64,000 nucleotides of DNA from Guillardia theta CCMP2712 (lineage: Eukaryota > Protista > Cryptophyta), in assembly GCF_000315625.1 (NCBI RefSeq), contig NW_005434643.1:1-64000 (forward strand), read 5' to 3'. Below are positions 1 through 64,000 of the stretch, in pieces (position 1 is the first letter of the stretch; each line of letters begins with the position of its first letter). A program made the position numbers and the translations under genes. The notes below the pieces were generated by a model. That model searched no databases. It was given only the letters and a program-made list of their open reading frames with translations, and was not told where the DNA came from.

Positions 1-566
1 GGAGAGAGGAGGAGAGGGGAGGGGGAGGGGGAGGGGGGGAGGAGGGGAGGGAAGTAGAGACGGGCTAAAGAACAGAGCAGGTAAGGAGTGGAAAAGGGAG
101 ATGGGAAGGCAGAAAGCAAGGATTCGACAAGATCCGTTGTCACCTTGTGAGCAAACGCGGCTTGCACCTCCTTCTCAAGTTCGATTTTTCTCTCGAGCAC
201 CATGATCATCCGCTCCTTCTCAATCAGATCCAACTTGACCTTCTCCTTCTGCTCTATTGTACTCTTGACCTGCATGAGGACTCAATTCAGTCTTCTCCTC
301 CCTTGTCCTCCTCCTCTGCTCTGTGCTCTTCCCCTGCCGTCTGCCTCCCTCTTGTCGCCTGTCCATTCCCCTTTTCCTCTCAACTGCTTCGTCCCCATGC
401 TTTGTCCTCTTCCCTTTCAACCCCCCCTCCAGCTCCATCCTCTCCTCTCCTTCTGTTTTCTCGTCCTCTTCCCTCCTCCTCCTCCTCCTCCTCCTCCTCC
501 TCCTCCTCCTCCTCCTCCTCCTCCTCCTCCTTCTCCCTCCCTCCCTTGTCATTCACCTCTTGGCAG

Positions 567-1696
567 GCGAGAGAGCTTGAGCTCTATGCGCTGCGTCAAG
601 CAGACCTGATTGAGTCTGAGGTGAGCAGAAGGCGACTTCTTCGTCCTCTCCCTTCACTTCCTCCCTCTCCCTCGCCCTGTCCCTGTCCCTGTCCCTCTCA
701 CTCCCTGTCCCTGTCCCTGTCCCTGTCCGTCTCCCTCCTCCCTTCCTCCCTCTCTCTCTCTCTTCTATCCACGTCACCTTCTACTTGTTTACATCTTCAT
801 TCTCCTCTACCTTCCCGTCCTCTTTCTGCCTGACCTCCTCACTCACTCCCTCCCTCCCTTCAACTTTCTTCAGGCAAATGCGGCCACAAAGTTGCAACAG
901 ACTGCAAAAACTCGAACATTGGAGTTTCAGACAACAAGGCTGCAAGTAAGATGGAAGAGATCCTCTCCTCCCTCCTCTCCTCTCCCTCCTCCCTCTCCCT
1001 CCTCCCTCTCCTCCCTTCTCTCCCTCCCCCTTCCCTGCCGCCTCCCTTTCTCTTGTTGCTCCTCCTCCATGACTCTGACCCCAGCGGATGTACGAGGAAG
1101 TGGAGAGTAAGCAGGCGGCTGTCAATGACTCGGCAAGACACTTGGAGGAGCTGCGACAAGTACAGGAAGCTCGAATGGCGACTAAGGTGAGGAGAGGGGC
1201 GCGGGAACGGAGGGATGAAGAGAGAGGGAGGGAGGCAGGGAGGAGGAGAGGCAGGGAGGAGGATGAGAGGCAGGGAGGAGGAGAAGAGGTAGGGAGGAGG
1301 AGGAGAGGTAGCTCCTAAATGGTTTCGAAGGAATGGAAGTGGTCGATAGCAAGCAACGGGAAGGAATACTGGTGGAACAAAAGGACCAAAGAGAAATCAT
1401 GGAAGGTCGCAACCTTCCTCTCCTGCCCCTGCTCTAGTCCTCCTGCTCCTGCTCCTCCTGCTCCTCCTCAACTCTGTGCCCCTCCCACCTTCTGCTCCTC
1501 CATCGCTCTCATCCCTCCTCTGCCCCTCCTTCTCCCTCCCTCCCCCTCCCTCTCCCTCCCTCTCCCTCCCTCTCCCTCCTAACAGCTTCAGCAGATTCCA
1601 CCCGTTCTGTTGAGTCTAGGACAGGAGCTTGAGGACTACAAGGAGCTGATGAGATTCAGACCTAAGGGCTCCCGGCCCAGCACCTCCTTCACGTGA
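567..1696 (+). CDS. Coiled-coil protein with C-terminal WW domain (5' partial, spliced)
   Basis: GT-AG exons at ~567-620, 874-945, 1085-1186, 1331-1405 and 1594-1696 join into ARELELYALRQADLIESE/ANAATKLQQ...RLQ/RMYEEVESK...MATK/EWKWSIASNGKEYWWNKRTKEKSWK/IPPVLL...PSTSFT*. The WW consensus W..G..Y(W)WN..T..S.W..P is present. The start was not located. Confidence 0.7.
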
Positions 1697-1789
1697 TATC
1701 CGGGAGGCGCAGCGACAGAAATCAGAGTCTATAGACCAATCACAGTGATCGACAACTTCTAGAACCTTCTCCTCCCTCCACTACCGCAA

Positions 1790-2035
<246 letters not shown>

Positions 2036-2211
2036 GTGCTCCTCTTTCGCCTCCACCTCTCCCTCCTCTGACTCAACTGCCTCCGCCGTCTCCTCCTCTC
2101 TTCCCACCCCCTCCTTCCTTTCTCCCTCATCAAGAGCAGGCCTAACTTAACTAGTCCCTCGTCCTCCCTCCTCCAGCACTCCTCTGTCGTCTCCCAGCTC
2201 CTCCTCTTCGG

Positions 2212-5002
<2,791 letters not shown>

Positions 5003-5204
5003 GGCGTTGGCGTTTCAGGTTCTGCTCAGACTCTCTCAGTCAGACCGCAAGTTTCTCCATCTCTGCGACATCCCTCGGCGCCTCACTGGCCGCACCCGCA
5101 TGGTCTCTCAACCACAAACCTCTTTCACCTTCCCTGCCATTTCCCGCGCCATCTGACCACCTTTACTCAATTTCACTTTAATTCTATTTAGCTAATTAGA
5201 TACA

Positions 5205-5650
5205 GCAATGCACCCGGTGACCGGGCCCGGGCCGGTACGATCATCGGACACCATCACTATCCGGTACGCCGCCGCCTAATCACCCGGTGGCACTGACAGT
5301 GCTCAGTCCGAGAGCCATCCATGAAGTGATGGCATCAGCGAGGCCCGGTCAGCGGCATCCCCGGGCCGATTCAGTCTGTCCAGCCGGGGCTGTCAGAGCT
5401 GTCAGAACTCTGGGTCAATTCAATCCGACGTCAAGTTGCGACCGACAGCCTGCCGCGCTCCCGGCTGACTCGAATGTCTCCCCCCTCCCCCTCCCTGTCC
5501 TTCCGGGCCTTTCCCTGGCGCGGTGACGGTGTGACCAGGTGCCACGGTGTGAGGGGAATGGGCGAAGGCACCGCGGTCACGACGGTGCCTGGCGGCGGGT
5601 TACGGGTCAGTACTTCACGGGGCTGAACTTCGGCCTCGAAATCGCAGACA
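5205..5650. other. GC-rich palindromic intergenic island 1
   Basis: Dense short palindromes (ccgggcccgg, gcactgacagtgc) and no credible coding frame. Lies upstream of KATNAL2. Confidence 0.6.
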
Positions 5651-5699
5651 TGAATTTTCAAAAGTTTCATTGACCGATGAGATGGGTGAGGGAAGTCGC

Positions 5700-5988
5700 T
5701 TAGCTGTACTTGTCCATGAAAGACTGATTGAACTTGCGCTGAGAAGAAGGCTGGTTAGTCACGAGAGGGGCGAAAACAAAAAGAGAGCCAACCAGCTTGT
5801 CAATGACGTCGTCCATCTTGCTCTCACTAGGCAGGAAGGTGGTGCGGAAATGAAAGCTCCCTGTTTCACATGAAGAACGTCAGATCGCCTCAAGCGCGGG
5901 CTTGCTGAGAGGCAGACCTTGCTTCTGTCGGAAACCGGAGCCGGGCACCTGTTGGGCAGGAAACGATTTAGACACAGAAAACAAACGC

Positions 5989-6071
<83 letters not shown>

Positions 6072-7781
6072 ACTCACCACACAGATTCCCGTTGCATCTA
6101 ACAACTCTACCGCATAGAAGGTGTCCGGTGTCATCCCTGTCGCAGTCCTTTACTCCCTTCGGGAATTGACTTGTATGAAAGACCTGCTTCCTTGGCTGCC
6201 TGCACCGCAGACGGCGGTAGGTGAATAGACGGAAAAGCGTACATGGCGCCTCCAATCTCAGTGCAGGTGATGTTCTTCATGCTGGCAAGGCGAAGTCAGG
6301 TACACAATCGGCAGCCTGGGCATGCTCCCGGAAAACAATCTGACCAACCTATTCAGGGCAGCATGCAGCTTCTGAGACCGTCGCTTGAGGGATTCAAACA
6401 GGTCCTTCATCTCTCTCTGCCCCCCCGGTTCAGGGAGCAACAAAGGGCAGCCATGCATTCCTGACCTCATACTGATCGTGAGACGGATCTCCTTTCGCCG
6501 GCGGGTTGACCATCAAGTCAACAATGATCTGCCCAGCGATGTTCGAACACAGACTGATGGAAAACAGCTGTTGCGAAGCAGCGAGTCACCTCAGCGACCG
6601 GAACCGCACGTTGCTCACATACCTTATAGATTTGCTCGACCACGACCGGGTCGATGTTGATCAGCTCCATGTAACCTCCGCGCCTTCCGCACTCTCCGAT
6701 CATCCCCTTGGAGACCGAGTGATACGAGATCAACTCGACGTTGCTCTTCATGTGCGTCACAACTTTGCGGAAAGATGTGAAAGGAACCTGAGGAACACTC
6801 AGTGACATGCAAAGGGATGGTTGTGCACATACGTCCCCATATACATTCGCTTGGTAAACTTCATCTGCCAGTATCACAAGATTGTTGCGCTCACAAAACT
6901 CCACGACTTGGCGAATATTTGCCTCCGTAAGGCATTGCCCAGTGGGATTTCCAGGGTTAATCACCGCAAGTGCCCTGACGTTTGTGCCCTTTGAAGCAAG
7001 TCAAGACATGGAAACAAACTGAGCGAGGAGGAAAGGTAACCTGATTCCTAGCCTCCCTCAACGCCCGATCAAGCTCAGAAACATCCAAAGTCCACCCCTG
7101 CGATTCGTCCAGGTAGTACCCCACCGCTCTCCCGCCGTTCAGCGAGATGGTGGCAGTGTACAGCGGGTACTGAGGGATGGGTATCATGATGCCATCAAGC
7201 TCGTTCTTCACAAGACACATGATCGAGATGTGGACCCCCTGGCTTGCGCCGTCAGTGAGAAAGATGTCATCAGCGTACGCCGTGACTCCATCTCTCTTCG
7301 CAATGAACTTGGCTACATTCTCCCTGACGTGCCGTAGACCTTGACTCTCACTATAGGCTCCTGTGCCGCCAGGTGTGTTCTTGTGAAAGTCTTTTGCGCG
7401 GGCGATGGCATCGGCAGGGAATACTTCCGAGCAGCCTTGCATGTCCAACAAGTCTGGATAGTCTGTCAGCGCCAAGACCTGACGGAAAAACGTGATCGGC
7501 TTCTGCTTCAACTGGTGAGGGTTGCCGATGTTGCAGTACAGGATCTCATTAAAAGGCAGCGTTTGTTTCTGTTGCAGGGCACGTTCGTGCTGCATCGCGC
7601 GAAGGACAAGGGCACCACGGACGGCATACTGCGCTTCGAGCACCTTAGGATTGATGGAGTCAGGAGTCAACTGCATGCTGCGGACAAAACTGATTGGGAG
7701 CGAGGCAGATTTCCTTAGCCTGCCGATGGTGGCTGAAAAAACTCCACATTGGGTGGATTTGTTAAAGACAAGACGCTGCAT
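5700..7781 (-). CDS. Alanine aminotransferase (PLP class I/II), probable mitochondrial presequence, multi-exon
   Basis: Motifs AQYAVRG, CNIGNP, GAYSESQG, IFLTDGAS, PIPQYPLYTA, INPGNPTGQ, ADEVYQ, the PLP-Lys motif HSVSKGMIGECGRRGGY, GAMYAFP, VPGSGFRQ and HFRTTFLP; ends FMDKYS*. The N-terminus MQRLVFNK... is Arg/Ser-rich and lacks acidic residues. Confidence 0.93.
5989..6071. repeat. (TGTC)n / (GACA)n microsatellite in an AlaAT intron
   Basis: About 20 perfect tetranucleotide units. Confidence 0.95.
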
Positions 7782-8449
7782 AGATGTGAAAATGTCCAGA
7801 GTGACAGAGAGACTACACAGAGAAGGGATCAAATCCACTGCAGCGATTCAGATCTTATGGAGACGACTGTGAATGAATGCGGCCAGTTCCTCCCATTGTC
7901 TATCTTGGCATGGTGGAGACCCTGAAAACACAGCAGTTTTAGGGAAAACAAGGCACAAAGCATTGCAACTGAAACTAGAACAAGTTCATTCTCCCCAAGA
8001 TTTCAGTGGAAAGGGATTGGCGTGCAAAACAAGTTCAACAGACCGAACATCATGCCAAAATTATGGCGAGTTTATCACGGGAGTACTGCTCTTTCCATCA
8101 ACATTCCTTTGAACATGAGAGGAGAGTGGGTATCTCATTATCGAAATTTGTTGAATCAAGGAAAAGAAATTCATCAGAAGCTACACTTCATCCTCACGAC
8201 CCGCAATATCTGCTGCTTCATAACTTTGTCTCGGGCATTGCACCGTCAACTACCCTGCCCTCAAGACTCCACAGGGAACACCCTGTCCTCTTCCTCTTCT
8301 CTCCCTCCATCATGTCAGTGCTACCATGTTAAGATGTGCAAGAGCATGCGAAGTGCTGCATATCAGCATGGGCAACGAAGCGGTGCCATACAACAGGCCA
8401 GTGCGGGGAGCCAGCATGCGGCGCTGCAAGAATTGGGGAGGAAGGTCTT

Positions 8450-8740
8450 TGGGGTGGGGGGTAGTTCCATCTAGGGTACTTCTTCACATACAGGGTGTAG
8501 TGGTACTTGTGTACCTACTTGTTAGTAACAATTTTGAAGTCAAAGTGAGGGTATGAGATAAATGAAGGGGGTACTTGAATTAGGGAGTGGGTAGGGACCT
8601 TTGTAGGAGGAATGTGGGTGGGTAGTGAACAAATTTGCGGATTTCACCTATTATCGGAAACTTTGGAAGTTTCAAAACATTGAGAGTTTAGGCACTGAAA
8701 GTTTACGAGTACACTTGAAAGTTTCAAACTTTGAAGGGGT
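8450..8740. promoter_or_regulatory. TACCC/GGGTA-rich intergenic tract (candidate promoter region)
   Basis: Repeated ggggtag, agggtact, ggggtact and gggtagg words between AlaAT (-) and the divergent ORF at ~8.9 kb (+). Confidence 0.35.
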
Positions 8741-8988
8741 GGACGAATTATTGGCAGAGCAGACGGGATAGAGAGGAAGAAGAGAAGGGAGAAGGGAGGA
8801 AGGAACAAGGAGGAAGGAGGAAGGAGGAGGAAGGAAAGAGGAGGAAGTGGCAGCACGAGGACCCACCAGCAAGAACAAGCTTGTGGAAGAGTGAGCTAGA
8901 AGCTACTTGGAGAGGAGAAGAGGCGACCAGGGCAAACAAAGCAGCACTTTGAAATTCGATTCAGGCCGGACGGGGTTGCGTCAGCCAA

Positions 8989-9443
8989 TGCAAGGAGGGA
9001 CTGGGCGTGCGGGAGCGAAGAGCATGAAGGGATATCATCACGTGGATATTGTTGTTCCCTCGTCCTCCATCGATGATGAGCAGAATCGGGCTCCTAAGTC
9101 AGAGTCGGCGAATCAAGCCGACGCCGGGCCATCGGATGATGGCGTGTCGAGCATGACTCGCTTCTCGGGAGACTGTGTCAAAGTGTTCTGGTCCAAGAAG
9201 GCGAAGTTTGTTAGTCAGGACCCCTGGCCAGTTGTGCAGAAGCCTGCTACACGCCATGGCCATGAAGTCTACCTTGAACACGGCGAGGACAGTTCGATTC
9301 CATCGGATGTTGCAGAGGATGGATCGAAGGTGGACGACCAGGGTGTTCCAGATGAAGACTATGGCGCCTTTGACAGAGGCCCTTTTGTTGTACACCCGAC
9401 CAACAGCTCCCTGGCAAACACACAAAGAACATTTTTATTGTGA
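8989..9443 (+). CDS. Hypothetical protein
   Basis: Uninterrupted ~150-aa ORF of normal complexity (MQGGTGRAG...QRTFLL*), followed by AT-rich UTR-like sequence. No recognised motif. Confidence 0.4.
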
Positions 9444-9829
9444 AGATGCTCTCGATTACAAAACGCTTTCTTGTTTTCCTAGCAATTGACATCAACTGAC
9501 TTGGTTACAAATTTCATATCTGCGATGGTTTCCTAAGCTCAATATTTGTTTCTCCTGCTACTCATTTCTTCGCTATATGTTTGTGGAATATCTTCTCTAG
9601 AGGAGCTTCACATTGCTTCACAAGATCAGGAATATGTACGAGTACGTTAAGACACGGTTGGTCGTACATGGCACAATCAAAATTCACAGGCAACTTATTA
9701 GTTCACTTGTGTTGAGCTTGTGGTCAGTGGGATCAGTCATGCACAGATCATTATTGGACTACAATGATGCAAAGCCGGTGTTTGTATTTGAGTCGGCTTC
9801 CCTTCTCTTTCATATCCTTCAATGTACAT

Positions 9830-12247
9830 TCATAGCATATCGCAGTACAACTAGCCGCTGCTGCTGCTGCTCCCTGCTCCTCCTGCCCACCTTTTGATGC
9901 GACTCCATGTCTCTCTTCTCAAGCTCCAAGAAAGCAGCATTTCTCTCCGCAAACTGAAAGAATGCAGGTCAGAAACCTCAGCTGTGACAGAATCGAATCA
10001 TCCATAACAACATTCAACTTTTGATATTTCTTGATACACTACATGTCCAGCGCAGCATGTAACGGGAAAAAAATCGAGGCAGTAGCAGGAGTGGCAGGAG
10101 CGGCAGGAGCGGCAGGAGCGGCAGGAGTGGCAGCAGCGGCAGCAGTCTCGGGCCCGAACCAAGAAGTATGCTTGTTCATGTTCCGCGATCAGAAGAGACC
10201 TCAAGAGTCTTCTGCAACTTTTGAATCTCTGCTATGCTTGCAATGGGTTTCTTGGTACCTCAACACATAATTATGCCCTCGCGGTCAGCCGCCACGGACT
10301 TCGGCTCTCCAGGTGTTCCATCAAGTGTGTGACCTGCTTTCGATCTCGGTGTTGTGTGTACAACAGTTGGCTACAAAAGTCGGTAAATTGCACCTACAAG
10401 ATGCGATTGCATACACACACAGGTCACACGTGGAAATGAAGCTAGATTTGATTTATGTACAACAGAGTCTTTACATTTTGGGTGTGCCGTGTATGATGCA
10501 ACTTAGCACACATGCAAGGCTTTCCTGTGTACGCAGCAGTCAGGGTGCAGGCGGCCGCTACTCCGCTTGCGAAAGGTCCAGCATTTCCTTGGATACTGCT
10601 CGATCATCAAGTGCACCAAGGTGTTTACTGGCCTCGGCATCTCTCGTACAACACGATCCCTGTTGCGTGAAACAGAGTACGCTTGCCGAGTTGCAGTGCC
10701 TTGTAGTGGGTACGTTCGCCCAGCCTAGACGCATCATGTTCAGGGCTACTAGCACACCACAGCGGCTTCTTATCGCAGTATCAACCTTTTACGATTTTCT
10801 GCATGATGTCGCCAAGTCGTTACCACTAGGCCAATCCAGTAACGCATAGTGGGTGCGATCATCACTTCCCCTTGCCCGGAACTTGGTGTCGTCGCTGCAC
10901 GAGGACACTGATTTTGGCCTTGCAGCCCCGGGCCGACCCAACGGTCCCGGCACCGGTATGAGGCCATCCGGTCCTTACGTCTGAAGTTGCACCAGTCGGA
11001 GCGAGTTCGGCAAATGCCTAACTGCTCGATGGTCGAGGACGGTAAGTTCCCCGCACGTCTTCAGCGTTAAGGTTTCGGTGTGCACTCATATCAGACCTTT
11101 CAAGTGCCTTTCAGCGAGCATAACACGGCGTTCCCACGTGCCTCTGCGTTTCTCCTAGCGTTTCAATTACGCTTTCAGAGAAGAGCGCTTGACATCTTTG
11201 AGGTGATAAGAAGGTGACTGCTATTTCACACTCTGCTGATCGTGTGGGGAAGCAGACGCAACCCTGACATCGCGCTTTGCAATATCAACTAGCTTCATGG
11301 AAGTTTAGAGCAACTGGTAGCGATTCGCACCCAGTCGGAACCCCTACCGGGGTATCAAGAGTACGTCATGCGCTTTCGAATGAAAGCACCTGAGACGCGC
11401 CATCGCCCTGACTGACAATCACTTCACATGTCACCATGTCAGCCCATCGTGATGGGGAAGCTGTGCTATGAAACTCTACTCCGTTCTCCCACTTTCTGAT
11501 TAGAGACTCCGATGACGCATCTGCGTCACTACTCTCTCAGGGAAATACCTGAGGAGTGCTTCGCAAAATGGTCTCGAATATCTCACACCAGAGGAATCTA
11601 CCTGCAGCGAGGTAGCAGCTTTGATTCTCTGATAGCTTTTTCAGCTTCAGGAACTGAGCTTCAGTCCAGGTCCACACGTCAGCTCGGCGGGGTCACTTGC
11701 GGATCCCCACTTACTTTATCGTGCGACTCGACATCCTGAACCTCGGCCAGACACGAAGTCTAGAGCACCGATGGTACAGGAACGTAAGGACAAGAGCTGC
11801 TTCAACTTGCAGTTTGTCCCTCAGAGCGTGTGAAGATTGTACTTTACATACATTGACTCACAACTTGCTTGCCTTCCAAAATAATTTCGGAAGTTCGCGA
11901 TCGTCGTCTGCCTTCATCGTTTCGGTTGAGGTTTCAACCCTCAGAGCCGTTTCGGTCTGGCATGATCGCTATCATCTTCACTGCCCATAGCTTCCGCTTG
12001 ACTTGCGGTTTTCACGTGCTTCGGTGCAGTTGACTCTACTCTTGGAGCGGCGATCAACATGTCGGTAGGGACACATCCTTTGGTCCTTGTCATTCTTATT
12101 CGGCATTTGAGACGTAAACATTTTGCTTGGAAATTCGAGCACTTCGAAAATCTTGCATATCCGTCTCAGGGAAGCAGCATCGTTGGTTTCTGTACAGTCT
12201 TGTGTCTCGTCGAAGGTAACGACAGCATTCTTTGTCTTCTGATACAT
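9830..12247 (-). CDS. Hypothetical multi-exon protein
   Basis: Short open segments (MYQKTKNAVVTFDE..., ETSTETMKADDDRELPKLFWK, YWIGLVVTTWRHHAENRKRL, FAERNAAFLELEKRDMESHQK) are bounded by plausible splice sites. The full model could not be resolved. Confidence 0.35.
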
Positions 12248-12499
12248 GTGGGAATGTAGCCTCGGGTCGCTATCATGCTAGTCGATCCTTTGCTCGTGAA
12301 GCTCAGTCAAAATCGCTGTTTCTCTTCGAGTCTTGGGTCTTGGAGGTCTTGGGTCTTGGAGGTCTTGGGTCTTGGGAGTTCCTGGTCGACGGTAGGCAAT
12401 CTACTGCACGGGCAAGCGCCATCTCGTTTCCATACCGTCTCCTCTTGACGCTTCGAGGTGGGGGCCGTCCTTTCGTCTCCCCAGCATCCACCAACCCCA

Positions 12500-13800
12500 C
12501 CCCTCTAAATTCTCTATTACCCCACCCTCTGTATTTCTTCATGGGACAATTTACTCATTGGTGGGGTACTTGACCCCACCCATCCAATTATCGTTGAATT
12601 GAAACTGCATGTGTATGAAGCCAACGATTTCATGACCCCCACCCTGATAGAACATGGATGTGGAAACCTGCGGACTACCCACTCTCGAGAAAGTACCCAC
12701 CTGTTGAACGAGTGCGCATCTCACCACCCCCTTGTTGAGAACCCCTACATATCCAGCAACGCTTTGCCCCCGAAGGTTGCCGTCTGAGGTCATGGTAAGG
12801 GTGGGTAGATGATTTGTAAGGAGGGGTACTGGTAGGCAGAATCGAATCTAGGTGGGTACTCTCACAACCAAGACAGAAGAATACCGGGTGATATAACCTC
12901 TGTTGGTAGGTGAGAGAGGGGTGGATGCGATCCATGACGCAAGTTTTAGGGTAGTGGGTTGTTGGTCATACAATCCTTGAGGTGGGTGGTCGCAGCGTCT
13001 AGTGTGGGGTTCTCGATCGACGTACGGAGTAGGCGGAATCCGAGATTTTGGGGAGAAATTTCAAATATTACTATGTGTGAATCTTTCTATAGATGTATAT
13101 TTCATTCTTTACCCCTACGCCGCTTCAAAATACCCCTCCTTGGTGGGTAGTAATACCATGGACTCAAAATTAAGTGAAAATAAGTAAAAGGAAAATGTTT
13201 ACTCACACCTTGACCAGTACACTTTGAGTAAACCCTGCCCTCGCACGGCTTTTTTTTTTTTTTTTGCTCTGAATTGATCAGTAGATCATTTACGAAGTTC
13301 AGTATGAAGGCCTCTTCCGGCGCCTTGCCCGGGGCCCGATTCGGGGCCGGGACCCACCCCCGTTCTGAGGCGAGTCATGGGATAGGTAGTCTGACCTCCT
13401 ACCCCTTGTATTCTCAAATTTTATGGGATTTTGACGGGGTACTACATATGATTGCATACTACCCTACCCCCACTAGATTCCACTGAACAAATGTACGTAA
13501 TAGCACCCCCTCGAGATATACCTGGAAATGACACCGGTGGTGCTTCTAGAGATGTGACTCTTTGATCAGAGGGGGTAGGGGTAATATCACACCCGTCGAA
13601 TATCAGGAATAACAAGGGGTGATAATGTCAACAAGATTTGGATCTGCTAGGTAGGGTAGTGTCCCCCGGTAAGGCCCTTGATGACCCTACACAGGGTACT
13701 CTGCTTACCATCAGGTCTTGTACAGGGGTAGTACATGGGAAACAAGGGGGTCATTTGCGTCCGGCAGGGGTGTAGTATGAGGGGTAGGGAGGTGACGCGT
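12500..13800. promoter_or_regulatory. Long TACCC/GGGTA-rich intergenic tract upstream of cpeA
   Basis: Many taccc, accccta, ggggta and gggtag words over 1.3 kb between divergent genes. No credible ORF. Confidence 0.4.
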
Positions 13801-13851
13801 AACAAATATTTGGCTTTATCGTGGGAGGAACAATCCCTGTTGAACATCAAC

Positions 13852-14525
13852 ATGGCCAGCAAGGTACGAACATGGACTTTGGGATGAAGATGGCAATGGA
13901 GTGGAGTGGAGGGCATGGGAAGATAGGAATAGGAAGATGCGGGAGAACATGAGAGGAAGAGGAAGAGGAAGAGGAAGATGAGGGAGGGGACAGAGGAGCG
14001 GATGCGATTTTAAGACCACTGAAGGAGCGAGGAGAGACCAATCCAGGAATTGGCAATTCCTGCTAGGATAGGGATGAAACATGTAGAAAGGGTTAGGAGG
14101 CACGATGGGATATCCTTACTCAGCGCAAAGAGCTTCTTTTTTCACCAACTTAACTCAGTCTGCACAGGTTCTCGCTTTCTCCGCTTTGGTTGCTTCCGCT
14201 TCCGCGTTTGCCCCCGGCGCCTCCGTGCAGCCCCGCCTCCGCTCCGGAGCCACCTCCGTCAGCATGACCATGGACAAGTCCAACCGTGCTCCCGTCGTCA
14301 CTGTCTTCGACCACAGGGGATGCCAGCGCGGAAAGAGGAACACCGAGTACCAGGGCCTTCCCGCTAACTCCCAGGACGACGAGATGCTCGTCAAGGTGAC
14401 TTGCTGCTGACCTGCTCAGTGACTGAGTCTGACGATGACGGCAGGTCGCCATGCAGAAGGTTGCCATCAACGAGGCCGCTGCCACCGACTTGGTCCAGCA
14501 GCTCCTCGGAACTTTGAAGAAGTAA
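13852..14525 (+). CDS. cpeA: Cryptophyte phycoerythrin alpha subunit (3 exons: 13852-13863, 14168-14395, 14445-14525)
   Basis: Spliced product MASK/VLAFSALVASASA-FAPGASVQPRLRSGATSVSM-TMDKSNRAPVVTVFDHRGCQRGKRNTEYQGLPANSQDDEMLVK/VAMQKVAINEAAATDLVQQLLGTLKK*. It has the ASAFAP signal/transit boundary, the AP.V.FDHRGC bilin-binding motif, EY.G and DDEM.VKV. Confidence 0.95.
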
Positions 14526-14579
14526 ATATCTCTTGTATGTTGTATCACATAGCATTAAAACTACAAAAATACATCTATC

Positions 14580-16790
14580 TCCACCCTTTGTCTTTACATC
14601 CGGAAACTTTGAACGATGTCAGTACCACGTCAATGTCTGCTTGCCATTCCTACCTGTTGTCGTCCGAGGATCCAACAGATTCGCGTGATAGGTTCTCTTC
14701 GTAACGCAGCACATGATGAGCCAGGGGGGACTTGGTTTGACTGAATCCATACTCGCTGAAAGGCACTTGACTGTCTGACCTCTCAGACTTGACCGCCTGC
14801 AGGAGAGTTAGAGAGCGACTCGGAAGCCCTTCAAACGGATTGCCTTGAGGCGCTCTAATTCTTCACGGGCCTTCCCTAGCTCCTCAGTCAGCCTGTATGC
14901 CATTTAAGGATAGAAAACGCTCATGAAAGGAGCGCTTTGCCTGTCTTTCTCAGCACTTACAGTTGCCTCCCTGATCTGACCAGACTGTGAGTAGGAGGAT
15001 GAGCATGCAGACGATGTGAGTCACCTGTGCCCTCCTGAAGAGGGTCTCCAACTCTGAGGTGCGGGAGTCTTCCTCCTCCCCTCCCCTTCGTAGATCGTCC
15101 CTCCCCGCCGCGTCCTGAAGCGCCTGTCTCGGACATCATAAACCCGCTTACCTACACAAAGATAGGCAATCACCAAGAAAACCCACCTTTGTCATATGCT
15201 TAATCTGGGCCTTTCTGCGGTCCAGTGATTCCTTCGCAGCTGATATGAAATATTAAGACATGTTCTCCTCTTCCTTTAGAAGTGGTACGATTACCTGTCA
15301 ACAAGTCTTCCAGGGAGGCTTCTCTTGCTTTCAGGGCCGAAACCTGAGTGCGATGAATGATCAAAATGCAACAGAGAGGTGGAAAATCTGTTATACCTTG
15401 TTCAAGATTGATCTGAGAAGATTGGCACACTCTGTATTGCCACTCTGCACATAATTGCTCGTTTCCTGAAGTCTCCAGTCAGTCATCCTGGTGCTCCCAA
15501 GTTCACCTGTACTAACATTTGAGGTTTGCTTGTTGCTCAGGATAGCTTTGATGTTTCTGCACACAGATTGAGTCATGCTCAACATGGAAACTTGAGGTTC
15601 AAACCTAAGTTCTGGTACTATCAAATCAAGCTCGTTGTTGTAAAGTCGTCCCTGATCCTGCCATATAGTGAACCTGAAGAAATCAGAAATGAGTTGATGC
15701 CACCCTCATTGCTGACGCCTGATCATGTTTGGGTGGTGGAAACGCTGCTGTATCTTGATGTGCTTGTTTCATCTGATAATTCCAAAGGGAGAAATTAGAT
15801 TCAAGGAGGACTGCGGTTGGCTCTGGTAGTTCTACACAAGGTACATTCGATCAGTCACCTGAGACGGGTTCTCCCACATGACATCAGCATCAATCCTGTT
15901 CATCACTGTCATACAGCAGCTGTTGGATGCCCTTGTCCCTCACTCAGCAGATCGCCGGAGATCGATCGCCCTGCCACTCAGGCCTTAGAAGCTCCTTTCC
16001 AACAGCCTTTTCAACCCACCTGGAAGGTTCTCCATGTCCTTGCCTTGCCGACAAGCTCATAGCTCCTCGTCGGATCCTCACTTGAAGAGTCTCTTCTCTG
16101 TCAGGACCTGCCGGAGAGAATCAAAACTTGTGCTATCGTCAGCTGCGCCATCACCAAACAGCACTGAGGTGGTTCGAACGAGCCCAAGGGTGACAAACGA
16201 GCCTTCCGGGCCACTCACAAGGGCCCCGACCTTGCGTCAGAGCATCACGTCTCCTGCAACTCTGCAAGCACGAGAGGGGACCTCTGGAAGTGACATGCCC
16301 ACGACACTCTGGTCGTCGATGGACACGATCTGGATCACCGTCAAGGGATGCGTTCAGTGGTTGAAAACCACACCTTATCTCCAATGTTGATTCCTCCATG
16401 CATAGCAGCGCTGAGCAAAGATCTTATTGACGCAAGCAACAAGATTCACCCACCTCCCCCCGGGCTGTATGTCCGCGACATAACAGAGAGTGGTAGGGGT
16501 CGTTTGCTCGAGAGCGAGGCCGATCCCTAAAGGAGAGACATCATGGCGCCGCCATGGAGGAATGCAAGAGGGGATCTGAACGCCTCACCAGCTCTCTTGG
16601 GCAGAAATGAGCTCATTGATAATCCCACGTCTAGAATGGCAACAGCCCCGTCACAGCTTATCGGCCCAGATTATGCTGACAGCCGATTCAAGGTCTGTCT
16701 GGTTACCTGGAGGGGAGGCCATCGAAGGGAGAGGGGATCTTGCTGAGAGAATTCGAACTTGGATAGAAAATATCAAACGGGTCCTTCATT
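14580..16790 (-). CDS. PDZ-domain protein with C-terminal coiled-coil, multi-exon
   Basis: Spliced exons at ~16170-16530 give GIGLALEQTTPTTLCYVADIQPGG.AAMHGGINIGDK/IVSIDDQSVVGMSLPE/VGALVSGPEGSFVTLGLVR, a textbook PDZ consensus. Both ends are approximate. Confidence 0.72.
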
Positions 16791-17219
16791 GCGTTCTATT
16801 CAGACGTGTTGTCCAATTCCAAATTGCTTGTTCTCAATATTTGAAAATCTAATTTCTCATCAAAGCATTCTTACAACTGAATTTACAAGTAGTAAGCCCT
16901 GAAGCTTGATGTCTACACCACGTTATGCTCACTATGCTCTAGATCCCACCAGAGGATCGAAGATTCGCGCCTAAGTAATTGCTGGATTCCCTGCCTCAAT
17001 CCCTTCTCATCCGAGCAAAAACTTCATTTGAACTTGTTTCTCAGCGATACCATGTCTCCTGTGATCTGTCTTTTCGTTCTTTAGTTTGAACATAATGCCA
17101 GCAGCATAGCATACTAATCCTACCGCAATCGTACTTATCATAATCTTTCTCGTCCTCCTCTCCCTCATGATACATGTTCTCCTCTTGCCATTGCGCCTTA
17201 CTAGGTCCTTCCTTTTCAT

Positions 17220-17500
17220 GGTGGTGGTGGGGTGTTCAAACCCCTTGAGTACCCGTACTTTTGACTATATTTATGGGGGTATATGATCACATGTGGGGGT
17301 GAGGGTGATACATCGTTGATCAAGCTTTGTGAGCTTTGTGAAGGCAATTGGTATGGGGTAGGGTACTTCTCTCCTATACCCCCTCAAGCAATACTTCAAA
17401 AGGGGGTACTATCATGAAAATCATCACCCCCACCCCATTCTTGGAAAGGAAAAAATTGAAAAACCGAGGCCGTCCCCACCAAATTTGAAGGGCAACAACG
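17220..17500. promoter_or_regulatory. TACCC/GGGTA-rich intergenic tract
   Basis: gtacccgtac, ggggtatat, ggggtagggtact, ataccccc and ggggtact between divergent genes. Confidence 0.35.
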
Positions 17501-17619
17501 GGTACAACAGCTAGATGTAGGAAGTACAATCATGGCTGAACGAAGCCTGCAGTCCATCTAGTCGTTCAGTGTGGGAAGGGAGAGAGAAGAGCTCTGGCAA
17601 GACAAAGATCCTGTGACGA

Positions 17620-17735
17620 AGAGGAGAGGAGGATCGAAGAGGGGAGGAGGATCGAAGAGGAGAGGAGGATCGAAGAGGAGAGGAGGATCTGAGAGAGAAG
17701 GAGGACAAGCAGGATGTGGAGGACAAGCAGGATGG
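17620..17735 (+). repeat. 18-mer tandem repeats (gaggagaggaggatcgaa x~4; gaggacaagcaggatg.. x2)
   Basis: Direct inspection of the sequence. Confidence 0.85.
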
Positions 17736-17932
17736 TATGAAAGTACGAGGCGAACATCTGAGGGAAAGGATCTCTTAGTACGGTAAGGAAAGAGAGAGGG
17801 CGCGAGGAAGGAGGTCTCGAGGTAAAGCAATGGAAGACGAGGAAAGAAATGATGGCATGAGATGTAGGAGGAAGAGGAACTTTATCGCACGTCCGAATGT
17901 CCTTTTCTTACCACTGTGTTGGGCAGAGCAGG

Positions 17933-20280
17933 ATGTACAGGGAAATCGTTGAGGTCGGCGGCACGGGCAGGAAGAAATGCTGGCAGATCGTTCTCCTCCT
18001 TTCCCTGGCTCTGCTTCCTGTCGTGCTGACGAAGACCATCCCGACTCTGCGAGCAGCTCACGAGGGCGCCAAGACGAGCAAGGAGGTAGGGGCAAGGAGG
18101 AAACTCAGTTTCCATGAGGAGATGATTGCCGGGGCCCTGGCTCGCGCTGCTGCTCAGTGCGTCATGTACCCGGCCGATGTGCTCAAGACCCTGGCTCAGA
18201 CTCGGCGCTCTGGGGGCTCTCCTCCGACTCTGGGGAGCATAACCAAGGTTCTGCTCATCGGCGGTCACCGGAAATGACCTTGCCGCCTGCACGTTGTGCT
18301 GGACCTTCGTTCCTACTGCATCTATGTGCTCTGTGCTGTGTGCTGTGTGCTCTGTGCTGTGTGCTCTGTGCTGTGTATACTCTCCAGCTTCCTCCAGCTT
18401 CCAGTGGCTTCCTCCTCTTCCCTCTCCTCCTCCATCAACCCCTTGAACTTTCCTGAACTCTCTCGAGCTATCTTTCATGACAAGGAAGGCAGGCTCAACT
18501 GCTCAAGGGCTCACTGACTACCTCTGTCTTGGCTCTGCCTGCTGGTGCGATCCAGTTCAGCGTGTTCAGATTGCTCAAGGACGAGGGACGTGAGGTAGGA
18601 GGAGGATCGGAGAATGACGCAGGGGAGGGGATGGAGGAGGGGAGGGGAGAAGAAGAGGGAGTGAGGTGAAGGGGAGCGGCCGAAGGGAGGGAGAGGAGAG
18701 GGAGAGGAGAGGGAGAAGGGTTGGGGTGAGCAGAGAAACGGGACAGAGAGGGAAGCAGAGGAGAGGGAGGGAGGTGTAGGGAAACGAGAGCGTGTTTCGC
18801 ACATTTTCTCTGTATGGTCGACCATCTCACTTTCCAGCACTTCAGTTGGCGCCCCCTTGGATCAGCACGGCGAGCATCGAGCTCATGGCAGCGGCAGTGG
18901 CGGCGGTGGCAGCGTGTGTGGTGCAGGTGAAGAGAAGGGGGGGGAGGAGTAGGAGCAGGAAGAGACGTTAGGAGGAGGGGCAGAAACAGGAGGAGGAGCA
19001 GGAGGAGACGTAGGAGGAGGAGCAGAAACAGAAGGAGGAGGAGGAGGAGGAGGAGGAGCAGACGCAGGAGGGGGAGACGAGAACGAAGGAAGAAGGGAGC
19101 AAGCGGAGAGGTAGTGGGAGCGATGTGGAGGTCTCATGTTTTCTACAGACCCCTCAAGAAGTTATCAAACAGAGGATGCAGGCAGGAATTTATCCTTCCT
19201 TCATGCAGGTGAGCGATGCATGTCAGTGTGATGAGAGGAATGGAGGGGAGAGGAGATGAAAGAGAACAGCGGAGGGAAGAGATGGGGAGGAAGAGGAGAG
19301 GACAAGGAGAAATCGAGGCAGAAATTGAGAGGACGGAGATTGGGAGACGAGAGGGAGAAGAGGAAGAGGAGAGAAAAAAAGAGGAGAGGTACAGGAGAGA
19401 AAGAGGAAAGGCAGAGAAAGAAGGGGAGAGGGAGAGAGGGAGAGAGAAGGGTGTGGGAGGAAGGGGGGGGGGAGGAGAGCTGAAGGAGACAGTAGAGAGT
19501 CGTGGCACAAGGATCTGAGTCACATTGAAAAGCTTGTGGGTCATGATAGTTGTGATGTCAGGGAGTTGCCTCGTTGCTGAGAAGTGAAGGCCTGCGAGGA
19601 TTCTACACAGGTCAGCTCATCCTTTCATGTTGCTGTATTTGAAGCGTCCACTCTCTTCCTCCTCCTCCTCCCCTCCCTCCACTTCCTTGCACCTTCTTCT
19701 TCTTCTTCTTCTTCGTCTTCTCCGTCTTCTTCTTCTTCGTCTTCTTCGTCTTCTTCTTCTTCGTCTTCTTCCTTTCTTCTTCTTCTTCTTCTTCTTCGTC
19801 TTCCTCTTTTTGTCTCCTCCTCCTCCTCCTCCTCCTCCATCACCACCACCACCACCTTCGTCTTCTTGTTCTCCTTCGTCTTTTTGTTCTTCGTCTTCTT
19901 TATCTCCGTCTCCTGTTCTCTCTCATTCTCTCCCTCCCTCTCTCTCTCCTTGATCTATGACCATCCATTTGACCCCACCTTTTCTTACCCTCCTCTCCTC
20001 CTCTCCTCCTCTCCTCCTCTCCTCCTCTCCTCCTCTCCTCCTCTCCTCCTCTCCTCCTCTCCTCCTCTCCTCCCGATTTCTTCCCCCAGGATTTCTCCCA
20101 ACGGTCGCAAGGAACACTCCGACCGTCTGCATCTCCTTCACGGGCTTCGCTCGCCTCAAGGTCAGCAGACCGCAAGCACGACCCCAGCTGAGAGCCGGCA
20201 GGTCTTTTTCGACCAGCTGCTTGACAGGAAGCCTACGGCGACTGAGAACCTGGTGAGACAAAGTCGCTGGACAGTCTTAT

Positions 20281-20323
<43 letters not shown>

Positions 20324-20520
20324 CGCCTGTCCTTCTCTTCCTCCTCTCACTTGTCGTCCTCTTCTCTCTTCCTCTTCTTCCTTCCACGTTTCCAGCTCTT
20401 CGCTTTCCTGCTGCTGCGCCTGCTGCTGCTGCTGCTGCTCCCCCTCCCCCCTCAATTCTTCCCGTTGCTTCTCAGGTCCTCGGCGGCGTCGCTGCCACAA
20501 TAGCAACCCTGCTCACACAG
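17933..20520 (+). CDS. Mitochondrial carrier family protein (SAM-carrier-like) with N-terminal hydrophobic extension; 3' end lost in gap
   Basis: Carrier signatures IAGALARAAAQCVMYPADVLKTLAQ and TPQEVIKQRMQAGIYPSF, plus LLRSEGLRGFYT/GFLPTVARNTP and ENL/VLGGVAATIATLLTQ. The third repeat is interrupted by the N gap at 20618-20717. Confidence 0.85.
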
Positions 20521-21008
20521 GTACAACGTTACAGCAAGACGACCTTGCCGTGCTGCCTCTTTATACCCTCATTCCATCTCCTCCTCCTTCTCCTTCTCCT
20601 CCTCCTCCTCCTCCTCCNNNNNNNNNNNNNNNNNNNNNNNNNNNNNNNNNNNNNNNNNNNNNNNNNNNNNNNNNNNNNNNNNNNNNNNNNNNNNNNNNNN
20701 NNNNNNNNNNNNNNNNNCCCATGTGCAGACACGTCGAGGAGGAATAGGTCCGATCTGTCGGTAAATGTCTTGAGAAACTTACCAAAAAACGATGCGGATG
20801 GGCCCACAGAATGTAAAGAGCGGCAGCGGCAGGTCAAAGGTCCTCATAGCTCGTGATGTAAGCCGTACACATTGCCGGAGCGCAGACGGTGAGGTTTATT
20901 CGATCTTCTACTCTTTCGCAAAGTCCATCACCACGTCAGTCTCTAAGGCAAGAGTCCGGTCGTTGGTGACGGGCGGGAGGCATTATTATCACTGGAGAAG
21001 GTTGAGGG

Positions 21009-21039
<31 letters not shown>

Positions 21040-21265
21040 ACAAAGAGCAGGAGCACAACGAGGGGGAGGAGGGAGGTGGAGATGAAATTACAGGGGTAGA
21101 AGGGAGGAAAGGGAGGGGAGAGAGGAGGGTTTGCGATCCCTTCTGTTTCAATTGGAGGATACCATATGTTGCTTGTCATGTAAATATTGACCATGTATGA
21201 TTCTCGCACAAGAAATGTTTCATTTATTCACAGGAAAGAATAAAAGTTCTGTTCTATCATGCATG

Positions 21266-22753
21266 TCACCAGAGGTTGCATTCGCTGTCATGGCTGTTGT
21301 ACATCTGCCAGTGATGTCAAGATTGTTACATGTCGTGCTCGCACATACCTTGCTCCCTGCATGACATCGGTACGTCTGGGCAAAGGGTGCAAACTGATAC
21401 GATGAGATCACAAGGGAGATCAGATGTAGGACAAGGAGCAGAAGGAAGGGAGGGAGTAGGATAGGCGAAGGAGAAGAGAAATGGAGGGAGGGGGAGGGGG
21501 AGGGGGAGGAAGGAGAGTGGAGGGGAGGAAGTGGTGGAGAGGGGGAGGAAGAGGATGCNNNNNNNNNNNNNNNNNNNNNNNNNNNNNNNNNNNNNNNNNN
21601 NNNNNNNNNNNNNNNNNNNNNNNNNNNNNNNNNNNNNNNNNNNNNNNNNNNNNNNNNNTATGAAATAAGTTAAGAGAAAGGTTTGTGATCCATGAAGCTA
21701 AAGAATGTCTTTAAGGGCTCAGGCTCATCGCTTCCCTCGTCACGTCTCTCCTCCTCCTCCTCCTCCTCCTCCTCCTCCTCCTCCTCCTCCTCCTCCTCCT
21801 CCTCCTGCCCCTGCTCCTGCTCCTCCTCTTCCCTCCTCTTCCTTCGGCTTTCCCTCTTCCTCCTCTCCCGCCTTATCCTCCTGTGATGCTGCCGCACCTC
21901 AACATGCCTGCCTGCAGGGAGAGCGGCTCTCATGGCCAAGTAAGCAAGATGCAACCCTCCTCTGCGCAGCAGATCGGTCAGAAGACACAGCAGCATTAAG
22001 TAGCGCGTCAGGAAGAGGAGGAAGAGAAGGACGAGGTGAAGGAGGAGGCAGGAGGAGGCAGGAGCAGGTAGCCTGGGAGGTGGTAAGAGGAGGAAGGAGG
22101 TGGTGTTTGGAGGAGGAGGATACCGATCAGCGATGTCCTCTTCCAGTGTCTGGTTGCTGTGGACATGCCTGAAGGACCATGATGGGTCAGATTTGCAGCA
22201 GGTGACAGAGAGGAGGAGAAGAGAGTGACTTGTAAGGATTAAACGAGATCCGAGCATCCTCTTCCTCGTCCTCGTCCTCCTCCTCCTCCTCCTCATCGTC
22301 ACATCATCACCATCATCATTACATCATCATCATCATCATCTCCATCCCCATCATCATCATCTTTATATCATCAGCGCAGAAAACCAACCTTCCAGCACTC
22401 GTGTACGTGTGATAGTATCTCCCTATGCAATCTGCTCTCTTCTTGTAGCTCCTGATCGTCGAGTTGTCCCACCTGTTCGCCCCATCGACGTCAGATTTCA
22501 CCACGTGACATCATCAGCCCCCAGCTGTTTCCCACCAGCTTCTCAGCTCGAAGTTGGGGCCGAAAAGTCTCCCGACGTTGTCGAACCCGTGGGACATTTC
22601 ATGCCCCACAAGACCCCCTGCACCATCGCTCACTGACCTAACACGTCCTCTCTCGCCCTCCTCGCCCTCCTCGTCCTCTTCCCTCGTCCTCGTCCTCGTC
22701 CTCGTCCTCCTCCCTCGTCCTCGTCCTCGTCCTCCTCCCTCGTCCTCGTCCTT

Positions 22754-22795
<42 letters not shown>

Positions 22796-25752
22796 CTCCC
22801 TCGTCCTCGTCCTCGTCCTCCTCCCTCGTCCTCGTCCTCGTCCTCGTCCTCCCCTGGCCTAATTTCCTCTTGTTTCCATGTCCAGCCCCTCCTCCCTTCC
22901 TCCTCATTTGCCATCCCCCCTGCTCCTCTTTCTTTCTCTTTCACTTTCTCGTCCTCGTCCTCCGTCTCACCAAGGGATCCCAAATCGTAGGGAGAGAAGG
23001 GAGAACTCGCGTGTCCCCCAGCAGCGATGAAGGGAAACTGGCGGGAGGGAGTTGAGAAGGGAGAGAGTTCGCAAGGGCTGACCTGAAGGAGGGCAGAGGG
23101 GACGAAGAGCGAGTTGGTGTGGATGTTGTAGAAGGCGTTGACGGACATCGGGCCGAGGTCTGAGAACAGGAGGTTAGTGAACAGGTGAGAAGAGGAGGAG
23201 AGGAGAGGAGAGGAGAGGAGAGGAGAGGAGAGGAGAGGAGAGGAGAGGAGAGGAGAGGAGAGGAAGAGAGGAGAGGAGAGGAGAGGAGAGGAGAGGAAAG
23301 GGGAGGGGAGGGGAGGAGAGGAGAGGCGAGAAGAGGCGAGGAGAGGAGGTTGAGAATGAGAGAAAAGCAGAGTGCTCTCCAATCACTGCCTCCACGTCTC
23401 ACCAGTCCCCCAGTCTCTCCTCCCCTTGACAGTAGCGAGCTTCGTGATCTGTCAGGACGAGGACGCGTCTCAGAGCGGGAGAGGGTCAACGCGCCTTCGG
23501 GGCTGACCGCACCTGGTCGGTGACGACTTTCTTGGCTATGTTGACAGAGTTCTGAAACCACCTCTGATGATGTACGACGAAGCCAAGGGGTTCAACGTTC
23601 CGAGGTCCTCCTACCTGCAGATGTCCTGAGGAGGAGAGGAGGGAGGCAGGGAGGGAGGGTAGAGGGAAGTAGCGAGGAGGGAGAGAGGGAGGGAGGAGAG
23701 AGAGAGGCAAGGGAAAGGAAAGGAAGGGGAGGTATGCTGATGCTGATGCTGATGCTGATGCTGATGCTGATGCTGATCGAGGTTTCGATTCTTTTTTCTC
23801 ACCTCCACGTCCATGTCCGCCAACTTGACCAGAGCGACTCGCTTGCTGCTCTCCGACATCCACGAGGATCGTCGGATGACCTGTGAAACCACCGCCAGGG
23901 GGTCAACAAGGAAAGCACACCGAGGCCCTGAAGAAAACAGCGGTGAAGCAGTTGAGAGGTTGAAGGGGAGGAGAGCGAGCGAGGGGGATTGAACCGAAGA
24001 GAGCAAGATCGAAGTGGGGTGAAGGAGAGGAGGAGGAGGAGGAGGAGGAGGGGCAGAAGGAATGGGGGATGGGAGTGGTTGCGGTGATGGGAGGCATCAA
24101 CTTCCAAGCAGCTGTCCATTGCTACCTTTGCGAACTCCTGCTTCAGCTTGCCGATCATCCTCTCCGCTCTCGCTGCCACGTCATCACGACCAGCATGCTG
24201 CTGGTAAGTTTGCCCGATGACGTCCGGCACGAACAAGTTCAAGGTATGGAGGCAAATGCGCCACCTCGGTGGATCAGCTTTGACGCCATACAATCGCTTC
24301 CGAAACTCAAGGTCTGCAACCTGAGCCAGGACTAAATCCAAGCAGGCAAACCACTCCTTCCTCCCCTCCTGCTCCCTACCTCCTCCCTGTGCTCTACTCC
24401 CCCCCCCCGGGGGCTTCCCCCGCTTCCCCCCCTCCCATTCTATCATTTCCCTCCGTTCCCCCCTCTTCCTGTTTCCTTCACTTCTCCCTCCCCTTCCACT
24501 CCTTCCCTCCCGCCACTCCCTCGCTCCTCCTCCTCGTCTTCTGTGCGAAAGTTTCTTGCCCACACCTGAAACGGATGTCCGAGATGCCCGACGAGGTTGT
24601 CTAGCAGCTTCCACTTAAGGTACCACCGCCAGTAAGTCTTGTCTTTCCGTCCTATCAGCCCGCACAGCCGTTGAAAGAAAGGAACATCCACTACCCTCAC
24701 CATCTGCCGGCTGGTCAACACCACCCGTTCCCGCTAGAGTCTCCTTCTTACCTTGTCGTCTGACTGCAGCAGATGCTTGTCGACCCCGAGCAGTTCGAAG
24801 AAGAGGGACCAATCGAGCCCATGCTTCACTTGCATGCCCTTCACCACCTGCTTGAAGGAGAGTGGGGGGAGAGAGTTTGCTGTTCGCTCGTCAGCGTGCG
24901 ACAAGAACATCCTTGCCAGCTCGGTCTCAACGTCCAGGATGCTCGCTGCTGCCTCGCTGCTCTCTTGCTGCGAGTAGCCGAGGAGCAGGAACACCTGACG
25001 AGCGAAGGTCCTCAGAGCCGATCGCTTGCCCGCGTTCCACTCGAGTAGGTAGAAGTTGTGGTCGGCGAGCGTCAGCCCCCCTGCTGCATGTACATCACCC
25101 TCTTCAGCGAGTCCACGTCTGCCCCAACGTCCCAGAAGAAGAAAGCTTTCGAGTTCAGCCGGTGAATCATGGCAACCACCTCCACCAACGGTCGATCGCC
25201 CTGCTGGGCCAGGGCTGCGTCAACCCTCGTAAGATATGGCAGGACTGGCCGGATCCCCTGAGCATCGATGGACTCAGTATCCAGACATGATCGGAAGAGC
25301 TTCCCGGCATCGCCTCCTCCATGTCCCATCATCAGAGAGCGCATCATCTGCGCGTCTCGTTCCTTGACGCCATCGAAGGTGTAGTACCATTGATCGTGAT
25401 CGCTTGGAAGCTCTTTCTTCAGGAAACCTCCACAAGCATACTGGTAGAAGTCCTCACATGGAGATGTGCTTGTATCCATGAGTTTCGATCGATCCTCCTG
25501 GCCTGTCATCTCCTTCCCCGCCAACTTCTGGCCTCTCCTCCACCCCAGAGGATTCCACCCCGACCATCCCAAGGTAGGGATCAGAACAGCGATCCCAACC
25601 AGGAAGAGACAAGAGAGACACAGGAGCATGCGTCGACTTTGTCCTCGCCTCTTCCTCCTAATCCCTCCATCCACCATCGCTCCCTCCTCCTCCTCCTCCT
25701 CCCCCACCCTCCCTCCCTTTCCGCTGTCTAGCAGCGGGTCGCTCTCCCTCAT
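21266..25752 (-). CDS. M13 family zinc metalloendopeptidase (neprilysin/ECE-like), type II membrane, multi-exon
   Basis: N-terminal TM segment, MDTSTSPCEDFYQYACGGF, VNAFYN, GHEMSHGFD (HExxH), TLEEDIADRGG (ExxxD) and C-terminus FAQTYRCHAGSKMYNSHDSECNLW*. An N gap at 21559-21658 lies inside. Confidence 0.92.
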
Positions 25753-26407
25753 TGTCGGGCGGAGCCACAACCACCCCTACCCTCCTGAATCCCTTCCATC
25801 TACCCCCTCATACACAGCATTTCATAAATTATGATATTTCGGGTTGATATCGTATAAACATTGATAAATTATATATAATTTTGTATATTTCTGTATATTA
25901 GAGCAGATCGAACGTTTGAAAATGGAGGAAGCCGGGGATGGGTAGCGCAAGGAGGAGGAGAGAGAGAGGAGGAGGAGAGCGAGGAGGATGGACACAAAGA
26001 GGACAGGAAAGTAGAGAGGACATGAAACATACAGGCAAGAGCCTTGTAGATTCCAGAGGCTGCTAGCATGTCCAGATTTTTGAAATATCGCGACTCGGAG
26101 AAGGTTGATGCAGAAAAATGTTGCGATGCAGGACAGCAGAACATGTTAAGGAGTGATGAAGTAAAGAAAGTGATTTTGAATAGTATGACAGAAAACTAGC
26201 ATGGGATATATCACCACATGGGCTGGCACAGAAGTGAGAACTAGTGCAATGAATAGGAAAAAGCAAAGCAAATTCACTCTCAGACGAAGGGAAACGAAGT
26301 TGGAGATGTTGTTTCTGCTCACAATCTGATTTTTTTCCGTTTTTGCAGTCTCTCAGATGATCCTTGCCATGCACGCGGCATCCTTGTCCTAGAATCATCT
26401 CTGCGAA

Positions 26408-29400
26408 ATGGTTGCTAGGACCTCAGGGGAGGCTGTCAGTGACAAGGAGAAGGAGTACAAGGCTCTTACGATGCACCTGCTGGATATGAGCGAGGAGCTC
26501 GAGAAGATGGGAGGAGGCGACACCAGGATCTGCCCCCTCAAGGTTGTTGTGCGCGTCCGGCCAGGGAGAGGGGGGAGGAGGGCAGTGCAGACAGAAGGGA
26601 GCGAGGTGAGGGTGCTGGAGGGGAAGGGGAAGGAGGGAGACGGGACGACATGCCGCACGTACAAGATGACAGCAGCGCTACCTGCCAACTCCAGCCAGAA
26701 GGAGTGCTTCCAAGCCACTGCTCTCGTCGCTCTCAACTCCTTATGGGACGGTTTCAACGCATCCGTTGTTGCTGTGGGGCAGACAGGGACGGGGAAGACC
26801 TACAGCTTGTACGGGGATGAGGACGAGAACCTCTCCCTCCTCACTCTCAAGACTCTCTTCGAGAGGATCAGGCAGAGCCACGAGCCCAACGACTTCATAG
26901 TGATGTTGTCTTTGTGGGAGGTCGGTGTCAGCGATGCGAACGATCTGCTTGCTCCTCAGAAGCAGCAGGATGATCGGGGAGGAGGAGCAGGAGACAAGTC
27001 GTTCACTTGTGTCGAGGTTGAGTCCCTCTCCGATGCCATGCAAGTGCTGGAGTACGGTCATTCCCGCAGCTCGAACTGGATTGAGGATGATGAGAAGACC
27101 ATGTTCGTGCCGACATCGAACAGATGCCATTCCTTCATGAGGATCACCCTCTATGACAAGAGGAAGCGAAGGATAAGCTCCCTGCACCTGATCGACCTCG
27201 TTGGTTATGTCCCGCTGAATGGAGCTCGAACAGCTGGTAGGTTTGGATCAAGACTACCAATCTGCCTGACTGGGAAAGCCCGTCTCGTTCCAACCCACCA
27301 CCCCCGCTCTCCCTGATTCCTTCATTCTTCCCTTCAGTCGTCTTGTCACTGCGTTTATCTGACTGACTGATCGCCCGTGCAGAAGTGGCTTTCAACAAGA
27401 AGCAAGTCTACGACCGAGAAAGGAGAATGATGAGTCAACAGCTCATTTCTTTCAATCGCCTGCTAGGTCAGAGTCTGGTGCCTCCTCCTGCCATTCCCTC
27501 CGCTCTCCCCATCCCCTCCCTCCCTAATCCCTCCCTCCCTCCCCTTTCCTTTCTTCCTGTCCCTCTTGCTCCTCCCTTCTTCTCTCCCCCCACCTGCCTC
27601 CACTGTCACTGCATCCTGTGTCCTGACGACTAGAGCAGCTGAGATCTCGTCGAAGCACGAGAGGAGCGGATGCTCCATCAGCACTGTAGGAAGCGACTCG
27701 TGGGTCTCCTCTTCCAGAGACTCGAGGCTGACGCAGGCGATGTCTCCCCTCCTCGCAGGGAACAACCAGACGATCATCCTCTGTACCATCTCGCCCGATG
27801 CTGAGGATCAGCTCGACACGCTCAACTCGCTGCGGTGCTGCCATCGTGCTCTCTGCATCAGCAACGCGTGCCATCGCATCCTCAACATTGACGCTGGCGA
27901 CTTCTCCTCCCTCCCCTCCTCGGAGATTCTTGGAGCTGCTCTCGGGGGGACCAGGGGGCATCACGTGGGGAGGGGAGGGAGTAGAAAGCAGCCTGTTGGA
28001 GGATCGATGCATCAGAAGGTGGCGGAGCTTGAAGATGAAGTCTACCATGCAAGACTTGAGCTCAGCTCGTCAGACAGGAGGAAGGCGATGCCGGAAGAGA
28101 GGAGGAGCGTAGAGGAGAGGAGGAGCATGGAGGAGAGGAACAGGAGGAGAGGAAACAGGAGGAGAGGAAACAGGAGGAGGATCTGAGGAGGAGGATGGGT
28201 GAGCACAAGGCACGAGTGAGGTTCGATCACCGCCAAGTTCCGCAGCGGAGGAAGGAGGGAGGGCCCGATGACAAGGCCTGGCAGGAGGCGTACAGGGAGA
28301 TCTCGTCCATCGACGAGAGCATCCGGAGGAGACATGCAGGACACGAGGAAGAGGATGCGCGAGCCAGCGACGGGTGGAAGAAGCAGAGCCAGCGTAGGAG
28401 CCCAGCTCAACACAACCAGGCACATGGGATGAGGCACGAGGAGGAGGCGAGGAAGGGGCCAGGAGAAAAGTACGCGAGGGACGATGACGAGGCGTACGAG
28501 ATCGAGGAGGAGGATTTTGACGAGGAGGTGGATGAATTGGAGAAGTCTCCAGACGACCTCAGGAACGAGTTCCACCATGTGCTGGACAGAATGAGGAGCA
28601 TGGACTTCCAGGAGGATGGAGCGCGCAGTTACTCCCCCATCCAGATGGAGGGGGAGGAGGAGGAGGAGGAGGAGGGAGGATGGGTCTTCCATGACAGGGA
28701 GGAGGCAGGGCGGCACCAGCATCAGGACGTGAGGGACAACATGCAGCGGGAGGACATCGACCACCAGTACGCAGAGATCGTGCAGAGGATCGCGAAGCAG
28801 GCGAACTTCTCGTCCCTCGACGACGAGCAGGAGGTCCGAGATAGGGAGGAGTTCATCACCCGACAGGAGGTAGGGGGATGCGTCATGCCGTCCGCTCGCT
28901 GACTGGCATGCTGGCAGATCAAGCTCGTGGAGCTGAGGCAAGAGGTCATGGAGCTGAAGCGAAGGCTCAGGCTCGCCATGAGCGAGGGCGGGCAGGAAGA
29001 AGTTTTCAGCGAGTACGAGGCTGAGATCTCCCGACTGAGCCATGCCCTCTCCCAGGTCTCTCTGGCTCCTCCCCCTTCCTGCTGTGCCATCCCCAGCTCT
29101 GCTCCTGTCCTCTCCTCATGGCAAACTCTCCCTTCCTCTCCTCATGGCAAGCTCTCCCTCCCTCACCTTGCATGTCCTCAGTACCCCGCTGTCCTTGTCT
29201 GTCTCCATCCTCTCCCTCACCTCCGCATCTTCACTCTCGGCCCTTTCCAGGCAAGGCAGCAACAGATGGCATCAGATCTGGCGGCCCAGGAAGCCTCCAG
29301 CTTGCAGGCGGGAGATCGAGCTCGAGACATGCGCGACTTCACTCGCAAGAACCTCACGAGGTCAGGAGGAGAGCAGGAGGGGGAGGGGAAGAGAAGGAGG

Positions 29401-30356
29401 GAGAGGGAAAGAGAAAGAGGGAGAGGGAAAGAAAAGGAGGGAGAGGGGAAGAGAGGGAGGCGGGGAAGGGGCAGGTAGGAGGGAGGCTCTGATTTCTTCG
29501 AGCAGGCTGCAGAAGGAGTTTGAGAAAGTTTCCAAGGAGAACGAGAGCCTGCGGAGGGAGAGGAGGACTTTCTTGTCGCAGAAGAAGTTCCTCCAGGACA
29601 TGGTTCGCAAGGCATCGCATCTGCAGCAGGTTTCCCTTCCTCCTCTCCCTTCCCTTCTGCTCCTGCCGCTCCCTCCCCCTCCCCCCCAACCTGATGACCA
29701 CCACCACCTGCTGCTGCTGCTCCTCCTCCTCCTCCTCCTCCATTTCTTCTCGTGCACCTGGTTGACCTCTCATTGTTCCAGGCCCTCAACACCAAGGAGG
29801 ATGAACTCCAGAGAGAGAAGGAGCGGGTGGAGGAGGCACACAAGAAGGCCATCGACCTGCAGTTCGCCCTCGGCGAGGCAAACAGGAAGGAGCAGCTCCT
29901 CAAGGTCTGCCGCCCCCCCCCCCCCCCCCCCTTCTCCTTCCCTTCCCCTGGGCTCACCGGCAGCCTCCTGACGCTGCTGAGCAGGACGAGATGAAACCTC
30001 TCCGCTCCGAGCTCACCAAGCTGGTGGAGGCCAACAGGAGGAGCCAGCGACAGATGAGGACGTTCCGATCCTTCGCTGGTGGGAATTCCTTCCCCGCGTC
30101 CTGCTTCCCTCCCTCCCCGGGCCCCTCCCCTCGTTCCTACACGTTACCACCCCAATCCCCATCTCCTCCTCCTCCTCCTCTTCATATCTGGAACATGTCG
30201 GTGCTTCTCTGATGTATGTTAGATGAGGAGCATCTGAAGCCCAAGGGCAACTTGATCGAGCAGCTCGACAAGCTGGAGCATGAAGTCGGCTTCTTCCGCC
30301 CAAAACTTCTGCCTCGCATCAAGGAACTGCGAGCCGAGATCGAGGCCGCCCTATGA
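26408..30356 (+). CDS. Kinesin-like protein (N-terminal motor + coiled-coil) with degenerate switch motifs
   Basis: LKVVVRVRP, GFNASVVAVGQTGTGKTYSL, SNRCHS, LHLIDLVG, RDSRLTQAMSPLLAGNNQTIILCTISP and DTLNSLR, followed by coiled-coil exons. The 3' end is approximate. Confidence 0.88.
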
Positions 30357-30659
30357 CCGCCAGGTCAAGAAGACTTCTATGCTCTGACCTCATTCCTCCC
30401 TCCAACCCCTCTCCCCGGGCCCTTCCTTTCCCTTTGTCAGTGCCACTCGGCAATGCGTTCACCGGACCGGGACTCTAGTAACGGTACTGACGGGCTGGCA
30501 TGCCGCAGGATACGTTGAAGCAGGAGACTTCGCTGGGGTCCGCCTCCTATCGCCCAAGATCAAGATGTAGATGATACAAGAGGTGAAGTAGATTGAAGTT
30601 TATTATCAAATGACCAGTGAATCGTTCAACAACAAGATCATCACCGTCTCCGTCGGCCC

Positions 30660-31180
30660 CTGACTTTCAGTTACTGACAGTCGGAGCCTCCGAGCCGGCC
30701 TGGCGGCCCGGGCCGGGCCCACTGCACGGCCTAGGCGCCGCAGTGACTGGCCCAGTGGAACCGTCAGACTCGTGACTCTGATTTGTAGACTCGCCTCACT
30801 GTCAGTTCCGAAGTTCTCAAGCCTCCAGTTTTTCAGTGTACCGTGACCCCCCGGGCCCCGGGCCCGGGAACTGCCAGGCCCTCAGTCCGATCTGGCCGCA
30901 CCGAATCTTTTTACTCAACGTCAACCAGCTTGTTAGTCCTTGCAGTGAGGCGGGTCCGCTCGTGCAGCATTTTTTTCCTGCTGTAACGGTCAGCTTCAGC
31001 TTTCATTTGGAAGGGGTGGGGTATCATCACCGGCGACTTGAACCCAGTATTGCTGCAGGAGTAGTACCCTATGATTTATCTTACCTGATGGACTCGAGAT
31101 ATCGTTGAAGTATAGGTAAGGGAGAAGAAATCGAGCAGGACAGCAAGAGGGGTAGTGAGACTTTGACGGGTGGGGTGATG
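30660..31180. other. GC-rich palindromic island 2 plus TACCC tract, upstream of RPS25
   Basis: cccgggcccggg, cactgtcag and gttccgaagttc, followed by ggggtatc, gtaccctat and ggggtagt. Confidence 0.55.
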
Positions 31181-31242
31181 GTCCGTTATCCTCTTTTTTT
31201 TTTTAAAGGCTCTGCTGCGCGTGCGAGATCAGCACAGAGCCC

Positions 31243-32230
31243 ATGGTGAGTGAGCGCGAGCGAGGAGGTCAAAGCATGGCGGCGATGCAGTGTGCGAACA
31301 GTGTGATGGGGATAATGGAGATGATAGTGATGATGGAGATGATGGAAAGGTGTGGGTTTGAACAAGATGTGTCTTGATTTTGTGGTGAGCGACTGGAGAG
31401 ATGTTGGGTTGAGGTTGTCTGCTCTATTGCTATTGCCTAGATTGTGGTTGGGGTTGCTCGTGATCACCTTTGACTTTCATGTGAGTGAGATATTATGCTT
31501 TTGAAAATATCTCTCATATTTCCATGTCAAGATTATTTTTGCGCATATTTCCACGATTGTATCAGATTTCAATCTAGAACGCAACAACAACTCATTGCAG
31601 CGTCATAAATTGGTTGTATTGGTGATGAGTGTTCCCTTTTTTCCTTGGTGTTCTCGCTTCTGTTTTTATGGCACATTGTCAAAGTTGTGTCTATCAGAAC
31701 AAACACAAGCCATGATCAAGAAGCAGTTTTGACAGTGAACAGTGACTTGCGATGTTGGGTTTTGTTCGCTGAATGGCTCTGTGTTTGTGCCGATTTTCCC
31801 TGTGACTGGTGTGATTTCGAACGACGTTGTCCTGCTTTTGGCAACATGTTATCAGAATCCTGACTTGAGGTCGCAGCCGCCTAAGCAGCCGCAGGGCAAG
31901 GGCAAGGCCGATGCGGCCTCGTCCAAGGCTCAGAGTTCCAAGAAGGACGCAGGAGGAGGAAAGGCCAAGAAGAAGAAATGGTCTAAGGGAAAGCAAAAAG
32001 AAAAGTTGAACGCTGCAGTGTTCTTTGACAAGAACTTGTACGAGAAGCTTAAGAAGGAAGTGCCCAGCTACAAGCTCATCACTCCCTCTATTATTTCTGA
32101 GCGCATGAGATGCAATGTCAGTATGGCTCGCCGGGCGATTGTTGATCTTGAGAGCAAGGGGATGATCCGTGCTATCTCGAAGCACGCTAGCCAAAGCATC
32201 TACACTCGCGCATTAGCAGGAGCTGAGTAA
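31243..32230 (+). CDS. RPS25: 40S ribosomal protein S25 (eS25); ATG-only first exon, 631-nt intron 31246-31876
   Basis: PPKQPQ...[63 protein letters not shown]...[11 protein letters not shown]. The ATG at 31243 is followed by a perfect GTGAGT donor and preceded by a pyrimidine tract (31186-31204). Confidence 0.95.
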
Positions 32231-32901
32231 ACAATGAACTTCTGAAAACTCTGAAAAACTATTTTGCACGTGTCTACCTGCTCTTCATGGTCTCCATGCT
32301 CACGAACTCAAAGAACATACACCCAAACGCTTCAATATTGTGCTGTCCAACCGTCTGCATATTGCTCTGGTCATACAGTTTGCCAAAGTGATGGAAAATG
32401 CAGCGTTGAAGGTTTGCGAACTTGATACTTGCCTGAAGTTAGAGGAGCATTGGACACAGCAGCATCTTTCACTGAGCCGAACTAGGATGGGCAAGGCAAG
32501 CTGCATAACGCCAATATCCACTGACATCTTCGATTGCTCTGACCCTTCCTGACTGTAGAATAATCCTCAGGCCTGAGGCTTTGAAGGTGGCTAGGCCGCG
32601 GGTGTTGCGTGTGCCGACAGTTTGGCCCAAGCTATGTTACACAGTGCGGCAAACTCTTCAAGGGTTGAACGAGATAACAAGACAAAGCCTTGGAAATGAA
32701 GCAAGAGGAGAAGAGACCTACTACTAGCCTAGCAAGCTCTCAGTGCAACCGTAGTTACTAGTTGACTTGTTCGCATTTCAGATGCCCCTTCAGATATTTA
32801 AGCAATTATACTGATGCGGGCTTATTAGAGGTATCTACAAGCCCCCCTCAGAACAATAAAGGGAAACTGCAGTAAGACACCGATTACTGAAAGGGCAGAC
32901 G

Positions 32902-34690
32902 ATGGCGTGGGGGCGTGTGAGCGCCGTCGCATGCATCATGCTGATGGCAGCGGCGCTGGGAGGTTATCACATGATGATGAAGAGGTTTGAGCAAGACGCT
33001 CTTGCTTCCTCTCAGTGCGAGAAGAATGCGACAGCAGCGAAAGATCTGCAGCAGGAGAACGCGCGGCTGGTTGCTAAACTGGACAAATTGACGAAGCAGT
33101 ACCAGAAGCTCTTGACTTACATGAAGGAGAAGTGCGACATGGGGGGAGGGGACCCTACCGGAAAAATGAGCTCATTATGCAGCACGGAGCTGGACGTGTG
33201 CAAGGGGAACCTTGTTGAGGCTCGCGCAGAGCTGAAAGCTTGCAGTGGTTATGCAGAGAAGATAGATGATAAGAATTTACAACTCAAGCAGAACCTTACC
33301 AAGGTGGTAGAACGTGCTATAATCCTTGCTGATGTCAATTCTGACAAACTGAAAGATCAAAGAAGTGGACAAGCGAATGCTCGGAGAGACAGGAGCATTG
33401 ATCGATAAACTCATGAGATCCAATTTTTCCAGAGCAGAGAAGGTGAGCACGTGCATCATGATTTTTGAGTGACTTTGATGGTATTGACAGGATAAAAGAC
33501 TCAAATCGATGATCGAGAAGAATCTTGATGATGAAGAGAGCCAACTAAGTAGTATCTTCAAGAGCAACGGGATCAATCTGGGCAGGTGGCAACAAAAATC
33601 ACTTGCCCTCCACTGATGGCCATCTGGCAAACAAACAGGAAAAACATTGATTTCCTTTCTAAACTCTCGAAAAATCGCTCGACCAGCGAGAACAACTTCT
33701 CAAAGGTAGCACATTCTCCACTTCCGCACGAGCCTGAAAAAGTATCAGCTTACCAACGCGACTAGCCTCGTCTTGAACGGTGGCAAAGACGGCAAGGTTT
33801 CGAAATACTTTTGTTCTTTGATCATCATTCAAGCAACTGACTGTAAAAATGCTGAATTCAGTTCAAAATTCAGCTCAACCTTGGAAATGGGAGCAAAGTG
33901 GACGTGAAGAAATTGAGAGACGTTCTTCCATCCATCTTGAAGGTAACTCGCTCTCTATGAACCCGCATAGGATGACTTGCCTTACCTTATCAGTCGCTGC
34001 CCCTCCCTCTACAGCCATTAGCTAGACAGGTTTCATTGTTATTCTCGCCCCTTCAGGCCGTGAAGAGAGGACGTTTAGCTCCAGAGTGACGTCAAGAAGC
34101 ATCAGCAAGAACTGAAAGTTCTCGATGGCCCAAGGAGGAAGGTACGGGCGTTCTCTCGACTTGTAGCATGTCTTGACGGATTTTGCTGACCTTGCATGAT
34201 AGAAATCAAAAGTGGACACCCGGCCAGACCCTGCCGAAATCTTCCGTGGGATGATGCAGAATTTCCCGAGCTCGATGATTGCGAATCACCCGGTGTTCTC
34301 CCGGATGGGAGGTCTGCCCTTCGTTGCTTTGCCCGAGCTATAGTGACCCTCATGGTTTCTGCAGGACTCTTTCCTTCCCGTGGAAGAAATCCTGACGATC
34401 CTGCGAGGGGGGAACCTTTCAACCCGTTCTCCAGGATGCAGAGAGCTCGTGGTGATGATGATGACGAGGAGGACGATGACAAAGTCAGGCGCTCTAGAAT
34501 TTCCCTGCCGTTTCCGGCAGCACGATCTCCGTTCCAGGATCGATCATCTCCCATGTTCCCTTCGTTTCCAGGTCATCTTCGCCCTCCTTTCCAGGTGCTG
34601 CAATTGTGCGCTGCTCTCCGACTCGCTTGTCTGACTGCTCGCATGAAAATTCTCTCCTCCCCCCCTTCTTCCCGTGTTGCAGAATGACGA
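32902..34690 (+). CDS. Hypothetical type II membrane/secreted coiled-coil protein, multi-exon
   Basis: N-terminal hydrophobic segment (VSAVACIMLMAAALGGY), then a Cys-spaced coiled coil and several short GT-AG introns. The 3' end is uncertain. Confidence 0.55.
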
Positions 34691-34839
34691 CGATAACGAC
34701 TAAAGTGCTGAGGGCTGATGTGCGGCATGCCGCTGCCGCCGAGCCTCCGTCGAGCAGCGTCGGACGGCTCCACGGAATGTCGGAGTCTGCCGACTCTGAC
34801 GTGGTCTGTCGAGTTTCAGCTCGGACTCACCGCGGACTC

Positions 34840-36160
34840 CAGCGGCCGCGCATCACCCGGCCGGAGCCAGGCTGTCAACCGGCCGCACTGCTGAGGCACT
34901 GCCGCAGTGTATCCACGCATGGCAGCGGTGGATGATCATCCGGCGGACGGGGATCCGACCGAACCCGGTTCGATTTCGACGAGGCCCACCCGGTCGAGCG
35001 GCGGTCACCGCGGGCCGGCGCCTCTGCGGCCCGGTGCTCAGGGTCGGGCCCGGCGCCGAAATCATGAAGCCACCCGGCCCCCGGGCCGTCCAATGACGGG
35101 CCCAGGCTCGTGACGGTGACCGTTGCTAGCCGCGGCCCGCCCTAGTAGCCGGCCGGGGCCGGCACTGTCAGGCCCGTTAGTGTGGCGGCCGCTGAGCCGC
35201 CGCAGCCACTGAGGCCGCGCAGTGCCAGGACAGCGCCGGCGCAGTACTACTGTAACCGGGCCAGTAAAGTTTATCATGAAGTCAGTCCCGTACCGGGTGC
35301 CACCGCCCGGCCCGTCCGAGTGATCCGGGAGCCGCAGCAGGCGCGGCCGTCCCGGGCCAGCGCCGGGCCGCCGCGGCCCGCGCCACGCGGCCGCACTGCG
35401 CGGCGCCACCCGGTGAACTTGTGCTCCGTCCGATCGCAGTGCCACGGCCCGGCGGAGTCACCGAGTCCGATGGTCGGGCCCCGGGCTCAGTGAGCGCGCC
35501 GGGCCGGGGCGCGGCCGCCTGCCACGGTGCCACGGTGACTGGCCCACTGCACTGCAGCCTGAGGCCCGGCGGCCCGTGAAACTGCCCGGATCGGAACTTT
35601 GAAGTTCCCGCCGCGGCGACTTGACCGTACCGTACCGTGACGGAAGTTCCGGGGCCGGAGTCCCGTCGGAAATGGAAGTAACTTAGCTCAGCCAACCGTT
35701 AGGGCGGCAGGCTGAACGGACTCGGACGGTCATGATTCATCCGGCGAGCCGGGGCTCTGAGCGGACTCCCGAGCTACGAGTCCGGGACCGCGGCGTACTA
35801 GGCTGCGCGGCGGCGGCGCCGGGCGGAAGCGTGTAACTTTGAGTAACTGAAGAAGCATCATCTGAGTACTCATGATGAGCGCTTCCCCGGGCTGGCAGAT
35901 GATCGGATCATATGGCTATCCGGCGCCGCCGCCGCCGAGTCGGCCCGGCACCCATCTGATCACCGTGTGATGCGCCGCCCGCCGCGCGGGATGATGATGC
36001 GGCGCCGCCTGCCGCGCGCCTCAGGCGGCCCGGCTTGTCTTGCCAGCCCGGCCGGGCGGGCCTCGCCGCGGCCGCGACACTACCGTCACTGCCAGGCTGT
36101 CAGTGCCACCGTACGGCACTGCACCCGGTCTGAATCCACTCGGATTCAAAGGCTATAGCC
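34840..36160. other. GC-rich palindromic island 3 (1.3 kb) upstream of the phytochrome
   Basis: Very GC-rich, built of ccgg/ggcc/gatc/gtac/gactc/aagttc words. Its ORFs are Ala/Arg/Gly/Pro-rich artefacts. Confidence 0.65.
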
Positions 36161-37266
36161 TTTGACCAGGCTCAGTGATTTTTACTCAAAGTTAAGTTAA
36201 AAATGATAGTGACTGGCCTAAATCCGAATCCGATGATCAGGGATATGCTGAAATATTGTCGGATATTTTGAAAATTTGAGTGATTTGACACTCAAATTCG
36301 TTTCGACTCCTCGCAGTATATATATTAAAAGTAAACTTTTAAAACTTGTACCAATACGCTAGCCAGTGCAATAATACCGTCGAGTCGATAATAAATGTTT
36401 TTAATTATAAGAGTTTTTATTCGGAGTAGATTCCGTCGCTTTGTAGTTCGAAGGTTGCAATATCACAACGTTTGGTGATGGAGGCCGGATGAGATTGTAT
36501 GAGGTTCGGTGAGCCCCAGCGACCCCTGCTTGAGTATAAACTCTTGAAGGGATATAGTCAAATGGATGTAATAATTTTGACAGTCCGCGCATGAATCCAA
36601 TCTTCTCCAATCAAATCTTCAAAATGCCCTCATTTTGTCAAATTTACATATTCAATTATGACTGTTGAGCGTAAAATGTGTTTGATGTAGCACCTCTTGC
36701 GCAAAATCTCTTTTTCCGAAGACCCCCTCTTCTGACCGATTTTTCGTAAATCGGGGGTCCAAAATCACACACCGGTTGTAGTCAACTTTTAAGTCAAATC
36801 TAGTCTACTTTAGAATCATTCTTGCTAAAATCAGCTGATTCTACTTGCTTTTCGTTTAACCAACCGCGCGACGGTCGCATCGTCATGGCGCGAGAAGAGG
36901 ATAGGATCTAGGCGGAGGATTTATGAGGCTGGAAGAAGGAAATGGCTGAAGTTTGGTCAACCTGACAAAGAATCTGTCTTCCTCCTGACTTAGTCTCTTC
37001 TCGTGGATGATTGTGCGCATGAAATATGATTGAGAGTCCGAAGATATGGCCAGTTGCAACCCTTGAAATGAGATTACGCTAGGACCTGGCAAGACTTAGA
37101 GTTTGCATACAGATGTAGTGAGTCCACTTGAATTGCAGTGGACATCTTAGACCTCTTATTACGCTGATTGACTGACGATTTTTCTGAGCAGTTTTACTGT
37201 TGAAATATCACCTGCAGCTTGACGCAGTTTGCTACTCTGTGAAGTCGAATCGGACAGACCACGGAA

Positions 37267-40200
37267 ATGTCCAGTTCATCTCAGGAATTCATGTCGGCTC
37301 GAGCCAGACAGCTGCAGGCAGATGTGCTTGTGCATGAAGTTTATGAATCTGGTGGTTCAAACATGTCCAATGAGTCCTTTGGAAGCAGCGACAGCGATTT
37401 CAGGTTCATTCCCAATGAAGCAGAAATGGAGCACTATGCGAGAGTTCTTAATAACCCTGGGCAGATCATGCCTCATGGAGTATTTCTTCTTGTAGATGAG
37501 TCTGACAAGTTGAAGATCAAAGCTGCCAGCTCAAACACAGACAGCATTCTTGGATGGCCTTGCGAGGAGTTGCTGGGAAGAGCTATGCTGGATCTGTTTG
37601 AAGAGAAGCAGCGAATCGAGACGGCTCTCGTAGCCAAGAGCCTTGATCTGGTGAACCCCATCACTGTGAACATTGCCAAGAGGACCGATGATGACATTGG
37701 AGGAACGGTAAATCTCATCATGCACAGGGCTGCGGACGGCCTCGTCGTTGACGTCGAGCAACTGGACCCTTCCGAGAATGCCTTCGCTGCGCATCAGCGT
37801 GTGCGTGCTGCTATCGATCGTCTGAATATGATGGACAGCCAGCAGAAGCTATGCGAGCAGGTTTGCAATGACTTCTTCGACATCTTCGGCTACGACAGGG
37901 TCATGGTGTACTATTTCCATGAAGACTGCCATGGGGAAGTCGTTGCTGAAAGGACCGTTGAAAATCTTGATGACTCGTATCTTGGTTTGCACTATCCTGC
38001 TACCGATCTTCCGCAGCGCATTCGTGACCAGTACAAGTCTGAGCATGTCAGATTGATTATGGACAGCAATGCTAACCATTCGGACATTATCATGCTAGAC
38101 AAGAGTAAATCGTCAAGCACCATATCTTTGGGTGGTTCTACACTTCGAAGAGCGCACAAGTGCCATTTGGAGTATTTGAACAACATGGGTGTTACAGCAT
38201 CAATCGGTCTTGCTCTCGTAGTGAAGGATCAATTGTGGGGACTGATCATTGGTCACCACATGTCTCCCAAATTCGTTTCCTATCAGATGCGAATGGCAGG
38301 AGATTTCTTGGCCCAGGCGTTTTCTATGCGTGTGGCAAATTTGCTTGACCTTGAGGTGAAAATATGATCATGCGTCAAATCTTCTAATTCAACTTTGAAC
38401 AGGCTCACAAAAGGCATGATAGGAACCTTGAATTGCATGCCAAACTTTGTGACATCATGAGCGAGCAAGGAATGAATCCCGGCTTGCGGCTCAAGGGTCT
38501 TGTGTCTTCTGCGCCAAATCTGATGGATCTTGTTCCTGGAGTGTCCGGAGCTGCAGTTAGCTACCAGGGCAGAATCACCTCAGTTGGTCAGACACCCGGG
38601 CAGGTGACATTTCTTGGCGGAAAAGGTTTCTTGCATGTTTTGTTTACTTTGTTTGCAGACTTCCATCCGAATGATTTTGAATGCCGTACAAGCAAGGTGG
38701 ATGAATTCTTCTGACGGCAAACAAGTGAGATCCCTCTGATCTACCCTTGTGTTGCTTTGTTAAAAGTTGTTCCTTGTCAGGTCTGCTGCTGGGATAAGAT
38801 GTCCGATTTGAGCGAGTCCTTTGAAACGTTTTCAAACATTGCAGCTGGTGTTCTGTTGGTTCCTGTCCTCGAAGATGGAGTTTTGATGCTTTTCCGTCCT
38901 GAACTCTCGACGACGATCAGATGGGCCGGTAACCCTGCAGCCCCTGCTTCGCGTGAAAAGAAGACAGGTGTGATCCTTGTGTCTCTCTTGCCAGGAGCCT
39001 CACTTCTTGCTCAGGTGCTATGCATCCTCGTGCATCTTTTGAAATCTTCTCGGATGCAGTGAAAGGACAATGCGCACCTTGGCTGAAGTGGCAGGTTGAT
39101 GCTGCGTCCGGCCTTGGATTGCTTGTCAACGACCTTGGACGTGGCAGCGATCTTCCTGGAACCGATTTGCTCGAGCGTGTAGCTGATGCTCAAATGAAGA
39201 ACAAAACAGAAGCAAGCTCTGCACGTACTGAAATGATTCACTTGATGGATTCCGTGAAAGCCCCAGTCTTCGGTTTGGATTGCGACCTTCGAATCGTCCA
39301 ATGGAACAACATGTGTGTGCAGTTGACCGGGTTTACCAAGGAGGAAGCGATGGGAAAGAACTTGCTTGATTTGGTCCCCAAAAAGCTGCAAGAATCTCTC
39401 CAATCTGTTCTTAAGCATGCACTCCGTGGGGAACAAGTTCGTGCGTACGAGTTCAGCATCTCAAAGGCGCGTGCTTCGGAGCTTCCTGTGATAGCTCGCC
39501 AGGTCGACCTGTTGTTGAACGCATCCGGAAAGTATGATACCAATGGAGTCTGCACGGGAGTGAACTGTGTTTGCCAAGACATCACTATGCAGAAGATGTC
39601 CAAGGGCAAGCAGGAAGTTCTTGGGGCTCAGTTGGAGCAGATTTCTAAGCTTGCCATTCAAATGCAACCGAATGGATTCGATGCCACTGAATCACAATTT
39701 GAGTTCATGCCAAACAAAGAAGACGCTCTGCTGGGAGAAGGCGCGTTCGGAAAGACTTATAGAATGAAAAATACGATTGATGACATGGCATATGCTGTCA
39801 AAATGATCAACGTGAAGAAGCTGCAGAGAAATGGAATGTCTGTGCAGTCTTTGAAGAGAGAAGTTCAGATGCTTCTGCAGTTGAATTCCGCATACATTGT
39901 TCGTTATTACACATGCTTCATGCGCAAGAACGGCAAGTATTTCTGTATTGTGATGGAGTTGGCTGCTGGTGGAACACTGTCCGAGCTAGTAAAAAAGCGA
40001 AGAGCTGGAGAAGTACCTGAGGAGCGTATACGTATGTTGGCGCACCAGATGGCCAACGCTCTGGCGCATATTCATTCCAAGAAGATGCTGCATAGGGATT
40101 TGAAACCAGACAACGTGCTGTTGTCAGGAGATGGTTTGGAGATCAAGGTGATTGTCAGAATTAACCCTGATCTGTGTCGTGATGTGATGTAGGTAACGGA

Positions 40201-41621
40201 CTTTGGTTTGGCTTGTGTTGCATCTTCTGCTGGAGCAAACTCCAGAGCTGGTACTTTGACGTATTCCTCGCCGGAGAAAGCAGGATCCAAGGTGAAAACC
40301 ACGTTTTTTAGCTAGCTGCGTGTAAGCCCTGGTTTGCAGGGTTACGACAGCAAGGATGATATCTGGGCGCTCGGCTGTATTCTGGTGGAACTGATCACTG
40401 GCGTTCCACTTGGAGCTCGATGTGCTGGAGGAGTCTTTGCATTCAACAAGGAGCTCATTGCACGAACAATCGCTGAATGCAAACAGGAAAGTCAACGGTT
40501 GGGCTCTGTAGTCGAGATGTTGCTCAGCCTGCAGCCCAACTCGCGTCCTTCAGCTGAGGAAGTTGCAGTCATGCTGGAGACCAAGAGGTCCACGAGAGTG
40601 ACCAAAGAGGAAGCTGAGGAGTTCTGCGAGGAGTACCTCTGCTCGATCTGTCAGAGCTTGGTGGTGGATGCTCATACTATGTGTGAGGATGACCACGTGT
40701 TTTGTGGCATCTGTTTGAAGCAATGGCTGAAGACCAAGCAAGTGTGTCCTACTTGCCGTAAGCCTTCAACCCACATCCGCAGGCAGAAGATTGTCAACAA
40801 TGTCGCAGAGAAGCTTGCGCAGAAGTTCCTCAGTCCGGAAGAGCTGGAAGAAAGGAAGGAGAAGCAAAAGGCCTCTGAAGTAGCTATGGCTGAAGAAGCC
40901 ACTCGTGTGCGAAACGAGCTCTCAGAAAGCTCTAGGGGTGCTGGCCAAGTTCCCTGGGTGTATCGTTCTGGCGTTGCACAACTTGGAAGTGGCTGTACTT
41001 TGCTCCTGCATCCTGGAACAGGCGCATTGGTTGAACTCTTCCACATAAATGGATGGTTTCGATTCCGTGCGGATAGAAATGCGGAGCCTCGTTGGTGCAA
41101 CAGCTGCTGTATCATCGGTGAAAGTGACTTTGGAGCTCCTGATATCGTGGAAGTATTGGATGCTGGCCAGGTTTGACCAGAGGCCTTCTGAGTGCCCGAC
41201 TTTCTTCTGACTTGTTTCTGGTTGGTGAACACCAGGGTCGAAATGTTCCGTATGATGGCATCGAAGACTTGAACCAGAGTGACTTCTGGACCTCGAGGGT
41301 TCGATCCTCCAAGGTGAAACAAAGAAGGGAGTGGGTGACGACGATGGTTGACCAAGATGTAGGTCGTGCTCTCCAATGCTGACGAGGAGACGCTAATCCT
41401 CCTCCCTGAGGGAGGTCTCATCTGGCTTTCTCACTACGGCATGGACAAGGTTGTATGGTCCCTTGCTGTGTGATTGGCTTGCTAACTCCTCATCTCTTCC
41501 TTCCCCCCACTTACTTCCCTTTCCTCCCTCTCAGGGCCTAGTTGTCAAGTCATCACTCTCCGCCTCCCAGGACTCCAGTGCTATCGAGGTTGCAAAACAA
41601 GTGAAGAAAGTCCGCCCCTGA
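37267..41621 (+). CDS. PEK: Phytochrome-eukaryotic kinase hybrid: NTE-PAS-GAF-PHY-PAS-Ser/Thr kinase-RING(C3HC4)-coiled coil-unknown C-terminal domain
   Basis: Photosensor: GQIMPHG, GYDRVMVYYFHEDCHGEVVAE, YLGLHYPATDLP, LRRAHKCHLEYLNNMGV (GAF bilin Cys), LWGLIIGHH, WAGNP and MHPRASF. PAS: IVQWN...LTGFTKEEAMGK. Kinase: GEGAFG, AVK, HRDLKPDN, DFG, GTLTYSSPE and DIWALG. RING: CSIC-x10-C-x3-H-x2-C-x2-C-x10-CPTC. Confidence 0.95.
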
Positions 41622-41942
41622 AATCTCCGCAGGTCATGACCAGAGACGCCGCGCGTTCCATGCTCGGAGGCGATGTTGACGCACTGCTGATGAGGTGACC
41701 ACACCAATAGATCCATAGCTACTTGTTTAGCCTCGTGTAGAGAATCTAAGTTGCGAGAGTTTCTTACTTTGGTATTCCGTTTCAGCACTCAATCTGGCTA
41801 GGCTGGCAAGAGGAACATGAAATGATGACTTGATTGCTTCAGCATCAAGCTCGTAACTTTTGCTTGCTGTTTGTAACGTTTGCATAGTACACCTATCCTG
41901 TAGAGATCCTAGCCTCCCTCTACTCCTGGCAACATGTCTCCA

Positions 41943-43805
41943 TCAGTTGGCATCCTTAGTTTTCCTGTCATCACATTCAATCGCTGCAACGACAAAAGTG
42001 ATAATGTACAACTTGTGCTGGTCGTGCTGAGCGCGCAGGTCCTGCAAGAACAAGAGGAGCCGCCGACGTTCTCCCAGCCGTTCAATTCCCAACTCCTGCA
42101 CACAAGTCAGAGGGAGGGAGGGAGTTAGAGCAAGGGGGGAGGGAGGGAGGTAGCCAAAGGAAAGGGGAAGGGAGGAAGGGGAGAGAAAATTGCAGGAGGT
42201 GGGGGTACCGTCTTGATCTCCTCCTCGTCGTCCTCCGTCAGTGTAAGCGCGACCCTGCCGTCGATCTTGGACTTTTGAATCGCTTCCACACAACCTGCGA
42301 TGCTCCATCAAGGGAAGAGGCTCCGAAGAGAGGTCCCACCTGCAAGGTCCGCCTTCTCAAGCATGTAGCAGAGATCGTCCGTGCTCCAGTCTGCCGGGTT
42401 TTGGCTGGAGAGGAGAGTGAGGAAGACGGCAGAAGAGGAGCGAACTCTGCTAACCTAGGCGCAGGCCGCATGCTGTATTTCTTCTCCCAATCCTGCGATG
42501 GCCAAATTTTGTCAGGAGGGAGGACACGAGGCAGGGCCAGCAATAAAGATGAAAATGCATTATGAAACATCGAGGCAGAGTGGCAGACAGAAGGAGGGAA
42601 CTGGGAACGAACGTGATGATGGCAAGGGATGGAGGAGGTGGAGAAGGACTGCACCTGCAACGCAAGTTTTCGAGCCTCCTCCTCGTCATAGGTGAGGCTC
42701 TTTGACTCCCCTGGGCTGGTGCTGACACTAGCCTCGTCCAACCGGAGAGAGGAGCTGGTCTTGCTGAAGGCAGCCTTGAGCCGCTCCTTCTCCTTTGTCC
42801 AACCCCACAAGGCGATGGCGAAAGCTGCTGCTGAGACCGTCAGCTTCAGCGCCATGTAAGGGGTCGCCGTTGTGCTCTCCACAATCACATTGACAGGCCC
42901 CTTGATAACGAAGGGGTTGGGGACGATGTCAAGGAACTGCGAGGCGAACATGTCGGGGAGGAGAGGACGAAATACAGGATCGAGGAAGAGTGGACGGAGG
43001 GGGTCGAGAATCTGGATCGTCTTCACCACCTGCAACATGGTCAGAGACGACGGGAGGAGGGACAAGCAGCCACCTCGAAGGTCTTGGCTGGAACCATCGC
43101 CACCCACGCGTTGAAGAAAGGGAGGAGAGAGGCCACGAGAAGGCCCAGGAGCGAGCGGGCCCGAGGAAAGTAGGCGATCATGGAGGCGACCAGGGCCGTG
43201 AGGGCCGTGAGGAAAGAGGAGATTGTCCCTAAGAGGACCGGCTGAAAGAATGCAAGGCCGGCACCGAGGAACATGGAAGCTGGTGTAAGACAGACGGCGA
43301 GCATGTTGAACATGAGCACGGTCACAGCAGTTGCTGCGGAGAGCGCGATCCAAGCTGAGGATGCGATGGGGTACACAGCCATGCAGACGAGGAGGATGAG
43401 GACAAGCTTCTTGGGGGAGTCGGGCGTCACCCTCCTCACCATGGCTGCCACCCTCTCCCTCCTCTCCGTGAGCCTTGCTATCCTCGCTGGCATCTTCTCA
43501 ATCATCTTGCTCATCTTCCTTGAGATCTTCGACTCCAGTCGCTCCATCCTGGCAGCAAGACGTTGACGCTTCCTCTCCGCCTTGTCCTTGAAACGCTGAA
43601 GACCAGGAGCAGGCTCGGGGCTGGACAACTCGTCAACCATATGGAGCAAGCAAACTGTTGGGGAGGTTCTGCGACTTCGATCCATCGGAAGGCTCGAAGG
43701 TGATGAAGAGAGAAGAGACGATCTTGCAAGGAAAAGACCAGGTTGGAAGCCATCCACTAGCGCCAGGCCAGCGATGAGACACCAGGTTCTTATGGCTCCT
43801 GACAT
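41943..43805 (-). CDS. Plastid-targeted multi-pass membrane protein with C-terminal SAM domain, multi-exon
   Basis: Signal MSGAIRTWCLIAGLALVDG-F plus a Ser/Arg-rich transit peptide and several hydrophobic helices. The spliced C-terminus NPADWSTDDLCYMLEKADLA/GCVEAIQKSKIDGRVALTLTEDDEEEIKT/ELGIERLGERRRLLLFLQDLR matches the SAM consensus. Confidence 0.78.
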
Positions 43806-44519
43806 GCTCGACTGAATGGTGATGGTGGTGGAGTTGTAGCACCTGCCTCGTGCTCTTTCTGTTGCAACTGCCCTGTGCTGCTCTACCTGACGGGTTTGTT
43901 TGGCTGAGCGACGACAAAGAGGGTGTGACGAAGGGCTTCCAATCAGCTGTCCGTCAAAAGTAGGATGGTGTCTCTGCACAAGGGAACGAGGATAAAATCA
44001 GTATCAACAATAGAGATGAAATACTTTCTCCGCGTGTCTCATGAAAAAATTCTAGTGCTACAGACTTCCTGCTAAGTATATGATGCCACGCAAGCAAACC
44101 TGTCACTACTCTTCTGTTTGAACATCCTTCCCGGACAACACCTGCAAACTCGGAGTTGCAACCCTTGGCTGTTCTTCTCCTCCCCTTTCATGCTCTTTGG
44201 CCCGTTTTGACCCTCATGTGCTCGATGCCTCACCTAACTCATCTTCATCAGCTAATCCTCGATAACTTGTCTGTTCCTCTCTCGATCTTCCCCTTCTCAC
44301 CGCCTATCTCCCCTTCTCTCGGGAATCCCTGCCTCGACCGTCCCTTCATCTTCCAACATACCCAGCCGTCCCTTGCCCTCCATTGCATCTACTCTGATCC
44401 TGGTCTCTGTGCATTGTATATCTTGTCCTCTGTTCTGTCCCTCACATCCTCCGTCTCCTCGCTTCCTCTCCCTCCGCTCCTCCTTACCTCACTGGATGTT
44501 CGCCATGCAAGGCTGTAAA

Positions 44520-45420
44520 CGAAAAATTGCAAGGTGGGGGTACACCAACTTATGGGGTGGGGTACAAAATTGACCCATACATAAGGAGTGAAGCGAGTCA
44601 GGAGAGTAATTGAGGTAGGGTAATGACAGGTCAAATATGGGGTAGTGAAAATTATTGGGGGTAGGGGGTAGAGAAATAATCCAATATGAGAGGGTAGGGT
44701 GATTGTTGCGGGGGTGGAGAAGTTTGATTCTTGTTTGTGCGAAAAAATTCTTAGTGACATGACCTTATGGGGTAGGGGTGAGTACCCTACCTACTCATAT
44801 ACATTTTTTCGACATTTTTTCTACCAAGAGTACCCCTACAACATGCGCATAAAGCAATGACTACCCACCCACTTGCATAGTGATCTGGCACTGAAGCCCG
44901 AGGCTGACTCGGCTCAGTTCTCAGTCACTTCAAGAGTGCCTAGCCTGAGCGGCCGGGCAACTTGCAAGTTCCCCGGGCCCGGTTCGGAAGTCACAAGTTC
45001 ACTCAGAGACTGACGCGGCTGACTCTCACTGATCGACTGAACTTGATCACCCAGTGCCCCGGCCGGAGCGCCGTTTGTGAATCGCTTCACTTGAATGCCT
45101 TGAACTCGGAATGCATTCAAGTGAAGCCGTCACGGCCGTACGGTCCGATCGGACCTTACTGCCAGACGGGAGGATCCCGCCCCGGACCGGCCCTGACCGT
45201 GGACTAACCCCTCGGGCCGTCGTGGGGCCGTAGGCTGGGCCGCCGCCGGGTGTAGCGGCCCGGTTACTACGACCGTACTGTTACCCGGTACTACCGTACG
45301 GTGGCTGACCGGTAGTAACGGGCCGGGGGCCCAGTGTGGCCCGCCCCGGCCCCCCCGGCCCGATCGGCGGACTCATGCTTCCGTGACTGTGACGGGCGGA
45401 ATCGGCTAGTCCGAGTGACG
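44520..45420. other. TACCC/GGGTA tract (44520-44880) abutting GC-rich palindromic island 4 (44890-45420)
   Basis: gggggtagggggtag and ggggtaggggtgagtaccctac, then the palindromes aacttgcaagtt, ccgggcccgg and ggtccgatcggacc. Lies between divergent genes. Confidence 0.6.
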
Positions 45421-46089
45421 GCATTTCCAGAACCCCTTCCCTGAGACAGAGAGTTCAGTAGCCCCCTGAAATCATGACAGTATATATCTCAAATTACAGT
45501 TGAAGATTTCAAAATTGCATGAAAGGCATGGGCCACGACATTTTTCTATTTCGATTGTTCGTAGGAAACCCTGGTTGAGGCCGTTGCGATGCAGAGCGAT
45601 CGAACCTGCGAAGAGGAGAGGAGAGGCCGAGGAGAGGAGAGGAGAGGAGAGGAGAGGAGAGGGGAGGGGGGGAGAGGAAGGAGTGTAGGATGAGAGGAGA
45701 GTGACGAGGCAAATAGAAGACTAGCAGCAGCAGCACACAACAGAGACAGAGCAGACACAGTAGGTGAATCCAATGAGCTGCAATGCCTGGAAACGATATT
45801 TGTGATTGAGATAATGATTGAGATAGCAGAGATGGGATAGGATGGGGCGAGGTGATGTCATGTGATGGTGGAAGATGATGATGATGAGGAGCAGCTTTTA
45901 CAGCAGCGAGAGGACGCTGGAGTAAGCCATCGATGGCAGATAGCAGGCAGGCCAAGTAAGGTCGCACACAGGAGTAGCAAGGAAAGATAGATGGGAAGAA
46001 AACTACTCACGTTAACGCCCCCCCTGCCTCGAGTCAAGAAAATGAAATGGATCATCTCCTTTGTCTCTGAGTGAATCTTGAAGGACCTG

Positions 46090-49027
46090 ATGCGAAATCC
46101 ACGGGGGACGTAGCTACTCATAGAGGCGATGCCTGCCAAGATTTGGTAGCTTTGCAGCGGCTCTTTGAAGATGATCTCTGCCCTCGGCATCCTGTTGGAG
46201 GAGGAAGAAGGAAAGCTTGTGGTACTAGACACGTTCCTCTCACTCTCAAGTCACCGAGCTGCTGCTCAGGTTCAGGCTATCTACCCAGGAGGGCCGGCTA
46301 GCATTGCATGCGATATCTCCAGAGAGAAATATGGTAGAGCTGCTGTGCTGCACCCCTGCCACCAGTGATGCTGGGGGTGGTTGACAGGGGAGGGGTGGGG
46401 CATTCAAGCAGGAGACGTTCTCTTGCGTGTCGATGACGTCGAGGTGCTCGGGCGAGATCCTGTGCAGGTTCGATCGCTGCTGCGAGGAGCCCCGGATACC
46501 AAGGTTGTGCTGCGTTTCTTGCGCAAAGAGATGGGAGAGACAAGAGGTGAGAGTGGTTGAGGTTGTTGAGGTTTGCTTCCATGTGCTGAGAGTATACAAG
46601 ATGGGAAAGGATTCTTTGACATAGAAATACAGAGGAGATCGTCAGTCAAGGACAAGTATTGCTCATCGTAGCTTGTCCATCGTTCTGATAGTTTGCTGTC
46701 AGGAGCATGATCTTCCAAGGAACCCCTGAGAGGCATCCGATGATCTCATTGCAGGTCTGTTACTTGATCCTCTTCTCCTTGCTCCTCACCTCAATCTTTT
46801 TACAGCAGAGTCATCAAGACTCGGCTATGCATGACCGAGAACTCAAAACTCCCAAGATCTTCGAGGAGTTGATGCCATCCGACAGTGTTACCCCTTGTAG
46901 ATCAGACATGAAGCCTCCAAGACTTCATGAGAACAGCCTGGGCTTTCAAGCAGCTTCTCTCAAGCAGAAAGTGGCGGAGCTAGAACAAGAGTCCGTGCTC
47001 TGTTTGCATGGCAGATGTTCTCACCCCTTCTCAGACTCCGAGAAGCAAAAAGTCAGGCTTACCTCAGCTCAAAGATAGTAGACCGTCTTCACTTCCTTGA
47101 AGACAAGCTGTTCGAGACCGAGACGAACATGCCTATCATGATAGAACAGCGGTGTGATGCCAAGTGGGGGCATGTGAGATTGGAGTTGCTTGCTGAGGTA
47201 CTGAACGAGGAGAGCGATACCTGATTCGCTGTGATTGTTTAATCCTGCAGGTGGAAGAGAAGAAGAAAGAGGCGAACGTCTTCATGAACCTGTTGAAAGA
47301 GTCAGAGGATGTTGATTCTTCCTTCACCTTGCCTTCCTCCTCACCGCCTTCGCAGAACCTCGCAAAAGCCAACGAGAAGCTGAAAGCTTACAGGGAATCG
47401 GAGGAGATGTGAGATCTTTGAGAAAGCTCATCGCGCTTCCTCCTGTCATGTCACTTCAGGTTACGTCAGCAGCTCCTGGAGACCAAACGAGACCTCAAGT
47501 CTTACAAGGAGCGAGAGCAGCAGCAGCAGCAAGCGCAGGTTGACCCGGTGCCAGTGAGCTTGCGGACTGACATGACACGTGATACGTCTCAGAGACGAGC
47601 CGAGCTTTCAAACTCCGACCATCCCGTCGACGGTGTGCTGTACAGCAGCGACAGGGAAGAGCGGAGGGTTCAGTACTACTCCTCGAGCATGAATGGATGG
47701 GGAGACTCCAAGATGACCGAGGGGCTGAAGCACAACAGTCTCATCTCCGGTCAGCTCTTGAAGCTGCTGGAAGAGAACGAGGAGCTGAGAGACTGTGAGC
47801 TCCTGCGACGGCCTGCGGCCCTCTGACCCTCCGGCAGACTCCACCAGACTTGAGCTGCAGCTGGCGGGGCAGGAGAAGTCGAGGAGGAGCCAGCGCACTA
47901 GCCCGAACTCGACGGAGCACCTGCATGAGATCGCGATGCGGTAGGTAAGACGTCGAGGAGGCGCGGGGACTGAGTGGCGGGAAGGCAAGGGGTTCACCTG
48001 CTGCGGCTGATGCTCAACTCGGAGGAGAAGTCAAGGGTGTCCAAGAGCCTCAACGAGTTTCCAGCATGGTTGGTGGCGGCGATCTTCTACTACGTGGACG
48101 ACGGGGAGGAGGAGGAGAGGGTGGAAGATCTGAGGCGCTGGATGGAAGAGAGCGAGAGCAACCAGAGCCCGCAACAGATTCAGACCCTCCTGCTCAGAAT
48201 CGCCATGTTCTTCTCCTTCCGCCAGGAGGAGCTTGCCCACTCTGTATGCTGCATCCTCGGCCTCTTCCCCCCCCCCCCTGTCACTTGCATGATCTCACCC
48301 TTCCCTCCTCGTATCTTGTCGCTCCTGACTGCCTTTCAGCTCACGTTCAAAGACGTCGCTCGAGGCGTTCGGCTCTCCCTCAAGCTCACCATCAGTTTCA
48401 GTCAGAACGTCGACGTCGTCCGACTCGCGGTCCTGTGCGTCTGCGCGGTATCGGGAGGTTGAGCATGCGAGGGAAGGTGACTGGTACCTCAGATCTGCGT
48501 CTCTCGCCCGGCAAAGCATCTCATCCACAACTCGGGTGAGCCTGTTGCTGTGCCGGTCACGAAGGGACTTGATGTTGAAGGTGTGGCAACAGGGATGTCG
48601 GATGTGATCAAACTCTCTTCTCTCCTTTCCCACGACGATGAGCTTGTCTTGTTGTTCGCCACTGAAGCTCTTTGCCACATCAACGTCATGAAGGTCTGTT
48701 GAGCTACCGCGATGACAAGGTCTGACTCTCGTGTAGAGCGTTGATCAGCTCCCCTCCACGTCTTGCTTGTCAGACTGCTGCAGTCTCCTCAAACATCACA
48801 ACGGAGACATCAGAAGAAACTGCCTACTCCTCCTCTGCCAGTTCTCCCTCAAGCCTCACCTGCAACATGTACGAAGGGAGGGATGCGAACTAGCGATCGC
48901 TAACTGGCGGCAGGTGCTCAAGGAGGAGAGGGGACTGGCTAAGACGTTGAAGTCTCTCGCTCAAAGTGAAGACCCGCTGGAGCGAAAGAGAGCAGAATGC
49001 GCCCTGGACAACATCACTAAACAATGA
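46090..49027 (+). CDS. PDZ + coiled-coil + C-terminal ARM/HEAT-like helical protein, multi-exon
   Basis: PDZ: ALGILLEEEEGKLV/VQAIYPGGPASIA...GDVLLRVDDVEVLGRDPVQVRSLLRGAPDTK. A coiled-coil middle is followed by Leu-rich helical repeats (LLKHHNGDIRRNCLLLLCQFS...EDPLERKRAECALDNI). The start is uncertain. Confidence 0.7.
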
Positions 49028-49116
49028 CAACAATCGACAAGAGACAATGGAGTTGCCGCTGTTCTTCAACTTCTATTTACACACATGTAACTTATGAATA
49101 ACACAAATGTCACCCC

Positions 49117-51854
49117 TCACTCCTCCACGTCTGAGACTGATCTCAACGAAGACGTCAAGTTTTGCAGCTCCCGGCGGATCCTGAGCAAGTCACAAGCACG
49201 TCAGCTGAACTGCACGTATCCCACAACATCTCAAGTCACCTCGCTCGCACACTTGGCCTTCCCTTGGACGCATCATGGAGCATGTCGGTGAGGGACTGTA
49301 CCACAGCGTCTCTCCTCCTCAGCTCGTCCTTGAGCTGCGAGATGGTCTTCTCCCCCCGCTGTAGCCTCTCCTCCAGCTCCTCGTGCCTTGTGCGGTTCCT
49401 CTCGCCCGCTACCTCCATGGAAGAGGGCAGGGAAGAGTCCAGCACATCCGATCTGGTCAGGCCTTCCTCTTCATCCTCTTCATCCTCCCCTTCGTGCTCC
49501 TCCTCCTGCTCCTCCTGCTCCTCCTCCTGCTCCACAGAGTCTGACACGTTGCCCTTGCAGTCAGCGAGCGTGAGGTTGTCGCGGTCCATGATGGTCTTGA
49601 CGTGCTGATCCACCTCCATCGCCTGATTCATCTGGATGTCAAACAGTCTCTTCTCAAGCGCCATTGTGTGCTTGTCGATCGCCTTCCGCAACTTTCGCAG
49701 GATGTAGTTGGACTGTTTGCGCACATCATCCACCGCTCCTGCTCCCGCTCGTGCTCCTGCTCTTTCTCCTGCTTCCGCTCCTTCCGACGGGTCAGCGTGA
49801 TGAAGTGACTTGGAGACCAGCTCCTCTTGCCGCTTGAAGTACTCCTCGAGCTTCTCGAAGAGGTGCTTTTGGTGCGCTTGAGGAGCGGAGTTCTGCGGCG
49901 GGCGCAAGCCTTGCTGGAAGGAGCCCAAGGGAGCAGCTGGACTCTGCAAGGGAGACATGAACTGGATCCTGCAGACCTCGAGAGGAAAGAAGAGGATGGT
50001 CAGACCGTCCGAGGCCACCGCACAGAGGCAAGGAAGGTGGGGAAACGCGAGGGGGGAGTGACGGGAACGGAAGAACTCCTCAACGGTGGTCGGGAGGCCG
50101 ACCTTCCTTGCGCTGTCGGTAACGAAGGCGTCAGGTTCAAAGAGCTCCTGCAGGCAGGCTGGGGCTGAGAGCCCCCGGCAAAAGTAAGCCTTGTTCATGA
50201 GGAGGTGGGAGGTGCTGAAGACTCTGCCCTCGAGCTGCATGCTGACTGCCGTGAGGTCCTGGGGTCCGTGCTGCCGCCAGAAGGCAGACATGTCCTCGAC
50301 TGACGCATGCCCGAGCAAGCCAGCGAGCACACAAGTCGCTGCTGTCAACCTCTCCTCTTGCTCCTTCACGCACCCGGTCCTCACCTGCCAGCAAGCTGAT
50401 GAGTATGGCTGAGGAGGAGGGAGGAGGTAGTAGGGGATGAGCAAGTGAGAAGGCGGTAGGGGAGGAGGGAGGGAGAAGGCGGTAGGGGAGGAGGGGGGGA
50501 GCAACAACAAGGCAGTAGGGGAGAAGGGAGAGGGGAATCGTGTCTCACCAGCCTCGTCACTATCCACTTTCCAAGTGATAGGTCGCACACTGCATCGAAC
50601 TCCACGCTCGTTCCGACGGGGAGGATGCGCCCTCTGAGGAGATCGGGGGACGCGAGAGCTACGAGCTCACCACTCATCTCCATCGCAGTCTCCTCCTCTA
50701 GCATCCCTCCTTGCACCAAGACCTCGTCATCGACTGAGTCGACCACTCCGAACCTGCCCTCAAGGTACGCGACGTTCGCCGCCCCCTCCTCTCGCGTTGC
50801 CGCTGCATGCTGTGAGATGCTGATAAGCCTCTGAAGAGTCGTCTCGTCCAGGAGGTCAAGCCTCTTTGCCTGCCAGTCCCTCAGGTCAGCTAGGACGGCA
50901 CAACCGCATGGAAGCATTCACCTTGAGAGCATGAAAGAGTGAGAGGGGCGACAGCTTGCGAAGAAGACCCACACCGCCGTCGGGGACCAGCGCCCTCCAA
51001 GACAAGAAAGGATCCGCTTCCTCTCCCTGCTCCCAGTCTCCACCATTCGCCATATCGTTACCTTGTTCGTCAGCGTCCTCCATGCGATCCATCATGGCCT
51101 CCCCGTCTGCCGCATCTCCCTCGTCCTCAGAGGAGGAGAGGGGCTTGGGAGGCTTGTCGTCTCTGTCGCACATGGGGAGGAACTCGCCCTCGACCCACGT
51201 GAAGTAGAGGTGATGGGTGCGCACCCACTCCTCCTCCTCCTTGGTACAAGATCGCTTGAAGTCAGAGAAGTCGTTGTTGGACACTACGAAGCCTCCCCTC
51301 ATGAAGGCGTACTGGAGCACCATGGACTCCTCGTTCGCTCCAGGGGGCATCAGCAGCGCGTGCCCGTGCAGCTTCATCGCAAGGAGAGCGTCAGGGTCAT
51401 CGGCCACCCTCGTCCTGTTGCTTCCTTTCGGCGGCTCTTGCGTGTAGGCGTACCCGACCAGCGCTATGACGTGCTGGTAGCCTTGATCCAGGAAGAAGTC
51501 GATCACTTTCTTCAGTCCCAGGCAGCTGAACTTCATCCTCTGCCCGTATGACCATGCTACTGAAGCGCCGTCGATGACGATGTGGCTGCTGCGGGGAGGG
51601 AGGCCAAGGGACCCGTAGTCGTCGGGCTGTCTGACCTGCTCCACATGCTCATGGATGGAGTTCATGGCCTGGTTGAAAGGAGTCTCAAAGGTCTCTTGAT
51701 CGGGCTCCTTGTCATGCAGCTTGCGAAAGCGAACGGTTTCCTCCCCGCCCTTGAACAGCAGCGAGGGTTGGGGCGGAACGCGGGCTGCGAAACATGCACG
51801 GAGGGAGAAATTCAGAGCCACGAGGAGCGCACAGGAGAGCAGAGAGAGCTTCAT
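49117..51854 (-). CDS. Signal-peptide-bearing Zc3h12a/Regnase-type PIN (NYN) domain protein with C-terminal coiled coil
   Basis: Signal MKLSLLSCALLVALNFSLRACFA. HIVIDGASVAWSYG...FSCLGLKKVIDFFLDQGY...LLMPPGANEESMVLQYAFMRGGFVVSNNDFSDF...YFTWVEGEFLP aligns by eye to the RNase_Zc3h12a pattern. Ends SVSDVEE*. Confidence 0.8.
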
Positions 51855-52282
51855 GGGTTTAGGAGGGGACGGGAGAGATCTCGTCCTCCTCCTATCCGTC
51901 GAAGGATCCTGACAGGGTGATGTTCGCTTCTTCTCCATACAAGGATCCCATGCGGCGACGCTGGAGGGGAGTGGGGTTCGAAAACGAGGAAGCAGGGGTC
52001 AGGTTGTGCGCCCTATCACGTGCTTGACTTCCTTTGCTGCTTCCTCGCACTCATTTCTTGTCGCCTTCTCCTCCTCTTCCTCCTCCTCTTCCTCCTCCTC
52101 TTCCTCCTCCTTCCCCGTTCGGGATGCGTCTGCCCGCCATAGCCTGGCAGGACTCGAACACGGGCCCAACACTAATAAGATCAGATCATGAAGCAGATCA
52201 GGACCCTGCCCTTTTTTATTAGTACTCCACTTAGAAAATCACTGAGCTTTGAACGCCTAGATCTGGATGTAGGAGCAAGGGG

Positions 52283-52971
52283 ATGACGCCAGGCATGGAG
52301 GAGCTGTTGATGGAGCGGGTGGGGAAGGGGGTGGAGGTGGAGCTGGTGGACAAGACGAGGAGAAGGGGCTTCGTCTACACAGTGGATCCGATCTCGCACA
52401 ACACCGTCATGCTCACCAAGGTCAGTGTGGACACGGCGGGAGGCCCGCTGCTAACGCTTGCTCGGCAGCCGGAAGGAGGAGCAGGGGAGGCAGGCAACTG
52501 GGGAGCCTCGATGCTGTTCAACGGAGCTGTCAAGAGCGTAGCAGGTGATGCTTCCTTGCTCTGTCCTCGTCCTCCACTCATCATCCAGGTCAGACGCGCC
52601 CATCGTGGAGATAGACTTCGCCTCTATGGAGCAGGATCATCCTCTGACAAGGAGGGACCGAGTTCCCGCGGAGGAGCATGATCCAGCCAAGGTTGCCGAG
52701 AGGCTGGAGAGCGTCAAAGATAGGCTAAGTGCTGTGAGAGGCATGCGTAGCGGAGATCTGCGGTGCTGACGGCGATGCAGCACAGGGTTTCTTTCACTGT
52801 GCAGGAGGGAACTATCGTTATCTTGGACGGCGTAGCAAGACTTCCTGCTCCGTACTCGAAGCACGATATTGTTTGGTGAGTCAAGTGCGACGGTCACTCG
52901 TGCTGACTGTACGCAATAGCCAGAATCCCGTGGTTCTAGAGAGGATGAGAAGAACGATATTTCACGACTGA
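52283..52971 (+). CDS. GEMIN6: Gemin6 (SMN complex Sm-like protein), multi-exon
   Basis: VGKGVEVEL...GFVYTVDPISHNTVML (Sm-like N-domain) and AERLESVKDRL/HRVSF...VILDGVARLPAPYS...C/QNPVVLERMRRTI (Gemin6/AD C-domain). Confidence 0.8.
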
Positions 52972-53202
52972 CGCCCGTGTAAATTGGTTGATGTGTACTC
53001 TGGGATTGTTGAACATGAAGAATGTAAAAGGAAGTGCAGGGTGCATGAGAGCTGCGATCTTGCTCAGACGTCTCGTGAGCGTCATGCGACTAGTGCATTA
53101 CATATTCTTACAAAGATGTGAAACCTTTTCACTCCACCTAGGGGAGGAGAAGACATCTCGTTAGCACATGATGATAATATACAGAACTTGATCCGGGATC
53201 CA

Positions 53203-54457
53203 TCACTCAACGACGGTAGACAAGCGCTCCATCCTTGTAGACCTCTGTTTCGAGATGTCTTCCAGGGAGCACCACAGATTGGGAGCGGTCCTCATCAGGT
53301 AGAGCGCATCGGCGTAGCTGAGCTTCAGGACCACAGACTTCTCCACGGCCCTCACGTCCGCTGCCCGCATGCACTTGCTCCTGATCTCGCTCTCGGGCAC
53401 GCCGCTCTTGCGCAGCCGACACAACTTGATCATGGTCATCTCCCCGAAGCACTGCCCCCTGGTCAGCGTGTCGATCTCGACACCATCCACAGAGCAGGAG
53501 AAAGTTCCTGAGACGACCCAGTACATGTTATCGCCGAATTTGCCCTGGGAGATTACCAGGTCTCCCTCTGGAATCGCACACACTTGCAACTTCTTCGCGA
53601 TGGTTTTCAAGCAGGAGGGATCAACGTTGCGGGAAACGACGCAAGGCGAGGCCATGAGAGCATCCACTCTTTCCTCCACGTCCATGAGCTCGAGGGATTT
53701 TTGATAGCGGTCTTTCTGCCTCTTCAACTCAACCTTGCCGATGTTGATGCGCGACATCTCGTCCAGAGAGCTCCACAGGTTGGGGATTCTCCGTATCAAC
53801 GGGAGCATATCCAGGTACGACAGTTTCAAAAGATGGCATCGCTCCAGAGTGCGAATATCTGCCATTCTGAGACACTCCTTCGATGCCATATCGAACGACT
53901 CTCCGCTCAGCAAGCGCTTGCACAGTTCAACGACAGTCACCTCACCGAAGCATCGCCCAATTGTCAGGTGGTCGATTTCTTCGTCATCCAGGACACAAGC
54001 GCAGCTCCCTGACATTATCCAGTACATGTCCTGCCCAGGTTGTCCTCTTTTTGTCACCGTTGTTCCTTCTTCCAAAACCATTTCCTGCATCGTCGAGGCC
54101 ACTTCTTGTAGGCAGGATGGCCAAATTTCCCTGGCACGGAATACGCAGAAGCTTTTGATGGTGCTTATCCTTTCTTCAACACAGATGCTAGCCGAATCTT
54201 CGGAATTATGCCTTGTACTCTGTAAAAAAAACAGAAACATCAGTTCCTTTGAAGTTTATGCTTTTAATACATGCAGACAAGAAACCATGTCGAAGCAGTC
54301 GTGTCATCACGACATGATCCATCGGCCAAGGGGAGCGCACACAACACACTGGCGACTGGAGGAAACTCACCTTCTCCTGATCATCCTCATGCACGCAACT
54401 TCCATGATTCATGACTGTACTCGGTTTGTTCTCATCTCCAACCTCGCTTGCGTGCAT
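53203..54457 (-). CDS. Tandem cyclic-nucleotide-binding (cNMP) domain protein, 2 exons
   Basis: Two repeats: EGTTVTKRGQPGQDMYWIMSG...GRCFGE...RMADIRT and EGDLVISQGKFGDNMYWVVSG...GQCFGE...RAADVRA. A phase-0 intron follows HEDDQEK. Confidence 0.88.
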
Positions 54458-54519
54458 CGCTCAGAGCTTTCGGCGGCAATGCAAACAATTCTCTTGTTCC
54501 CACGTTCTTGCACTTGCCT

Positions 54520-56200
54520 CCCACCCCCTACCCCCAAATTCTCCTCTATACCCCACCGATATTCAGTATATTTTACTACCCACCCGTATTTAAGACGTTC
54601 GTAACATGGATTTTAGTAGGGTAATTGAGTGCAATGATCAGGACCATAACCCCTTATTTCCGAGCACCCATACCTACTGCTGGTCCGAAAGATGACAAGG
54701 CACCCCTTCGACCTCCCTCCCGGGCGACATTGAATCTTGAGATATGGTTCTGGTAATGAGATTCGAAAAGTTCTTGTATCGTATCTTTGGTGCTTTGTGT
54801 AGTAAAGAATCCCCTGGGGATTGCTGTCTGCCTTTCGAACATTGTTATCACCTCAATTGAGGGGGACTCGCTCTTCTTATGTGAATTCATTTGAGTAAAG
54901 ATGGGTCTGATTTCATTGGTGGCATCCATGATCAACGAAAGAACAGGGGCCAAATATCCGTTTGAGATATCCCCTTGGACCCCACCCCCTAGATTTCTTA
55001 CCTGACCACCCCCGAATCCCATGCTGCCATCCGCCGAATGCCTTTCCGACCTGTAAACCTGCTATATCTATTATTGTTAAGTTTGAAAAATCAGTTCTGT
55101 TCCTCCCGTCATCACTCGAAGGAGACGCTTTGGCTGACAGCCTATAATTACCACCCACCGGTGCGAACCGACACATCCTACAAAACACACCGCCTTACAA
55201 GAAGCCAGACTCTGAGACCGCCGGGCACCGTCACGGCATATAATTTAAGTCAAAGTTTGCCAGGCGCGGCGGCATCGGTCCCGAGGGCCGGGCCGTAACT
55301 AACTTAAGTTAGTACGAGTCGGTGGCACGGACTCAGCCCCGGCCGGGCGCGGACTGTCAGCAAAAAGTCACACTGCGGCGGCGGCGGTCACGGCAAGTCG
55401 GACGGTCACTGATCACACCGGGGCCCGCCCGGGCCGGCCGCGGCGGGCACGGTGCTGCAAATAGTCCGGGACCAACGAGTCGGGCGCGGCCCGGTGCTGA
55501 GCACGGACTCCGAACTGAGCCGGGACTCTTGAAGGCTCACTGCCGCGAGGGTCCCGCCGGCCGCCGACCCAGCCGGCGCCGGCCGCCGGACTCCAAGTCC
55601 GCACTGCAGCTCCCTCGGAGCGCCGGTCCGATGATCGGACACACTGTGTCCGTGTCAGGCGCGAGCCGCGTGACGGCGTCCGATCATGGCACTCAGACTC
55701 GCCAGAGGCAGGCTCACTGGCCTGCCGCTGGCCCGCCGCCGGGCTGAGTCGCCCGGCCCGCCGGTGCGCCCGGCGGCGGCCGCGGCGCGAGCTCAGCCTG
55801 CCAGTGCGCTCGGGCCGGCCCCGGCAGTGCCATCATCATCGGCGGAAGGAGCCTGGCCTGCCACGGTAGCCGCTCCGGGAGCCTGGCCGCGCCCCGGGCC
55901 GCCGGCGGCCGGCGGCCGGCGGCCCCGGCCGGCCCCGGCCCCCGGGCCCCGGCCCCCGGAGCGGTTCAAGTCGAAGTGGCACTCAGCCCGGCCCGAAGTT
56001 CCGAGTTCGAAGTTCTGCCACGGCCCCGGGCCGCCGCCTGCGGCGGACTCCGGCGCCGCAGGCGGCCCGGGACGCCGTGACACTGGCCCATCAAGTTGAG
56101 TAAACAGTGATCGGACGGCTACCGTACCGTGCCAGTGTCGCCCGGCCCGGCCCGGGCCCAGGCGGCCCGGCGGCGGGCCGGGCTGAACCGTCTTGAAAAC
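54520..56200. other. TACCC-rich tract (54520-55160) plus GC-rich palindromic island 5 (55200-56200)
   Basis: Same word content as the other islands, with the 16-bp palindrome actaacttaagttagt at 55298-55313. Lies between the divergent cNMP and myosin-like genes. Confidence 0.6.
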
Positions 56201-56316
56201 AGGCTAATAATAAATTGACCGGCCCTTTCAACCGGGGGGGATCTCCTCTATTTTTAAAAAAGCAGAAATTTGAAATGGTGTGCTGGCTGGGCGTGTGATC
56301 ATGGACGACAGATGTA

Positions 56317-56400
56317 GAGGAGGAGGAGGAGGAGGAGGAGGAGGAGGAGGAGGAGGAGGAGGAGGAGGAGGAGGAGGAGGAGGAGGAGGATGAGGATGAG
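56317..56400. repeat. (GAG)n microsatellite
   Basis: Direct inspection of the sequence. Confidence 0.9.
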
Positions 56401-56662
56401 GAAGGGTCAGGTGTGCGAGAGAAGAGAATGTGAAAATTCGTGCATATTCGAATATGCCCTAATATGAGAAGGCCTTCTCAGAGAGGAAAGCAGGCATCGA
56501 TGTCCTTTATACAAACGGAAGCATGCTTGCGTGAAAACGACATCTTGCCTGATTTTTTGCATTCTATGAAATGACAAGTATTTTGGCAGATGGTGCAAGA
56601 TTTCTCTTGTCTCTCAGTCTTTCCAGCCCAAGGCTGAGTCCGTCGTTTCTCTTCGTCTTCAC

Positions 56663-59600
56663 ATGAGCAACTCAATATGGGTGAGACCCACGGGCGGGCA
56701 AAGTTGGGTCGAGGCACAGGTTATCAGCCAGTTGGATGGCGGAAGGTTGAGGGTGAAACTCAGCGACGGGTCAGAGTTGACCATGTCAGCAAGAGACATT
56801 CACCGCAAAAACCAGCCCGGGCTAGACGCGCCGGACAGTCTCACATCTCTGAAGCATATCGACCTTCCCAATGCGCTCCATGCCTTGAGGTTGAGAACTT
56901 CTGTGGGAAAGTACGACACTCGTGCTGGGCCATTCCTGCTTTTGTCTGGTGGGCTCGAGGTCCACAGCAGGAACAGCAGGAGCGACATGGAGCCGTCAAC
57001 ATGCTGTGCTGGGGTCCAGGCGTCGGCCTACGCTCAGAGCGTCTTCTCCATGATGAGAGTCCGTCGAGATCCTCAGCTGTGCATCATAGAGGGAGGGAGG
57101 AGGGAGGAGCGGGCGGCGATGCTGAGATTGATCCTGAGTGGTCTTCTTGCTGAGGGCAAGCAAGCATGTACGGCTGCTGGAGGTTCGCTGATCGACAAGG
57201 TACGTGCTGTCTGTGCTCTGCCGCCTTGTGATGCAAGAAGAAGGTCAAGGCAGCGATGCACTTGCTGGAAAGCTTGACGACATCCAACTCCACCTCATGC
57301 GACAGCGATGGATGCTTCCTCTCCCTGTGAGCTAGAACGCTGCCCATGCTGTCTTGCTGCTTCATAACCTTGTCCTCAGCGTGCTGGGCTACGAGCATGC
57401 GGCATCGGGGCTGGAGCTCTCTGCAGCAGCAGTGAAGCCTCGGCTCGTCGACATGAGGAGACCATTGATCGCCCCTGGCCATGAAGGATGCTGCAGGTTG
57501 ACGGAGCAGGTTCTGCAGGCATGCCTGGAGCAGGAGAAGCTCGTTGCGGATATCTGTAGCATCTCGGATGTATGCCCCAACGCTAGCCAGGTGGGCAGAA
57601 ACGAGGAGACTCTTGAGGATTGGAAGGAGACGGTCAGTTCGTTGGAGTTGCTGGGGATGTCGGAGAGCGAGGTCGAGAGCGTCGTCCGTCATGCTGCCGC
57701 GTTGATGGTGTGGTCGTCTGCCGTCTCGGCAATGAAGGAGACTGAGAGTTGCCGGAGCTCCACTGAGGTGAAGAGAAGGGGAGAAGAGGGGAGAGGAAGG
57801 CAGGGCAGGGGAGCCGAGAGGAGGGAACAGGTGGAATGAAGCGAGAGGGAGCAGGCGAAGAGAGTCAGGAGGAGGGAGAGACGAGGACGGGAAAATGTAG
57901 TCTTGTGGGTTCTTCTAGAGACGGGGAGCGAGCAGAGGAAATTGAGGGAACGTGAAGAGGAGACGACGAGGTGATAAAATGCCGCAGAAGCTTGCTCGAG
58001 CCTGGAGGAAGGTGGAAAACCTGCTCTTCTCCACGGGGGAGGAAGCATCCGATGCTGGAGAGGAATCGCGCGAGGAGATGTCAGGTAAGAGGAGGACGAC
58101 ACGACTGCTAGACCCCTCAGCTTCTTGTCCTCATAGATGCGCTCCTGGGCAACTTCATGATGAACGCCGAGGCCTTCGGGTCTTGTTTGTACATGATGAT
58201 CATCGAGAAAGTCCTCCTAGCCGCTCAAGTGGCCCTGGGGTCAGCAAAGCTCTCAGAGAATCCTGGCGAAACAGGAGGAGCAGGAGCAGGAGCAGGAGCA
58301 GGAGGAGCTGGAGCTGGAGCTGGACTGAGGACCGTCACCATCATCTGCACGAAAGATGTCTCAGAGTGTGACGCTCCTGCTGCCGACGACCGACGGCCTG
58401 CGGGCTCGACGAGTTTCCAGCAACTCGCTGCCAGGCTGATGGACGACCTTTTGCATCATCGACTGCAGTCCTGCCTGTCTGCATGGGAGGTAGAGCCCCC
58501 CCCCCCCGCTCCTGCTCCTGCTCCTTTCCTAGGACGCGCAATCTCAGATTCTTCCTTCCTTTTCTCTTTCTCCTCCTTTCCTTTCCCTCCTCCACGCTTC
58601 ATCGGAGATGGTGAACATTTCCTTTTCAGGATCAATGCAAGAGAGAGCAGATCACGTAAGCGGCTTACCATACTCTTACTCCCTCCCTCCTTCCCATCTT
58701 CCCCTCCCTCCCTCCCTCCCTCCCTCCCTCCCCCTTACTCATCGTTCCTGGTCCAGGTCTCGCACTGTGTGTCGAGCACGAGGAGGGAAGCATCCCCTGC
58801 GTCTCCTGGAGGAAGGAAGTCTCCTCGAGAGGATGAGCAAGTTGACAAGGGCCGCACTCCCCTCCTCCCGCCTCAGCCTCCTCCCCCATCTGTCCTTGAT
58901 GGATCAGATGCGGCAGTGGGCAGGGGAAATGGACATCTCTTCCTCCTCCGCCTGTGCTGCCTTCATCGGGGGCCAGCAGCAGCTCCTGGCTGTGGAGCAT
59001 GTAGAGCAGCGGCAGGAGTACAGCATGCAGCAGCTGCTGCGCGAAGACTTCTTCTACGTCCTCCTCGCCCGCTATGCCCAATGGCTGAGGGCAGCGGCGC
59101 AGAGGAGAGCAGGAGGCTCCTTCCTCCTCCCCAGGGGTCCCTGCGCGGCCCCGCAGGCAGACTTGGTTGCTGCGATGAGGAAGGAGCTGATGGAGGTTGA
59201 GGAGGAGCTGAACTCGCATGAGCTGCAAAGCACGCGGAGGTTTCTCTGCCTCCAAACGTGCCAGGAGAGGAACAGCAGATACTTCGACGCGAGCTTCTGT
59301 GAGCTGCAGTTGAGGTAGTCCTCTTTACCCCTCGTTCCTCTTCCCTCCTCCCTCCTCCTGCCCCTCCACGACCTCATCTACTCCATACCCCAAGTCTCTT
59401 CCTCTACCGCCGGACCTCTGGTACCCGAGCTCTGTCGTTCCTCACTGCGATCGCAGGAAGCATCGCGTGGTGGAGGCAAGTCTGCTCGGGAGGGAGGGAC
59501 TGGACAGGAGCTTCTCACACGAGCTCTTCGTCCATCGCTACCATCCCCTCCTCTTCGGCCATGGCGTCGTCCCCCCCTCCCATCCCCTCCGTGACTGCTA

Positions 59601-62600
59601 CCTGCTGGGACGCCTGTCCTTGAGCGAGCAGGTCCAGACCGTCCTCACGCACTGCTCCTGCTCCTCCTCCCTCTATTGCATCGGGCCGACGAGGATCTTC
59701 TTGACCGACTCCCTCCTCTCCCTTCTTGAGGACCTCCGCTCCAAGGTGGTCAAGTCCTCCGCCAAGGCCCTTGAGAGACACGTCCTTGCATGGCAGTGCA
59801 GGAGACGAACAGCGCCTGCAGCTGTGCAGGAAGAGGATGCTTCTTCTTCTTCCTCCTCCTCCCGTGCTTCGCTCCTTGTTCGGGATCTGGCAGAATGGCC
59901 GGCGGATCGCGTGTGTAGTACCTCGCTGAGGGTAACGATCAGCGGGTGTGGCAGCTGCGGGCAGGTGGAGGCAGCGATCGGCCCAGCTGAAGGCCTGGTG
60001 GGAAGAGTGGAGGAGCAGGTAACGTTGACTGTGTGCGAGGGCAGTTTGTGAGTGTGTGCAGCTGGACAAGACAAGAATGATGATGACGACGATGCTGGAG
60101 AAGCTGAAGGGGAGGGGCAGGGAGGGCCAGCTTGAGGTGAAGTCTCTCAGCTGGGAGACGCCGGGGCTGACGGTGGGAAGCAGGAGGAAGTGGAGCAGAC
60201 GAGTGGCAGGATGGCTGAGAAGCTTCGAGAGCTGGAAGAGGTCGACCTGCCTGCTCGATCTCCCTCCCTGCTCTTCCCCTCCTCCTTCTCCCTCCTCCCT
60301 CTTCCTCCTTCCTCCTCCTCCTCCTCCTCCTCCTCCATCCTCTTTCTTCCTCTCCCCTTACTTCCTCTTAGGTCTCGACCCATCTCCATGAGGTCCAGCA
60401 GGCGGTAGAACGTCACTTGGATCAGAATCTGAAGCAGCAGGCGGTCACGAGAGCGAGCCTGGAGCAGGTGAAGCACCTCATGCTAAACCTCATGCTCCCC
60501 TCCTCTCCCTCCTCTCTACTTGGCTTCTCCCTCTTCTTTTCTTCTCTCCTCTCCCATCACCTTTTCCTCTTCTCGTAATTCTCACTCCTTTTTCCCATCC
60601 CATTCCCATCCCACCTCTCCTCTCCTCTCCTCTCCTCTCCTCTCCTCTCCTCTCCTCTCCTCTCCTGTCATAGNNNNNNNNNNNNNNNNNNNNNNNNNNN
60701 NNNNNNNNNNNNNNNNNNNNNNNNNNNNNNNNNNNNNNNNNNNNNNNNNNNNNNNNNNNNNNNNNNNNNNNNNNNNNNNNNNNNNNNNNNNNNNNNNNNN
60801 NNNNNNNNNNNNNNNNNNNNNNNNNNNNNNNNNNNNNNNNNNNNNNNNNNNNNNNNNNNNNNNNNNNNNNNNNNNNNNNNNNNNNNNNNNNNNNNNNNNN
60901 NNNNNNNNNNNNNNNNNNNNNNNNNNNNNNNNNNNNNNNNNNNNNNNNNNNNNNNNNNNNNNNNNNNNNNNNNNNNNNNNNNNNNNNNNNNNNNNNNNNN
61001 NNNNNNNNNNNNNNNNNNNNNNNNNNNNNNNNNNNNNNNNNNNNNNNNNNNNNNNNNNNNNNNNNNNNNNNNNNNNNNNNNNNNNNNNNNNNNNNNNNNN
61101 NNNNNNNNNNNNNNTCCTTCATAACCTCTGCTGCTCTGTCCTCCCCTCCCCTTCCTCCTCTCTTCCTCTCCTCTCTGTCCCTCTCAACTTCGTCATACCC
61201 CGTGCAGGCCAGAGCCAAGGTAGAGGAACTGGAGGAAGAGCTGCGAGGGAGGCGGCAGAAGGAGGAGGAGGTAGGAAACGCGCTGTCCCTGCTGCAAGAT
61301 CGCTGACTGCAAGGGCTAGGGATCGAGTCTCCTCCTTGCACTGCTGGAGCAACTGAGGAGCGAAATCAAGCTTGCCCAAGAGGAAGCAGAGCGTGCGGCT
61401 CAGATGGCAGAGCAGGAGGCGGCAGGAAAGGAGGGGGGGCAAGAGACGGAATCTACTCAGCAGCATGCCGGCGAGGAGGAAGCGGAGGAGGAGGACGCTT
61501 CCTTGCAGCGTGAAGCAGTGCGCGAGGAGTCTGAGGAGTCGCCAGAGAAGGCAGAGGAGGGAGAAGCGGTGGAGGAAGGATCCCCTGAAGAAGAGAAAGA
61601 AGTGCAAGACGGCGACAAGGAGGAGGAGGAGGAGGAGGAGGAGGAGAAAGAAGAGGAGGAGAGGCAGAAAGAGGGAGAGAGGGAGGACGAGGGCAAGGCT
61701 AGTCAGGAAGCGGAGGAAGTGGAGGAAGCGTCTACTTCCCAAGAGGACCTGAAACCCCACGTGCAGCATCAGGATGCAGAGGTTCAGTGCGATCCTGCTG
61801 AGGTGAAACTCCTTCCTTCATTATCTCCGCCCCTGTCCCTCCTCCTCAGGACACTTCCCTCCTCCAACCCTCCTCCAACCCTCCTCTCCTCTTCCTTGAT
61901 CCTCACTCTTCTCTCTTCCTCCTCTTCCCTCCCTTGATCCTCGCTCTTCTCTCTTCCTCCTCTCTCCTCACTTGTATCTGACTCACTGGCCAGCAGGAGC
62001 AGAGCAAGAGCAGCAAGGAAGTGCAAGTCAGCGAGCAGAGGACGTTTCCTTCTTTCGACCAGCTCTGGCAGGAGTGGCCGAAGGTCGTCGGGTCCTCTGA
62101 GGAGGAGGGCGCGCCGGGCTATCGGCCGTTCAACTGCAAGCTGATGGTGGAGAAGGAGGGGAGCTGGAAGGTGAGGAGAGAGAAGGAGAGGGAAGAAGGG
62201 AGGAGAGGAGAGGAGAGGGGATGGGATGGGAGGACGTGAAGGAGGGAGGGAGGAGGAAGGGAGGAGGAAGGATGGCGTCAGGGAAACGTGGGAGGGAGGG
62301 AGATGAAAGGAGGAGGAGGAGATGCAGGAGGAGAATGGGGGGAGGTGACACTGTGTGGCAGGTCATCAACAAGCCCATGGAGAGCCTCGAGAAGGTCCAG
62401 GCGCGTGAGAAATCTTTCATGCTCCAGGTTTGGAGGACAATCTCCGATATGGCGGCGCGCGAGGAGGCCCACCTGCCGGCCCCTACCCCGTCCCCACCAG
62501 CCCCCCAGCAGATCTCCACCCCCCAACGAGCTGAGAAGGCGGAGGAGGGAACGCCTTTGCGGGCCATCACCAACCTGCAGGAGGGGATGAAGTCCCAGGG

Positions 62601-62706
62601 CAAGAGGGACAGGAGGGTTACAGCTGGAGACGCTGCTGGAGAAGGAGCCCGAGGATCTCCTTTCAAACCTAGATTCTCACTGCAGAGGAGCCCAGCTAAG
62701 GGGTGA
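56663..62706 (+). CDS. Highly divergent myosin-head-like protein (SH3-like N-terminus, degenerate motor, IQ-like, coiled-coil/acidic tail), multi-exon
   Basis: IWVRP...WVEAQV (myosin N-terminal SH3-like), DSLTSLKHIDLPNALHALRLR...YDTRAGPFLL, PQLCIIEG, SFQQLAARLMDDLL, YFDASFCELQLR, REGLDRSFSHELFVHRYHPL and YCIGPTRIFL occur in myosin order. An N gap at 60674-61114 lies in an intronic region. Confidence 0.75.
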
Positions 62707-62733
62707 GCAGGAAGTATAACGTCAAAAATCCCT

Positions 62734-64000
62734 ATGAGCGAGCCTGATGACCCCCCTCCTCGGCCTGCTGGGGGAGTGATGGGGTCCCTTTCCTCTGCTC
62801 ATCCTTGCTGTAGCGAAGTTTGTGCCTTCTCGGAGTATCTCCTGCTGGACCAGTCAAGCTGGGAGGGCCTCAACTTTGACAAGGTATCACTTGTCAGGCC
62901 GCTGGTCTCCTTGGCCACGAAGAGAGAATTCATCCTGATGTCCTCCGGCCCCTTGTGCTCCTCGCAACATCTGCCGGGAAAATTGAGACTCTCCTTTCCC
63001 TCCTCTGCCCTGCCCTGCCCTCCTCTCCCTCTCCTCTCCTCCCCCCCCCTCTCCTCTCCCTCTCCTCTCCTTCTCCTCCCCTCTCCTCTTCTCCTCTCCC
63101 GTCACTATCCCCGTCCCATACCTCTCCTTCTCTCCCCCCTCGTCGTCGCTTCTCTCCTCCCCTCTCTCTCCCCTCGCTTGTCTTTTTCCCGCTCTCCTCC
63201 CGCTCCTCCTCCCTCACGTTGTGATCTTGTCTGTCGGCTTCCCGTGCGTGGGTTTGCGTTGGCAGAGGGGGTAGCGACATCGCATGTTGAACAGGAGGAT
63301 CATTCCTGGCTCTCTGTGCTGCCAGCACATCCTCGCCGTGCTATCCGTCTAGAGACAACGGAATGAGCTCCTCCTCCTCCTCCTCCTATTCCCCTCCCCC
63401 CCCCCCCCACCCCTCGTCCTCCTCCTCTCACTTTCATGCCGTACAGCGGGAAGTTTGCGCATCCACTCTGCCGGCCTCCTCCAGGAGGCTTGTAGCGACA
63501 CCTACCAAGATGGTCAAACCCTCCAGCTGACCTCCTGCTCTCCTCAACCGCTGGTGAACGACGTCGACGTAGTCATTTTCCTTGTGCTTGGAGCATTTCG
63601 TGGGGTGGATGGCCCCTGGTGGGGTTCAGGTGGTGGAGAAACGGGGTCAGACTGCAAGTAAGCGGGAGGGAGGGGGAGGATGAGCAGGCGAAGGAGCATC
63701 GCATCGATGTCTCATCCAGAGCTCCACAGCACTAGAGCAAACCACATCCCCCCACATCCTCCTCCTCGTCCTCGTCTTCCTCCCACATCGTCCTCCTCCT
63801 CCTCCTCCTCCTCCTCCTCCCTCACCTGGCTTACTGTACGTGGCCCTCAGAGGACAGCCCTGGTGGTCGCATTTCCTTTTGTGAACGACCTGAGCTGCCG
63901 GCGTCAGCGACTGACGTTCTCGCCCACCCCAACTCCTCCCTCCCTCCTTCCCACCTCTCCTTCCCTTCCCTTCCCTTCCCTTCCCTTGTCTCCCTCCCTC
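62734..64000 (+). CDS. Hypothetical multi-exon gene (3' partial)
   Basis: ATG-initiated exon MSEPDDPPP... of ordinary complexity, followed by polypyrimidine introns and further short exons. No motif recognised. Confidence 0.35.

What the first reader, a model, noticed from the sequence alone, without database searches (positions are those of the whole stretch)
37267..41621. One-polypeptide light-sensor / kinase / ubiquitin-ligase: phytochrome-PAS-kinase-RING
Seen: a complete plant-type photosensory core (N-terminal extension, GAF Cys in AHKCH, PRxSF tongue) is fused to one PAS, an intact RD-type Ser/Thr kinase (GEGAFG, K, HRD, DFG, SPE) and a full C3HC4 RING, with no histidine-kinase module. 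Established: cryptophyte phytochrome-eukaryotic kinase hybrids (PEK) are known as an architecture, but I know of no demonstrated output mechanism. Inference: light could gate both phosphorylation and ubiquitination within one chain, collapsing the multi-protein plant phytochrome/kinase/E3 logic. This would also be an attractive optogenetic scaffold.
Basis: partly seen in the sequence, partly recalled or inferred. Interest (0 to 1): 0.75.

Follow-up and report, generated by a model that had tools for sequence, protein, structure and literature searches.

The report
Known cryptophyte phytochrome-kinase-RING gene (PEK)
This is a real, expressed gene of the alga Guillardia theta that joins a phytochrome light sensor, a Ser/Thr kinase and a RING ubiquitin-ligase finger in one 1300-residue protein; the fusion type (PEK) is already published but biochemically untested, and I add that it ends in a conserved, so far unnamed domain with a tandem polo-box-like fold.

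Summary
Transcript contigs from several studies splice the region into one mRNA.

- **Gene model:** 12 exons, CDS 37267-41801, 1300 codons.
- **RING fusion:** the RING lies in the same exon (40340-41170) as the kinase C-lobe, so this fusion does not depend on any splice call.
- **3' end:** Five more short exons follow exon 7.
- **Genome:** it matches Guillardia theta CCMP2712.
- **Prior literature:** Li et al. 2015 list three G. theta "PEK" genes and draw PKC and RING domains for cryptophyte phytochromes. A 2026 review still says nothing is known of their light sensing. The architecture is therefore already known and its function is open.
- **Earlier scan finding:** the scan found the same fusion on other DNA of this genome (s1-435495). 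I matched that note to the contig C33 paralogue by its description, not by coordinates.
- **Conservation:** the whole architecture, with all eight RING ligands and all kinase motifs, is kept in relatives that share only 45-50% identity, including Hemiselmis andersenii.
- **Caveat:** the genome shows only two bilin-reductase loci, so the chromophore is uncertain.

The parts
37190..41801 (+). Whole gene. The transcript contig starts at 37190, the ATG is at 37267 and the stop (TAG) at 41799-41801. The CDS has 12 exons and 1300 codons. Exons: 37267-38355, 38403-38603, 38659-38724, 38781-38967, 39015-40147, 40193-40291, 40340-41170, 41236-41313, 41363-41449, 41535-41588, 41633-41694, 41786-41801. 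The 3' UTR runs on to about 41960-42047.
   Evidence: Junctions in transcript contigs X1 and X9 and raw reads X19, all GT..AG with introns of 44-91 nt; none in DNA run X12. Reading frames checked on the sequence. Exons are collinear with the Hemiselmis andersenii protein P0003.
37267..37446 (+). Ser-rich N-terminal extension (aa 1-60).
   Evidence: Aligns from residue 4 to plant phytochrome B residues 49 onward.
37447..37758 (+). PAS_2 domain of the photosensory core.
   Evidence: Pfam PF08446, 2e-16.
37843..38316 (+). GAF (bilin lyase) domain. The attachment Cys299 is at 38161-38163, inside HKCH. The YPATDLP motif lies upstream.
   Evidence: Pfam PF01590, 3.5e-11. PDB phmmer: best match 9jry at 2.6e-51 and phytochrome B at 5.7e-49, with the Cys-His pair aligned in the printed 9jry alignment. 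Motifs.
38403..39121 (+). PHY domain over exons 2-5. Tongue motifs: WAG at 38922-38930 and PRASF at 39026-39040.
   Evidence: Pfam PF00360 hits in three exon pieces; motifs.
39236..39583 (+). Single PAS domain, followed by a ~45-aa linker to the kinase.
   Evidence: Pfam PF00989, 3.7e-15.
39725..40564 (+). Ser/Thr protein kinase domain over exons 5-7. G-loop GEGAFG; Lys at 39800-39802; HRD Asp at 40097-40099; DFG at 40199-40207; SPE.
   Evidence: Pfam PF00069, 1.8e-31 and 3.4e-07; motifs. Nearest solved kinases are GCN2, NEK1/7, PKR, Aurora and CDPK.
40640..40756 (+). C3HC4 RING finger, in the same exon as the kinase C-lobe.
   Evidence: Pfam zf-RING_2, zf-C3HC4_2 and zf-C3HC4 above cut-off. 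The eight ligands are kept in every aligned relative that covers them. Nearest solved RINGs are BMI1/RING1B, RNF4, RNF8, RNF168 and COP1.
40757..40933 (+). Conserved post-RING helix motif, then a charged linker of variable length (probably helical).
   Evidence: Alignment A1. The BMI1 alignment extends past the RING.
40934..41694 (+). Conserved C-terminal domain over exons 7-11 with a tandem polo-box-like fold. It has no Pfam family.

Best explanation
This is one of the three published phytochrome-eukaryotic-kinase hybrid (PEK) genes of Guillardia theta.

**Shown**
- It is a single expressed 12-exon gene.
- Its 1300-aa product reads: N-terminal extension, PAS-GAF-PHY bilin photosensory core, one PAS, a Ser/Thr kinase with every catalytic motif, a complete C3HC4 RING, a charged linker, and a conserved C-terminal domain with a tandem polo-box-like fold.
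- The whole arrangement is kept across cryptophyte relatives of about 45-50% identity.

**Inferred mechanism**
- The protein acts as a dimer, like other phytochromes.
- A bilin on Cys299 photoisomerises and the PRASF tongue refolds.
- The change passes along the PHY-PAS helical spine and the PAS-kinase linker, and switches the kinase (comparable to LOV-J-alpha-kinase in phototropin).
- The C-terminal domain docks partners or mediates self-association, as polo boxes do in PLK1 and PLK4.
- The RING recruits an E2~ubiquitin, so that docked or phosphorylated targets, or the receptor itself, are ubiquitinated.

**My odds for the parts**
| Claim | Odds |
|---|---|
| Real single gene and protein | 0.97 |
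| Binds a bilin | 0.8 |
| Active kinase | 0.8 |
| Active E3 | 0.6 |
| Both outputs depend on light | 0.4-0.5 |
For: - One mRNA: a single 3971-nt transcript contig covers sensor to C-terminal domain with precise GT..AG intron removal. A DNA run has no junctions. Raw RNA reads of an independent 2026 library cover the 3' end.
- The RING and the kinase C-lobe share exon 40340-41170.
- All photosensory, kinase and RING motifs are intact.
- Relatives keep the same domain order. P0003 (Hemiselmis andersenii) and P0005 show all six domains. P0004 (lacks PAS_2), P0002 (no PAS_2, GAF or PAS hit) and P0151 (N-terminally truncated) are partial models.
- The RING ligands and a post-RING motif are invariant or nearly so.
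- RING residues usually used for E2 contact are present in the window copy: Ile in CSIC, Trp in QWL, Pro in CPTC, and Arg after the last Cys (read).
- The C-terminal domain is the most conserved part after the RING. Its two halves map in order onto polo boxes 1 and 2.
- Literature: PEK class, G. theta PEK1-3, and PKC and RING in the domain drawings (PMC4525182; PMC13150293).
Against: - No biochemistry exists for any PEK. The 2026 review states nothing is known of cryptophyte phytochrome light sensing.
- The genome shows only two ferredoxin-dependent bilin reductase loci, which fits the published PEBA and PEBB. By established knowledge their products, 15,16-dihydrobiliverdin and phycoerythrobilin, lack the C15=C16 double bond needed for photoisomerisation. 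There is also no N-terminal Cys for biliverdin.
- By motif comparison the Plk1 His/Lys phosphate-binding position appears to be acidic here, so a phospho-reader role is not supported.
- In the P0151/P0009 subclade the RING lacks the Trp and the Arg.
- The RING homodimer prediction gave no verdict.
Confidence: 0.55

Rival explanations
1. The protein is a bilin sensor or constitutive scaffold, not a light switch. In vivo it carries phycoerythrobilin or 15,16-dihydrobiliverdin (or no bilin), cannot photoconvert, and its kinase/RING output reports bilin or plastid status instead of light.
For: Only two FDBR loci are detected in the genome, matching the published GtPEBA and GtPEBB. Established knowledge: phycoerythrobilin adducts of apophytochromes are fluorescent and photo-inert. 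An earlier scan note describes a 'blind' phytochrome relative in this genome, and I saw a degenerate Cys region in the C17 paralogue.
Against: This copy keeps the residues tied to photoconversion, not just to binding: the DIP-type Asp, the Tyr and His around the bilin, and both tongue motifs. The FDBR count is a lower bound from an exon-by-exon search. Reductase activity cannot be read from sequence.
Confidence: 0.2
2. The kinase is the only signalling output. The RING is a structural or dimerising zinc module, or serves only to destroy the receptor itself after activation (as light-labile phytochrome A is destroyed), not to ubiquitinate substrates.
For: RING domains closest in sequence (BMI1/RING1B, RNF4, RNF8) work as dimers, and BMI1 itself is a non-catalytic partner. 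A subclade (P0151, P0009) lacks the Trp and the Arg after the last Cys that active RINGs often use.
Against: All eight ligands, the Ile and the Pro are invariant or nearly so across the family, and the window copy keeps Trp and Arg. A conserved docking-type domain follows the RING, which suits substrate selection.
Confidence: 0.2
3. The fusion is an artefact: two neighbouring genes (a phytochrome-kinase and a RING protein) joined by mis-assembly or read-through.
For: Logan contigs are assemblies of short reads, and the RNA label of X1 and X9 is a guess.
Against: The kinase C-lobe and the RING lie in one uninterrupted exon. One contig carries ten precise junctions, which a DNA run lacks. A Hemiselmis andersenii transcriptome protein (its cluster member P0152 is an MMETSP transcript) and several metagenomic proteins have the same collinear order.
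Confidence: 0.02

Closest known systems
Cryptophyte phytochrome-eukaryotic kinase hybrids (PEK; Duanmu et al. 2014; Li et al. 2015, PMC4525182)
   Same: Same organism, same class: PAS-GAF-PHY, a single PAS and a Ser/Thr kinase in place of PAS-PAS-histidine kinase, and a RING in the published drawings. Li et al. list G. theta PEK1-3, and this genome holds three such loci (C31 = this window, C33, C17).
   Different: Nothing in kind. I add a transcript-verified 12-exon model and the description of the C-terminal domain. I could not tell which of PEK1-3 this locus is.
Plant phytochrome with COP1/SPA and PIF partners
   Same: A bilin photosensory core of the plant type (GAF Cys, N-terminal extension, tongue). 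The overall logic links light, phosphorylation and RING-dependent ubiquitination. COP1's RING is among the sequence matches.
   Different: In plants these are separate proteins, and the phytochrome C-terminus is PAS-PAS plus a histidine-kinase-related domain. Here a bona fide eukaryotic kinase and a RING are in the same chain.
Polo-like kinases (PLK1 polo-box domain; PLK4 cryptic polo box and PB3)
   Same: A Ser/Thr kinase followed by a C-terminal pair of six-strand-plus-helix units. Model box 1 aligns to Plk1 PB1 and box 2 to PB2 in order, and box 2 also aligns to PLK4 PB3.
   Different: No sequence-level similarity. The kinase is not PLK-like by sequence. A RING and a linker lie between kinase and boxes. 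The relative orientation of the boxes differs (rmsd ~8 Å when both are aligned). The phosphate-binding His/Lys is not evidently kept.
RNF8/CHFR-type FHA-RING ligases
   Same: Next-tier sequence hits to the RING and its flanks include FHA-RING proteins (P0049 and P0059) and RNF8. Both combine a docking module with a dimer-type RING.
   Different: No FHA domain here. The docking module is C-terminal and of another fold. The kinase and photosensor are additional.
Phototropin/neochrome and the Ceratodon phytochrome with a kinase-like C-terminus
   Same: A photosensor fused through a PAS-type domain and a linker to a eukaryotic protein kinase (Li et al. 2015 discuss independent recruitments).
   Different: Independent fusions with other kinase families, and no RING.

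Membership tests
Phytochrome (PAS-GAF-PHY photosensory core) | PAS_2, GAF and PHY domains in this order | tested here: met
   Pfam hits in exons 1, 2, 4 and 5. PDB phmmer gives phytochrome B at 5.7e-49.
Phytochrome (PAS-GAF-PHY photosensory core) | Bilin-attachment Cys in the GAF domain, followed by His | tested here: met
   HKCH with Cys299, aligned to the Cys-His of the best solved match, 9jry.
Phytochrome (PAS-GAF-PHY photosensory core) | DIP-type Asp and tongue motifs W(G/A)G and PRxSF | tested here: met
   YPATDLP, WAG and PRASF.
Phytochrome (PAS-GAF-PHY photosensory core) | Covalent bilin binding and reversible photoconversion | not testable with these tools
   Needs holoprotein spectroscopy. 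Only two FDBR loci are seen in the genome.
PEK (phytochrome-eukaryotic kinase hybrid) | Cryptophyte phytochrome with a single PAS and a Ser/Thr kinase instead of PAS-PAS-histidine kinase | tested here: met
   One PAS, Pkinase, and no HisKA or HATPase_c. The genome matches G. theta CCMP2712: 87.1 Mb in 669 contigs, and the paralogue's protein is EKX45806.1 on a 675,464-bp contig.
Active eukaryotic protein kinase | G-loop, VAIK Lys, HRD, DFG and APE-type motifs | tested here: met
   GEGAFG, YAVK, HRDLKPDN, DFG and SPE. Activity itself was not tested.
RING-type E3 ligase (C3HC4) | Eight Zn ligands with canonical spacing | tested here: met
   Pfam above cut-off. The pattern is present in the window and kept in every aligned relative that covers it.
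RING-type E3 ligase (C3HC4) | E2-dependent ubiquitin transfer | not testable with these tools
   E2-contact-type residues are present by inspection only.
Polo-box domain | Two six-stranded sheet plus helix units in tandem | tested here: inconclusive
Polo-box domain | Match to the Pfam POLO_box profile or to a PLK polo-box sequence | tested here: not met
   No Pfam hit in 13 members at E up to 10. The genome search finds only the two canonical PLK loci. hhalign probability is 0.1.
Histidine-kinase output module of canonical phytochromes | HisKA and HATPase_c domains after the PAS region | tested here: not met
   No such Pfam hit in any exon.

The most novel reading that the evidence does not exclude
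PEKs are self-contained light-gated 'write, dock, tag' machines. The kinase marks a target, a previously unrecognised and very divergent polo-box pair docks it (or sets the dimer geometry), and the RING ubiquitinates it. This would be the first polo-box-type domain outside polo-like and kinetoplastid kinetochore kinases, and a single-chain light-controlled E3 ligase usable in optogenetics.
Probability: 0.12. Interest if true: 0.8.

Novelty: already known. Interest (0 to 1): 0.4.

Why it matters
If PEKs really couple a bilin photoswitch to a kinase and an E3 ligase in one chain, they would be a compact natural counterpart of the plant phytochrome/PIF/COP1 circuit and a ready scaffold for light-controlled protein degradation. 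The architecture has been drawn in papers since 2014, but no spectrum, kinase assay or ubiquitination assay exists. The useful output here is practical:

- a transcript-verified coding model (1300 aa, 12 exons) for cloning;
- evidence that the RING and a further C-terminal docking-type domain are under selection;
- a warning that the native chromophore is unclear.

Tried and rejected
- **Joined protein left out.** Pfam and structure searches of the window's own full-length spliced protein were not done. I searched exon by exon and used full-length relatives returned by the database (P0003, P0005, P0151 and others) as stand-ins.
- **Sequence searches of the C-terminal domain.** Pfam on the window's exon pieces and on 13 family members gave nothing meaningful. 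A profile search of PDB sequences gave one chance hit at E 1.7. hhalign against G. theta's own PLK polo-box region gave probability 0.1.
- **Protein-atlas feature search.** It pointed weakly (0.75-0.78) at fascin/FRG1 beta-trefoils. The structure model did not bear this out.
- **RING homodimer.** The prediction for the RING plus post-RING helix scored 0.02, which is no verdict either way.
- **Is the kinase PLK-like?** No. The nearest solved kinases are GCN2, NEK, PKR, Aurora and CDPK. The G. theta PLK kinase ranks far down among paralogues.
- **Is there a stand-alone kinase-RING ancestor in the genome?** The closest kinase paralogue (C12, 45% identity) has no RING.
- **Original PEK papers.** Duanmu 2014 and Rockwell 2014 are not held in the library. 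Prior knowledge rests on Li 2015 and a 2026 review.
- **Large word-index protein search.** Not used, because it was not needed.
Full report
**Observation.**
- Pfam on the pieces gives PAS_2 (2e-16) and GAF (3.5e-11) in exon 1, PHY in three pieces, one PAS (3.7e-15), Pkinase in two pieces (1.8e-31 and 3.4e-07) and C3HC4 RING models above their cut-offs.
- Motif reading on the translated exons shows HKCH (Cys299), YPATDLP, WAG, PRASF, GEGAFG, YAVK, HRDLKPDN, DFG, SPE and a complete eight-ligand RING.
- No histidine-kinase family matches any exon.

**Gene model.** I derived splice sites from the sequence and then laid public runs on 36700-42400.
- One 3971-nt contig of run X1 starts at 37190 and carries ten GT..AG junctions. 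Contigs of X9 carry the same ones.
- An eleventh junction (41694|41786) is in an X9 contig and in raw reads of X19, a 2026 library on record as RNA-seq whose reads cover the gene's 3' end.
- The DNA run X12 covers the region without any junction.
- The CDS is 37267-41801: 12 exons, 3900 nt, 1300 codons, introns of 44-91 nt.
- The kinase C-lobe (subdomains IX-XI) and the RING lie in one exon (40340-41170). The kinase-RING fusion therefore needs no splice call at all.
Exons 8-12 were missed.
- If intron 11 is retained, the protein ends four residues earlier (the last five residues replaced by a single Arg), so the result barely changes.

The whole-protein Pfam or fold step on the window's own product is left out. 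Full-length relatives from the database stand in for it.

**Which organism and gene.**
- The window's assembly has 87.1 Mb in 669 contigs.
- A paralogue on contig C33 (675,464 bp) is the database protein EKX45806.1, GUITHDRAFT_163142, of Guillardia theta CCMP2712.
- The genome holds this locus (C31), a collinear paralogue on C33, a third photosensor-plus-kinase locus on C17, a PAS-PAS type phytochrome on C49 and a divergent one on C66.
- Li et al. 2015 (PMC4525182) list "Guillardia theta 1, 2" and "PEK1, PEK2, PEK3" in their supplement. They describe cryptophyte phytochromes with a single PAS and a Ser/Thr kinase, and name PKC and RING in the figure legends.
- A 2026 review (PMC13150293) again lists kinase and RING in its domain figure and states that nothing is yet known about cryptophyte phytochrome light sensing.
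- The two original papers are not held.
- An earlier agent of this scan reached the same verdict on a PEK gene on another piece of this genome (s1-435495). By its description this is most likely the C33 paralogue.

**Conservation.** A full HMMER scan of 1.84 billion representatives with exon 7 found 12 proteins below 1e-30, at 45-52% identity over the whole exon.
- Of the long relatives, P0003 (Hemiselmis andersenii, 1307 aa) and P0005 (1319 aa) show PAS_2-GAF-PHY-PAS-Pkinase-RING in full. P0004 (1151 aa) lacks only the PAS_2 hit. P0002 shows only PHY, Pkinase and RING.
- The window's exons map onto them in order, including exons 8 and 9. The tail of exons 10-12 resembles that of P0151 and P0009.
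- In the alignment from the RING to the end (A1) the eight RING ligands are invariant or nearly so. A post-RING motif is invariant.
- The last domain holds many invariant residues, including Trp, His and a WCNSC motif.
- Kinase motifs are intact in nearly all members that cover them; the HRD pattern was not matched in P0003.
- The next tier of hits are ordinary RING proteins, two of them FHA-RING.
- The closest G. theta kinase paralogue has no RING.

**The C-terminal domain.** It has no Pfam match and no PDB sequence match.
- An AlphaFold2 model of the closest homologue's domain (P0151:769-941, 13-row alignment) is confident: pLDDT 89.3, pTM 0.87. It consists of six strands plus a helix, twice.
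- Nearly all of the top 50 Foldseek hits are Plk1 or Cdc5 polo-box domains: probability above 0.9, but E about 1e-3 and TM about 0.3.
- With both boxes aligned together the rmsd is about 8 Å, so the boxes are packed differently.
- The ESM Atlas search gives its highest TM (0.42-0.44) to POLO_box clusters.
- Against this, every score is below the tools' 'clear' range, and sequence-level tests are negative.

I read it as a tandem polo-box-like fold (about 0.6). I make no claim of phosphopeptide binding. By motif comparison the Plk1 His/Lys position appears acidic here. That comparison is my inference, not a residue-level structural alignment.

**Mechanism.**
- Shown: one chain with an intact sensor, kinase, RING and a conserved end domain, expressed and under selection.
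- Inferred, from established knowledge of phytochromes, phototropins and dimeric RINGs: a dimeric bilin photoreceptor. Tongue refolding is relayed through the PHY-PAS spine and the ~45-residue PAS-kinase linker to the kinase. The end domain docks partners or fixes the dimer. The RING brings in E2~ubiquitin. The RING's closest solved relatives are BMI1/RING1B, RNF4, RNF8, RNF168 and COP1.
- The dimer prediction for the RING piece gave no verdict.

**Main caveat.** The genome search finds only two ferredoxin-dependent bilin reductase loci, which fits the published GtPEBA and GtPEBB. Their products cannot isomerise at C15. The protein also has no N-terminal Cys for biliverdin. Either another route to a switchable bilin exists, or the protein senses bilin rather than light. 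The full set of photoconversion residues in this copy favours the former.

**Verdict.** This is a correct reading of a real gene. The class and its RING are already published, and this very genome was their source. Function remains untested. The new points are the verified 12-exon model, the family-wide conservation of the RING, and the polo-box-like C-terminal domain.

Noticed in passing
window 41786-43353, - strand: A convergent gene on the minus strand overlaps the PEK 3' UTR. Its introns (CT..AC on the + strand) lie at about 41964-42011, 42095-42207 and 42293-42337. Its contig depth is about eight times that of PEK in run X1. One X9 contig bridges both genes through the overlap.
   Followed up: partly
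G000:C33:~207877-215640 (L028, L025): A second PEK with the same domain order but many more, smaller exons. The annotated protein EKX45806.1 (P0002, 1155 aa) lacks the PAS_2 and GAF hits and the Cys motif, although the genome encodes them (Cys kept, split by an intron). The public model therefore looks incomplete.
   Followed up: partly
G000:C17:~95733-98668 (L023), - strand: A third photosensor-plus-kinase locus. Only the kinase N-lobe is detectable, no RING was found, the region around the bilin Cys is degenerate, and assembly gaps lie nearby.
   Followed up: partly
G000:C29:28575-33914, C78:398552-401584, C154:68581-71640: Very long open frames (2908, 2040 and 1543 aa) made of many tandem PAS domains, each 30-39% identical to the PEK's PAS.
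   Followed up: no
G000:C69:366568-367548 and C85:33635-33954: These are the only two ferredoxin-dependent bilin reductase loci detected in the genome. This raises the question of which bilin the five phytochrome-type genes use.
   Followed up: partly
window 41503 and 36722: The DNA run X12 differs from the window by a 1-nt deletion in intron 9 and a 1-nt insertion upstream of the gene. Both are non-coding.
   Followed up: no
C-terminal domain, window 40934-41170 (alignments A1, A2): One Cys, two His and a CxxC are invariant or nearly so in the first box-like half. They might form a metal site, which polo boxes do not have. I could not inspect the model coordinates.
   Followed up: no
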